Shown here: in pieces, positions 1-64,000 of the stretch
How the letters are laid out: the number at the start of each line of letters is the position of its first letter
Position numbering within the stretch: position 1 is the first letter of the stretch
Assembly: GCF_004010195.1 (NCBI RefSeq)
Contig: NC_057718.1
Location: 53,813,615-53,877,614, forward strand
From: Chiloscyllium plagiosum
Taxonomy: Eukaryota
Length of the DNA: 64,000 nt
Direction: 5' to 3'
Position numbers and translations under genes: made by a program
Notes under the pieces: generated by a model
Told to the model about the DNA's origin: nothing
Database searches by the model: none
What the model saw: only the letters and a program-made list of their open reading frames with translations

Positions 1-239
1 CATTTAAAAAACCTGCATTATTTTTCACTATTGTTTTGTCATAACCGAAAACAAATACTTGGGAAATTTTAAACCCCACCTCCCCCATTGGGATGGGCAT
101 GACAATGGCCCCAGTTCTAATTTAATTTCATAAATTCTCTCATTCAGTAATGCATGGGAAATGGAAGTAATCATGCTTGCATATTATGTTAAAGCTTGCC
201 TTCATTTTTTCTCTTGGAAGGTGGCCAATATTTGTTACC

Positions 240-600
240 CATTCTAATAGCTGTTCAGAAGGTGCTAGTGAGCCACTTTCATGACCACTATACTGCATTT
301 GGTATAGGTACAAGCAGAGTGCTATTAGATTGTTCTCAGTCAGCATAATGTGTGACTTGAATGGGAATGTCAAAATTGTAGTGGTCCCACACATCTGTTG
401 CCCCTGTCCTTCTAGATGGTAGAAATCATGAATTTGGATGGAGCTGTTAAAGGAGATTAGTGAGCTGCTGCAGTAAATCTTTCACTTGGCCTCTGCTGCA
501 GGTCTTGTGGAGCAGGTGAATGTATGGGTTGATGGGTGGATGGATTGATTTGTGCTGGTTGGTGCCAAACCTTTTGCACATTGTTGGAGCTCCAATCATT
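240..600 (-). mobile_element. Decayed 3' portion of an L2/CR1-group LINE (tRNA-headed family)
   Basis: cacatctgttgcccctgtccttctagatggtaga (389-422) is the reverse complement of a motif in the LINE 3' region at ~33490-33535; no ORF. Confidence 0.5.
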
Positions 601-1283
601 AAGGGAGGGGAGGAAACCGTGAATTAGCAAGTCGTGTTTTAATTGTAAATAAAGGCAATTACAAAGGCATGAAGACAGGGTTGGCTAAAATAGATGGGAA
701 AAATTTATAAGACAGTAAATAGGCACTGGTTGACATTTGAGAACTTGTTTAATAAATCTGAAAAAATATATATTCCATTAAGCAAGAACGTTTCTGCAAG
801 AATTTATCTACGATGAACAAAGGAAGGTAAATATGGTAGCAAACTGAAGGAAACTGTATGAAATGTTGTGAAGATTAGTGATAGGTAAGAAGATTGGGAG
901 AATTTTCCAAAACACCACAAGATAACCAAAAAAGGTGAGGTTAGACTATGAGAATAAGTCATCAAGAAATAAGGTAGCTCAAATAAACATTAGTCCTTTA
1001 GAGGATAATACTGGGGAAATAGTTCTGGGAAACAAGAAAATGGCAAATAGTCTGAAAAAGAATTTTATAGCTGTTTTCTGAGAAGAGCACACTAAGATCA
1101 TTGCAATAATAATCAGATATCATTGACAAAAAGGGAGGGAGGAACTTAAAACTATCAATATTAGCTGGAGGAAAAGTACTAGGAAAATAAATGTGACAAA
1201 AAATTGGCAAGTCTTCTGGACAGAAAGCTCTGTCCTCTTGGTCTTTAAAGAATTGATTGCCAAATACTGTATACAATGGTTGC

Positions 1284-1973
1284 CATAGTGAATGCTAAAC
1301 TCATAGAATATGAGCTCCCTGATTTGTGCTATTAATCTGGTCCAATCAGGGAGCACTGGCTCACAGATATGAACAGACGTGTTCCCCCTCCAACTCTATT
1401 TTGATTTAGTCCCTACCCTCCCCTTCACTGTTTTGATCACACTTGTGTCTCTCACTGTGTCTCACACCTACACACACACACCATGGGTGCTGGGGAAAAA
1501 TAAGTACTACCGCAGTTAGGCGGTAGTGTGGGGGTTTAATATATAGAATAAATAAATAAACGGAGAGAAGGGCATTGCTTAAAAAAAATGAACAGGCGTG
1601 TTTTTGATTTAGTCCCTGCCCTCCCCTTCACTGGTTGACCACACAGCATTGCCCTTTGTGAAGGGCACTGCTTGTCACTGGCCACTCGGGTGTTTCCTTT
1701 CTTCCTGGTGGTGGAAATTGAATAAAGATTCGTACACCTTATGTCTGTCACTGTGTCTCACACCTACACACACACACCATGGATGCTGGGGAAAAATAAG
1801 CACTACCGCAGTTAGGCGGTAGGGTGGGGGGTTAATAAAAAAAACAAAAAAAGAAATGAACAGACGTGTTAGAGATTCTGTTCACTCTGAGAGCTGGATC
1901 AGTGTCAAGGACTCTCCACACGTAAATAAAGGGTGACTTGGTAATGAGATACCGTCTTTGTAGAGTTGTTTCA
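1284..1973 (+). mobile_element. Solo LTR of the Gypsy family at 11822-17101, interrupted by non-LTR inserts
   Basis: Homologous to 11822-12055 (ctcatagaatatgag, ccaatcagggagc, gattctgttcactctgagag, aataaagggtgacttggt); ends ...tttca; 5-bp TSD GTTGC at 1279-1283 and 1974-1978. Confidence 0.9.
1383..1855 (+). mobile_element. Tandem pair of 5'-truncated non-LTR retrotransposon 3' ends (family A, probably Tx1 clade)
   Basis: Two related units (1383-1587, 1602-1855), each ending in a stem-loop and an A-rich tail, bounded by ATGAACAG(A/G)CGTGT at 1369-1382, 1588-1601 and 1856-1869; 1383-1409 reads SPSNSILI-stop, compatible with an ORF2 C-terminus. Confidence 0.85.
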
Positions 1974-2559
1974 GTTGCATGTTCCAAAGTTCCCTAGGTC
2001 TAGAAAGGTTCAAGTAGATTGGAAGGCATCAAATGTGACGATCTTATTCAAGAAAGGAGAAAGACAGAAAGTTAGAAACTATATGTCAGTTGATCTAACA
2101 AATGTGTTTGCATTACTTTCAATGGACACAGGTTAATTGTGCATTCCATGTGATTCCAATGTCCATTAATGGGCCTTGTAGCATTTTTAACCAATTAATA
2201 TGTTCCTCTCTCCATATTCCTAGCTGATGTTTTCCAGCATTTTCTTCCTTTAAACCTGCAACATCAAAGGTTTACATGTCACATATTCACTGATTCACAT
2301 CAGGTTGTTGACTCTATTTCTTACTCTGTGTGAGGCAAGTTATTTTCTACTCCAGTTCCAAAGAAGGTTCTTTAGACTCAAACATTAACTCTGTTTCTCA
2401 ATTTACAGAAAAATCCCAAGATTGATCTCTGGCCTGGGCTGCATCACTGGCTTCTTCCTTGACCCTATTCCACCTGAACAAAGCAGCAGCCCCAGGGAGG
2501 CACCGGACGGTTACCTCAGCTGTGCAACAGTCCAATAGTTGGCCCACACCATGGGGGTG

Positions 2560-3980
2560 CAGAGACTCCCCCCAGTAACAAGACCATGGGAGAACAGACA
2601 TTGGACACTTGGTAATCGAAAGCAATCTCAAATGGGTCTAAAAAATAGCACCATTATTAACAGGAGGAGCATTAAATCCACTGCATGATATGTCTCCACT
2701 TCCTGATGAAGGGTTTTTGCCTGAAACATTGATTTTCCTGCTCCTCGGATGCTGCCTGACCTGCTGTGCTTTTCCAGCACCACTCTGATCTAAACTCTGG
2801 TTTCCAGCATCTGCAGTCCTCACTTTGGCCTATGTCTCCACTTTGGCCTAAAGGGCCAGGAACAAAGATGACAAAGCGGACCTTCTGTTTTTGCAGGAGT
2901 GTGGCATACCACAGCTCATCAGCTACAGGAAAGTGTCGAGCTTGTGGGCCATCGGCATGCATTACGATCGGTTGTGGGGGGGGAGACAGTTGCTGTTTCT
3001 ATGGCCTGGCTATTCTGCTGCGAGGAGGTACCTTCAACATCTCTGAGGTTAATGGGGGGGGTGGGTGCCTCCTAGTGGCAGATATTATGTAAAGAAACAT
3101 TCCGCTGAGACTGATTAACATGTACATCCCAGTGGTAAAGAGTGAGTGTCTGGCTATCCTGCAGCAGCTCCCACTGCTGCTGGCAACTTCCAGACCAGTC
3201 ATTCTGGTCAGAGATTTTATTGGCATCCCTCACCCAGAGTACATCTTGTGCCCTTGCCATCCTCAATGCTTCCTCTAAGCATTGTTTAACATGGAGAAGT
3301 ACTGATTCATCAGCTGAAGGAGGACAGGAGGTTTCCTTGCCTATGTTTAACCTGGAGCCACGAACCTTCATGGGGTTTGGAGTCAATGTTGAGGACTCCC
3401 AGGGCAACTCTCTCCAGACTGTATACCATTCAGTCACCATCTCTATTTGGTTTGTCCTGCCAGTGGGACAGGATATATCCAAGGACGGTGATGGTTGTGT
3501 CTGAGACATTGCCTGTCAGGTACAGTTCCATGAATATGACTTTGTCAGGCTGTGAAACAGCTTTCCCAATTTTGGCACATTAACAGAGTTGACAGAGCTG
3601 TTTTTGCCTTATTGACAGCAAGTGGTCTGTCTGGTTTCATTTTTTCTTTAGATTTTGTGGCGATTATTATAACAAATTAACTTGTTAGACCATTTCAGAG
3701 GACAATTACAAGTCAACTGCATTACTGTGGGTCTGGAGTCACATGTAGGCCAGACCAGTTAAATACGGCAGATTAGTGAGCCTGAAGGACATTAGTGAGC
3801 CAGATGGGGTTTTCCAAAAATTGACAATGGTTTCATGATCATCAGCAGATTCTTAATTCCACATATATTTTATTGAATTCAAATTGCACCATCTGCTGTA
3901 GCAGGATTCAAACTCAAGTCCCAGAACATTAGCTGAGTGAGTGGATTAATAGTCTAGTGATAATCCCACGAGGCCATTGC
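2560..3980 (-). mobile_element. 5' part of an L2/CR1-group LINE: tRNA-like head running into a frameshifted APE endonuclease
   Basis: Minus strand: A/B-box-like head near 3900-3980, SINE-like body, then APE motifs (KQ.PD.VI..E.YL; ILSHWQD.PNRDG; PPSADESVLLHV; DVLWV) in broken frames. Confidence 0.75.
2702..2830 (+). mobile_element. PLE 3'-end fragment with decayed hammerhead motif
   Basis: cctgatgaagggtttttgcctgaaacatt...ccagcatctgcagtc matches the termini of the PLEs at 20833 and 58924; 13-bp TSD TATGTCTCCACTT at 2689-2701 and 2831-2843. Confidence 0.85.
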
Positions 3981-4026
3981 CTAGTTGCGAAGGAGTGGTA
4001 TGGCCTCATTGCTGCAGAATTCTCCA

Positions 4027-4933
4027 TATCATTGGACAGTTCTGTATCACCTGTCATTTGTGGAAAAAAGTTGCAAAGAGAAACACCTTTGACCACACGT
4101 CCATCAGGAAGTGGTCAGTGAGTAGCATCCTCAAGATCCTGTGGGAAAAGGAGATGGTGAATCCTGTTGCATGGTTCCCTGAGCAGACTGTCAAAGCCGT
4201 TTGCAGAATGCATTATCACCCGAACGAGCACCAAGACATCGCTTGGCTGGTGATGAGAAGGGCACTGCCCATCAGATCCTTCATGCACGCCCAGTCTCTG
4301 TGTGTTACCACACACTGCCCTCGAAGCGGTTATGCCAGTCAAGAGACTGTCACTCATTTCCTTTTGGAATGTGCCTTTGTAAAGAAGGTCAGGAGGAAGA
4401 TGCAGTGGTTTTTGTCCAGGTTCATCCTGAGTAGCTCTGTGACACAGGACTCTGGGCTCTACTGTCTGTTCACTGGAACTGACACCAAGACAAACATTGA
4501 CTGCGCCTAGAGGACCATCAACTCAGTGAAAGACACTCTTTGTTCTGCCTGAAATGTGCTGGTCTTCCAGGGTAAAAAGTTGACTTTGACTCAGTTTTGC
4601 AGATCGGCATGCTACAAGATCTTGGATTACGTGCTGAGGGACACAGTAAAGCTTGGGGGAGCTGCTGTCAATGCACAGTGATGAAAGACCGCTGCCAAAG
4701 TGTAACGAGGGTTCATTCAGTTGTCACACCCTCTGTCTCAAAATGAACATAAATAGTTTCATGCATAAGTAGAAAATGCATGTGCTTTTTGCACGTGTGC
4801 AGGAGCTCTGAGAAGTGACAAAATTCCACTGTTCTGTTGTTTTGTTCCTCTGCAAAGACTTTCAGAACTGAGTTAGAATATGTATAGATACTTACAGATG
4901 ATTTTATGAATAAAGTATATTTTTTGAAATAAA
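4027..4933 (+). mobile_element. 5'-truncated Tx1/L1-clade LINE (ORF2 C-terminal zinc-binding region plus 3' UTR)
   Basis: ORF 3977-4510 contains HQDIAWLVMRRALP...HCPRSG...ETVTHFLLECAF (zf-RVT-like CCHC motif); aataaa and A-rich end; 9-bp TSD AATTCTCCA at 4018-4026 and 4934-4942. Confidence 0.85.
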
Positions 4934-4944
4934 AATTCTCCACT

Positions 4945-5590
4945 CTATGTTCCCCATGGCCAAATGCAACATTTCCCCAAAATGACCACCTGCCAAGCTG
5001 TGACATTCCTAATCTGACACCAAACCTTAACCAGATCAACTTCCATATAATACCCACCTCACACATTGCCACAACACACAATCAAATACGCCTCTCAGCC
5101 CAGTACAGAAACTGCACCACCCCCAGACTCAATATCCATCCCTGATCCAACATTTCGCTGACCTAATAACTTGCTGACTTGAGCCACCGTGACACATCCG
5201 TTAGCTCCCAGTACCTGACAAACCCCTAAGCTGACACCCCACCCTACTCAACCTGAACCTCTCTACTGTTCCAATACCCACCTCTACACCTGACACCCCC
5301 AAACATCACAATCCTCACCCAATTCCTGCTTGATCTGACACCTCACTGATCCACACACCCATCAATATTCTAACCTGACAACATCCACCTGATCAGGACA
5401 GGCTGAATGAGACAAGCTCCCTATTAATCCAATAATTTCCAGTCTCGACTCCTGACTTAACATTCTCCCAATCAAACATTCTCCTTCCCGAATAGACACT
5501 CCCTTTCACAACTTGACAAATTGTCTGACCCTGACCCCACAACATATCTGCCCCCAATGGAATAATTTCCGTAACCATGGACTTATCCAC
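4945..5590. repeat. Degenerate C/A-rich minisatellite-like tract
   Basis: Recurrent (a)cctgacaccc-like units at irregular spacing; strongly G-poor + strand. Confidence 0.5.
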
Positions 5591-6475
5591 AGACTTAGCA
5601 CCTGGATGCAAGAATTCTAGTTAGGTTTCTACTGAAAACAAGAGACTCTACACAGGAATCCTCAACACAGTACAGATCAAACTGTGTTTCCTTTTTGGTA
5701 TGCAAGGATTCAGGAAAAGGTTTTCTGACCCTGATCAGAATTTCTGAGACATTATCTTTTTGGTAGTATCACTTCTCCTTCATTTCTTCTTAATGTGGTT
5801 CTTTTTAGCTAATTTCTTTGAAGCTGTATTAAATCTGTAGCATTTCAAGCCTGGTATTTTGTTTCCTGTAACAATTTGATGGTGATGTAAAGATAAAATA
5901 CTGTTGATGTTAAAGCTCGTAATCTTGCATTAAATCAAAGCTGTTTTAATTATTTTGTCTAAACATCATTGCAAACCTTTAATGCAATATAACATCAATG
6001 TTGCAGTATCCTCTTTGCAAATATTTTTAACTATTATAACAATGCTGCAGTATTTTATTCTAAGAAAGTTTTAAATTCTCCACTATGGCAATGCTGTAGT
6101 ATTTTGACATTTCAAGTTTTAATAAATAGCAATCTTGTATCTCTGTACTGAATACTGGGGATTCCTCATTTTTTTCCCAATCAAAATGGTGAATTCCTAC
6201 ATTTTCCAAGTTGCTCTGCCTTCTGCAGCCAAGATGAAAAATTTTCCCAATTCTTTAGGCTAAAAATGGATGTTTTCCTGCTTTTCACAGTCTAAAACAC
6301 AAATGTCATTCCGTTGCACAATATTTTCAATAACCTACTGTGGCTGCTACCTTAATCAATTTTCCCACCAAAACCATAATTTGAATTATGAATATTCTGG
6401 TTTTATTACAAGATGGAGGGTAGGAGAAAAGTTGTGGTTGTAAGAGCTGCTACCTTTTAGAGGCATTTTAGACAA

Positions 6476-7101
6476 TAAGATATAGCAGCAGAAGTTAGGC
6501 CATTCAGCCCATCGAGTCTGCTCCACCATTCAGTCATGGCTGATAAGTTTCTCAACCCTGTTCTCCCGCTTTCACCCCGTAGCCCTTGATCCCCTTGACA
6601 CTCAAGAACATATCTATCTCAGTCTTAAATACACTAATGACCTGGCCTTCGCAGCCTTCTGTGGCAATGAATTCCCATTCACACTCCAGCTAAAAATAAT
6701 CCTAACCTAGTCAATTTTTCCTCATATTTCAGTCCTGACATCTCTGGAATCAGCCTGGTAAGCTTTTGCTGCACTCCCTTGTGAGCAAGAGTGTACTTCC
6801 TCAGAAAAGGAGAACAATGCTGCACACAATATTCCAGATGTGGCCTCACCAAGGCCCTGTATAACTGCAACAACACATCCCTGCTTTTGTACTCGGAACC
6901 TCTCGCAATGAAGGCCAACATCCCATTTGCTTTCTTTATCACCTGCTGCACCTGCATGCTTACCGTCAGCGACTGGTGCATGAGGACACCCCGATCCCAC
7001 TGCACTCTCCTCTCTCCCAATTTACAGCTATTCAGGTAGTCATCTGCTGCCTTGGTTTTGCTTCCAAAGTGAATAACCTCACATTTATCCAAATTATACT
7101 G
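6476..7101 (-). mobile_element. CR1 LINE 3' fragment (RT C-terminus and tail)
   Basis: ORF 6679-7092: KCEVIHFG...KKANGMLAFIARG.EYKSRDVLLQLYRALVRPHLEYCVQ; CR1 tail near 6476-6540. Confidence 0.92.
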
Positions 7102-9286
7102 TATCTAAAAGTTAAAGTTCTAAATTGGAGGAAGGCTAATTTTGACGGTATTAAGCAAGGACACTCAAAAGGGGCTGATGTTCACAGGTAAAGGGACAGC
7201 TGGAAAATGGGAAGCCTTCAAAAATGAGATAAAGAGAGCCCGAGACAATATGTTCCTGTTAGGGTGAAAGGCAAGACTGGTAGGTGTAGAGAATGCTGGA
7301 TGACTAAAGAAATTGAAGGTTTGGTTAAGGAAAAGAATGAAGCATGTGTCATGTACAGACAGCAGAGATTAAATGAATCCTTAGACATATAAAAGCAGTA
7401 GGAGCATATTTATCAGGGAAATGAGGAGGGCCAAAAGGGGACATAAGGTAGCTTTGGCAAGTAAAGTTAAGGAGAATCTCAAGGGGTTTTATAAATACAT
7501 TAAGGACAAAAGGGTAACTAGGGAGAGAATAGGGCCACTCAAAGATCAGCAAGGCAGCCTACGTGTGGAGCCACAGGAGATGAGGGAGATACTCAATGAG
7601 TATTTTGCGTCAGTGTTTACTGTGGAGAAGGACATGGAAGATATGGAATGTGGGGAAATAGATGGTGACATCTTGCAAAATGTGCATAATACAGAGGAGG
7701 AAATGCTGGATGTCTTGAAATGCATAAAGGTGGATAAATCCCTAGGACCTTATCAGGTGTACCCTAGAACTCTGTGGGAAGCTAAGGAGGTGATTGCTGG
7801 GCCTCTTGCTGAGATATTTGTATTATCAATAGTCACAGGTGAGATGCTGGATGACTGGAGATTGGCTAATGTGGTGCCATTGTTTAAGAAGAGTGGTAAC
7901 GACAAGCCAGGGAACTATAGACTGGTGAGTCTGACCTCAGTGGTAGGCAAGTTGTTGGAGGGAATCCTGAGGGACAGGATTTTCCTGTATTTGGAAAGGC
8001 AAGGACTGATTAGCGATAGTCAACATGGCTTTGTGCATAGGAAACTATGTCTCATTAGCTTGATTGAGTTTTTTAAGGAAGTAACGAAGAGGATTGCTGA
8101 GGGCAGAGTGGTGAACGTGATCTATATGGACTTCAATAAGGTGTTCGATAAAGGTTCCTATGGTAGACAGTTGGCAAGGTTAGATCACTTGGAATACAAG
8201 GAGAACTAGTCATTTAGATACAGAACTGGCTCAAAAGTAGAAGACAGAGGGTGTTGATAGAGGGTTGCCTTTCAGATTGGACGCCTGTGACTAGTAGTGT
8301 GTCACAAGGATCAGTGCCGGGTCCATTGCTTTTCATAATTTATATAAATGATTTGGATGTTAACATAGCAAGTATAGTTAGTAAGTTTGCAGATGACACC
8401 AAAATTGAAGGTGTAGTGGACAGCAAAGAAGGTTACTTCAGAGTACAACGGGCTCTTGATCAGATGGGCCAATGGACTGAGGATTGGCAGATGGAGTTTA
8501 ATGCAGATAAATGTGAGGTGCTGCATTTTGGAAAAGCAAATCAGGGCAGGACTTATACACTAAATGGTAAGGTCTTGGGGAGTATTGTTGAATAAAGAGA
8601 CCGAGGAGTGCAGGTTCATAGTTCTTTGCAAGTAGAGTTGCAGGTAGATGAGATAGTGAATTATGCTTTCCTTTATTGATCTGAGCATTGGGTATTGGAG
8701 TTGAGAGGTCATATTGCAGTTGTACAGGACATTAATTAGGCCGCTTTAGGAATATTTTGTGAAATTCTATTCTCCCACCTATCAGAGGGATGTTGTGAAA
8801 CTTGCAAGAGCTCAGAAAAAAATTACACAAAGCGTTTGAGGGTTTCAGCTTGGGAGAGGCTGAATAGGCTAGGGCTGTTTTCCCTGGAGCATCGGAGACT
8901 GAGCCATGAGCTTAGAGAGATTTCTAAAATCATGAGGAGCATGGATAGGGTAAATAGGTAAGGTTTTTTTTTCCTGAGGTGAGGGAGTCCAGAACTAGAG
9001 GACATAGGTTTAGGGGTGGGAAAGGAAAAATTTAAAAGAGACCTAAGGGGCAACTTTTTCATATAGAGGGTGGTACGTGAATGGAGCGAGCTGCCAGACG
9101 AAGTGGTGGAGGCTGGTACACTTACAACATTTAAAAGGGACCTGGATGGGTTGATGAATAGGAAGGATTTAGAGGGATATGGGCGAAGTGCTGGTAAATT
9201 TGACTAGATTAGTCTAGGATATCTGGTCAGCATAGACATGTTTGACAGAAGGATCTGTTTTCATGCTGTATATCTCTATGACTCTA
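7102..9286 (+). mobile_element. CR1 (HER1-like) LINE, 2.2-kb 5'-truncated copy with disrupted RT
   Basis: ORFs 7421-8209 and 8251-8595: DWRLANVVPLFKK...NYRLVSLTSVVGKLLE, QHGF, IYMDF.K.FD, QGSV.GPLLF, KFADDTK; tail ctatgactcta. Confidence 0.95.
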
Positions 9287-10028
9287 AAATCTGTTACTAT
9301 TTTTAAATTACCCTTCTTTTCTTCTTCAGTTAGATTCTATCTTCAAAATCTTGTAACTTCCCCTATTGTTACCATAAATGTACACTGTGAACTTTCCGAT
9401 ACTCTGCCTCAGTATAAGTTTTAATTTTGGCTCTTGTTCAGTCTACTGCTTTATGGAGGTTGCTCATGATGCCTGCAATGCTCATTTTGTAGGGTGACTA
9501 TTCCTACCTTTTCCAGCTTGGTCTTTTGCACCATTATTTTAAAACTTATTCCCCCCCACCCCCACCCCACCCTGTCCAGAGTTCTAACTTTACTCAAGGA
9601 GATGCAAACTGTTGCCTCCGTATCTTTCTTCTGAAAGGATTCTGACACTTGCTACTGTGGCTCAATTTTTCTCATGTTCTGAACCACACTGTTTTTCCTG
9701 CAGCTTTTACCAGCACTGGGTGAGGTTGTTCTGTAGTACCATACTTCTGCTGCTGTTGTTTCCAGGAGTGTGATTGACGACTGGTCTGTTTGTGTTCTCA
9801 GCTGCTGAAGACTGAGTCTACTTAAAGCTGTACTATTTTTAAAGTATCTCATTCATTTGGCTTCTGAATTAATTTTCCTGGGTAGACTTTTTTTTTCACT
9901 GTTATTGCAATATTAATGCTGATTACCATGTCATATGTTCTGGTAGAATCGACTGGTGTATTGCAGTCAGAGGAGAGTACTGCCACTCATCCTCCTCTCT
10001 GTGTTAGGCTGAAGGCCTATCTAATTGT

Positions 10029-10294
10029 GGGCGGCATGGTGGCACAGTGGTTAACACTGCTGCCTCAGCGCCTGAGACCCGGGTTTAATTCCCATCTCAG
10101 GTGACTGACTATGTGGAGTTTGCACATTCTCCTCGTGTCTGTGTGGGTTTCCTCCCACAGTCCAAAAATGTGCAGGTTAGGTGAATTGGCCATGCTAAAT
10201 TGCCTGTAGTGTTAGGTGGAGGGGAACGGGTCTGGGTGGGTTGCGCTTCGGCGGGTTGGGTCGAAAGGCCTATTTCCACACTGTAAGTAATCTA
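10029..10294 (+). mobile_element. HE1-type tRNA-derived SINE
   Basis: A box TGGCACAGTGG, B-box-like gggtttaattcc, body tgtggagtttgcacattctcc, CR1-derived tail; matches 62294-62615. Confidence 0.92.
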
Positions 10295-11821
10295 GTTAAC
10301 AATAGTGAAGGATAAATCTCTTTTATGTCTCCAAAGAAAAGCTATTTGTCTTACACAACAAAATGTGGTTTGTTGCAGGATAGCAAGAAGTACAAGTTGC
10401 ATTGACTAGTTGGGCATGATTACAAAAAACTGTCTCCAGCAAGAAATAATAGCCTGTCTCCATTGAGACCACATAACTCATCTCCTTGGTTCTCTTGCTG
10501 AAACTGTTTAACATTATCAGATTAGTTGGAGCTTAATGCAGTTTCAACATTAACCATTTCAGAACCATTACTTTATTATAACACCATATAATTGTAGGTT
10601 CTTTCTTATCAAACAACTTCAAATATCAGATTTGCTTCGGTCATATTTGAAAGTGTTGATCAGCTTAATAATTCTACTGAATTGGTACCTACTAATGTTG
10701 TGTGTCTGTGCTTGCAAGGAGCTGCACACTTGAGGTTATCTAACATCCATCTGACAGAAGGCTTTTACCCTATCAGTCTGGACTGAGCATATATCCAGTT
10801 CATAAAAGAGAAGTAACAATATATTAACCTGCTGTTCCTCCCAGATGCTAATCTTCGGAGAGTTGGATTCAAGTGACACTGCACTCAAGGCAGGAAACTA
10901 TCATTGCGATAGTCAACAGATATTGAGCATGCTTTAGTGATATTCTTGGTCTTTGATATTTTTGAGAATTGAGCTGATTTAAAGTAATAGGTGGTGAGTA
11001 GTAATTCTGGTCTGCCATCATTAATAATCACATAAGAACATTCTGGAATAAGAATAGCCACTTCAATCCCCAACAGTTGATCTCTTTAGCATTTTAACTC
11101 TCAGTAATAGAATCTAATGTGCATGAAGTTAAACAATTTTTTATATTCCATTCTTTCATGCTGAGAACAACAGAGTCACCCCTGTTATGACAGCCATTTA
11201 AAGCTTAACCATGCTACTTAGAGTTGATAATTGCTTCATTCAAAATGAATGCATTGTATTGTCCTCTGCTGGAAACATTATCCTTGTCTTGGCAGGATAA
11301 ATTTTGCCTTAAGGCTAGTATGATATTATGCCAAATTACTATTGAATATAATACACAAGGCAAGGGAAAAATCAGTACTAACATATTTAAATCTAGCATA
11401 AACTATCATATGGAAATAAGGGTTGTCATAATCTTGGTCTTTTGTTCAATAACATTTTCATCATGAGAATATCAATATGGGATAAAGATATTCAGGTATC
11501 TAATTTTTACAAACCGAGATTCATGAAAACATATATCATGGCCCTGATTGTTTACAACATTGAAGTACTATATCTCAATCAGTGGATTATGTATAAACTA
11601 ATCCACTGACTCTTTGAGGCTGTTAATTGTATGCCAATAGTAGTACATATCCCAGCTTACTCGGTGCAAATAATCAATCTTCATCTGGAAATTCTCTGGA
11701 TCAAGCAGGATTAATTTAGCAGAGGATCAGCAGAAATTGCAAGAAGTTGATGTTAAAGTTATTGCAGACAAATAGGAGGGCTGCTGTAGAAATTCAGTGT
11801 CCTGTGTCCTGTGAAGTCACA

Positions 11822-12055
11822 TGTAGTGACTATAACAAAGTCAGCTAGGTAGACCTCATAGAACATGAGTTCCCTTACTGGGGCTTAATCTATTCCAATC
11901 AGGGAGCCCTGGCTGACAGATATTACCAGGCGTGTCAGAGATTCTGCTCACTCTGAGAGTTGACTCTGAGGAAGTTGGATCAATGTCAAACACTATGCAA
12001 GCATAAATAAAGAGTGACTTGGTGATAGGTGACTGGTTTTTATGGAATTATTTTT
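11822..12055 (+). repeat. 5' LTR (uninterrupted, carries the empty target site)
   Basis: Starts tgtagtga; ccaatc 11895-11900; gatattaccaggcgtgt^cagagattc; aataaa 12006-12011. Confidence 0.9.
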
Positions 12056-12276
12056 GTGGAGGCAAAAGGAAAAACATTTGCTCCTGAAGAAATTTGCTTA
12101 CAATAGTCATCTTTGTGTTGAAGTAAGCATTGCTGGCACCATGCCATTATTTGGGAAGCTTGACTCGTTTTATTCTGCCTTCGAAGACTGGGCCCAGTAT
12201 GTGGAAAGAACATGTTATTATTTCCAGACAAATGACATTGGGGCAGATGAAAAGCAACAAGTAATTCTCCTGACAG

Positions 12277-12418
12277 TTATGCTTGCATAATGCTTGACAC
12301 TGATCCAGCTTCCTCAGAATCAACTCTCAGAGTGAGCAGAATCTCTGACACGCCTGTTCATATCTGTCAGTCAGGGCTCACTGATTGGAACAGATTAAGC
12401 CGCAATAAGGGAACTCAC
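12277..12418 (-). repeat. Inverted partial copy of the 5' LTR inside gag
   Basis: Reverse complement of ~11865-12006, including the empty site gatatgaacaggcgtgtcagagattc. Confidence 0.9.
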
Positions 12419-12523
12419 ATTGACCTGCAGCTATTTCAGTTATAAGGAGCCTAACGTTTTCTGAGGCATCAGGCACTAAAATCTTTAAAACGTTAAGGGA
12501 TTTAGTTAAGGATTATTATGACC

Positions 12524-13294
12524 AGCTTGTCTGTTTGCTCACTGAGCTGGTGGGTTTGTTTTCAGATGTTTTGTCACCATGCTAGGTAACATCATCAGTG
12601 AGCCTCCGGGGAAGTGTTGATGTTCTGCCCCGTTTGCTATTTATTTGTCTTGGTCTGTTGTGGTGAGTGGTATCATTTCCATTCTGTTTCTGAGAGATTG
12701 TTGAATAGGGTCTAAGTCTATAAGTTTGATAATGGAGTTCCAGTTTGAATGCCAGGTCTCGAGGAATTCCTGTTGTGTCTTTGTTTAGCCTGTCCCAGGA
12801 TGGATGTATTGTCCCAGTTAAACTAGTGTGCTTCTTTGTCAGTGTGAATGGCTACCAGTGATAACTGGCCATGCCTTTTGGTGGCTGTTTGGTGCTCATA
12901 TATCTAGGTTATTGAATTAGTGTCCATTATATTGGACAGATGAGCAGGAAACTAGCCACCAGGATATTTTTCTACTGGGACAATACATCCATCCTGGGAC
13001 AGGCCAAACAAAGATATGCACGGGTATTCCTAGAGGCCTGGCCTTCCCCCCATTTAGATTTAGAACCCATTTAGCAATCTCTCAGAAACAGAACTGGAAA
13101 TGATATCACCCACCACAACAAACCAAGACAGATAAATAGGAAGCAGGGCAGAACACCAACACTTCACCAGAGGTTCCCTGATGATGTGAACTAGCATGGG
13201 GACAAAACGTCTGAAAACAAACCCACTAGCTCAGTGAGCAAACAGACAAGCTGATCCACAACCTGAGCTACAAATCTTCTCCAAAATCTCGGTA
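12524..13294. mobile_element. PLE (Poseidon/Penelope-type) GIY-YIG C-terminus in inverted-repeat arrangement, nested in gag
   Basis: 12524-~12910 is the reverse complement of ~12925-13253; + arm encodes HYIGQ..RKLATR and WDNTSILGQAKQR.AR.FLEAW; decayed CTGATGA...(G)AAA motifs in both arms. Confidence 0.85.
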
Positions 13295-13934
13295 ACCCCA
13301 AACATCCTCTAATTCTGAGATACTATGGGCAATTTGAGAATCAGAGAAATCCGTGTTGAGATTTTTGATGAGGTTAAGACATGTGACAGAGGCATGTGAC
13401 TTTGGTTTAATCCTTAATGAGATGCTGAGAGACTGTTTGATATGTGGGACTGAAGATGTAACCATGCAAAAGCACCCAATAGCTGAAGCTCAACTGGACT
13501 TCACACAGGCACCACAACTGGCTTTATCATTGGAAAATGTGGCAAGTGGAGCATATGAGTTGCACAATATGCCAATGGAAGTGGACACCATTACTAGCGC
13601 AACTGACAACAGTTGAGCGAATGCAATGGCATCACTTGACTCAGGCCATATCCTGAATAAAGGGACTCGAGGTCAGCCTACAGTAAAACGCCAAAATAAG
13701 GCTAAGCCTCAGCCAAACAGTTAACATTTTCTTCAAGATCTGGGCCAGCAAAGCATTGTAGTTGCTACCAGTATGCAGACTTGAGACAGCAAAAGAGTTC
13801 CACTAGGCCTGAATTGAGTAAGTGAACTTGTACGCCGGGATCCATGAGAGTGCACACCTGGAAAGAACTCCTACATCTGGCTTGGAACTGTTAAATTGGT
13901 CAGCAACATCCAAATCAAAACCAATCAAAATAAA

Positions 13935-14151
13935 GTTAAAAATCACACAAAACCAGGTTATAGTCCAACAGGTTTAATTGGAAGCACACTAGCTTTTGGA
14001 GCAACGCTCCTTCATCAGGTGATAGTGGAGGGCTCAATCCTAACACAGAATTTATAGCAAAAATTTATAGTGTGATGTAACTGAAATTGTACATTGAAAA
14101 ATTGATTGTCTGTTAAGCCTTTCATCTGTTAGAATACAGTGATAGTTTCAC
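13935..14151 (-). mobile_element. PLE 3'-end fragment nested just upstream of the Gypsy protease
   Basis: Minus strand reads cctgatgaaggagcgttgctccaaaagct...ctggttttgtgtgattttt; 11-bp TSD ATCAAAATAAA at 13924-13934 and 14152-14162; same family as 28539-28655. Confidence 0.85.
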
Positions 14152-16044
14152 ATCAAAATAAACTTCTGGTTAAATGGTGACCCTGTTTTAGTGGGTTGAT
14201 ACCGCCGCAGTTGTGTCAGTGATTGCAGAACCAGTCTTTAACAAAATTTGCTCTGGACCCCAACCCTTAAATTTGTGTAAGACCTTGGCCTCCTCATATT
14301 GTATCAGGATAACATTGGCTTACAAATGGCCCAGTGGAGAAAAAAGCCCAACAATGTATGCTGCCTGGAATTTGGCTGATGCAGAGCACAAATATGCCCA
14401 GATAGAGAATGAAGATGTGATGGTCATCTTTGGTATGAGAAGGTTCCACTAATACTTTTAATAGTAAACATGTAATAGTAACAGACCACAAACCCCTGCT
14501 GGGGCTACTAAAAGAGGACAAAGCCATACCACCCATAGCCTCAAGTTGAATTCAGCAGTGGGCTCTCATTCTAACTGTGTACAATTCCAAGTTCAAACAC
14601 CGTCCGGAAGGCTAAATAGCAAATATGGATGCCTTGAGCTCCCTCCCACTGGCAGATACAATACTGGTGGTGCCATCACTGGAAGAGTCCATTCTAGTTT
14701 TAAACTTTCTGGACATCCTTCTAAGCATTCACTGACAATATCAGAATGTGGACGCAAAAAGATCCAGTTCTGACAAAACTAAACAGCTGGTGGTGATAGG
14801 GAAAACCTAAGAGCCTTCACTATCAGAATTGAAACCTTTATAGATCCGGAGAGAATGACAGACTGCCAGATCACTGTAGAGGATGGCATGAGTGATCATC
14901 CCAAGCAAAGGTTGCTGCCAGAAACTGGTTGAACTCCACTAGGGCTGTCCAAAATGAAGATGTTAGGGAGAGGTTATGTCTGGCAGCCGGGATTGTATGC
15001 AGACATAGCCATGTTGATGGGGCAGTGCCCAGGGTGCCAACAAGGACAAAAACTACTGCCAGCAGATCTCTCACATTCATAGTCCAGGTGAACCCTGGAC
15101 TCAGTTACACTTCAACTATGCCTGTCCTTTCATGGACTCAATGTTCTTAGCCATTGTGGATACCCATTTAGAGTCATTGGACATGCACAGAGTTCATCCA
15201 TCAAACATAGGGACAGTGACAGAAAACCTGCAAGCATTTTTTGCAATGCATAAAGAAGTGTTGGTCGCAGACAACGGGCTGAGAATTTGACTATTTCCTC
15301 GAGTCAACTGGCATTTGGCATAAAAGGACAGCTCCTTAATATCCATTGCCCAATGGTTTGGTGGAAAGAGTAGTCCAAACCTTGAAGGCAGGCTTAAAGA
15401 AACAGCCTGTAACTTCATTTGATACCAAATAATACCGGGTTCCTGTTTGATTATCAGACGACACCCTCATGGAACTACAGGGACATCTCCAGCAGACTCG
15501 CTAATGGGGAAAAGACCTGCACCAGGTTAAATCTGATCTTCCCAGACCTGGCTGGCAGTGTGAAACAGCCAGTACAGGACACAAGATTCCGAGAGAGACA
15601 GTTTACTTCAGGGGATGATGTTTGGTACAGGAACCACGGGAATGGCACTGCATGGGTAAGGGGCAAGGTCGCGCAAGGTCAGGTCCCATGACATACAATG
15701 TTCGGGTAGGTGAGATGGTACTGCGCAAGCATGTGGACCACATGAAAGCTGCAAACTCGCAAATGGGACAGGAGTGAAACATACCCAGCCCCTCAGAACA
15801 ACCAGAATGCTGTCAGAACCATGGGTTCTCCCCCACTGTCCAGCATCAAAGAAATCTCAGAATCTGAGATCAACACATTGAAGAAGATGATGAATTTCTT
15901 CCAAGACACACGAGGCTACAATCCAGTATATACTGCCTGTATCCAAGGCTGAGATGGAGGAACTAGACCCAATTGTGAAAATGCCCCAGGATAGACTGCA
16001 ATATAAAAAACAGGTCTACCTCCCTGGACTTAGAGGGGGCGGGA

Positions 16045-17101
16045 TATACCAATTGTAACAGGGTCAGCCAGGTGGACCTCATAGAAAATGGTCCAATCAA
16101 GGACCCCTGACTGGCAGATATAAAAGAGTGTAGGTGCAAAGGGGTGGGTGAGAGCCCAATGGTACTTGGGGCAAACTGAGAGCCAGAAGGTGGGCAGCCG
16201 TCCTCAGCGCTGTCACCCCGGGCAGGTACCGGGGCGGGCTTCTACTACCAGAGCAGTGCCACATAAATAGGACTGTTTACCGTGGTTTCCATAGCGACTT
16301 TGAATCACAGATTGCCTATCACAAGAGGAGACTAATCATTAAAACATTTATGTGAAACTGGGATTTGAGGTTTGTCCTCATGTCCCTGTAAACTGTTTGA
16401 ACGGTAGGGTTTAGGGCCTGGCTTTGCTGCTCCTCTCCCTTGTAAAATTGCTGTCTCTTGTATGCAGCTGTAAATGTAACTTTGTTGTAAACTGTTTTTG
16501 TAATTTGTTTAATAAAATATTTAAAAAAATAAACAGGAAAAATTAAAAAAAAAAGAGTGTACCCCAGGCAGGCACCAGGTGTTGAAAGGTGTGTCAGGGC
16601 GGACCAAGAACTGGAAGGGGCATGGGGTGGACCGTGAGCCGGAAGATGCATAGGGGTGGGCTGCCTTAGAGTGGCCGGAAGGTGGGAGGGACGGGGGGGG
16701 GCTTGATGTGTTTTCTAGGGGTCTGTATTGATGCACTGTTTCTTGTGTAATTGGACTGTCTTACATGTACAAGTGTCATTGTTACTGTTTTATAATGATT
16801 GAAGCTGGGATTTGACGTTTCTCATTTCCCTGAAAACTGGTTGAACGGTAGGGTTTGGGGCCTGGCTTTGCCATTCCTCTCCCGTGTAAACTTGCTGTTT
16901 CTCTGTATACAGCTGTAAATGTTAATTGTTTGTGTAAACTGTGAATTGTTTAATAAAATATGAAAAATAATAAAAGAGTGTCAAAGATTCTGCTTACTCT
17001 GAGAGCTGGGTCTGAGAAAACTGGACTAGTGTCAAGTACTGTGCATGTCAAAATAAAGGGTGACTTGGTGATGGGATACTGGCCTCTGTGGTGTTATCTC
17101 T
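16045..17101 (+). repeat. 3' LTR, interrupted by tandem non-LTR inserts
   Basis: Follows the polypurine tract; 16045-16131 and 16970-17101 align to the 5' LTR. Confidence 0.9.
16132..16969 (+). mobile_element. Two tandem 5'-truncated non-LTR 3' UTR inserts (family B, L1/Tx1-like)
   Basis: Units 16132-16550 and 16561-16969 share ~160 bp of 3' end (ctgggatttga...gaacggtagggttt.gggcctggctttgc...gtttaataaaata plus A tail) but differ 5' of it; bounded by (at)aaaagagtgt at 16120-16131, 16551-16560 and 16970-16981. Confidence 0.85.
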
Positions 17102-18124
17102 TTACAGTTATGGAAGGCCATTCCATCCATTGAGTTCATCTAACCCAACCACATCCCCAAAACTCCTTGATAGCTTTGACTTCATGATCTCACTAATTAT
17201 TTCAAACTATCACCCATTTAGTGTCTGTTACAAATAGCTTTTAACTTATATTTATGGTGTATTGTCCAATTGTACTAACTTACAGTGAAGTAATATTCTG
17301 GATTCACTTGCTGCGGTTTAATAATTTATATACACCAATGATGACTCTTAAACTTGTTCTGGAAATATAGAGCTTATTCTCCTTTAATCTTTTCTCATGC
17401 CTCTTCTATTTTTCATTATTCTTGTCATTATCAGCACATGCATGAGTTGTGCATATAGTCTTTTGAAGCATAGCAAATATATTTGGGCAAGATACTCCAG
17501 ATAAGGTCAGACCAATTATAATAATGACTTGGCATAACTTCATTAGACTGTTCTGGTTGTGTAGCCTAACACTTAGTTTGCATTTTCATTTGTTCTTGAT
17601 ATTTTGCCATCATTGAAAATGAAATGTCTAAAGTCACTTTCAGGTCTTTTCAAACTATTCCTGTGCAAACTCCCTTTGTTGTCTATATTGTTTATTCCAT
17701 TGTCTGATATATATTTGCATTTTAAACTTTAATATTAATTTTCAATATCTTTGCCAATTGCATAATTTGTTGAATATTTGTGCACCTTTGAAATTGCATC
17801 TTCTGCACCGACTATAGATTAATGGACAGAAAGTTAAGAGAACTCTTTTCTGACATACATTTCCTCTGGCTGATGTTTGTTGCATTTGCTGTATCAGAAC
17901 TGATTCCAGCTAAATGCAGAACCCAAGATAATTTTTTTTTGAGTTTCCTATTTTTATCCAGTGAATTAAAAGCAATATACTGAGGATGCTACAAATTAGA
18001 AATAAAAATTGAAAATTATGGGTAACATTCAGCCGGTCAGGAAGGATCTGTGAAAGGAGTTTCAGTTCAATGATCATTTATCAGAAATGATCCAGTAACC
18101 CTCAAGCCAACCTGAAAAAAAGGT

Positions 18125-19530
18125 TATAAGAGCAAAAGTAGGCCATTCAGCCTATCAAGTATCTTCTGCTATTCAATGAGAACATGGCTTATCTGATAAT
18201 CCACAGCTCCATATTCCTGCCGTTTTCCCACAACCTTTGATTCCTTTCCTGATTAAATATCTGCCTATCTCTGACTTGATTATACTGAATGATCCAGCCT
18301 CTACAATCCTCCAAGGGAAAGAATTCTACAGATTCACAACCCTCTGAAAGAGGAAATTCCTCTTCATTTCTGTCCTAAGTGTGAAACCCCTTATTCTGAG
18401 ATGATGATCTCAGTCCTAGACTTTCCCACAAGGGAAAATAACATTTCTACATCCATGCCCAGTCATTTAAGAATTGTGTGTGTTTCAACAAGGTCACCTC
18501 TCATTCTTTCAAATTCCAATCAGTACAGATTCAACCTGCTCAACCTTTCCTAATAAGACAATTTCTCTGTACCTGGTATTAGCCTAGTGAATATTCTCTG
18601 GACTGCTTCCAATGCTAGTTAATCTTTCCATTATTATGAGCCTAAAACTGTTTACAGTATTCCAACTGTGCTCTGACTAGTGCCCTGTTTAATTTGAACA
18701 ATATGTCCCTACATTTGAAATAAAGGTAGATACAGTAACTATTACTAATTAACTGTTCCAATATATATCAACATTGCATGAATACACCTCTTGGCAATAA
18801 AAGGAAAATTCAGACACAGATTCTCACATGCAGCTCTCCAATCCAGGAGGAATAAACATCAAGAGAAAATTCAGTGAGAGTAGCAGCCAAGATACATTCA
18901 ATGAAGCTTCCAACTCTTTTGGATATCTTTGTACCTTTGAAATAGAGGTGAATATTTCATTTGTGCTGAACCTGCTGAACCTGGATACTAACTTTTTGTC
19001 ATAAATGGGTGAGAGTTTCTCAACAAATTCTTATGCTCCGTAGCTTTCTGCAATTTTTCTCAATTTAAATTGTATTCAGCTGTTCTTTTCTTCCCACCAA
19101 TGTGCATAACCTCACACTTCCCACATTAAATACCACAGTCTTGTTTTTGCCTACTTGCTATAAACTGTCTGTATCCTTCTGCCCACTCTGTGCCATCTTC
19201 ACCATTTGCCTTCCCATCTATTTTTGTGTCATCCACCAACTTGCCTGTAGTCCAAACCATTAATATACACATTGTCGATTATTGTGGTTCCATCACTGAT
19301 CATTGTGGCACACCAATAATTATAGGCTGCCATCCTGAAAATGCACCCTGCCCCCATCCCAACACTCTGTCTTTTATTCTTCTGCTTTTATTTTATATTA
19401 AAAATCCTCTTGGTGATTTTGTCAAAGACTTTTCAAAATTACAGATAAATTATATGAAAGAGGTGTCTTATTTTCTCAAAGAAATTGAGAAGCTTTTTAA
19501 ACATTACCTTCCCCTGGTGGATGCTTCTGG
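18125..19530 (-). mobile_element. Decayed CR1 LINE (tail and RT)
   Basis: Tail ataagagcaaaagtaggccattcagcc at ~18126; the reverse complement shows remnants of LEYC.QF, K..DDTK and GVPQ.SV..P motifs. Confidence 0.75.
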
Positions 19531-20313
19531 CTATGCTATTGTTATTCAAGTACTTTTTTAAGCCACTGCTTAGAATGATTCCTATTATTTACTGTGCTCA
19601 ATAATAACACTAGACCTGTTTGGCCAGGGTACAGATTACCACCTACTTTGAAAATAAGCTTTAATTTTGATCCCAAGGAATCGCTCCATGAAATGGTTAA
19701 ACTGACATGTTTCTTGTGTTTTTAATACATATATTTGATACTTCAATAATTGATCATTTGATTGGATTGAGATGATCTTCTAATCTAATAATTTTCTCAT
19801 TGAAATCAAGAAGGAACTAACTAGCACACACTTATATGTTTGCATATGGGCCTGAATTTTTGACCCTCAGTGACTCTTTAGATTTTGCCATAATTATTCA
19901 AACTATTAGTGTCTACAGTTTCAAATTAAACCCAAAAACCTCTCACTGACTATTTATGCCAACTACATTGGAATAGTTTTAATACTTATTTTAATTAAAA
20001 TTAGATTATTGCATCAGAGCAACTTTTTTCTCAATTGTTATTATTTACTCAAAGGTAATTTTAAAATCAAGGAGCAGTATACCTGGAATAAATTTTGGTC
20101 TAGGAATTTCTGCCTGGAAATGAAAAACAAAAGGGAAAATCCAGAAGTTGCTTTCAGTGACTCTCTGTTTCTCCAATGGGATTATTCATTGCAGAGAGAA
20201 TTGCATAAGAATCAAGCATAAGAACTCTCTAATTCCAATTTGAGAAGTTGAAAGCAGCCATGTGCTGAAGTCAGTTGCAATCTTTTCAAAAGGCAACCAA
20301 ATAAGAAGTTACT

Positions 20314-20633
20314 CATAGAATACCTACAGTATGGAAAGAAGCTATTTAGCCCATTAAGTTCACACTGACTCCGAAAAGCATCATACCCAGTTCCACCTAT
20401 CCCCGTAACCCCATATTTACCACGGCTCACCCAACTGGTCTACACATCCCTGGAGTCTATAGGGTAATTCAGCATGGCGAACCCATCTAACCTGTACATG
20501 TATGGACTGTGGGAGGAGACCAGACCACCCTGCAGAAAGGGGGAGTACATGCAAACTCTGCACAGACAGTCACCTGAGGCTGGAATTGAATGCACTGTAA
20601 GGCAGCAGTGCTAACCACCGAGCCACCATGCTG
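20314..20633 (-). mobile_element. HE1-type SINE (older copy)
   Basis: ggactgtgggagga...gcagcagtgctaaccaccgagccacc is the reverse complement of the HE1 body and head. Confidence 0.85.
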
Positions 20634-20832
20634 TCACTTTCTCATCCACGAGGATTGGACCCAATGTTCAATGGGAGGACCAGTGGCAATTTCTGGCTGC
20701 CAGGTGAAGTGGGCAGGAGAAACTGGAAGTTCATAAGAGTGAAACGCATTCTGAAAATGTTGGAAATTCTAAAAAAAAAGTGGCCATAGATGTCAGGTCA
20801 TCTTGAGGAGGTGGAAAGGAAATATCAATGGC

Positions 20833-22277
20833 AAAATCAATGACTGCAGATGCTGGAAACCAGAGTCTAGATTAGAATGGTGCTGAAAAAGCACAGCAGT
20901 TCAGGCAGCATCCGAGGAGCTTCGAAATCGACGTTTCGAGCAAAAGCCCTTCATCAGGAATAAAGGCAGAGAGCCTGAAGCGTGGAGAGATAAATGAGAG
21001 GAGGGAGGGGGTGGGGAGAAAGTAGCATAGATTACAATAGGTGAGTGGGGGAGGAGATGAAGGTGATAGGTCAGGGGGGGAGGAGGGGGGAGTGGATAGG
21101 TGGAAAAGAAGATAGGAAGGTAGGACAAGTCATGGGGACAGTGCTGAGCTGGAAGTTTGGAACTGGGGTAGGGTGGGGGAAGTGGAAATGAGGAAACTGG
21201 TGAAGTCCACATTGATGCCCTGGGGTTGGAGTGTTCCGAGGCAGAAGATGAGGCATTCTTCCTCCAGGCGTCGGGTGGTGACGGAGCATCGGTGAAGGAG
21301 GCCCAGGACCTCCATGTCCTCAGCAGAGTGGGAGGGGGAGTTGAAATGTTGAGCCACAGGGTGGTGTGGCTGATTGGTGCGGGTGTCCCAGAGATGTTCC
21401 CTGGAGTGCTCTGCTAGGAGGCGCCCAGTTTCCCCAATGTAGAGGAGACCGTATCGGGAGCAACGGATACAATAAATGATATTGGTGGATATGCAGGTAA
21501 AACTTTATGGATGTGGAAGGCTCCTTTGGGACCTTGGATGGAGGTGAGGGAGGAGGTGTGGGCGCAGGTTTTGCAATTCCTGCGGTGGCAGGGGAAGGTG
21601 CCAGGATGGGAGGGTGGATTGTAGGGGGGCGTGGACCTGACCAGGTAGTCACGGAGGGAAAGGTCTTTGCAGAAGGCAGAAAGGGGTGGGGAGGGAAATA
21701 TATCCCTGGCGGTGGGGTCTGTTTGGAGGTGGCGGAAATGTCGGCGGATGATTTGGTTTATGCGAAGACTGGTAGGGTGGAAGGTGAGCACCAGGGCTGT
21801 TCTGTCCTTGTTACGGCTGGAGGGGTGGGGTCTGAGGGCAGAGGTGCAGGATGTAGATGAGATGCGATGGAGGGCATCTTTAACCACGTGGGAAGGGAAA
21901 TTGCGGTCTCTGACGAAGGAGGCCAACTGGTGTGTTTTGTGGTGGAACTGGTCCTCCTGGGAGCAGATATGGCAGAGGCGGAGGAATTGGAAATACGGGA
22001 TGGCAGTTTTGCAGGAGGTAGGGTGGGAAGAGGTGTAATCCAGGTAGCTGTGGGAGTCGGTGGGTTTGTAAAAAATGTCGGTGTCAAGTCGGTTGTCATT
22101 AATGGAGATGGAGAGGTCCAGGAAGGGGAGGGAGGCGTCAGAGATGGTCCAGGTAAATTTAAGGTCGGGTGGAATGTGTTGGTGAAGTTGATGAAGTTGA
22201 TGAATTGGAGCACGAGGTGGCGCCAATGCAGTCATCAATGTAGCGGAGGAAGAGGTGGGGAGTGGTGCCGGTGTAAT
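20833..22277 (-). mobile_element. PLE (Neptune-like): RT C-terminus, GIY-YIG endonuclease and 3' terminal repeat
   Basis: ORF 21414-22283: PDLKFTW...LPFLDL...TDIFYKPTDSHSYLDYTSSHP...LTFHP...PCHRRNCKTCAH; frameshifted GIY-YIG; hammerhead motif at 20926-20961; 10-bp TSD TATCAATGGC at 20823-20832 and 22278-22287. Confidence 0.93.
20926..20961 (-). ncRNA. Minimal type I hammerhead ribozyme motif in the PLE terminal repeat
   Basis: Minus strand ttcCTGATGAagggcttttgctcGAAAcGTCgatt: catalytic boxes CUGAUGA and GAAA, 4-bp stem II, GUC triplet. Confidence 0.75.
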
Positions 22278-23039
22278 TATCAATGGCGTCCTGGCCTAAA
22301 CCTGGGAGGGCTACTTCAAGGCATTAGCCAGCCTTCAGCCCATCTGTCATTATAGAGGTCACAGCAGTGTCACACCTTACACCCAAATAGAGACTCTTTT
22401 GATCTGAATTGGCTAGCTATCACTGGTGGACAGGGAATCAGTTCAGCTCAGACTCTACCAAGGCAAGATTTTCTCGAAGTAGCTGTGGGAGATGTCAGGG
22501 AGCTGCCCCAGTGTGAGAATCTCTCATTTTTCTCTCCGTTCTATCTCTTAGTCCACCCCCACAGGACCGGGCAAATTGACAAGGCGTCAAGTCTTGGCTA
22601 GAGTTATCATATAATTCTTACATAAATTTAATCACTGCAGATGCTCAAATTGGTTTTGGCATGTAATTAGAACCTTAGCATTGACAGCAGTCTGAAAGTC
22701 CAATTCCTGCAGCAAAATTCATTTCTATTCACTTCAAAGGGTAGAGGAAGAAAATCCACTTAAAATACCCAATCACATTGTTTCAACTGTTCCCTATATT
22801 CTTTCAATCACAAGGCCACTCTAGAATTTAAGGAATTTCATCAGTGCTTCTGTGAGGACTAGCACAGGAAACATACCCAATTATTCTTAAGTCAAGGCAC
22901 TATCAAAATGGATTGATGTCTCCACATTGCTATCCATTTCTCAAAAAATGCAATTAACTATCAAAGTGTGCAGGATTATTTATTTTGAGACCAACTGATT
23001 TCATTAGGATAAGCACTGAAAAGCCATTTAATCTTTGAA

Positions 23040-24830
23040 TGATAGAAGTTTACAACACTGGGGGGGCTGCTGCTTTGTTCAGTGCTTGTGCCTGTTCTGT
23101 GTTTGAGCCATCCAAATCTAATCAGACCAAACCCACAGCTCTGTGTTTCCGTCTGCTTCAGACATTCATAACTATAAAGGAACAGTAGTCTCCATCTCAG
23201 CCATCCCTTGTGGCAATGCATTCCATATTGCAATAACCTTCCATATAAAATGAATTTGTCTAACCTCTCTCCTCAGTATTTAACAATATATATAAATTGA
23301 TGACAATTCATCATCGTCTCCTCATTCAAATATTGTAGTCTTCTTTTATTCACAATAGAAAAACCTTCTGTAGCTTGAAAAGCATGTTAAAGCTCTGATT
23401 AACAACCTCTCAGCTATCAAAAATACTCCCAGTATCTTCCTCATAAATACAATGCACATCTGTGATATCACTCAGATGAGCATATGCTGTACACTTTCAA
23501 TTTTGTTCATTTTATTCATAATATCCTCTTTATCGTGTTCAAAGAACTGAATACAGAGCCTGAAGTTAATGGTTTTGTCAATGGCCCCTTCCACTAGCCA
23601 CAAAGACACAGACACCCTGGCCAACCCTGCATGCCCAGCCATGGCTGTTTCTGAGAATCCTGGGATTAAATCACAATCAAGCACATTAGCTACCCGCTTC
23701 TGGGGTTCCAGGCCTTTGTTGAAGTGAAAACCCACCTCTCAGAGATGTTCACCAATCAAAAGTCAAGCAGCTCTTCAGTCCCAGCAGCATGCTGGGGTTT
23801 GAGGCCTCTGCTGGGAGTGCAGTAGGCCCAGGACTGGGAGCAGTGCTGGAGGTCCAGAGGTCAGATGAGGTGAGAGGGAGTGGCCGGGCAGTCAGGAAAA
23901 CCCTGGTCTGGGAATATATCTTCATACGGATGGAACAGACAGTGCTTTCAGTGGGGATGGCTCTGGCTTCCAGAGGCCCTTCATTGGGCACTGGAGATGA
24001 GGAGCAACCCCTGCACTCAAGCCCACAAGCAATTCATCGCATTTATCTCTGACAGCCTACTTATATGGCATGGGTTCTCCCCATGGGCATCCCACCAGTG
24101 GAGGCAAGGTTCTGCCTTCACTGGGTCTTAAAGAATACCTCAAAACCTCAATTTACCTGAGGACTGGAAGGCCATTCTCAAACTTCCCTGTCCCAACATA
24201 ATCAAAGAGAGTGGAAAGATGACAGGCTCTTTGAGCTACATTTTCATACCAGTTATATTGCCTCACCTCCCAACCATTTTCCTTGCAGATGTTAAATTCC
24301 ACTCCTTAACTCTGTCACACCTGAATGATTCACTCAAGTCTGTTCCCTTCCAGCTCTGACCAAGTCACTGTGATGTCATCACAGTGGATGTTATAAACTG
24401 TTTTCATATTGTCTGCTTCATTCCCCCCCCCAAGGGATTGACTTTATAAACTCAGATGACCTTAAATTGTTTCTATGCTCTCTGAATGTGTTCATTTTCT
24501 AACTTGGAAGAACAGGTATATTTTGGGTAGAAGGTAATTAATTTGGACTGTCTTCCATATGGTTTGAGGTCCATAGTTCTCTCTTGAACTGAAGTCTTTA
24601 ATCTCATTGTATTTCATTGGTGGAGAACTTTGATGATCAACATCTATTTTGTATGGATATTGTGGTGGTCCCTGCCATTGCAGCAACTCTTTTTCTTTGC
24701 AGTATTCTGAATCTTGGCAGTATTCTGATTCTTTGCACATTGTTTCTTCTTAGTGGTGTCTTATATCGAGTTGCATGGACCAAGAGTAGGTATTTCCCTG
24801 CCCTGGTATGACAAGAGCAATACAGTCATA
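23040..24830 (-). mobile_element. Highly decayed CR1 remnant with a GC-rich repeat inserted at ~23560-24300
   Basis: ORF 23472-23735 ends CIQFFEHDKEDI...KIESVQ, a decayed CVQFW.P...KDI..LE.VQ motif. Confidence 0.45.
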
Positions 24831-25299
24831 GAGTCAGAGTAATACAACATGGAAATAGGTCCTTCGGTCCATTCTCGTCCGTGCTGACCATGATGCCCAC
24901 TCTGCTAATTCCAGTTGCCCACAGTTTTGGTGAGTAATAGTGAGTTTGGTTACAAAATAGGCTGAGAATGAACCAATCAAATTCTTACCTGTGAAAGAAA
25001 CTTGTTGAATTTTCCTCTCAAGCCTTAAACAGCAACTTGAGAATCTCATCCTTTATTACCATGCATTTACACCTTATGAAAGCCCTGATTCACTCTATTT
25101 GATCCCATTACTAATTCACCTCTACTTCACCAAGAAACTAGAAGGGAAGAATTCCCAACCAGTACATCAGAAGCAGGTACCTGGCAGCTGCCTGTCCTGG
25201 CCATCATACAATTATTTCTTTAATCACTTCCCTGCTTACTCCCCATTGCCACTCACACCACTCCCCATACCCACCCCACCCACTCACACAACTCCACAT

Positions 25300-26450
25300 C
25301 AACAACCATCAGCTTCACCATATCATTGTGTCTGCTCTTAAATCAAATCAGACAACACTTCAGGCCAACAATGTTTGATTTTGGATGGACACCTACACCT
25401 TACATGATTCGGCCAGGTGACTTTGTGACTTGGGGACACCCACATATTCCATGCATGCGTACAGGATCCTTTTGCACTGACATGACCACAAGTATCTTAT
25501 TGCTCCTAGCTTTCTTAACACGCATTCCCTTTAGTGCTTGGATGGTGGCTGCCAGCCTCTGTCTATTTCACATTGTTTTCCCAGCTCACACTGACTTTAG
25601 CCCTGAGTTACGGACTGCCATCCACTGTGGTTCACTTTGCTTGTGGAGCACTCAGAGAAATGCAGGCAGATTGAGAGGGATGGGGAGCACTGAACGGTCA
25701 GTCAATCAATCCAACAGGCCATTGTTCAGTATCATGCTCCTTCACTGTCATGGCTACAGCCTGTGCCAGCAGCTTACATGGCAAACACACAACACTGCAG
25801 TCAGGGAGGGGATGCTGCCACTGCCAGTGAAGGGGTTTAATCTGTTTTCAGTCCAGAGGGCCTGGTCAAAGGACATATTCAGTCCTGCAGATGATGAGAA
25901 ACCAGACTGGGGATTACAGGTAGGTCAGTTGGGTCATCAGTGTTGGAGCAGGGGCAGTTTTTCTGCAATGAGACAGGGGAGTGGGAGAAATTGTGTACAA
26001 TGGAAGTAGATGCAGAAGCAGTTATTGATTAGACATGAGTCAGAAAGGCGATGAGTTATCTCCAGTAATGAAGGGTCAGGGTGAGGTGGATGTTCACCTT
26101 TAAGTGAACATAATGTATGCATTAGTGAGAGTTGTACTCACCTTGGCGAGGGATATGTGCAGTGGCAGAGTTAGGGTGAGTCGTGGCACTGTGAATGTGA
26201 GGTAGGAGAGAGGAGTTGGTGGAAAATATTCTTGCAAAATACAACAGATCAGTAACCTTCTTGCAGTATTGCTGGATATCCCTTTTGACACACTGACTCA
26301 TGCTGCAATTTCAGTCCAATGTGGTTGGACCTAGGAGAATGGCTCCTTTGGCAGGCGGCAGTATAAAGGACTCCCCTCCTCTCTCGCACCACATCCACCA
26401 GCACCTCTAAATGCCCGTTATGGAAGGGAGTGAGCTAGCTTGCTTTTTCT
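25300..26450. mobile_element. PIF/Harbinger-like DNA transposon remnant
   Basis: Minus strand near 26245-26275 reads QYCKKVTDL (Myb/SANT-like end, compare QCRKKINDL); other GC-rich segments resemble decayed HARBI1-type nuclease. Confidence 0.4.
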
Positions 26451-27624
26451 CTGAGAGATTTTCAGAGCTAAGCATTGCAGTTTGATGGTATTGTCCATTT
26501 TGACATTTTGTACATTTCTACATTTTGACCAGTTTATGTATTAAAAACACTTTACCCGAGTGCTCTCACCAGTGAGGTGGACAAAGGGAGGCCAAATGTG
26601 GTTTGTAGTTCAACTCAATTTTATAAATAAAGTATCCTTACCAAAATCACAATGTGCTTTTCCTAAATTCCCAAAATATTTACTATCCAGCTCTATCCAT
26701 CTCACAAAGGATCTTACCTACAAGGCTCCGCATGTTTGAGCTAGGCTACTGGAAAGTCCTTCCTCTCTAACATTGATCTATATCTCTTCCAGGAAGGAAG
26801 GTCTCACAGGTCAGGGTTGATCTTCTTCTGGGTGTTTATGTGCTGTCGCACGGTCTTCCACCAAGAGTCTTGCTGCATGTTTTCACTGAGGGGGTGTCTT
26901 CCATTGTGTGTTTTTATTTCCCCCATCCCATACCTTCCTGAATGTTCTGTGGCCTTTGGCAAATGAGTCATGAGTGAGGTTCAAAGCTTCCCATGGGATC
27001 ATGCCCACATCCATCATTATTACCATGCTGGGAGATCTAAAATTCATGTCATCAGGCACTGGCCAGAAGTCAAGATACCAGAAAGTTTTATCAATATTTC
27101 TTCAATATACAACCGCAGCCTGGTTGTAACTGCTCCCCCCACCACCCCTAAAATGTTGAGACCTTGGTTTCCACTGTTGTCTGTAACTGATAGCTATTGG
27201 CTCCTCTCTAATTTAGTTTGGCCAATTTTCTGTCAGTTCCAATTTCTCCAGCTGTGGGTCATTTTCAAGTTTCCAATTTTGATCCCTTGACCAGTTGACC
27301 ACATTGGGCAGTCCTTGGCTTGCAACAAGTGGTTCGCAACTGAGCTTTAACTATTGGACCAGAGGCAACTGAGCACTTCCATTCTTTAGCCAAGTCATTC
27401 TCTGAGAAATGTGCCCATTGGGACAGTTATATACTTAAAGGTGAAAGGGGGAAGATCATGTGAAAAAGTTTAGCCAGGCCATGGGCCAACCCCCTGTCAA
27501 GAAATTCACTCTCCATCACACTCACATTCCAAATAAGAAAATTCAGCCTGCATCTTCAATTTCGATGAATGGAATTTTGTTTTTATTCCACCTGAAGATC
27601 TGCACTGAAGCAGATAGATTTATT

Positions 27625-27855
27625 AAATTAAGACAGAAGTACTGGAGGAATACAGTGGGTCTGGCAGCATCTATATAGAGAGAAACATAGTTAATATTTC
27701 ACATTCAGTGTGACGTTTCAAAAGAAAAGTCAGATCAGGTACGAAATGTTAGCTCTGCTTTCTCTCCACAGTTGCTGCCAGACTGCCAAATTTCTATAGC
27801 GCTTTCTGTTTATACTTCAGATTTCCAGCATCTGCAGTATTTTGCCTTTTATTTA
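27625..27855. repeat. Old PLE-derived inverted (fold-back) repeat
   Basis: gtctggcagcatc...agagagaaac.tagttaa versus ttagctctgctttctctccacagttgctgccagac; tail ttccagcatctgcagtattttg. Confidence 0.65.
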
Positions 27856-27989
27856 AGTAAATTTATTATTTTAATTTCTGGAATATTCCAGGCTTTGTCC
27901 TTGTTTCTTGGTGATTTGAATTATAAACCAGTTTGCTCCTATCCTCGTTTGGAGATACATTTGTCCTGATGCGATATCCTTTATTGTTG

Positions 27990-29790
27990 TTGGGGATTGC
28001 TTTTAAGAAGGTGGTTAAGTCAGACAGTGTGATTGAACTTGTCTGTTCCTAAGCAGCTCAATCCCTAATAGCCGTCTTGACTCTGGAGTAGCTAGTTGTT
28101 CACTTTGCTATCTGGCAATCTGATTAAATATATTTGCAAATACTCCCGTTGTCTGTCTCTCATTATATTGCTTCTGAGTAGTGTAGACATTTCAGTTGCT
28201 GCCTCTTCACTTGCACTTCATCTTGAACTTTGTTGCTGCTTGGAATCTAAACTCTCTCCAGCTTTGTTGGCACTGGAAAACATTCCAACCACATTCCAAC
28301 CAGTGCAGTCCCAGCTTTCCATCAGTATGAAATGACTGTTTTAGTGCAGCATGATTAACCTGTGGATACCTTTTCTGAATGTTCCACTGTGAAAATATGG
28401 AGTCCAGCAACATTTTCTATTAGCGTTTCCTTGACCTTTGCTCATTTTTCTCTTCTGATTTTTGAATGATCTTGAGAGCAAAACATGCCTTTCTTCTCAT
28501 GTGTAAAGATGGTTAGTTCTGAAGTATATAATTCCTGGGTTAAAAATCACACAACACCAGGTTATAGTCCAACAGGTTTAATTGGAAGACTAACACCTGG
28601 TGTTGTATGATTTTTAACTTTGTACACCCTAGTCCAACATCGGCATCTCCAAATCATATAATTCCTGGTAATTGGTTTCCTCTATGTTGGAGAATTGCTT
28701 GTTGCCTTTAATGTTGACCATGATGCTCCTTAGACAATACAGTTGAACATCTGTCTCTAGTAAGCCGTGTTTTGTCAATGAAGGATCATTAACTGATGAA
28801 ATGTTGATGCTTCCTCCCATGTCTCAACTCCTAAATGTTTGATCTGGCCACTAAAAATGCCCAGAAAATCTTTGGATTCATCTTCTTCTGGAAACTACCT
28901 GATTTATCTCTTTGAGTGGATAGTTCCTTTTTATGTTTGCTCTTCTGTGGCTGTGCCTTGCTTAAGCACATTTTCTTACATTAATAGCATTTTGTTGTTA
29001 AAAACTGTGCACTGCTCATGCCTGTGAGATTTCCTTTTTCCATACAGACAAGTTTAGCAAATGTTGGAGCCTACCAATTTACACACCTCTGGTGTCATAA
29101 TCTGGTATCTACCTGCTGCATTGGTTTTTCTTTTGTACATTTTTCATGGTTTTGAACTTATCTGCCTAGTTTTATCTTCCCCTCTTAGAATTGTTCTGTT
29201 TTGTTTCCAGAGTTCTTGCTTCACTCACCATCTGAATGGCTTTCTCGAAACTAGGTTGTCTTTAGACTGCAAACAAAAAGACAAATTATTATCGCTAATG
29301 TCAGCAGCTCTCCAACCTTTAATGAATTCTAATTTTACATCACCATCACTCCATGAACCTATAGAGATCATCAAGGATTCTTTAGATTGTTCCATTCTTT
29401 CATTGAATCTTGCTCTTTCAGCAAATTTATTTCTTCTAAAGTTGACATAATGCCAAAGGTTTTCAAAGGGCTTATCTGATGCTTCACCTATCCATTGGTA
29501 AGGAATAATATCATCTATTATACTTCCAATTGTCTGTCAAAATGTATTTACTTTTTGAACTTCTGTTTTCATGTCCATATTAGAAGCTATCCTTTACTTC
29601 AATAATTGTTTTCTGCAGGATATCCAATTTTGTATGATATTTAAGTTTCAATTATACTGGCACACCAGCCTTTGTCAGATCAGATACTGCAATTACTAAT
29701 GACAGCGTACCCCTCAAACCTGCTGGTAACACTCAATACAGAAAAATGTTTCAGAGAATGACACAGAAAGCATTTCAGATCTGACAGACA
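27990..29790 (-). mobile_element. Highly decayed Gypsy-type gag/pol remnant
   Basis: Minus strand ~29600-29200 reads RIAS...VQKVNTF..IG.I.DDI...RRNKFAERARFNER....ES....DLYR...LQSKDNL..EKAIQM in broken frames, a Gypsy gag pattern; Cys/His knuckle-like remnant ~28960-29030. Confidence 0.65.
28539..28655. mobile_element. Miniature PLE-terminus insertion with internal inverted repeat
   Basis: gttaaaaatcacacaacaccaggt / acctggtgttgtatgatttttaac; 13-bp TSD ATATAATTCCTGG at 28526-28538 and 28656-28668. Confidence 0.85.
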
Positions 29791-30074
29791 ACACTGTTCT
29801 CTTCCCGGCTCCTATTTGGACCAAGTTTCCATTACAGTGGTTAGTGTTTCTGGCTCTCAGTCAACTGGTATTAATCCTTTTTGACTCTTTCAGATCCATA
29901 TACAATCTATTATTTACTCATACACTCTTTATTTTACTTACAAAAATCACAATGTTACTGTTTATTTTCATGGCTGCATGCATTAAGAGAATGGTATTTT
30001 GGATTCTTTCAGTGGTTTTCTTCATCTATGCCCTTCATCATTATTCCTTGTCTTCCCTTCCAACCTCACAGGTT

Positions 30075-31000
30075 AACAGGATGGCAGATAGGAAGCAGAT
30101 ACAATTTAACACGGATACCTATTATCTTCTGAACTCTTTGTCAGTTAAAGTCTTTGTCACAGTTTGCTCTTTGTGTTATCAGCAGCCTTCAAGACTGAAC
30201 ACTTTCTGCACATGTGCAATTGTTGATACAACTGAAGAACAAAAATAGATCCAATACTGACTTGCTGGATACTGTTTCGAAACTTTCTCTAACCTAAGTA
30301 CTACTCATTTATCCCACCTTTGTTTTGTTTGTATTTGCCAGCCACTTTTCCAGTGGTGTTGCTGCACTTCTATATTTACAGCGCCTGAATCTTTCTACCA
30401 AGGATAGTGTTGATTGAGTTTGGAAAACGTATATATGTACAGCTTCCACATCAAATACACCCTTTGATGGATCCAATTAGGCATCACTTTGAACAAAACT
30501 ACTAAATTTGCCAAACTTGAGTGTGCTTTTATTTATCTGCACTAGCTGTATTCAGCTTTTAATTTGATGACTATCTCCCATGTCATCTCCATATGGGGCA
30601 CCATCACATTTTGCCAGTGGGACTGTCAAAATTTCAGAGCTATTGGCTCACTGTTTGGGCCTCTAGCAACAATAATCTGCCAAAGACAGCAAGCCCTGAG
30701 GAACTTGTACTTTTAGCAATTGCGGGCTTGGAACCAGCGTTTTGGTTCCAACATGGGACCTTACAGCCTACAGAAAAATCCAGTGCCATGTTTTCAACTC
30801 TATAACTAGGTTTCTTCCTCAGCAGTTCGACACTTTTTAAACCATGGCTAAAAACATTTTCAGTGTTTTTAAAAGCCCTTATTATATTTCTTTTCGTACG
30901 ACTTGCAAAGCTTTCTTCTGATTTCAGTATCATCTTTCCGAACACCCTTCTCATTATTTTCTGTAATCCTTACAATTTTTTTTTTCCCTGCATTGTAACA
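30075..31000 (-). mobile_element. Very old CR1-like RT remnant
   Basis: Weak reverse-complement matches to .V.Q.SVLG and D..KAF-type RT motifs near 30250-30440; no ORF. Confidence 0.4.
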
Positions 31001-31737
31001 CAGGACCATACTTCAGCAATTTTTCAATGTCAGCTAGATGTCAGTGATGGAGATGTACTGGGACAGTTTAGTTAGTTCTGGAACAGGTGTGATTCTTTTG
31101 GTTTGAGAATTTATGAAGCAAAGATCTTTAGGTACTGACTGATCATAGAAGGGGAACTTGTTTACTCTACAGGATATATTCAAACCCATTCGGAATGTAA
31201 AGTACCCAATTTTTTTCCACTGATGTATTTATCAGTGAATTGCTGCAGGAATAAAAAAAATAAATCACTTGAGCTAGTCATAATTTACAATTTAATTTCA
31301 TATTTATATTCAATTGATCTTTGTGGAATACGATTTACGAACAACATAGTTTCAGCTATTACATGTAGTTGGGATGCTGCAATTAAAGTAATTATGTATG
31401 TTGTGTATAACTGATATGAAATTTCACTTGTCTTTCTTGAGTTTATTCTCTTCTTCCTAATTCTATAGTCTGTTGTGCCACCTACAGTTATACCTTATGG
31501 GATGAATGGAATCAAATCAGAATGTATATATCAAATTCCTGTTCAATTTTACGTTATGGATATGTTTATGTTGCTTGGTTGACTAAAACCTAATGGAAAA
31601 ATAATTAAAAGAAAAATGTTCATGCCATTATAGAAGTTAATCAAATTGTTTCTAAGGTAAAGGACATAATGTGCTCAGCATTTCATTAGTTTTAAATTCA
31701 GGGATTGAACTGTTCAGCCCCCTATTGGTACATTGGA

Positions 31738-32640
31738 GGGCAGAGTGGTGCTGGAAGAGCACAGCAGTTCAGGCAGCATCCGAGGGCAGGAAAATCCAAT
31801 GTTTTGGGCAAAAGCCCTTCATCAGGAATACAGGCAGAGTGCCTGAAGGGTGGAGAGATAAATGAGAGCAGGGTGGGGGTGGGGAGAAAGTAGCATAGAG
31901 TATAATAGGTGGATGGGTGGTGGGATGAAGGAGATAGGTCAGAGAGGAGATTGGAGTAGATAGGTAGAAGATAGGCAGGTAGAACAGGTCAAGGGACAGT
32001 GCTGAGCCGGAAGTTTGGAACTGGGGTGAGGTGGGGGAAGGGGAAAGCGGGTGTCCCGGAGATGTTCCCTAAAGCGCTCTGCTAGGAGACGTCCAGTCTC
32101 CCCAATGTAGAGGAGACCGCATCGGGAGCAACGGATACAATAAATGATATTGGTGGATGTGCAGGTAAAACTTTGATGGATGTGGAAGGCTCCTTTGGGG
32201 CCTTGGATGGAGGTGAGGGAGGTGGAGTGGGCGCAGGTTTTGCAATTCCTGCGGTGGCTGGGGAAGATGTCAGGATGGGAGGGTGGGTTGTTGGGGGACG
32301 TGGATCTGACCAGGTAGTCACAGAGGGAACGGTCTTTGCGGAAGGCAGAAAAAGGTGGGATGGGAAATAGATCCCTGGTGCTGGGGTCCATTTGGAGGTG
32401 GCGGAAATGTCAGCGGATGATTTGGTTTATGCAAAGGTTGGTAGGATGGAAGGTGAGCACCAGGGGCGTTCTGTCTTTGTTACGGTTGGAGGGGTGGGGT
32501 CTGAGGGCAGAGGTGCGGGATGTGGATGGTGGATTTGTAAACCCACCGACTCCCACAGCTACCTGGATTACACCTCTTCCCAACCTACCTCCTGCAAAAA
32601 TGCCATCCTGTATTCCCAATTCCTCTGCCTCCGCCATATC
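31738..32640 (-). mobile_element. Neptune-like PLE copy (GIY-YIG) with an internal deletion and an inverted 5' segment
   Basis: ORF 31939-32391: HRRNCKTCAH...IIYCIRCSRCGLLYIGETGRLLAERFREH; ~32535-32640 is in + orientation (KPTDSHSYLDYTSS.P); same family as 20833-22277. Confidence 0.92.
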
Positions 32641-33199
32641 CCCCTTCCTAAACCTCTACAAACATATGCAAATCCAAATAAAGAAGCCTGGATTTTATCG
32701 GTGAAGGAAAAATATTGGGAAACACATTTCAATCACACCAGGATTTGATGATGTCCCTCTTACTTATTTGAAGTCCTTCTGATCTCCAAATCTAGATATC
32801 TCCAATAGGTTCACGTTTACTATAATATACGAAAAGCCATGTTATTTTGAAGTCCAAGCCTGAAGATGATTCTTGGCTTTTCCATCTCCTTGAGCAAACT
32901 ATCTTGATCCCAAATTCAGTGTGGCATCAAACCACACAGCAATAAAAGAGTGTTGAATCTAAGTGGCATTTTCTTAGCCATTGCTGTGATGTAATGTGTA
33001 AAGATCTTGCAGCCTTTAATTCTGTTGACTGCACAATTAATCTCCCAGAAATGTAAACTAACAATATAACAGAGGCTTTAGACACATACAAAGCTGATAG
33101 AGCCTCCTGAATTTCAATGAAAATGATGCCTTGAATATACACAGACTTGTCTAGAGATTAGGGTTTCACCTTCAATTCTAGGATGCTTCCTTCTTAGAA

Positions 33200-33710
33200 A
33201 CAGTCACATCATGGCTACAAGAGCTAGGCAGAGGTTGGAAATTCTGTAGCAACTAATTCATTATAATAGCTCCCCATAACCTGCCCATTATCCACAAAGA
33301 TAAAATAAATTTATGATGGATTAATTTCCACTTACCTGTATGAATGCAGCTTCAAACACACACTACAGTCTAGTAATTGGTTCTCCATTCACCAAATTAA
33401 ATGCTCATCCTCTCCACCACTAGTGCACAGTATTGGCAGTGTATGCTATGTACAAATAACTAGCATTCCTTCAACTGGACCTTCCAAACACACATCTTTA
33501 TCATCCACAAGGACAAGGGCAACGGTTACATGGGAAGACTAAAACCTTCAAGTTCCTCTCTGAGCCTCACACTGTCCATACTTGGAACCATATCATATTG
33601 TTCATTCAATGTCAGTGGGTCAAAGTCCTAAAACTCTTTCCTAATAGCATACAGGTCTACCTGCCTCCCCTGAATTTCAGCAACTCAAGAAAGCAGCTCT
33701 CTATCATCTG
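33200..33710 (+). mobile_element. Decayed 3' portion of the tRNA-headed L2/CR1-group LINE
   Basis: ggctacaagagc.aggcagaggtt; ctctccaccac; aggacaagggca; caagttcc.ctc...cacac; homologous to 240-600 (reverse) and 62640-62800. Confidence 0.6.
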
Positions 33711-35229
33711 TTGTATGTAAAGCCAGGCTGTGCATGAGGTCAAATAACCCTTCACAGTTGTTGGAGTGGGAGGGAAACATGAAAGGTTTCAGGCATAACA
33801 ATCAGATAACTGAAATTAATATTTGATGCTTCCTATTTACCAGTCTCATAATAAAACTGTTTTTCAAAAAAAACCTTATGCTGTGCCTTTACACATGCCC
33901 CAGGAAATACCAACCAGACAGAGAACTGCAGCTATATATCTGTAACAAACCCAGCAACCACAGTTTCAGTCTGCTGCTATGTTGAGAGGCACAAGTGAAT
34001 CCCCAACTAATGCTCATTAACTGAGTACAATTAAACTATAGTTTAATGCAGAGTTGGCCCCCTCCAACTCCATTTCAATTTAATCCCCTCCCTCTGTCCC
34101 TATTCCTCCCTTTTGTTATTGTTATGCTGCCTCTGGTGATCAGGGTTTGTGAATTGTTCATGTAGTCAGATACACAGATAATTTGGTGATAGATTGATTA
34201 AAACAAGAACATAGTTAACCCATTACATTCCTGCCATCTTGAGTTATGGTTCTTTGCTGTCAACACTATGGTGTGAATTTTGAAGGGAAAGTAGATACAG
34301 GTTTGGGATGCGAGGAAAGGTAAAATGAGAAAAGTTCCACATGTGTTGGGATCGATATTCCATTTCCCCATCTCCTCCTCCAACTTTATCCCGAACCAAG
34401 GGTTTTGGATCAGGCATATTTAGCTATGACTGATCATGGACCTCTCTGGAGCTAATCTAATGATGCTAACTTCTGTTTCACTGAAAAGGTACAATCAATG
34501 ACTCCATAAATCATGGAAGTCTGAATTTCCCATCACTCCTAGCATATGTAACCTGTCTTTACATATCCAGGTCTTTAGTTGCTGTTCAAAGCAAAGTTGA
34601 CATTTTGCGTCTAAAGCCTGGTCCATCAAAGCAGAAATGACCAAAAAAATTTCTTCATTTCTAACAAGATGGGTTATCATTTAATCAAAGATCAGAGATT
34701 TCACTTTCCTATATTTGCCTTCTCTCTTTCTTCTCTTCACAGTCTTGTTTGAGAAATTCTTTTATTAAGTATGACCTACTGCTTTTTGTTTCCAATCAAT
34801 ATACCATTCCATAGGTAAGGCATCCAACTTGCTCATCAGGCATTGATCATTATCCAGTCACGTCCTACCTGACAATTGAACCACTGAGCCATTTGAAGGT
34901 TTCTCTCTCACTGTTACTAAAACATTCTCTCAGCCTGGCAATTGTTTCTCTAAAGCCTGCTCTCATTTTCTTTGCCATCCTACTATCTTTCTAATGAGAC
35001 TCTGCAAAGCCGGCTGACTTTTCTTTTTAAGCCTTGTCAGTGGATTGGAGGGATTCTAGTTGCTGATGAAGCACTCTGTAGATCCCTTCTAATCTCTATT
35101 TGAATGTTAAAGTTGAAAGTTTATTGTCATCCAAATTCTGAAAGTTTGTCAAGAAAATAATTTCATCCCTCCTCACTTGGTCTGTATATTACACCAACTG
35201 TCTGTTACTAACCCACTACACATCAATGG

Positions 35230-36900
35230 CCAGAAATTCAATTGGTTGGTACGACATCTGCACGTCAACCATTTTGTGTTACATCTCCATTCAGGTCTTA
35301 ATATTCAGAGATGAGCAGGGGCACACACCAAGCTCCCCATCCCAGCACTGCATATTAGAAGGGGAGACAGGATGCTAAATATCATCAAAGTTGTGGAAGA
35401 ACAATCAGTACCACAAAAAGATTGTTTAGCTCCATCAGCAGAATCTGAAACCTGCTGGCCTGGGCAGCATTGGGGAAAGGAAAACAGCTACAGTCCAGTG
35501 GCAAGACCAGCAGTATCACAAAAAAGTCAATGGCATTCACCACTCTGTCAGGTTAAATGACACAATTTTCTTACCAGCGCACACTCAATCTATTTTTGCT
35601 ACTGCACCCACCTCAAATCAAGGCTCATGCTCTGTCACTCTCACTATTCCCTCCAACATCTTCCAACACCTGCTTCCGGCCTGCTCCCTCACCCTCTCAC
35701 ACCACAAACTCTGCATGCTCTCTGCATTGCCTGCTCACTCTGCCCAGGACACCTTGCCACCTTTCCGCACCCTGCATCAGCACCAACAGCTGTGTCACCT
35801 CATTCATCTCACTCAATGCTTCCTTCTCTCCCATTACAGGAGAAAATCACCCACAACAGGGACTGAGTCAGGATGGGTGAGATGTGGGGGCGGGGTGGTG
35901 GTGGGGGTGCCAACATTAGGCTCCTCATTCTCATTGAGGAGAGAACCCTAGGCCTCACAGGAGAAAATCAGGATCACTCCTGCGGGAATGCCGAAACATC
36001 CATGTCTCATCAACTGAGTAAGTACCACTCTTCATACGACTGCAGTTCTTACAGTAACGCCACTGCAGTGCCATTCATCTCACACTACACCTAACCATTG
36101 GCACAGATGCATTCTCCCCCTCGTACTAATTCAGCTGCCAGTAGTAATGCACAGCTTTGGTGGCAAAACAGACTACTCCACCAGAAGGCACCATCTTGAC
36201 CTCTGAGGAAGAGGGATCTGAGGCCTCAGAGGAAAACTTGGCAAGTCTTCCTCCTGTGGCTCCCACTAAATCACATACTGATCTCAATGGGTATATTAGG
36301 TTTAAGTATTCTCCATCACACTCTCTATGATAGCTTCAGAACCAGTCAGGGAGGAAATGCCCATTTTGTGCTGGCACTCGGAGGACTGTCAGAAACAAGG
36401 CATTTGCTTGGTACAATGGCAGGGGTAGCAGAGAGTTAAGTGGCAGACAAGGACCCTTATAACCAGAGGCTACAGCAGTGCAACAGATCTATGGAGACCT
36501 AGCTGCCTCGAACATTCAATTGCTCACTTCTTCCAGGGTGAGGTTGGCAGCTGCTGTAGAGAACCAAGTCCAGCTCTTTTTCTCGGCATCTGCTGTATAC
36601 ACGCACAGACCTGCGCTGCATCAGCTTGGCCACTGGGCCTCAGGACCGAAGACATGGCAACAGGGCTTCAGGAAGCCTGGTATGCAAACCAAGTGCCCCA
36701 CCCTCACAAGGAGACAAGACAGTGTCAGGAGAGACCCAATTAGGGAAGGAACCACTCAAAGGTCACTCAGAGTTCTCCTCTGCGGATGCTCCAGGTGTGA
36801 TTGGTCTCTCCTCTTCCATCCTGCCTGCTCCCCTCTGACCCTTGGAAGTTCAAGCCAATGTGCATCCACTTGCCTTCAGCAAGAAGGCTCTTTGTCATCT
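35230..36900 (+). mobile_element. Harbinger-associated (Myb/SANT gene) remnant
   Basis: ~35508-35551 reads QQYHKKVNGIHHSV followed by a donor-like gttaaa; 36630-36690 is similar to 42240-42297. Confidence 0.4.
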
Positions 36901-37197
36901 GCAGACTTTAAAAAGATATCCTGTCTCAGACATTTTTAATAAAAGTTTTATTTGGTGCCAACCTCTCAGAAACAATACAATATATTTTTTTCAGTTTGAA
37001 AAAAAATGTCTGTTGACCCATATTCTCTCTTTCTATTCCTAGGTAATTTTGTAGCCCACTGCTGTCAGCGTGAGAAATAAAAGTTCCTTTACAGCCCCAG
37101 AACAACTCCGGTGTTGATTGAGAGAAGGAGATTTTCATTGGACTTGTGTTTAAGAGTTGACTTCTTCATAACAAGAAGTTGCAAGATCCTGGTTAAC

Positions 37198-37275
37198 ATG
37201 AGAGTGAAATGGCAGAAGAAACGTGTGCACAGGCTGAAGTATAAAAGATGAAAGATGAGACAGACTTCCAGATGA
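37198..37275 (+). pseudogene. RPL41: Processed pseudogene of 60S ribosomal protein L41 (eL41)
   Basis: Translates MRVKWQKKRVHRLKYKR*KMRQTSR-stop versus eL41 [25 protein letters not shown]: 17/25 identical, same length and stop position, no intron, premature TGA at codon 18. Confidence 0.93.
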
Positions 37276-37435
37276 ACAATTGCTGAAGGGGCAGTATTGC
37301 ACAGGTTGCTTTGAATCTTATTTGGTAAATGGACTCTGATGCTTCACTTGCACACTTTTTATGAAGACCAACTATTTGGAGGCTCCTCAGGTGGTCATCA
37401 GAAGATGTTGTACCTTGATGTGTTGTACTATGTCT

Positions 37436-37765
37436 TTTTTTTATTCATTCATGGAATGGAGGCATCACTGGCTGGGCCAGCATTTACTGCCCATCCCTAA
37501 TTGCCCAGAGGGCAGTTAAGAGTCAACCGCATTGCTGTGGGTCAGGAGTCCAGACCAGGTGAGGAGGGAAGTTTGCTTCCCAAAAGGATGTTAATGAACC
37601 AGACAATCAACAATGGATTCATGGTCATCATTAGACTCTTAATTTTAGATTTGTTTCATTGAATTCAAATTCCATCATCTGTCATGGCAGGATTCAAACC
37701 CGGGTCCCCAGAACTGGTCTCTAGATTAACAATCCAGTGAAAATACCACTAGGCCATTGCCTCTG
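37436..37765 (-). mobile_element. tRNA-headed SINE sharing its head with the LINE at 2560-3980
   Basis: Minus strand: ggcctagtggt head, gggtttgaatcc B box, body actcc...cccacagcaat.cggttgactcttaactgccctct, tail gggcaattagggatgggcagtaaatgctgg...tgaatgaataaa. Confidence 0.85.
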
Positions 37766-38493
37766 CTGTTGCCTTTGTGTATAATAGTTGTGGAACAAAA
37801 TATGAAAACTCAAACACAAAAAAGCTGGGTTCTTAACTTGCCTGGTGGTCAAGTGATGCAATGTTCGCCTGAGATCCTTCCTTCTCAATTGAGGATATAT
37901 TTGTTGAGAGTTATGAAATATCTCCTTAAATATCTATTAATGATTTGCCATCATCTTACCTTTTAACCTACTTTGCCAGTCCACTGTAGTCAACTCTGTC
38001 CCTATATCTTTGCAATTGCCTTTATTTAAACATGAGACATTAATTTAAAATCCTGATTTCCCACCTTCGAAGTGAATGTGAAATTCTATCAAGCCATGAT
38101 CATTTTTGCCTAGAGCACCATTTACTACAGCACTGTTAATTTATCCTCCTTCATGACCAAGTCTAAATATCTTGTCCTGTGAATGGTTTCAGAATGTACT
38201 GTTCTAAGAAACTGTTCTGAGTGCAGTCTATGAACTCATCTTCTGTCAAAATTGTTTCTCTAATTCATGGGGAAATATATACACCCATGATAACTGCAGG
38301 ACCTTCCTCACAATAATTTTGTGATTCATACTTTGTTTTACAGAATAACTGCTGTTAGCTTATAAATTAAAGATTGCACCCTCTCACTGATTCTTATTTC
38401 CACCCAAATTGTTTCCTGATCTTGATAATCTAAATCAAGATAATTTCTGACCACTCAGCTGATCATCTACTATCAACAGAACTACCTCACCTC

Positions 38494-40400
38494 ATAGGAA
38501 CATAGAAACAGGAATAAGACTTTCAATACATGTAGCTTGCCCCAGTATTTAAAACAATTATGGCTATTGAACATTTCACCTATCTCCATAACCATGTAAT
38601 TAAAAATCTATCAATCTAATTTAAAACACTCTAAGACTGAGCTTCCACAGTCCTCTGAGGTAGACAGTTCTAACGATTCACAACTCACTAAGTAAAATAA
38701 TTTTTCCTCATCTCAGACCAAAGGAATATCTCCCTATTTTTAAATTGTGCCCTTGCTTTTTGACTCTACAAGCAGAAGAAATATCTTTCCTGAATTTGCA
38801 CTGCCTATTCATTGAATATTTGGTAGGTGTCTATGAGATCACCTCTCAGTCTTTGAAACTCTCAAGAATGCAGGCCCAGTTTGTGTCATCTCTCTTCACA
38901 GAACAATCTCATCATTCCAGGAACAATTCTGGTGAACCTTTGTTGCACTCTCAATGACAATAACATCTTTCCTGGGAAAAAGAGACTAAACTGCACACAC
39001 TACTCCAGGCGCAGTTGAGCCACTCTTATATAATTGATGCAAGACTTCATTACTCTCCCATTCACATTCTGTTGCAATAAAGGCTAGCATTCTGTCAGCC
39101 ATCCTAATGGTTTCCTGTACCTGCAGGCTAGTCTTCAATGACTTATTGACTTAGACATCCAGGTACATTTGTATTGACATTTTCCAACCTCTTATGATTT
39201 AAGATATACCATGCATGCCTGTTTCTCTTGTCAAGGTAGATAACATCTAATTTTATCAAATTAAATTTCAGCCACCATATTTATATCTAATCAGTAAAAT
39301 TATGCAAATCCTCCTGAAGCTACTTTGTGTCTTCCTTACAACACATTCCCACCTGACTTTGTCTCATCCACAAATTTGGAATTTTTACATTTAGTTCCCA
39401 CCCCTAAGTCACTGACATAGATTATGAACTGCTGGAGCTCAAGTACTGATTGTAATGGTACCCCACTAGGTACATTTCTCTGTTTCTCTCATTTAACCAA
39501 TTATTAATGCATACATTACTATCAATCCCATGTTTTAATCTTTCAAACCTGTGAGGGAATTCCTGTGAGGGAATTTATCAAAAGACTTCTGAAAATTTAA
39601 GTATGTTATGGCTATTCTTTATCAATTTTGTGTGTTGCATCTTTATAAAACTCTGAAAAGATCATCAAACACAATTTCCCATTCACAAATCCATGGTGAC
39701 TATGCCTGACCAAATCATTATCAATCAGATGTCCACTTATCCCATCCTTTATAATAGATTGCAGCATTTCCCCACTGCTGCTTATGGCTAACAGATCTTT
39801 AGTGGTTTCATGGAATCATAGAATCCCTTCAGTGCAGAAGCAGGCCATTCAGTCCATCAAATCCATATTGACTTTCCAAAGACCAATGCACCTCGACCAA
39901 ACCCCCCTACCATGCCCTTATAACCTCGCATTTCCTATGGCTAACATACCTAGCCTGCACATCCCAGGACACCATGAGCAATTACAATGGCCAATTCATC
40001 TAACCTGCACATCTTTGGACTGTGAGAGGAAACTACAGGAAACCAACACAGGCACAGGGAGAAGATGCAAACTCCATGCAGTAACCCGAGGTAAGAATCA
40101 AACCCAGGTCCCTGGTGCTGTAAGGCAGCAATGCTAACCACTGAGCCACCACACCATCCTGTCTTACTTGTTTTCTCGTTAGCATTTTTCTTATATAACG
40201 AGCTGATATTTGATCCCTCCCAATCCACAGGCACTATTCCAGATCTATAGAATTTTGAAACATAATTAATAATGCATTAACTATGTCTATAGCCACCTAC
40301 ACCCACATTCTAGGATGAAGAACATCATGTCCTGGGGTATATCAACATTCAGCATCATTAATTTCTTCTGTACAATCTCCTCATTGATTCTAATTTCTTT
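38494..40400 (-). mobile_element. Decayed CR1 LINE, interrupted by an HE1 SINE
   Basis: Tail cataggaacatagaaacagg at 38493; reverse-complement remnants of KF.D.TK, GVP.Q.VL and HGFVNG motifs. Confidence 0.7.
39813..40156 (-). mobile_element. HE1-type SINE
   Basis: taacctgcacatctttggactgtg...ggcagcaatgctaaccactgagccacc. Confidence 0.9.
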
Positions 40401-41010
40401 CAAATCTTCATTTTTCCTTACCATTTGGATTAATACTTCTTGGAGATATTTCTTCCTGAAATATTGAATACTCTTGAATATTTCATTCCCAGTTTTGGAC
40501 ATCTTACAATCGTATTTCTGCATTGGCTAGCATTCCCATTCATTTTAATAGTGCCATTGATTCATTTATATTGCTATGAATGTTGCATGAATTCAGATAA
40601 AGAGCCTTGAATCTTTCTCTTTTCCAAATTTCCCCCATTGGACCCTATTTGCAGATTCACTCTGTCTCTTCCTGTCAAGTTCTGGCTCTCTTTCCCCAGA
40701 ACACCTTGTCCTTTCTCATTAACTTCAAAACTCTCCTTATGTAAGCTGTCCTCCTGGCTTTACTATTTAGTTTAAAGCTCCCATCTATGATGACTCTATA
40801 ACTTTACTCCAAATTATATAATTTGCGAGGCCATTGGTCCCAGAGCAGTTCAAGTGAAGGCTTAACTTCAAATTGCAGCCTCAAGAATCACAGGATCTAT
40901 GTTCCTGAAACTGAGAAATGTCTAGATCAGTTAATGATTCCAATGTGGAAGCATTGACTTCTGACCTCAGGGCATTTAAGAATCATGGAAGGCTCAGGGC
41001 ATTTAAGAAT

Positions 41011-41309
41011 TATAGAATCTTACAGTGTGAAAGCAGGCCAATCAGCTCATCAAATCCACACCAACCCTCCGAATAGCATCCCATCCATTATCCTATTCCT
41101 ATAACCCTGCATTGCACAGGTTAATCCAACTAGCCAGCACATCACTGGACACCATAGACAGTTAAACCTGCACATCTTTGGACTGTGGGAGGAAACTGGA
41201 GCACCCAGAGGAAACCCATGCAGACACAGGAAGAATGTGCAAAGTCCACACAGCCAGTTACCTGAGGGTGGAATTGAACACAAGCTCCCTGGAGCTGTGA
41301 GCCACTGTC
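41011..41309 (-). mobile_element. HE1-type SINE
   Basis: acctgcacatctttggactgtgggaggaaactggagcaccc...cctgagggtggaattgaac. Confidence 0.88.
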
Positions 41310-42300
41310 ACCTTGTCCAAACAGTAATAGGATCTGTCTTCTGTATGTTTTGGTGCTGCTACATTTGAGAGTAAGTACAATCTGCTGTCTGTTATCATGT
41401 GGTTATCACCAGGAGCCAACACAGATAGTGTGGCAAAAAATTCTGTCCTCATCATCCTGCTTTAATTGCTGAACACAACTTAGGTGAACATTCGAGTTGG
41501 CCTCCTCAGATGCTTGTTCACATAAGTGGAAAGAGAGATGGCCTGTCTGTTGGTACTTTAGCAGTGGTAATGCAACTTGTGAAAATGTCCTTCTCTGATT
41601 GAGAGCACCAAGAAACAGATCACTTCAGTCCTTAGGGGATCATGATATTGTAGTGCAGCCAAATACCACAGATAACCCTGGCCCTCAACGTAGCAACTAA
41701 CTGGAGTATCTGAATCAGTTTAATAACAATGCTAAATGGCAATGCAAGAATGCTACAATGAATAAATATTAATGTGTCCAAAGTACAATGAAACATGCAT
41801 TGTAAATATTAATGTGGACAGTAAAACCACTGTGATATTAGGTCCAGTTTTCAGAAGTATGTCAGCTCTTTGATTGGATTCTTTGCTTCTGTGTTCTTGG
41901 AAGATTTCATTTCAAGATGAATTTCAATGAGAATGATAGCTGTTTGCATAGAAAGGAAATAAAGTGCTGAGACAGTGCAAGGCATTTCATCAGTAAAAGC
42001 AAGATGAGTGTGCAATGGCAAATTTAGGGATTGAGGCATCCCCAGTGAAAGATGATAATAAATCTTGCACAAGGTGGAACAGGAGTGGTAGACTGGCATG
42101 TGGGATGCTGAGGGACTTATTGCCCAGAAGCTGCAACAGTGGAGTGATCATGCGACTTTCTCCATTGACAGTTTCTTCACTGCCATGGAGATACTGGCTA
42201 AGCAGTCTCAGAGTCTGCAAACACCCATACTCTATCAGCCCAGCATGGGTCCTCAGGACTGAAGACATGAAGAAAGGGGGTCAGGGTATCTGGTAAGCAC

Positions 42301-43858
42301 TCATAGAGTCATAGAGTCATATACAGCATGGAAACAGACCCTTCGGTCCAACCTGTCCATGCCGAGCAGATATCTAACCTAATATTGTTCCACATTCCAG
42401 CACCTGGTCCATATCCCTCCAAACCCTTCCTATTTGTATACCCATCCAAATGCCACTTATCAGCCTCCACCACTTCCTCTGGCAGTTCATTCCACACACG
42501 TACTACCCTCTGTGTGAAAAAGTTGCCCCTTAGGTTTCTTTTATATCTTTCCCCTCTCACCCTAAACCTATACCCTCTAGTTCTGGACTCCCCAACCCCA
42601 GGGAAAAGACTTTGTCTATTTACCCTGTCGATGCCTCTCATAATTTTGTAAACCTCTATAAGGTCACCCCTCAACCTCCGACGCTCCAGGAAAAACATCC
42701 CCAGCCTGTTCAGTCTCTCCCTGTAGCTCAAATCCTCCAACCCTGACAACATCCTTGTAAATCTTTTCAAGTTTCACAACATCTTTCCAATAAGAAGGAG
42801 ATCAGAATTGCATGCAATATTCCAACAGTGGCCTAACCAATGTCCTGTACAGCAGCAACATGACTTCCCAACTCCTGTACTCAATACTCTGACCAATAAA
42901 GGAAAGCATACCAAACACCTTCTTCACTATCCTATCTACCTACTTTCAAGGAGCTATGAACCTGCACGCCAAGATTTCTTTGTTCAGCAACAATCCCTAG
43001 GACCTTACCATTAAGTGTATAAGTCCTGCTAAGATTTGCTTTCCCAAAATGCAGCACCTCGCAGTTATCTGAATTAAACTTCATCTCCCCCTTCTTGGCC
43101 CATTGACCCATCTGGTCCAGATCCTGTTGTAATCTGAGGTAACCATCTTCACTGTCCACTACACCTCCTATTTTGGTGTCATCTGCAAACTTGCTAACTG
43201 TACCTCTTACGCTTGCATCCAAATCATTTATGTAAATGACAAAAAGTAGAGGGCCCAGCACCGATCCTTGTGGCACTCCACTGATCACAGGCCTCCATGC
43301 TGAAAAACAACCCTCCACCACCACCCTCTGTCTTCTACCTTTGAGCCAGTTCTGTATCCAAATGGCTAGTTCTCCCTGTATTCCGTCAGATCTAACCTTG
43401 CTAATCAGTCTCCCATGGGGAACTTTGTCGAATGTCGTACTGAAGTCCACATAGATCATATCCACCGTTCTGCCCTCATCAATCCTCTTTATTACTTATA
43501 GAGTCATAGAGATGTACAGCATGAAAACAGACCCTTCGGTTCAACCCATCCATGCCGACCAGATTTCCCAACCCAATCGTGTCCCACCCTCCAACACCCG
43601 GCCCATATCCCTCCAAATCCTTCCTATTCATATACCTATCCAAATGTCTCTTAAATGTTGCAATTGTACCAGCCGCCACCACATCCTCTGGCAGCTCATT
43701 CCATACACGTATCACCCTCTGCCCAACCCTGGCAACATCCTTGTAAATCTTTTCTGAACCCTTTCAAGTTTCACAACATCTTGAGACATGATTTCCCACA
43801 CACAAAGCCATGTTGACTATCCCTAATCAGTTCTTGCCTTTCCAAATACATGTACATC
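42301..43858 (-). mobile_element. CR1 (HER1-like) LINE 3' portion with a second 3' end embedded
   Basis: ORFs 42932-43465 (GVPQGSVLGPLLFVIYINDLD...KFADDTK) and 42309-42770 (ERRRLRGDLIEVYKIM...FFTQRVV.VWN.LP); second tail unit at 43498-43780. Confidence 0.95.
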
Positions 43859-43929
43859 ATAAAAATCTTTTTTGTCTCAATCAGATCCCCTCTCAGTCTT
43901 CTAAACTCAAGGGTATACAAGCCCATGCC

Positions 43930-44950
43930 AAACTCAAGGCCATGCCAAATGCTCCTCGCCTTTAAGGCCAAGCTGCTCCTGATTGTAAATGAGCACTGCC
44001 CTCCTTCTGAATGAAGCCCTTCCCATCCATACCTTACCATATCCCCTCTCTCCTTGTAGATACTGTTGCCCTCTTCAGAGATGTCATCCCACTGTCCCTC
44101 AGTGTATAGCACCCAGTCCTAAAGAGTAACTTGTCAAATTTCCTTTTTGTGTTGGAGGCTCCTCTTGTCTGCCTCTTTTTCCCCATTGTTTCTGCAGATG
44201 CATGCTATCGCCTGATCATATCTTAACCCTTTTAGTGATCTAACTGGACAGCCTGGTCCAGACATATCCAGACCCTTGAATGTTGTCTATACATTATCAT
44301 GACCACATTTGCTGTAACCTCCAGATTGCCCATGGCCCACTCCCCTGACTGCAGAGGCAGGAATCCCATGATGAAGACCACCCCGAGTAGATGTCTGACC
44401 AAGGACAATCCCATGGACTGGTATCGAAAATTGCCTTTCACTAACTATGCCGAGACCCCTGACTGATGGGTGCCTCCATGGGTTAGTGGTGTGATGGGCT
44501 GGGGAGTGATGAACGAGACAAATTGAAGGAAGATGCTGCAAGCAATAGTGAGAGTGGCAGAGAACAAATCTTTATGGGAGGTGGGTGAAATAGCAGAGAT
44601 GGAGTGAGTGTGCAGTATCAGAGTGTGGCACTTACCTTCATAGTGCAGAGAAGGTCATTGATCTTCTTGAGGCACTGTTGGCTGCATCACCAGATGGCAT
44701 AGTGACGTTTTAAATATGGGGCTAGCACCATGTTGGCTTTTCAAGCAGATATCCAGTGAGTGGTGAGTTCTTCTGGGATCGATGCACAGCAAGATAGGGC
44801 TAGAATCAGATGGGAGGGGTGCCAAAGGGGAGGGCTAGGTAGTCAATGAGCTGTCTTTGGTAGGATATAGTGAGAGATCTTACTAGGTCTTGCAGTGCGA
44901 AATCCTTCAAGAAAGTGTCGGTCAATAAAACGCAAAATTCAACCCATTGT
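43930..44950. mobile_element. PIF/Harbinger-like remnant
   Basis: Minus strand ~44636-44680 reads QQCLKKINDLLCTMK followed by the donor gtaag (Myb/SANT exon end). Confidence 0.5.
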
Positions 44951-45639
44951 AATACAGTGGTATATATTTTTATGATGAGGTAATTTGCAAATACAACTTT
45001 GTTAATTGTTGCAAGGTGCTTTATATTTTATTTAGAAACAAGGAGAGCTGCATGTCTTTTATAGTCGAGGATATATTTTGTAAGCCTTTCCAACTCGGAG
45101 CCTTGTTTGGTGGACACACACAGGTCAGCACATTCAAAATGCTGCTCTTGATTTTACAGTCATTAATTACAACTGAATAAATTTTAATCATTGGAAACTC
45201 CGTTGCACACAACAGCTCACAGATGAGCAGTCAATTGGTAAAATGTACTGAAGAACCGTTCAGCTGTGTGCTTTAGTCTCCCTCATGGGAAATTCAAAAA
45301 ATGCAAGAATTAGAGAGGGGCAAAATGAGCATTGGAGCAGATAAGCGCTAACTGGCCAAGAATTTTTCATGGAAGCTGAATTAGACCATACATTCAAGCA
45401 TACTGAAAACCTGAAGTAATTAGAATCCATTTTTACTTCTATTAAAATAAACAGCAAAGTATTTTTGATATTCACTCATGGGCTGTGAATGTCTTTGAGA
45501 AGTTGGGCAGTTGTGTCTCTTATTAATTGCCCTTGTGAGGCTGGTGGTGAGTTGCTGCATCCTGTGTGGAATAGATACAATCACAATGCTTTTAGAAAGG
45601 GAGGTATGGAGGGACTCGACCCAGTGACAGTGAAGGGAC

Positions 45640-46430
45640 AGGGAAATGGTAATGTTGTGGTCATGATACAGAACTCATGAACTGGAAGGCTCGAGCTATG
45701 GTTTGTTCAGAGGAGCATGAAATCCATGGAAATTTCAATGTATTTAAAATCATGAAACATCTGGAATAGAAAGTTCACTTCAATTATAATGATTATAAAA
45801 TGATTGGTTTGTTGTAAAACCCATCTGGTTCTTTAATGGCCTGAAGGAAAGGAAATCTCCCGTCCTGGCCTGATCTGGCCTAGGTGTGACTCCAGAGTTT
45901 CAATAATGTTTGAGTTTTAACTGCCTTCTGAAAAAAACCCGAGTAACCCATTCTGCCATATCAAACTGCTGCAGACATTTAAAATAGAATAAAACCAGAT
46001 ATAAATGATCTAGGCACTTCAAACTAAACCCTGCCCTGTCAATCCTGCAAAGCTTTTCTCATTAATATGTGGTCACTTGTGGCAAAAGTATTAGAGTTTC
46101 CCCATAGTCCAAGGGCATTGTCATATTCATCAAAACATAATTTACAGTCAAGGTCCAAATTCCCTTCAACACAATCCCTGACAGGACAGATCAAAGCACT
46201 GTTGGTGCAGTTAACAATGCTGTTGGACCCTGTTAAGTCTCCTGGTATTGCATCACCTTTGAGCAAGGGAACATCCTGCTGATAAGCACAAACCGCATCC
46301 CCTCCACCACCTCAGCTGATGAATCAATGCTCCTGCATGTTGAAAGAAGCAATTACAGTGGCAAAGATATAGAATATACTTCAGATGGAGCTTCACTGTC
46401 CATCATGAGGAGTTACTCAGAATGACAGCA
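45640..46430 (+). mobile_element. Decayed 5' part of the tRNA-headed LINE (head, SINE-like body, APE start)
   Basis: aaacccatctggttc...ggaaatct.ccgtcct...tctggccta.gtgtgactccaga, then ccctgtcaatcctgcaaag and cctcagctgatgaatca (P.SADES); homologous to the reverse complement of 2560-3980. Confidence 0.7.
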
Positions 46431-46967
46431 CTCATTGCTTGTTAAAGGTATAGTTAACAGCCCAATGCACCTCATCAATATTCCATATTCCACCTCATCA
46501 AATTCACCAAACAGCCTCAATGCCAGGAGGGCTTGACATGGAAACTAAAGCATGCCCGTGACAGATTCAACTTACTGTTTGCTCTAAACAAGCTCTAGTT
46601 TGGAAAATGGCATCAAAGCTTCAGGGTTACTCCTTGGAAATCAGCCACATGCATCCACCCAGATCCATAGGCATAGTGCAGACTCTAAGAACCCTCATGT
46701 CTCATTTCCAATCCACTTTCTGTACTTCAATGCTGCACGTCAGGCTGCACAGACAACTATCATTATAGTAATGTTGTTGCAAGGTCGCTGTGATCTCAGG
46801 GACATACACACCAACGCATGGACTGGACCAGGCTGTACCTCTGCCTCTTACTCACTGACAGTGCATACTGTATCTGCTAATCCCTCAACCAAATATATCA
46901 GGCTCATATTGCCACTCTCTTTCCTTACTGTTTACTGCAGGTACAATGCCAAGGAATTTGTCATAGT

Positions 46968-47594
46968 TGTGATGAAGCTGCTTCTTTAACAAGGTTATGC
47001 TGCCCTTGCCTTTTTTTCAGAGAGGTATAAATAACACAGACTCTGAGAAATCTGGGGTGGAAGGGGTTTTGGGCCAAGTTGATCATAGCTAGAGATACTG
47101 TCTCAGGCAGAAGGCTTTCAAGTTTAAAAAAAAACATTTGTACAATGAAAGGGAAATGGCCAGTTCTCCCAGCTCAGCTTTTCGCTGGCTCGGTTTGGTA
47201 TTTAGCAGGATTGTGGAAAAGCTGCTGGACTCAAAGAAGCAGGTCCAGGCTGGTACTCTCTCTCTCTAACTTCCATCCTGTAAGAATCTGTGTTTGATTT
47301 TACCTTTTATGCCAAGGGATGTTTATGGGAATTGTTGCAAGTATTTGGAACAGCATCATTAAGTTGGGATGATCTCTTGGGTTATCACAGAGGTTAAGTT
47401 ATTCGGTATTCTGATTTCTATTGTTTGTGCTTTATTCAGTAACCTTGTAAATAAATTCTGTTTTGTTCAAAATTAAGGCAAGTGGCATCTCTCCTGGAAT
47501 ATCCCACTTTACATCTGCTTATAACAACTAGCAAAGTTAGGGTCCGGGCTACCTTGTTGAAATGTTTTGAGGAGGTCTGGCCTACTCCATAACA
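46968..47594 (+). mobile_element. Solo LTR (different family)
   Basis: Termini tgtgatg...cataaca; aataaa at ~47450; 4-bp TSD TAGT at 46964-46967 and 47595-47598. Confidence 0.75.
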
Positions 47595-48059
47595 TAGTCA
47601 TCAGTCACCTCCAGTCAATTCAAGTAGCTTGGGCCTTGCCCAATGGATCCCAGCAGAGTAAGTCCAGGGCAGCATCTGGTACTACTACAAGTTCTGCTTG
47701 GTGTGGTCAGAATCGGGATTTTCTCCTCATAAAGGGTGAGAAGTTGAAGGAAGGGCTGCACATCACCCACCTTAACCCTTTCTGCCCTATCATGGACAGT
47801 TTTCCTTGGAGAGTGAGAGAGACAGACAGTTATTCAATGAGAAAGTGGATGGCACAGCTGTTACTGTTGGTGCAGGTGGGTAGGTGTCCCAAATGAAAGT
47901 GTACGCACTGCAGAGGCAATGCAGGGTTAGTGATGTTGGGAGTTTGAGTGGTGAGGATGTTTCAGGCAACAGTGAGAGTGGTGGGGGATGGATCTTGGTA
48001 GGCGGTGGGTACAATAGCTGAGAAAGAGTGAGTATGAGGTATCAGAGAATAAATGGTGG

Positions 48060-48290
48060 CTCGTAGATAGAGTGGACAAAGACATTGATCTTCTTCCTAC
48101 AGTGCTGGGCATTCGTCCGGGTGGCTGAGAGTGCTTAGGGAGCAACCTTGGAGATGGCTGGCATGGTTTGATGAGTGACCTCCTCTGCTGGTCCTGGGAG
48201 TGGAGGAAATCCCACGTCAGCATCATCCCATTCAGCAGGACCTCTAGGTCCCTGCCCACAAAGCAGGGCAGAAATTCCCTGCTTGCCATT
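48060..48290 (-). mobile_element. Harbinger Myb/SANT-like DNA-binding ORF remnant (frameshifted)
   Basis: LPCFVGRDLEVLLNG...DFL.SQDQQRR / ...SKVA...ATRTNAQHCRKKINV resembles the Myb/SANT-like domain of PIF/Harbinger partner proteins. Confidence 0.65.
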
Positions 48291-49379
48291 TCCAGAGCAA
48301 ATATCTGTAACCACAGACTGACTGTTGGACAGGGAGCTCATCGCACTTTTGAAGATGGCAGGAGTACAAGAGTTTCTGGTATATCTACTGAGTACCAAGT
48401 TGTTGCGGAGGGCCTATGTAGTTTGATAGGGCAGATTTTGGTTATGAGAAATGCCATTGTGACAATAGTAGTTATAAATCAGGTCAATTTGGTTAGAAAG
48501 GGAGGAAGAACTTATTAATCTTCGTGGGAACAAATCCTCCACTTAACTCAACACAACCAGGACTTTGCCAAAAAGAAGGGTCAGCTCGATGTTGTATAAT
48601 TGCTCTTATAGTAGCAATCCTAATAACCAAATAATTGACAGTAATATTACTTTGTATTCAACCATTTAGACCATTGTAACTTGATCAGTTCCTCATTTCA
48701 ATTAAGAGCTGAATTTTGTCAGAGACTATTACTCTTCATTGATCTAACCACACTATACCATAAGATGGTTTTCATAGAGTTGTATGTAAATAGCTAACTC
48801 AGCAGAAGACAGAGATGAATTGATTATGTGACACATCAGGATCAATTGAGGCCAAACAACCTACACAATAGTAGTTAATTAATCTATATGGATCCAAAAA
48901 CCAAAAGAAAGCATATGGATCATGCCTTAGAAGCTGACAATTAAAAACATTTCAAGACTATATATCAAAGCTTCATAGAATCAAAAAAAAAGGAGGCCTT
49001 TAAAATCAATGCTGCTGTATAAGATCTTTGTAAGACATTTCACCTGTTTAATTGACTATATTTTTATTTTTCAAGAACATTTTCAATTTCTTTGTGCAAG
49101 TTAATATTAAATTTGCTTCCATCACCCATTCAGGTAGTGAATTCCAGATCATTACAACTTGCAAAATTAAAAATATTCTCTTAATTTCCCTTCTGGACTT
49201 TTGCACATTATCTTAAATTTGTCACCTCTACTTACTGTCCTTCCTACAGTGGGAACACATCAGTGTAAATGGAAAGTAGAAAACCTCGACATTCGTGATT
49301 TTGCTTTTCGTTTTGAAAATGAAGTGCAAGGAAGCCATCTAAAGGTTATATCATTTAAAATCTTCAAAAGCTATCAGCA

Positions 49380-50730
49380 AAGAAATATTACTTCATTTAT
49401 CAAGGATAATGAGCTAAATAAGTAGATAATTTAGAACAAAATTTGGAAAATTTTAAGTCCTACCTCCAAATGTGATGACTATGAAGCAGTGTTTTAGCAC
49501 ATCCAAACAAGTTAATAAATTTTTTTTTACAATTCCAAAGATATTATTAATAAGTGATTTTTAAGAGGAGTGGTGAGGTTCCTTAGGACTGAATGAAGAT
49601 CTACAAGTATGGGAGTGCAGAAGGACTGGTGAAGATGTCAAGTGATATTTTGCAGTAGTATTTAGCAAGGAAGAGAATTTTGCCAAAAGTATAGTGAACA
49701 CGGAGGTTGCCATGATGTTGGTTAAGATAAACCAGGTAAAGAGGAGATACTAGAAAGATTGGTGGCATTTTAACTAAACCAGTGGATGGGATGTAACCTT
49801 TTTTTGTTGAGGGAATTAAGGATTTAAATTGCAGAGGTGCAAGTCCCAATCTCCCAGTCCTCCTTTGCTACAGAGTTGATGTAAAAAGGGACTAGAGAAC
49901 TGTAAATATTTTACTCTCATTCCAGATAAAGGAAACAAATGAACTTGGCAATAACAAGCAAGACAGTTCTGATAAGAAACAATAATCTGGGAAAAATTAA
50001 TTAGAGTGGATGAATTGAGTCAGCACATATTAGTTAAATGTAGATCGTGTTTGAATAATTTGACAACATTTGGATGAGGCAAATGAAGAAAGTTCAGTAA
50101 CTACTGTGTAGAGAGATTTCACATTGATGTTTCACAAAGTAACACACACTAGAGTCCTGCACCAGTTGTGTTTATCTTAATGGACTGCCCTTGTCAATCT
50201 TGCCCCTCACTAGCGATGTGGTGACCCTCATCTTAAATCAACACCAATCATCTTTGTTTAAGGAGAGAGCAGCCCTATGGGTTGGTAAGACTATAATGAC
50301 AGATTATCAACAGTTACAACCATAGGAATCAAAGAGGAAAAGTGGCATATATAGAAGATTGACTAAAATTGAAAAAGATGAGTTGTCATTTTTGTACTGG
50401 AGGAATGGATACAATGAGATCCCCAAGGAACATTGCTGTTTATGATGTTTAGTAGTGACTTGGATTTGGGAGCCTGGGTACAGTTTTGATATTTTCATGT
50501 GACACAAAACTTGAAAGAATACTAAACAATGCAGAAGATAGTGATGAATGAGTTAGAATTGACAGATATCTGATGAAAATCAATATTTGGAGGTGTGAAT
50601 GGAAGGAATGAGAAGGGTCAATGCAAACTAAATTGTACAATTTTAATGAAGACGCTGGAGTACGGAAAACTGAAATGTTTGTGCAGTAATCTCTGAAGGT
50701 GGTAGGACCGATTGACAAAGCAATTACATT
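49380..50730 (+). mobile_element. Highly decayed CR1 ORF2 remnant
   Basis: Remnants such as tagtatttagcaaggaagag, gagatccccaaggaa (GIPQG) and gacacaaaactt (DTKL). Confidence 0.55.
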
Positions 50731-50738
50731 TGAACCAC

Positions 50739-51429
50739 TGTAGAGACAACTGTTTAAAATAAATGAATTTCCCAGTGAGCAGGAAATAACTGAAAGACAG
50801 GATTTCACATTTAAGATTTAACTATAACAAACAGACTAACTTCAATATAGATGAAAAATCACTTCACAAACTAATAAACCAAAATAAAGAAAACATTATT
50901 AATACATTAACTAGCTAAAGGAACTGAGATACACATTGTATTCCTTCTCACTGGCCACTTTACTTCAGGCAGATGTGTAGCAGTACAAGAACACATCCAA
51001 ATTTCTTCCAACTCACTTCCCTTTGCCTTATGAGTTCAATACTTTAGTGTCCTTCAAAAGGCAGAATCCTTCAGAAATGAATTTCTGCCATGAAAGTCCG
51101 CCTCAGAGACTACTTGCTCCTTAAACATTAGTAACTTTCTTAAAGTTCTGTTCCTTTCATTTTAACATATAACATACTTTAACTAGCATCCTGCTTAGTT
51201 GTTAACACAAGACAGTCCTTCCCTCCGCTTCTCTGTGGCAGCTTCTCTAGTTCCCCCAAACAGCAGTATCCGCCTTGTCTCTCTCTCTTTCTCTCTCTTC
51301 AATAGCGGTCCCCAGGTACAGAATCTGTTACTTGATACTTCAACAAGTTTCTATTTGGATCTCTTCCCCATGGCAACCAAACTACATAAGCCTGTCCTCA
51401 GGCTGAAAGTTTTTAATGTGACCTCTACA
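50739..51429. mobile_element. Probable solo LTR
   Basis: 7-bp inverted termini tgtagag...ctctaca; interrupts CR1-like sequence; TSD not clean. Confidence 0.55.
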
Positions 51430-51737
51430 ATACTTTGTTTCACTGGAAGTTAAAGAAGCCATTTTAAAAGGAAACTATTTGCAATATTCAGCATTCATTG
51501 CAATTAATTAAGTATACAACACAGTGAAGATTAGTGGGAAGCCAGAGGATTGGGAAGCCTTTAAAAACCTGCAGAGGACATCCAGAAAAGCAATAATGAG
51601 AGAGAAGATGAAATATGAGAGAAAGCTGGCTAATAATATGAAAGAAGATTGCAAGAGCTATTTAAATATTTAAATGGTAGAAGAGAGGCACTAGAGGATA
51701 TTGGATTACTGGAAAATGAGGCTGGAGAAGCAGTAAT

Positions 51738-52042
51738 CATAGAATCATAAAATCCCTACAGTGTGGAAGCAGGTCATTCATTGTATCAAGCCCATCCAGA
51801 CCCAACCCTTACCCTATCCCTGTAACTCTGCATTTCCCTTGGCTAATCCAACTAGCTTATACATCCCTGGACACTATGGACATTTTAGCATAGCCAATCC
51901 ACCTAACCTGCACATCTTTGGACAGTGGGAGGAAACTGGAGGACCCGAAGGAAACACACACACATACACACGCAAGGCTGGAACTGAACTTAGGTCTCTG
52001 GTGCTGTGAGACAGCAGTGCTAACCACTGAGCTACTGTGCCA
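51738..52042 (-). mobile_element. HE1-type SINE
   Basis: catagaatc...cctacagtgtggaagcagg...acagcagtgctaaccactgagc. Confidence 0.88.
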
Positions 52043-52552
52043 CTAAATGAGAACAAAATAATGGCAGAGAAACTAAATAAGTACTTTGCAACAGTTTTCA
52101 CAGTGGAAGCCACCATCGACATACCAGATCTTCAAGACAGTCAGGGAGCAGAGGTGAGTGTAGTGGTCATCACTAAGAGAAGGTGCTGGGAAGCTCAAAG
52201 GGCTAAAGGTGGATAAACCACTCAGAAGAAATGGACTACATACCAGAGTTCAGAATGAGATAACTGAGAAGATTGTAGAGGCAATGATGGTGATCCTACA
52301 GGAATTACGAAAGTCATGAAGGTCCCTCAGGACTGGGAACTGGCTACTGTAATGCTCCAGTTTAAAAGGGAGAGAGGCAGAGGACAGGAAATTATACGCT
52401 GTTTAGCTTGACCTCGGTTGTTGGTAAGATTTTAGAGTCCGTTATTTAGGACAGAGATAGTTATGTTCTTGATTAGTAAAGGGATCAAGGGTTATGGGGA
52501 GAGGGCAAAAGAATAAGGTTGAGAAACATATAAGCCATGAACAAATGGCAGG

Positions 52553-52670
52553 AGGCAAAAAAGCTGCAGGTGCTGGAATCCAAAGTAGACAGGCAGGAGG
52601 CTGGAAGAACACAGCAAGCCAGGCAGCATCAGGAGGTGGAGAAGTCGACATTCTGGGTGTAACCCTTCAG
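52553..52670 (-). mobile_element. PLE terminal fragment inserted in a CR1 tail
   Basis: ctgcaggtgctgga...ggcagcatc...gtcgacattc...cccttcag resembles the PLE termini. Confidence 0.65.
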
Positions 52671-55600
52671 ACACAATGGTCTGAATGGCTTAATGCTGCT
52701 CCTACATCTTATGTTCTTATAGTGAACAATTTGGATTTTTGACATGATAAATGGAAGTGAAGTTCAGAATTTTTGTCTCTACCTCTTGCCCAGGAACACC
52801 TGGGAGATATGGTCATAGAAATTTGTGTGATAGGACATAGAGCACCATGCCTATTGTTTACCTGCCTCTGCTGGAATTTTACCAGCAACAGGGTTAATGC
52901 TAGATGGACCCTGTGCCCTTAAGCTAACTACTGCTGACCTCAATGCCTTTCAAGCCTGCCACTGATACTTTTCCAACAGTGAGCTTCTACATCACATGGC
53001 ATAGTGGGATATGATTTCAGGAGGAGAATAGGGGTTTGGGACAGGGGCAGGGGGCGTGCTATCCATATATGCCTGGGTGTCAATATGGAATTTTAGTCCT
53101 AATGTGTGACTATATCTATAACTTCTGGCATATCTATACCTATTGGACAATCTGCACAATAAAATGGATAGAGTGCAAATCGAATTGTCAATCAATATTG
53201 GCTGACTTGTATTATTTTGAATTTATACCCCATGGGGCCTACAGTAAAAATTCAGTATTGCTTCTTGAAAGTACACTTATAAATAAAATGTGAGTCCAAA
53301 ATGTTACATTTTCCTCCTCATAGCTTTAACTAGAATAAGCATAAGCCTTCAATTTTCATGAAAAGTTTACGAAGAATCCACACAGAGTTCTTTTCCCTTA
53401 GAACAACTGTTTTTGTAGTCAATGATCAAAGCATTTGTAAATATGTGGGTGTTTTCCAATTTAGTTTCACTGAATCATATTTTTAACAGCAGAAAAAATA
53501 TCGTTGTATAGCATTCAAGGTGGATGACGGGATTTACCGTAATATCACCAGAGAATAGTGAAAGATTAACTGTACATAAATCCACAAAGAGATGTCCTTC
53601 AACAATATAAAAATAATTGGTATAGTTGCTCATCTCAGCTTCTCTGTGTTGAGTAAGACAAATAAAAGCACAATCCATTGATAGTAAAGTAAGAATTAAT
53701 GAGAAAAATCACTTCACAACCTTACTTTTCAATATTGATTCACATCTCATTTTTCAGCTTTCTGGCAGGAAATGTATTTTTGGTGTTTCGTCTTGAACAA
53801 TGAAAAAATATTGATTTATATAATCTATCATTTCCTTATTATCTACCACAATCTCACTGTCTTGTAGTTAAGTATACACGTTATTTACTGTTTTTCCTCT
53901 TTAAATACTCGATGAAACTCTTGCTATCAGTTTGTATATTTCTAGACCTCGCATTCTCCAATTTATTCTTTCTGATTAACCTTTTCATCAATCTCCATTG
54001 TTCTTTATGTTCTAAGCGCTCTTCTGACTTACCACATCTTTCACATTAAATGACCCCTGCTTCACTGCTTTTCGAGACAGAGTTCCAAAGACTGACAATC
54101 CACCAAGACAATTTTAAACATTGCTACTATTAAGCCAAATGCTTGTTGTTATAAAGGACTGTGCACTTGAGTGAAATATTTGTTGTTACAAGGCTTCATT
54201 TACTTGAACGAATGTAAATGCAATAACATTGTTTCTTTATTTATGAGAGAATTATGCTCAATATGATGAAGTCCAGAACAAATATTTCAAACTTTATTTT
54301 ATAGAACTTTATATATATTTCATTTAAGTATGGGTGCTAAGGTCTGCCCATAGTGAATGCTAGATTAGTTGACTTGGTAGGTGTTAAGAATAAATGGTGA
54401 TAGCTGGGGAGTACGGATTGGCATAAACTGGCTTAGGGACTATAAAGGGGCATGGAGGTACAGGGATATAAGTTGCTCTGGAGTGCATGAGGGGACATGT
54501 GGGTGGGCAGGAGAACACTGGCTTGGATAGAGATTATGAAGGGTCATGAGGAATAGGTACAGATGGGGCATGGAGTGTGAATGGGAGAGGGAGATGATGG
54601 GGAGAGAATCTGAAAAATTAGAACTGGAGAAATGGTATTTGGTTTATTCTTTCATTATCCAATTTCACACAGTGCCAGTGCAACAGAAGCCCCCTTCCAT
54701 ACTTGGCAGCGTCCGCACACATTCTGAGTTTTCCCAACCCATCAGGGAGTTGTGTCATCTCAAAAGGAAAACCTCCAACTATCCTGATACTGCTCTCCCT
54801 AACCAAGTGTGAAAATCCAGGACTATGTCTTGCATGTTAATAAAACCTAGTCAGTTTTATATTAATGTATGGCAATATTAAAAATCAAATCACTCCATAT
54901 TTCACAACATTGAGGCATTTTCAGAATTAAAACAGAATTAGTTTTGAGAGTTTCCCTTGGACACTGTTCCTTTAAGAGCTACTGCATCACCCCTGCACTA
55001 AATAGACAGTGTACAAGGCTCCCTGATAAAAATTTTGTGTGTCAATTTCCTAATCCAACTAATGGAAGTGGAGCAAATGTCATTACAACCGTCTACAGTA
55101 CTGTCAGGGGCCAACATAAATCTTTTTTTTTATCTAAGTTAGCTGATAACCTTCAAGAATTGCCCCCCAGAGAATGAGGTTGAGAAGCATGTCAGCCATG
55201 ATGGAATGTTGGAGCAGACTCAATGGGCTGACTGGCCTAATTCTGCACCTGCAGCTTATGGTTTTTTGGCTTTATAGTCTGTGGGAGATTAATGGTCAAT
55301 CTTCAGGAAGCTGCCACAAGCAAAACCCAGGAATATAATGACCAGAGAGTTAGAGCATGTTATTCTGTTTTTGAAAAAAATTATTGGTTTCAAAAACTTG
55401 GATATGGAGATCATATAATAAAACCTCATGGAAGGAGTCAAACTAGAGTTGGCAACTCTACTTCAGGCCTCAAGCATTGATTACTAAATGGCATACAACA
55501 TCACCTCTGATAGGTGACCATGATATTCAACCTTAACCTCTCATGTGACTGGAATCCATGCAATGGTAATGCATACATTTTTGCATTGCTGTGAATACAG

Positions 55601-56459
55601 ATTTCTAATGATTTAAGCTTACTATCTACTGTTTAGCAATATTCAAAGACACGTAGAGCTGGTGGCGATTATTTTATTCCACTCTGCAAACTGTTGCTTT
55701 CTTGCCCCAAATAGAAAAACTGTCTAGCAAGACTACATTGAGAATTTCTTCCAAATTTCTGCATAGCTTTTCTGGAACTGTGAAGGAAACCCCAATTTGG
55801 ACACACATGGGGTTTCCAACAAAGCTGTGATAGAGAGTAGGAATAGTGTGAGAAAATACCAGTTTCACGTCAATGAGAATCTCACTTGATAATCGTTTGC
55901 AATTGCATAAACTAGTTGAGAGAACACAGAGCCTGTAAATTATGTAAAAGTTAATTGATTTAAGTTAAAGTATAAATCAATATTAGATTAAACACTTTGC
56001 ACAAAGAATCATACATTTCTTTGCAAGTTCCAACAAAAATGTTTAGAATGGAATTCGATTAGGGATATTTGGTTAGCAATGCTCCACAATATACAGTGGC
56101 TTCTTGTCTCAAGGGATCTGTCTGATAAATGGAAATACAACAGCTAATACTATTGTAAAGTGAAGAATGTTCCAAACTTATGAGGAAGCAAGTAATAAAA
56201 AGACTCCAAAAGTTCAAACTTTTTCCATTATTGATTATTGCTTCAGTGCAAGCCACACATAAAGTCTTGTCATCAGCAAGACAACTAGGTCAATCAGCTA
56301 CTACAGCTTATAACATACCTTGTTCTGAAAGGCATCAAATAATTAGATTGCAGTTCAACAACTCAGCTCAGAAATAATTTGTGGGTATGGTTGGAAGCTT
56401 CTTTCTGAAAAACCAATCAGAGTGGTTTGAAAGTGCATCCATGTAGTAGAAAAATTAAA

Positions 56460-56757
56460 TTAGATTAGATTACTTACAGTGTGGAAACAGGCCCTTTGGC
56501 CCAACAAGTCCACACCGACCAGCCGAAGCGCAACCCACCCATACCCCTACATTTACCCCTTTAACCTAACACTACAGGCAATTTAGCATGGCCAATTCAC
56601 CTGACCTGCACATCTTTGGACTGTGGGAGGAAACCGGAGCACCCGGAGGAAACCCACGCAGACACGGGGAGAATGTGCAAACTCCACACAGTCAGTCGCC
56701 TGAGTCGGGAATTGAACCCGGGTCTCTGGTGCTAACCACTGTGCCACCGTGCCGCCC
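56460..56757 (-). mobile_element. HE1-type SINE (young copy)
   Basis: Close reverse complement of 62294-62615 with CpGs retained; (tagat)n tail. Confidence 0.95.
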
Positions 56758-57944
56758 ACAAATATTGATGCATACCCAAAACTTAGCTAGTATTATATGA
56801 CAACTAAATTCTAGCATTTACTAGACAAATACTGTAGTACAAGTTTGAATTGAGGAGTTTATGTTAAGAGCAAGAAATGAAAGTTGGGATGGAGAGGTTG
56901 CTATGTTATAGGGAGCAGCCTGAAGAAAATACATGTTTTGTGTCTGTTAATATAAATGTGTCAGAAAGGCACAGACTCAGGACATTTAATCAGATTATTG
57001 AAGCTAGAGTAAATGATCAGTAATCTGAAGTTAACAGTATAACAAAAGACATAAGGAATCAGACAATTAGAAAGTTCAAGTTATGTGTTGACTTAGATTC
57101 AAATTCTATCACTCCATGCCAACATGTTTGCAGGTGGATAGAGAGTGCTAGTAAAATTCTCTGGGTGACATATTCGCCTTACACCTGCCTACTCCGTCCT
57201 GCCCCCGAACTCCAAATTATCTGCATTTTTACTTGGAGTGGCCAATTAGTCACCGCAATTTTGAGCCTGGTGTGAGGAATTTGAATGCAGAGAAGTCTCA
57301 TGGGTGATTCCTCCTGCTCTGGCCTCTCCAATATGACCCTCTCCTCCCTTCTCACTGTTTTCCTCAGGTCTCATTGATACAGAAAGGTGGTAGACCCTTC
57401 TGCTAATTAAACCAAACACCTAGAAAAGCACAGCTCGCCTCATTATCTGTTAAAGTATGAGTGACTGAGAACTCCAAAATCTACTATTTAAAGAAAATAA
57501 TATCAAACATTCAATAACTCTAAAAGTGAACATTAAACAACAACTATTTACAACTCTAAGCCACTTTTCTCTTAAATGTTTGTTATCTGCCTCCAACTCT
57601 ATAACAATATACTGTTCCATTAAAAGCCAATATTAAAAATAAATCAACTTAATTTCAAAACCACACAGCACTGTTGTCTCTAGTGCCCTCCTTCTTTTAG
57701 CTGAAGATCTCCCTGGATCATCTTCGGTCTTCTACTGCAAAGATGTTTCATATGAAAAAGGTACCTTTGACAGAGAGTGTTTTGAATGGCAGTCTTTCTT
57801 GATGACAGTTACTCTCTGTCTAACTTTCAAACTGTCTGCCTCTTTTATCCCCCCAACATCAGATTGTCTCATTGGTTCGATGTTGGCAAAACAATAAATT
57901 CAAAATCGATTGGGGTTTAGTATCCTGGGGCATAAATTAAACTG

Positions 57945-58155
57945 GAGGAGAAAGTGAGGACTGCAGATGCTGGAGATCAGAGCTGAAAATGTGTTGCTAG
58001 AAAAGCACAGCAGGTCAGGCAGCATCCAAGGGACAGGAGAATCGACATTTCAGGCATAAGCCCTTCTTCAGGCGAAGGGCTTAGCCCGAAACGTCGATTC
58101 TCCTGTTCCTTGGATGCTGCCTGACCTGCTGAGCTTTTCCAGCAACACATTTTCA
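57945..58155. mobile_element. PLE-terminus fold-back insertion
   Basis: Arms 57982-58066 and 58074-58157 are near-perfect reverse complements; 15-bp TSD GCATAAATTAAACTG at 57930-57944 and 58156-58170. Confidence 0.92.
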
Positions 58156-58292
58156 GCATAAATTAAACTGAATGGTTAAATTTGAATTGTTGTCAAAAAT
58201 AGCATCCAATGCAGGTATCTGTTTCATAGCCAAATGTTACATATTTTCAATTTTCCAGTACACTCTGAGACTCCTAACTAGTCATATGACAG

Positions 58293-59050
58293 GTGCCCAC
58301 CCTATCTGCATTCTGTAGAGACATTCCCTCTACGACACCTTTGCTAGGTCCACACCCCCCACTAAGCCACCCTCCACTCCTGGCACTTTCCTTTGCTACT
58401 GCAAGAGGTGTAAAACCTGTGTCCACACTTCCCCCCCTCACCTCCATCCAAGGCCCCAAAGGATCCTTCCACATCTGACAGAGATTTTCCTGCACCTCCA
58501 CACATGTCATCTACTGTGTCCCTTGTTCTCAATGTGGTCTCCTCCCATCCCATTCCACCAATGACATGCAAGTCCTGTGTCTTCTCCATCACCAAACTTG
58601 AGCCACCTGATGCCGAGAGGAAGAACATCTCACCTTGGGACCCTCCAACCACATGGGATCTATGTAGATTTCACCAGTTTCTTCATCTCCCCTTCCCCCA
58701 CTTTATCCCAGGTCCAATCCTCCAACTCAGCACCACCCTCATGCACTGTCCTACCTGTCCATCTTCCTTCCCACCTATGCAGTCCACCTTCCACTCCAAC
58801 CTATCACCATCATCCCCCACCTTCATCTACCTATCACATTCCTAGCTACCTTTACCCCAGCCCCAAAACCCTCCCATTTATCTCTCAGCCCCCTTGGCAC
58901 CCCTACACCTCCACCCCCACATTCCTGATGAAGGGGTTATGCTCAAAACGTTGACTCTCGTGCTCTTCGGATGCTGCCTGACCTGATGTGCTTTTCCAGC
59001 ACTACACTTTTTGACTGACCTCGAGCATCTGCAGTCCTCCCTTTCTCCTT
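58293..59050 (+). mobile_element. Decayed Neptune-like PLE (GIY-YIG region and terminus)
   Basis: LTSIQGPKGSFHI; homologous to the reverse complement of 20833-21700; cctgatgaaggggttatgctcaaaacg at 58924. Confidence 0.85.
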
Positions 59051-61394
59051 GGTGCTTGTAAGCTCTCAGTGGAAAACACATTCACTCTCTCTTAAAGGTA
59101 CAGTACACGCCTTCAACGTCATAACATTCATCACACCTTACTAGTGTGAGAACTCCCACAGTTACCTGGTTCTTGAACTCCTAGACTTAGGACCTGGAGT
59201 CTGGTTGTCATTCAGTTGTAGTTATTGCTTGTATTGATGGTGCTGGCACTTACAGGACTGCTGCCTGATCAGATTGGTCAGCAGCTTTCTGAGATAGGAA
59301 TTCTGCCTGGGTGAGGGGGGAAAGTCCTGTCTCCAGCCGATGAACACTGCTCAGAGCATTAAATGGGTGTCAGGCTGATGTGAGTATTGAACACGTGTTC
59401 CCCACTGACTTTTCGGGGGGAAAGGTTGCGTAAGGAACCACACCATCTGAAAATTCCTGCCAGTATATCTTCAAGTCAAATGGATCTAAAAAAGTAAGTT
59501 AGCAACTTATCTCAGAGTGATTTTTATTAATTAATGAAGAATTTCAATTGGTATTTGTAGCAGCTTTAATGGCCTCAGGCATCCTAAAGTACTTAATTGT
59601 GCGTTTTAACAACAATGCCATCATGCATAACTCCAATGTCAAAATCTTCTTTGCACTGAAGACAGTAAGACTGACAGCAAAATGCCAGAATACTATCCTG
59701 AAATTCCTGAAATGCTGCAGAAAATTTCAGTCTGTTGAAATATTTTATCAGGACATGGTGCAATTATTTAACTTCACGGATCTGCCACACAATTGGACAG
59801 CCTCATTTCTGCTAAGGAAACCTGTGAATTGATTATCAAGCAAGGAAAATTAAGTTGTTAATATGTCAGAATATCCCCCTCCGTCCCTCTTCATGCTTTG
59901 AGTCAACATTCAGATCTTAGTAATATATTCCTATTTAAAAAACGTATTAAGAACTTTTAAATTGCTGTTCTGAAAACTCTGTTATTATCTGATTTCACTG
60001 CATCAAATTTATCCATATTTGCATTATTAGAACTAAATCCCAAGTGAATTAAGATTCTACTGCCTATTAAGCAAGAACTGATGATGACCACTGTCTGTTT
60101 GAAATGATGATTTAGTCTGATGATTTTACCCCGGTTAGTTAAAGGAAGTGTAACTTTCAAAGCCAAAGTAGTACACTCATCCATAATAGCTCATACTCTT
60201 TCTATTCAAAGGGACTTTTGAGACAGTTTTGTTTCCCAAGAATGTAGCTATTAACAAAATCGAAAACAGCAGTTTATTGCAGTCAACCTTCACTTAGTAG
60301 TCCAGACCAAGCAGAAAACCACATATAAAGTGAACCTCGAGAATAAATTGAGCACTGCTTCAATGACAGTGTATTACAAATGTTCTTTCATTCAAGTCAA
60401 AGACAATCATAAGTCAGTTATGCCTGCAGAGCTTATGATTTATATTCTTTCTCACATGTGAAGGAACTTCCATAAGGTACTATCAGTGATGCGGTATCAT
60501 ATTTATCAGCTCACTTTTCCCTTCTAACTGTCTATAATTCATTTTCAAACCAGAACAATTAATATTTTACTAGGCAGCAACTTTTAAATGTTAGTAAATT
60601 AATAAATGTGAGATTGGGTCAGAGAAGTGCCCTTTTTTCCTTCAATCTCTAATATCATTTGCTAAGCGCCTTGTAGAAACATCAAATCAATAAACCAGTT
60701 GAATATATCACTTTTGTGATCTGGGAGTGCATATTTACATTGCCTGCTGGAGCCATAATTCTCAAAAGTGAAAGCTTAAAGGCAAAATATACACTTGTGG
60801 ATTATTAAATTACTATTGGCAAGTTGCACAAAGATTCTAGAATTATTCAAAATGCCGTACAAAGGCTCCAGTGATCCTCCATCACAAAAAATAAACAAAT
60901 ATATCATCAATAGCTGAATTCCAAGAAATCTATGCAAACAATAGCTACAATTTACAGTCAACTAATACTGAAAACAAAGCGAAGGCCTACCGTATATTGT
61001 GATACTTCTGCTGCATAACCAGCAGAAAATTGGTGGACTTCCAACAGAAGACTTTTCACTTCATTTTTTTTCCAAACCTTGAACCTTGAACTGATTAGCA
61101 ATGACCTGCTTAACCAAGTGAAAGCTGCAGGATGGTGAAGTCCAACCCTTTCAAGCTATTAAAAGAATATGCCTCAAACCCAGGCTAGGTGACAAAAATG
61201 AAGAAAGCAACCACTGCCATTGACCATTATTTTCTGTTCCATGCAATCTACCTTCTAAGCATGTAGAAAGTAAAGAACTTGCAAGAATGTGTTCTTTGCT
61301 GAAGGCCCTCTTAAGCCCTCACTACAGTATTGGGTGCTTTATGACCAATACCATACTTTAGAAGTACAGTCACAGCTGTAGTTCCAGAAGGTTT

Positions 61395-62080
61395 CATATA
61401 TTAATGCCTGGTGTACTGATAGTAATAAGGTCAACCAGCTAGACCTCAAAGAATATGAGTTTCCTGATTGAGACTATTCATCTGGTTCAATCACAGTGCC
61501 CTGGATGATATGAAAAGATTGGAGTCCAGGGTTTGACTTGGTATGAGGCAGTGTTATAGTCAAGGACTGTTCATGTTAAACAAAGGGCAGCTTCTGTGGA
61601 ATTATTTCACCTGTAATAGGGTTGTACTATGAGGAAAAGTCTGCTCAGGTGAGGTTTATATCAGTTTCAGTTTAGAGGAGGAAGAGCTGACTTGATTGAA
61701 ATATATAAGATCCTGGGGGAGGAGGGATCTTGATAGAGTAGGTGTGGAAAGAATATTTTCTCTTATGGAAGAATCTAGGGAACACTATTTACAAATGGGG
61801 GAGGGAGGGGTTGCGCATTTAAGGTGGAGATAAGGAAAAGTTTTTTTTATTTAGAATTTTGAGAGTCTTTGGAACTTTGTTCCTCAAAAAACAGTGGAGG
61901 CAGATATTTTTAAGACAGTTGGAGGTAGCTTCTTGTGAGACACAAGGGTGAAATATTATCAATGTTAGGCAAAAAAAACTGTGGACTTGAGGTAACAATC
62001 AAAGCACCCATAATCTTATGAAATGGTGGAATAGGCTCAAAGATCCAGGTGTCCTACTCTGCTCCTAATTTGTATGTTTG
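61395..62080 (+). mobile_element. Decayed CR1 3' fragment interrupted by a solo LTR
   Basis: gacttgattgaaatatataagatcctg (DLIE.YKIL); ttggaact; tail cctactctgctcctaattt. Confidence 0.7.
61412..61609 (+). mobile_element. Older solo LTR of the same Gypsy family (no insert, target region diverged)
   Basis: tgtactga...agacctcaaagaatatgagtttcctgatt...ggaattatttca; TSD cctgg (61407-61411) / cctgt (61610-61614). Confidence 0.8.
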
Positions 62081-62293
62081 CATATCATGTAGGAAAGGAT
62101 ATCAACAAATTTATACGCATTGTCAGACAAACAGTCGAGGGTTAAATCACCAATTGGTCTATGGACTGTCCATTAATCTACTAATTTTGAAAGGACAGCA
62201 CTCTGACAACTGGATTAGAATGTCATATGCATTTTGAAAGGAAGCAAAATAACAAAGAGCTCATAATGGTGTGAAGTTCACAAGTTAAATTGT

Positions 62294-62615
62294 GGGCGGT
62301 ACTGTGGCACAGTGGTTAGCACTGCTGCCTCACAGTGCCAGAGACCCGGGTTCAATTCCTGCCTCAGGCGACTGACTGTGTGGAGTTTGCACATTCTCCC
62401 CGTGTCTGCATGGGTTTCCTCCGGGTGCTCCGGTTTCCTCCCACAGTACAAAAATGTGCAAGTTAGGTGAATTGGCCATGCTAAATTGCCCGTAGTGTTA
62501 GGTGAAGGGGTAAATGTAGGGGAATGGGTCTGGGTGCGTTGTGCTTCGGCGGATCGGTGTGGACTTGTTGGACCGAAGGGCCTGTTTCCACACTGTAAGT
62601 AAGTAATCTCATCTA
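62294..62615 (+). mobile_element. HE1-type tRNA-derived SINE, full length
   Basis: A box TGGCACAGTGG, B box GGTTCAATTCC, V-SINE-type body, CR1-like tail gggcctgtttccacactgt. Confidence 0.95.
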
Positions 62616-62939
62616 AATTTGTAACTAATTCACTCTTCCTTCATTGTGGCTAGGTCAAAGTCCTGGAATAGCTTTTCTAACAGTAATGTGGGAACACCTA
62701 CATTCACATAGCCTGCAGCAGTTTAGGACGATGAACCCAGATACCTTCTCAAAGGGGCAACAGCTGCTGGCTTGTGCACAAATTTCATGGATGAATAAAA
62801 CCAAGTTGGTGGAACCTTGCTGAATTGGAATAAATCCAACTGCTTTCCGACATTCACATTTCAGCATTGTGCAAATTCACCAAAATTAAGCCAGGGGGTT
62901 AAAGAATTATCCAAGTTAATTAAATTTGGCTTGTAATCG

Positions 62940-63320
62940 TTTCAGTGTGCAAGGTTCAGGGAGGATTTAATCGAGGGATGTGAAATGTCAAACAACTTTT
63001 TGAAGGCACATACCGATAGAAGCTGTTCAGAGAAGCTAGACCAAAGGACACAATCTAAAAACTGGGTCTTAACTCTTTGGGAATGACTCTTTGGGAATGA
63101 AGCATAATTAACACAACAGATAATGTAAAGCTACAACTTGTTTTCCAAAAAGCTATTGCAGCTACGTCAATTGCAATTTTCAAACAAGGATTGGTAGATC
63201 TTTTGTTTGATAAAGTTATCAGCAAATTGATGGAAAGTGTAAAGGCATTTGAGGTGTAGTTCTGTCACGATTTTATTAAATGTTAGAACAGACTCAAAGG
63301 GATAAGTGTTCTCTTCCTAG
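62940..63320 (+). mobile_element. Very decayed CR1 3' fragment
   Basis: gggaggatttaatcgag (R.DLIE), agaccaaaggacacaatctaaaa (T.GH.LK). Confidence 0.5.
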
Positions 63321-64000
63321 TCCAAAATGAGAAGAGAGATGTGATAGTAGGAAAAGGTGGAGGCCACACTTTGTGATACATTCTGTACATGAACAGATAG
63401 GTTTGTCCTGTATTGTGATGCATCGACACATTTGGGATGAGCTATAATCATAAGTTGCTCCTGATGGACAGTTCATTCAACAGGAGAAGGTAAATATTTC
63501 ATTGATTTATAGAGTGTTTCATAACAGATTAAATCTTTTTACAGCGAAAAGACTTTGCCAATAATCCAGACAGTTCCACTCTGACAAAGGAAATGAGGTA
63601 AAAGACTTTAGAGACCAATGCAATAGGCAGCATACAGAAGCTCTCCATGTCAATTTGGGAAACTGTGAAGAGATAAAGGTGGGAGGGAGATTCTTTGCAC
63701 ATCCAGCCATTCTGCCTGACCAGGATACATACAAACTATTCATAATGGTCATGTATTTGTGTTGTAAACTAGTATGTTCAATTGAGTTTTAAACTCTGAT
63801 TAACCCATTCCACCCACCATATTGGCTGTAGTCAAATCTTGAGTAAAATTATCTCAATGTACCAAACTTGCTCAACATCATGAGTGAAACACAATCATAT
63901 TGTGATGAATGAACATCCTCTACTACTGGCCACAGCTGCACACCTCTCCTCAAGTGACAGCGATGTTGTGACAAGCAAAGTCATGAAACAGGTGCTGGCA

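Follow-up and report, generated by a model that had tools for sequence, protein, structure and literature searches.

A Tx1-like LINE with a preference for one position beside the TATA box of an LTR family in the Chiloscyllium plagiosum genome

What parts the two halves of a solo LTR and leaves the same short motif three times in the gap between them? The question is raised by the first LTR copy in a 64,000-nucleotide stretch of Chiloscyllium plagiosum DNA (hereafter the window), which an earlier note, made from the sequence alone, had described as a solo LTR split by two tandem A-tailed units lying between three copies of one motif. The note had ascribed this arrangement to a site-specific non-LTR retrotransposon (family A) directed at one exact position in a Gypsy LTR. 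All three motif copies were found where they had been placed (Table 1), each as an exact ATGAACAGRCGTGT, and the window holds a further exact copy on the minus strand at 12348-12361 and a copy with two mismatches at 11922-11935. With up to two mismatches this 14-mer has five matches in the window compared to 0.65 expected, and five or more were obtained in none of 100 shuffles. The outer sequences (1300-1382 and 1852-1945) correspond by blastn to the two halves of an LTR that is undivided at 11800-12060. Unit 1 aligns with a family-A 3' end in two segments (97% identity at 1382-1442 and 89% at 1442-1560), and there may, tentatively, be a third, tiny insertion between this unit and the second motif copy (1568-1587); mini-units of the same sort also occur at two other loci (L068 and L072).

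Table 1. Coordinates of the LTR copies, their inserts and the decayed internal region in the window.
Feature	Position	Strand	Basis
Left (U3) part of LTR copy 1, with CCAAT-like box and mutated TATA (gatatgaac)	1300..1368	+	blastn vs undivided LTR 11800-12060: 82%/83 nt
Target-site duplication copy 1, ATGAACAGACGTGT	1369..1382	+	motif search
Unit 1: 5'-truncated family-A (Tx1-type LINE) 3' end, internal deletion, A/T-rich tail	1383..1560	+
Degenerate target copy ataaacggagag	~1555-1567	+	read from sequence
Possible tiny third insertion: 13 nt of family-A 3' UTR (aagggcattgctt) + A8	1568..1587	+	tentative
Target-site duplication copy 2, ATGAACAGGCGTGT	1588..1601	+	motif search
Unit 2: family-A end, from ORF2 stop codon (ttttga) through 3' UTR to A-rich tail	1602..1855	+
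Target-site duplication copy 3, ATGAACAGACGTGT	1856..1869	+	motif search
Right (R-U5) part of LTR copy 1, aaataaag poly(A) signal	1870..1945	+	matches LTR positions 119-227
LTR copy 2, undivided; empty site 11919-11944	11836..12040	+	sequence reading, blastn
LTR fragment 3, inverted, undivided; empty site 12340-12365	12277..12417	-	91% complementary
Decayed pol, RNase H-like	14192-14449	+	PF17917 (RT_RNaseH) E 4.7e-5, below curated cut-off
Decayed pol, integrase zinc-binding-like	14933-15079	+	PF17921 (Integrase_H2C2) E 9.6e-4, below curated cut-off
Left part of LTR copy 4, ending in target copy AAAAGAGTGT (16122-16131)	16056..16131	+
Family-B unit 1, 5'-truncated, AATAAA signal, A-rich tail	16132..16550	+
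Target copy 2 of LTR copy 4 (aaaagagtgt)	16551..16560	+
Family-B unit 2	16561..16971	+	89% to L092/L093
Target copy 3 (16972-16981) and R-U5 part of LTR copy 4	16972..17097	+
Diverged LTR of the same kind, site undivided	61412..61600	+	blastn

Inserts occupy the site in two of the five LTR copies of the window. The two sites that had been called empty, one of them inverted, agree in sequence with that description, and the LTR at 16-17 kb, said to be split at the same junction by a different insert family, is indeed divided at the homologous place by two units of a second family (family B), with AAAAGAGTGT present three times around them. A CCAAT-like box, a TATAAA box and AAATAAAG are readable in the LTR. 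The same-sense copies 2 and 4 are mutually only ~79% alike and enclose ~4 kb of decayed internal sequence that opens with a gag-like start and contains RNase H-like and integrase-like remnants of pol. Reading through the stops as X returned only the same sub-threshold RNase H and integrase matches; a protein search against longer proteins gave no named homologue of the RNase H fragment, and the genomic relatives of this piece are all decayed. The position of RNase H ahead of integrase rules out the Copia order and fits a Ty3/Gypsy or retrovirus-like element, Gypsy being the likely assignment. The name 'Gypsy' used earlier is accordingly provisional, its support consisting of sub-threshold Pfam matches in a decayed region.

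The family-A units correspond to the 3' terminus of a LINE that exceeds 6.7 kb and has a predicted APE endonuclease, reverse transcriptase and CCHC finger. Upstream of the point where unit 2 starts, most other loci retain similarity into the coding sequence of ORF2, which ends at ttttga, exactly where unit 2 begins. When copies were extended in the 5' direction and their enzymatic domains classified, as the earlier note had proposed, an APE-type endonuclease was found N-terminal to the reverse transcriptase in both L029 and L030: L030:3593-4690 (minus strand) matches PF03372 (Exo_endo_phos) with 45.9 bits (cut-off 24.5), L030:1264-3911 (minus strand) follows with PF00078 (RVT_1, 126 bits), and L029 has the same order. 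In the C-terminal region PF13966 (zf-RVT) scored 23.8 bits, under its cut-off of 27.5, and a CCHC motif (CLFCG..H....C) is visible in the protein P0001. A stretch of 882 residues containing the reverse transcriptase is 53% identical to Xenopus laevis Tx1 (426/809 positions, 803 bits), the best named relative of ORF2 being the Xenopus 'Transposon TX1 uncharacterized 149 kDa protein'; human L1 ORF2p (177 bits) and R2 proteins (~72 bits) scored lower. On the basis of this identity and the lower L1 and R2 scores we place family A in the Tx1 clade, probably close to Tx1L, a placement by best-hit similarity rather than by a tree of reference elements; the initial guess of a Tx1-like element is supported. 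In L029, the region ahead of ORF2 contains open frames of 180-313 aa, none with a Pfam match. Many long family-A copies hold runs of N, their long open frames are mostly N, and no complete element was seen among the copies read. Genome-wide, 7,045 sites match a 35-mer from the 3' UTR when up to three mismatches are allowed, versus 69 for a 35-mer of the 5'-region junction, which indicates that nearly all copies are 5'-truncated, as is usual for LINEs. Folding of unit 2 gave nothing out of the ordinary (z = -1.35).

In the 3.56-Gb genome assembly, at least 2,839 candidate relatives of window positions 1602-1855 were obtained, the best-scoring 40 of which (full length, 90-95% identity) were scored for their flanks; this sample is not random and, like that of family B below, leans towards window-like copies. 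A strict test, in which ACAGGAGTGT had to lie with no more than two mismatches within 75 nt past the end of the body, was passed by 26 of the 40 copies (one of them, L023, probably by chance), compared to 807 of 20,000 random 75-nt windows of the window (4.0%) and 1,104 of 20,000 in the loci (5.5%). Counted by hand, 32 of the 40 flanks are target-like, five lie clearly elsewhere (L007, L021, L023, L039 and L045) and three are ambiguous. In the target-like flanks a form of (AT)AAACAGGAGTGT stands right after the A-rich tail, and past it comes either R of the LTR (CAGAGGTTCTGTTCACTCTGAGAGCTGG...) or the truncated start of another unit; included are the variant ..GCAATGT^CAGACATC and a second LTR type, ..CAGGAGATT^CAGGAGTCTCC. 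This second, related LTR hosts copies at the homologous place (..AACAGGAGATT^CAGGAGTCTCCTCAG..) in L016, L027, L035, L041, L052 and L057. Similarly, 16 of 31 further family-A copies in the same loci passed the strict test, and LTR halves flank the arrays in nine loci (L001, L002, L006, L012, L018, L022, L026, L027 and L033). The earlier reading of site-specific non-LTR retrotransposition into one LTR position is therefore borne out across the genome (26-32 of 40 copies against 4-5.5% by chance), and the outcome named as speaking against it, that most copies lie in unrelated flanks, was looked for and not found. The preference is not absolute, since five of the 40 copies are at other sites. One of these, in L007, is bounded by its own 16-base duplication (AATAGATTTGGTGTTG) and has no motif; since empty LTRs conversely carry the motif in a single copy, the motif belongs to the target and not to the element, which rules it out as the element's own 3' end.

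Occupancy of the LTR site was estimated from its left junction. The string CTGGCTGACAGATATAAACAGGAGTGT plus eight bases, with up to two mismatches, has 7,786 matches in the genome (4,274 with T as the last base and 3,512 with A, C or G), and its reversed control has none. By hand count, 4-7 of the first 100 matches listed in the T set and 54 of the first 100 in the A/C/G set do not continue with R, and at least 18 of these 54 are recognisable as family-A 3' sequence. Extrapolated from these first 100 exact matches to the sets that allow two mismatches, roughly a quarter of the ~7,800 LTR left junctions are estimated to be occupied directly after GTGT, where a 'not R' continuation can include deletions or other insertions. 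Arrays are often head-to-tail and made of differently truncated copies: on one contig (C1), 38 of 99 exact family-A 3' UTR markers have a same-strand neighbour within 2 kb. Families A and B are mixed within the arrays of L002, L005, L055 and L081.

Family B uses the same site and shows the same kind of duplication. Its 3' part (16700-16950) has at least 2,582 genomic candidates, 40 of which were scored (87-92% identity). When the flanks of 20 of these best 40, again not a random sample, were read by eye, the LTR site of family A was recognised behind AATAAAAT and a short run of A in 16 and was missing in four. In Kojima 2015 (PMC4494074), a target preference is assigned when more than 20% of flanks are of one kind; the proportions here are 26-32 of 40 for family A and 16 of 20 for family B. 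The one full family-B copy at hand (L092+L093, ~1.9 kb) is ordered as U3, AAACAGGAAGTGT, R positions 1-62, a body of ~1.3 kb, the 3' region, AAAGAAGTGT and R-U5. Its body includes GC-rich 121-nt modules, one of which forms the 5' part of family-B unit 2 and is repeated in many copies. No long reading frame and no tblastn match to family-A ORF2 were found in this full copy, and on the evidence of this one copy the family at 16132-16971 does not look like a second autonomous LINE. Family B looks like a non-autonomous, poly(A)-signal-bearing retroposon that would use a Tx1 enzyme, and it is most likely moved in trans by that of family A or of a related Tx1 element.

Taken together, we consider it highly probable that family A is a Tx1-clade LINE that uses target-primed reverse transcription to integrate into a single site of an abundant LTR family. 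Integration would occur at GATATAAACAGGAGTGT^CAGAG, with family A always placed in the orientation of the LTR. We infer that the bottom strand is nicked first, within the TATA-like box where the duplication has its left edge (5'-..CCTGTTTAT^AT-3'); the T-rich 3' end at this nick would then prime on the A-rich tail, and a second nick would follow on the top strand, 10-14 bases downstream of the first, after GTGT. Each insertion would thereby duplicate the motif and leave a usable site on both sides and, because two usable sites result from each event, copies would come to be stacked head-to-tail. The site specificity would be set by the endonuclease, by analogy with Tx1L, for which PMC1950540 describes specific in vitro nicking of the element's own target by its endonuclease. 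In seven loci (L002, L005, L006, L010, L013, L014 and L019), a downstream target copy and 5-60 bases of R precede a second poly(A), which argues that LTR-resident elements are transcribed through their ends and used as templates. Base pairing of such read-through transcripts with the nicked target has been reported for some rDNA and telomere LINEs. These seven loci accord with the idea that here, too, specificity comes mainly from transcripts annealing to the target, as does the remark in Kojima 2015 (PMC4494074) that co-transcription of the target is said to strengthen specificity. In most copies, however, the motif is immediately preceded by a plain A-rich tail, family B arrives at the same site with another 3' end, and in the experiments of PMC1950540 the Tx1L endonuclease is site-specific in vitro on its own. 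Annealing is thus unlikely to be the main determinant, and it would complement recognition by the endonuclease.

Could the inserts instead have spread with the LTR element, either fixed in LTR subfamilies or multiplied by unequal crossing-over or segmental duplication? The arrays are tandem, some adjacent units resemble each other (two units of L017 share their right flank), and an insert between U3 and R of a 3' LTR could in principle enter both LTRs. On the other hand, the 5' junctions after GTGT vary widely, and these many varied continuations exclude a fixed subfamily junction; identical 5' junctions in every copy, the second outcome that the earlier note had set against its own reading, were not found. 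Moreover, the units of one array differ in the point at which the LINE starts and in their tails, arrays mix families A and B, and copies with duplications of their own exist outside LTRs (L007), which makes passive spread very unlikely.

Integration of a generic, L1-like kind, in which a preference for T-rich/A sequence makes the LTR TATA box merely a very common acceptable site, has in its favour that the L1 consensus given in PMC1950540, TTTT/AA, is similar to the inferred first nick (TTTAT^AT, or TTTT^AT in LTR copy 4), and that the copies in L007, L021, L039 and L045 sit at unrelated A/T-rich sites. Yet the concentration on one motif far exceeds the background determined above, the second nick is fixed after GTGT, the ~7,800 LTR sites are outnumbered by the A/T-rich sites of a 3.56-Gb genome, and Tx1L, the closest relative, has a sequence-specific endonuclease; we hold a generic preference to be very improbable. 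Capture of LINE RNA by the reverse transcriptase of the LTR element, with template switching at the U3/R border during strong-stop transfer, would suit sense-oriented inserts near the expected border with poly(A) adjoining R, but can practically be dismissed, as it leaves unexplained the 10-14 base duplication with its constant right edge, the insertions outside LTRs with ordinary duplications, the solo-LTR arrays of many units and the very presence of an APE-RT LINE from a target-specific clade.

Insertion takes place between the TATAAA box and the beginning of R, 16 bases past the T of TATAAA, which by the usual TATA spacing would be some 10-15 bases upstream of the LTR start. It is possible, if rather doubtful, that the site was selected for lying between TATA box and start, such that each new copy, whatever its truncation, would land behind a ready Pol II promoter; families A and B may then need no promoter of their own. 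HeT-A, for instance, is transcribed from its upstream neighbour in a head-to-tail array. That a transcribed target may spare an element its own promoter is an idea discussed in PMC4494074, where R2 is cited as relying on transcription from outside the element. If true, LTR promoters would serve as launch pads for the LINE and its partner.

The 5' regions of long family-A copies bear on this possibility. In all 20 sampled, the parts follow the same order: the end of ORF2 and the first ~95 bases of the 3' UTR, then TGAGAGTTGGATCAGTGT..CAAGGACTCTCC, with neither poly(A) nor motif in between. The latter stretch corresponds to positions of roughly +18 to +62 in R of the LTR. Of the 20 copies, 19 retain the junction intact and one has a deletion across it, and a private substitution (GTGTTTGCC) common to most genomic copies of the junction indicates that it was inherited and not made anew. 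The leaders begin at varied points upstream, each directly after a target copy. One reading is that the leader was a resident family-A copy with a lost poly(A) signal, located upstream of an R-headed element, the whole being transcribed from U3. That the R stretch begins about where TATA spacing predicts the LTR start hints at promoter use, and in the full family-B copy (L092+L093) U3, target and R(1-62) run straight into the body. Copies that start at R +18 right after the motif gave no support, the 61 pattern matches being mostly LTR deletion variants. A 205-nt tandem repeat (x2.2) in the family-A 5' region (L029:771-1228) could be an internal promoter, which counts against use of the LTR promoter. 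A search of L029:1-1200 returned no credible Rfam family and neither a ribozyme nor a 3' promoter.

Two single-cell poly(A) RNA runs bearing the same species label were mapped on L029:1-7232. One of them (X10) contributed 1,041 reads, nearly all of which covered the 3' UTR units of family A at 1-484, at depths of 270 and 39; their first mates align to the minus strand, loose poly(A) ends lie behind 309-312, and depth was 0-1 over the family-A 5' region and ORFs, the reads being 3'-biased; the other (X11) had no reads on this interval. These reads demonstrate, at family level, either sense poly(A)+ RNA of the 3' end or oligo-dT priming nearby, and are silent on start sites and on full-length RNA.

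The Tx1 clade is known for LINEs with a target preference, Kibi and Koshi being directed to microsatellites. Other targets are U2 genes for Keno, Mariner-N4_AMi for Tx1-Mar, Harbinger elements for Tx1-9_AMi and, for Tx1L, the DNA transposon Tx1D, which PMC4494074 classes as piggyBac-type. The same source (Kojima 2015) describes crocodilian Tx1 families with transposon targets that include LTR retrotransposons, namely Tx1-8_Crp and Tx1-4_AMi, such that the earlier statement that no described case matches this system was too strong. LINE-in-LTR targeting is already known; what stands out here is the base-exact site by the TATA box, the scale, the arrays and the R-derived head. The literature searched contained no description of the C. 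plagiosum system, which gives the small group of LINEs with transposable-element targets a well-documented member from a cartilaginous fish, with both junctions defined to the base, thousands of natural insertions and a partner family at a shared site. It also explains, for annotation, a common composite repeat of this genome, in which A-tailed units in arrays separate the LTR halves. How APE-type endonucleases read sequence could well be studied with the motif around TATAAACAGGAGTGT^CAGAG and this enzyme, a close relative of the biochemically studied Tx1L, and the system also lends itself to asking whether a LINE can subsist on the promoter of a different element.

Among known systems, Tx1L of Xenopus laevis, the type element of the clade, resembles family A in its APE, reverse transcriptase and C-terminal zinc finger, the last putative in family A (53% over 809 residues), and in inserting at one sequence inside another transposable element, but its target is a DNA transposon, whereas family A uses an LTR, beside the TATA box, at thousands of sites and often in arrays. 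R2 and R1 in rDNA and HeT-A and TART at Drosophila telomeres are likewise site-specific LINEs, yet of other clades and with other targets, and R2 has a restriction-like endonuclease in contrast to the APE type of family A. The crocodilian Tx1-8_Crp and Tx1-4_AMi, as presented in PMC4494074, show the same targeting of LTR retrotransposons, a parasite upon a parasite, in archosaur rather than cartilaginous-fish hosts. PMC4494074 further treats non-autonomous partners that share a target, 5' heads taken from other transcripts and reliance on flanking transcription: Tx1-Mar and SINEU-3 are an autonomous Tx1 element and a short non-autonomous partner on one target, as are families A and B here. By the same account (Kojima 2015, citing Kojima and Fujiwara 2004), Tx1-Mar, SINEU-3 and Keno bear 5' heads taken from other transcribed sequences (U1 or U2), much as family A carries its R-derived stretch; those heads derive from snRNA genes, however, and the elements insert into Mariner-N4_AMi or U2 genes, while in C. 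plagiosum head and target both belong to the LTR.

Family A, the Tx1-clade LINE of the LTR site, is represented not only by truncated copies with the usual 3' end but also by mini-units that comprise 13-55 nt of its 3' UTR around the hairpin GCCCTTTGATGTGAAGGGC and that are bounded on both sides by target copies. These mini-units stop at ..GCTTGTC or ..TTTTCCTA and then pass into poly(A), and therefore some templates must have terminated far short of the normal 3' end. Mapping of X10, a raw single-cell poly(A) RNA run with the same species label, revealed sense reads with long poly(A) ends heaped on the family-A 3' UTR. Since 17 of the X10 reads join poly(A) and the target motif to the truncated unit that follows, some RNAs cross array junctions.

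About 15 nt 5' of the A tail, family A carries a perfect and conserved hairpin (CTACCGC-AGTTAG-GCGGTAG), which may act as a 3' recognition stem. In some copies a G-C to G-T change keeps the pair, and family B, the other retroposon at this LTR site, is devoid of the hairpin. Family B contains a GC-rich module of ~121 nt (ggaaggtggg...ctgtcc...) that is repeated in tandem and has the same start and end borders in nearly all genomic matches.

At the 5' end of long family-A copies stands a leader composed of the end of ORF2 plus ~95 nt of the family-A 3' UTR, fused to a stretch that matches +18 to +62 of the LTR's R, with neither poly(A) nor a target copy in between. A pattern count in the genome showed that most copies of this leader/R junction have a private G in common (GTGTTTGCC). 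Within or adjoining many long LINE copies are runs of N (99 to 3,413 bases), which represent either gaps or withheld sequence; they inflate the lengths that the genome search tabulated for "open frames".

The LTR element itself has undergone an odd rearrangement in the window, where two LTR pieces lie inverted to each other, 91% complementary and separated by 270 nt, and the sequence between them resembles the beginning of a gag frame (MPLFGKLDSFYSAFEDWAQYVE..). Among the other repeats of the window, a short interspersed repeat (..gatgctgcctgacctgctgtgcttttccagcacc..) occurs in both orientations and in one instance forms a near-perfect hairpin pair. Blocks 88-93% alike (repeat families D1, D5-D7), ~10.7 kb apart, arose either by local duplication or as separate copies of one long repeat.

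Positions of the features in the window and at genomic loci (L-numbers) fetched from the same assembly
Feature	Window	Genomic loci
Family-A mini-units	1568-1587	L011, L019, L026, L072, L077
Family-A 3' hairpin	1808-1829	
Family-A 5' leader		L029:340-560; L066-L085
Leader/R junction		L029:340-560; L066-L085
X10 reads, including the 17 junction reads		L029:1-484
N runs		L008, L010, L017, L019-L021, L024, L027, L029-L033
Family-B GC-rich module	16577-16697	L092:1300-1831
Inverted LTR pair	11866-12006 / 12277-12417	
Short interspersed repeat	2700-2830, 20830-20960, 31741-31828, 57982-58157, 58921-59010	
Hairpin pair of this repeat	57982-58055 / 58084-58157	
Similar blocks	20878-21798 / 31746-32467

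Follow-up and report, generated by a model that had tools for sequence, protein, structure and literature searches.

We analysed a 64,000-nt stretch of the Chiloscyllium plagiosum genome (contig NC_057718.1; hereafter the window), in which copies of one long terminal repeat (LTR) family are interrupted by A-tailed units of two families, here called A and B. The LTR copies of the window and the units that they hold are listed below.

1298..1960, plus strand: further LTR of the same family, filled at the shared site by two units of family A (1383-1587 and 1602-1855)
11822..12054, plus strand: 5' LTR; its homologous site (gcgtgt^cagagattc, between 11935 and 11936) is empty
12293..12421, minus strand: inverted LTR fragment (reference positions 41-171, 83%), site uninterrupted
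16043..16131 (start approximate), plus strand: U3 portion of the 3' LTR, containing a diverged CCAAT/GGCTGAC block and a TATA-like gatataaaag; a purine-rich tract lies before it
16120..16131, plus strand: target copy 1, ataaaagagtgt, abutting U3; equivalent to positions 103-116 of the reference LTR, the stretch that filled LTRs carry in duplicate
16132..16550, plus strand: family-B unit 1, a young rearranged variant, with AATAAA at 16511-16516 and an A-rich tail
16551..16560, plus strand: target copy 2, aaaagagtgt, as read from the window sequence
16561..16969, plus strand: family-B unit 2, canonical but 5'-truncated and either older or diverged, with AATAAA at 16952-16957 and an A-rich tail
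16970..16981, plus strand: target copy 3, ataaaagagtgt, abutting R, which opens with caaagattctgc
16982..17106, plus strand: R/U5 part of the 3' LTR, with aaataaagggtgacttgg near 17053; reference LTR positions 95-236 align to 16961-17106

The 3' LTR therefore reads, in order, U3 (ending in ...ggcagat), ATAAAAGAGTGT, unit 1, AAAAGAGTGT, unit 2, ATAAAAGAGTGT and the caaagattctgc of R, and both units have the same sense as the LTR. The initial annotation had described two A-tailed units bounded by three copies of (at)aaaagagtgt at this place, and all of its coordinates agree with the sequence. The 3' end that it regarded as shared by the two units corresponds to 177 nt at 81% identity (blastn), with an 82-nt core at 88%, and the 5' parts are dissimilar as it had stated, yet both units belong to family B. 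Unit 2 aligns to the canonical B copy in locus L015 with 78% identity over 387 nt (blastn). Unit 1 is composite: positions 16132-16240 are a 109-nt piece of the GC-rich repeats of B (97% identical to the copy in L020), positions 16240-16347 are a foreign segment of ~107 nt (segment C), which elsewhere occurs only in L023, joined likewise, and positions 16351-16518 are the B 3' end, 98% identical to L015 and 96-100% identical to 40 other copies. In the tail of this unit, ataaacagg (16529-16537) is the canonical form of the target and not the local shortened form. Since this tail carries the ATAAACAGG of another LTR, the unit 1 RNA came from a copy in another LTR.

The limited similarity of the two units, together with their unlike 5' parts, supports two successive and independent insertions, as the annotation had proposed, and argues against a tandem duplication. 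The annotation had also concluded that both insertions followed the integration of the provirus, the 5' LTR of the same provirus being empty. That LTR is indeed empty at the homologous site, but its assignment to the same provirus was not borne out: the 5' LTR and the 3' LTR (~16043-17106) share 74% identity and differ by a 25-bp indel, whereas unrelated copies of the family are 75-89% alike, so that the two LTRs are no closer to each other than random family members, and the 5-mers flanking them differ, leaving no matching flanking duplication. The internal region (12040-16050) is decayed, without an ORF of more than 101 aa and with only a sub-threshold RT_RNaseH match at 14192-14449. With this LTR pair unsupported, a common provirus cannot be used to date the insertions. 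Their relative age comes instead from unit 1, which is young in comparison with the LTR family: the 96-100% identity of its 3' end to 40 copies, as compared with 75-89% among LTR copies, supports the view that the insertions are younger than the LTR. The older B copy (unit 2) would have entered this LTR first and the young variant (unit 1) later.

The class of the LTR element itself can be assigned only loosely; an integrase-like remnant was read in L006. The ORFs at 2116-5092 of L031 were considered as genes of the LTR element and rejected, because they belong to another nested LINE. In the window, a 50-nt stretch at 13935-13984 is 98% identical to that at 28539-28588; both are parts of an abundant SINE-like repeat, which also interrupts several LTR loci.

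To place the window in a wider context, the 3.56-Gb assembly was searched with a conserved U3 block, TCCAATCAGGGAGCCCTGGCTGACAGATA, which gave 6862 matches at two or fewer mismatches and none with the reversed control. Among the first 30 LTRs with the exact U3 motif, in genome order, 18 continue into R, and the other 12 are broken 12-14 nt downstream of GATA. When these 30 loci were aligned to a 236-bp reference LTR taken from L055, the filled copies were found to break at reference positions 103-116 and to resume at 103-110, corresponding to a duplication of 12-14 bp, and the other breakpoints were few and scattered. A second sample was drawn with an 18-mer (2585 matches), and its first 100 rows in genome order were classed by eye; as in all of the by-eye classifications below, ~50 flanking bases are visible in each row. 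About 19 of these rows are filled at the site (11 with family A, one with a diverged A-like sequence, two with family B, four with inserts of unassigned family and one with a bare target duplication), one has another element nearby, four are interrupted within the next ~48 nt and 76 are empty. An even spread of nested insertions along the LTR, which the annotation had set against its own proposal, is thus not what is found, with 12 of 30 copies breaking at 103-116 in one sample and ~19 of 100 filled at the site, as against four in the next ~48 nt, in the other.

The insertions therefore prefer one position of the LTR, and the form of the inserts is regular. The 5' junction is constant to the single nucleotide, behind GTGT or GATT, and antisense inserts were not seen among the ~31 filled sites of both LTR samples. 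The duplicated bases vary widely from one filled site to the next (L005 has ATAATCAAGAAATTT and L006 has ACAAGCACAAGCTTT, for instance), which counts against the targeting mechanism preferred below. The points of 5' truncation vary from copy to copy across filled LTRs, indicating that these are independent insertion events. An A-rich 3' tail, variable 5' truncation, a target-site duplication and a single orientation are all present, as expected of target-primed reverse transcription (TPRT). The same point is filled in the LTR at 1298-1960 of the window by two A units, bounded by atgaacag(a/g)cgtgt target copies at 1369-1382, 1588-1601 and 1856-1869, and the annotation was correct in regarding the junction and orientation of the B units as those of family A.

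These regularities bear on a simpler explanation, namely that A/T-rich TATA boxes in open chromatin are preferred in a generic, L1-like way without sequence-specific targeting. The putative bottom-strand nick, TTTAT/AT, does resemble the L1 consensus. However, ~67-75 of each 100 sampled 3' ends of the two families (see below) lie at a site that is present a few thousand times in 3.56 Gb, and a junction fixed to the nucleotide, with no antisense insert among ~31 filled sites, is difficult to reconcile with a generic preference, which we regard as scarcely credible.

Several other sequences were observed at or near the site. A bare target duplication without an insert is present at C2:18465774 and C18:17598848 (ATAAACAGGAGTGTCA then ATAAACAGGATTAT CAGAGG). 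At C2:22658340, the family-A insert is displaced 13 nt downstream from the usual position (it follows CAGAGGTTCTGTT) and comes close to an initiator-like TCACTCT. In L048 (oriented 1540-1640), the site holds a 5'-truncated R piece of the LTR that ends at its own AAATAAAG and is followed by poly(A); this is an LTR transcript copied into another LTR by LINE machinery. In L056 (oriented ~1880-2700), the same site holds a ~430-nt unrelated poly(A) retrocopy and also an inverted family-A piece joined to a sense A 3' end, an arrangement that is twin-priming-like. Within the stack of L031, positions 8385-8405 are a mini-insert of ~18 nt, GTGCTCGCTTCGGCGAGG, with poly(A), which has a putative resemblance to the 5' stem of U6 snRNA.

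Stacks of units at the site, as in the window, were also found in L005, L031, L035, L052 and L056. They could in principle have arisen at the DNA level, by copying of a filled LTR through replication or segmental duplication, or by unequal crossing-over between direct repeats. Units with the same 5' end do recur within single stacks: in L005 (~230-1700), four B units start at the same internal base, AGCC(A/G)TCCTCAGCGC, with internal deletions that differ, and same-start units are present in L056, L035 and L061 too. Those in L005, L035 and L056 are not predicted by simple independent truncated insertions. In addition, the shortened target variant of the window, which the annotation had taken as private to this LTR, is not strictly so, since TAAAAGAGTGT joined to the same B start, AGGTGCAAAGG, is common to the window and L013, which lies on another chromosome. 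The reverse complement of L013 reads ...AAAAAAAATAAAAGAGTGT|AGGTGCAAAGGGG... at ~1000-1700, that is, the window variant with the unit 1 start, and its 3' flank, AAACAGGAGATT, differs; a leader from an LTR-driven source copy and recombination between stacks are both candidates for this pair. A subfamily carrying the unit 1 leader was considered and dropped, as GTAGGTGCAAAGGGGTGGGTGAG with 50 upstream bases matched the window only, in a scan whose pattern could not have A as its first base and which, presumably for this reason, missed the L013 copy. Against an origin at the DNA level, this junction scan matched the window alone within that restriction, the two units of the window differ in their 5' ends and are only 81% alike, and truncation points and duplicated bases all differ across LTRs. 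DNA-level events may account for part of the growth of stacks but leave the hot spot unexplained, and as a general explanation they are very improbable.

Family A contains recognisable coding sequence. The copy in L093 has an endonuclease and a reverse transcriptase (RT), broken by frameshifts and stops, and no intact copy was seen among the family-A copies examined. L073 has an open C-terminal ORF2 piece of 431 aa with a C-x2-C-x7-H-x4-C string; the copy is 5'-truncated, and the upstream locus L092, considered as further LINE sequence, was rejected. A Pfam search gave an RVT_1 match for family A, a zf-RVT match of 23.4 bits, below the cut-off of 27.5, and no endonuclease match on the degenerate L093 copy. 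A 163-aa RT piece showed 68% identity over 94% of its length to YTX2_XENLA (the Xenopus 'Transposon TX1 149 kDa protein'), and its search returned 724 matches, mostly turtle ORF2s. The endonuclease is 41% identical over 210 aa to the Xenopus Tx1 ORF2 and co-linear with its residues 1-209, and human L1 ORF2p, the protein of solved structure, gave only 65 bits against family A. Judged from these sequence comparisons, family A can be assigned to the Tx1 clade of the L1 superfamily of LINEs.

A pattern search for family-A 3' ends gave 2695 matches, the first 100 of which, in genome order, were classed by eye: ~75 are followed by the target motif, six lie clearly elsewhere, 13 have tails too long to be classed and six are ambiguous. 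A share of ~75/100 flanks of one sequence type, by eye, is above the >20% by which target specificity is recognised in the relevant passage of PMC4494074.

Two further A-related loci were noted. In L041, a diverged A-like 3' end occupies the same site, with only 47 nt alignable to A at 81%. L061/L062 (oriented ~1900-2080) contains an A copy, partly masked by N, in which a presumably 28S-rRNA-like 5' fragment stands between two ORF2 pieces; the copy looks like a template-switch chimera. An earlier reading of the L061 insert as starting with rDNA spacer was dropped, because the stretch is ORF2 coding sequence in which only a short 28S-like piece is embedded.

Family B is of a different nature. 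It is ~1.9 kb long, with GC-rich repeats of ~110 bp upstream of the 3' end and its own AATAAA; runs of N mask parts of the long copies at several loci. In the long copies L015, L020 and L013, neither a sense ORF of more than 109 aa nor an RT was found, and we consider B to be non-coding on this ground. A blastn comparison of A with B gave a best E of 2.4, with no shared sequence including the 3' tail, in agreement with the annotation, which had seen no similarity between the families. Searches of the B copies L015, L020 and L001 gave neither an Rfam family at gathering score nor a tRNA, and B lacks the tRNA, 7SL or 5S head with an internal pol III promoter that defines a SINE. Its first ~45 nt resemble instead the start of R of one LTR subfamily (with the R of L014 the score is 46, and shuffled sequences reach 34 at most), and the score of the B head against the R of the main LTR subfamily is within that of shuffles. 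An exact 27-mer of the B 3' end matched 175 times, and the first 100 rows in genome order were classed by eye. About 67 of them continue into the target motif followed by R or by another A or B unit, eight have tails with a copied LTR target but end elsewhere, four are ambiguous and 21 lie elsewhere, where copies bear ordinary duplications (e.g. L017, L021 and L025). The annotation had considered that B copies might prove to lie mostly outside this LTR family, which is not so with ~67/100 sampled 3' ends at the LTR site; this share of one sequence type, by eye, likewise exceeds the >20% given in that passage of PMC4494074. The off-target share is higher for B (~21-25%) than for A (~7%).

The B heads are placed as regularly as the 3' ends. 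All 63 exact matches to the B head are directly preceded by the target motif; upstream of it, 10 have U3 directly, ~23 a B tail and at least four an A tail, and three heads in a non-LTR context still carry the target motif. A and B units are mixed within stacks, in L005 and in at least 15 of the 100 B 3'-end rows. The possibility that B is a non-autonomous element of the LTR-LTR type was dropped, since B tails in stacks precede 12-14 bases of U3 and never a whole U3.

On these data, one can ask whether B might be the 3' end of another, likewise autonomous LINE lineage that encodes a separate endonuclease and has kept the same target. The absence of common sequence between A and B would suit such a lineage, and the third, diverged A-like 3' end in L041 suggests that the site may serve several LINE lineages. 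However, in the long B copies the R-like head is followed by ~1.9 kb in which the sense ORFs do not exceed 109 aa, all 63 B heads have the target motif and not coding sequence directly before them, and an RT-bearing copy with a B tail was seen in 0 of 93 loci. We therefore regard a second autonomous lineage as unlikely, if not negligibly so. The conclusion of the annotation that two diverged lineages share an old, conserved specificity loses much of its force with a B that has neither a sense ORF of more than 109 aa nor an RT; L041 gives limited support for some depth.

Our preferred reading, which we hold to be probable, is that Tx1 machinery, that of family A, uses one LTR site and also moves B in trans, and that the serial insertions form a stack at the landing site. 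Family A would supply an apurinic-type endonuclease and an RT for TPRT at one place in the ~236-bp LTR. The bottom strand would be nicked in the A/T-rich gatATAAAc box, where a T-run would prime on the A-rich RNA tail, and the top strand would be cut 12-14 bp downstream, after GTGT (or GATT) and before the CAGAG of R. Staggered cuts of this kind should give inserts in the sense orientation, variably 5'-truncated and flanked by a 12-14-bp duplication, and because the duplication rebuilds the site on both sides, the insertion could be repeated, hence the stacks. The B RNA would be moved by the same or closely related Tx1 machinery, as suggested by the common junction and duplication length, the mixed A/B stacks and the more frequent off-target position of B. 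Without a sense ORF longer than 109 aa or an RT, B is most likely a passenger of Tx1 machinery, and in that case there would be one specificity, not two. This reading assumes that the A protein recognises B RNA although the 3' ends of A and B are unrelated; given such unrelated tails, B could be mobilised only in the relaxed, poly(A)-dependent manner. The higher off-target share of B fits trans-mobilisation and would also fit a different partner.

The tails carry information on the source copies. Tails of the types ATAAACAGG(A)n and GAAACAGGAGTGTCA(A)n, as in unit 1 of the window, are found in other copies. Of a poly(A) run with the same species label, presumably RNA, ~2% was inspected, and 24 reads fell on the B 3' end, mostly as first mates on the minus strand; five of these pass from the B 3' end into AAATATAAATAGG and then into A-runs, a count that could include internal priming. 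A second run placed no reads, and the DNA contigs of a further one did not span the locus. Read-through tails are thus present in both DNA and RNA, and since the tails carry copied target, the source copies sit in LTR sites.

Such tails also invite the idea of RNA homing, in which the read-through 3' end anneals to the nicked LTR DNA and steers reverse transcription, as proposed for elements of the R1/R2 type. ATAAACAGG or longer pieces of the target are present in many tails, RNA reads end in AAATATAAATAGG with poly(A), and many B copies join AATAAAAT(AATAT) straight to the target without a long A-run, all of which would be expected under homing. However, most of the carried-over targets are followed by poly(A) and then by the local copy of the target, which indicates priming on the A-run and not on the carried-over bases. 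Moreover, eight of the 100 B rows have target-carrying tails and sit outside LTRs, and a 5' junction held constant behind GTGT requires that the top strand be cut at a defined position. The endonuclease may gain specificity from annealing, but annealing cannot take its place, and homing by RNA as the main determinant appears quite unlikely.

Why this site is used is a separate question, and we can offer a possible answer only tentatively. The site follows a TATA-like box by 13-14 nt and, as we read the sequence, precedes an initiator-like TCACTCT by ~14 nt. It might have been chosen for its position in the core promoter of the LTR: promoter-less A and B copies that land there would be transcribed by U3, their transcripts would be terminated by their own AATAAA within the first few bases of the rebuilt target, and they would home to the next LTR, and B would be an LTR-born RNA that lives on this cycle and silences the LTR element. 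The use of the LTR promoter by inserted units, which we infer, is hinted at by the position of all 63 B heads behind the target motif (10 behind U3 and three outside LTRs) and by the same-start units within stacks. Further hints are the occurrence in L013 of the window target variant together with the same B start, and the location of source copies in LTR sites. If true, this reading would explain how 5'-truncated copies devoid of a promoter stay active.

On the targeting reading that we prefer, the system is a well-resolved case of a vertebrate LINE that nests at a single nucleotide of another retrotransposon, over thousands of events and with an unrelated non-coding passenger. Systems of this kind show by what means mobile elements reach 'safe' insertion points and non-autonomous RNAs exploit the targeting apparatus of another element, and they are studied as natural models for site-directed DNA insertion. 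For annotation, tandem A-tailed blocks in such LTRs should be taken as serial insertions and not as satellites or LTR variants.

A full-text literature search, at the level of the listed results, found no description of such a system in cartilaginous fish. The targeting habit as such is already known for the Tx1 group, in which many families are target-specific (Kojima 2015, PMC4494074; here and below cited for individual passages), and our addition is family B, which is non-coding and unrelated to A, has a head resembling LTR R and follows the same rule. The nearest parallels are the crocodilian Tx1 families Tx1-8_Crp and Tx1-4_AMi, which prefer specific LTR retrotransposons (PMC4494074). Family A, with ~75/100 sampled 3' ends at the LTR site, is alike in this preference and in its clade; as far as the cited passages go, it is unlike them in that the position is mapped here to the nucleotide, between the TATA-like box and R, and that the host belongs to another vertebrate lineage. 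For the passenger, the closest case is SINEU-3, which has the target of Tx1-Mar and is taken as trans-mobilised (PMC4494074). Like B on the site of A with its LTR-R-like head, SINEU-3 is a non-autonomous element on a strict Tx1 target with a target-linked head; in that system, however, a Mariner DNA transposon serves as the target and U2 snRNA as the head, and B, at ~1.9 kb, with its GC-rich ~110-bp repeats and its own AATAAA, is not SINE-sized. Tx1L of Xenopus laevis is the source of the closest named protein (RT 68%, endonuclease 41%) and also a LINE that targets a mobile element, but its target, according to the same source, is Tx1D, a piggyBac-type non-autonomous DNA transposon, and not an LTR (PMC4494074). 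Transcription from the flanking target is regarded there as a plausible strategy (PMC4494074). R2 and R1 in rRNA genes resemble the present system in their strict site, in read-through RNA ends that possibly aid targeting and, if the LTR promoter is used here, in their dependence on transcription of the target. R2 differs in its restriction-like endonuclease and its target of the single-copy-gene type, whereas the system described here would use an apurinic-type endonuclease and has poly(A) tails and 12-14-bp duplications.
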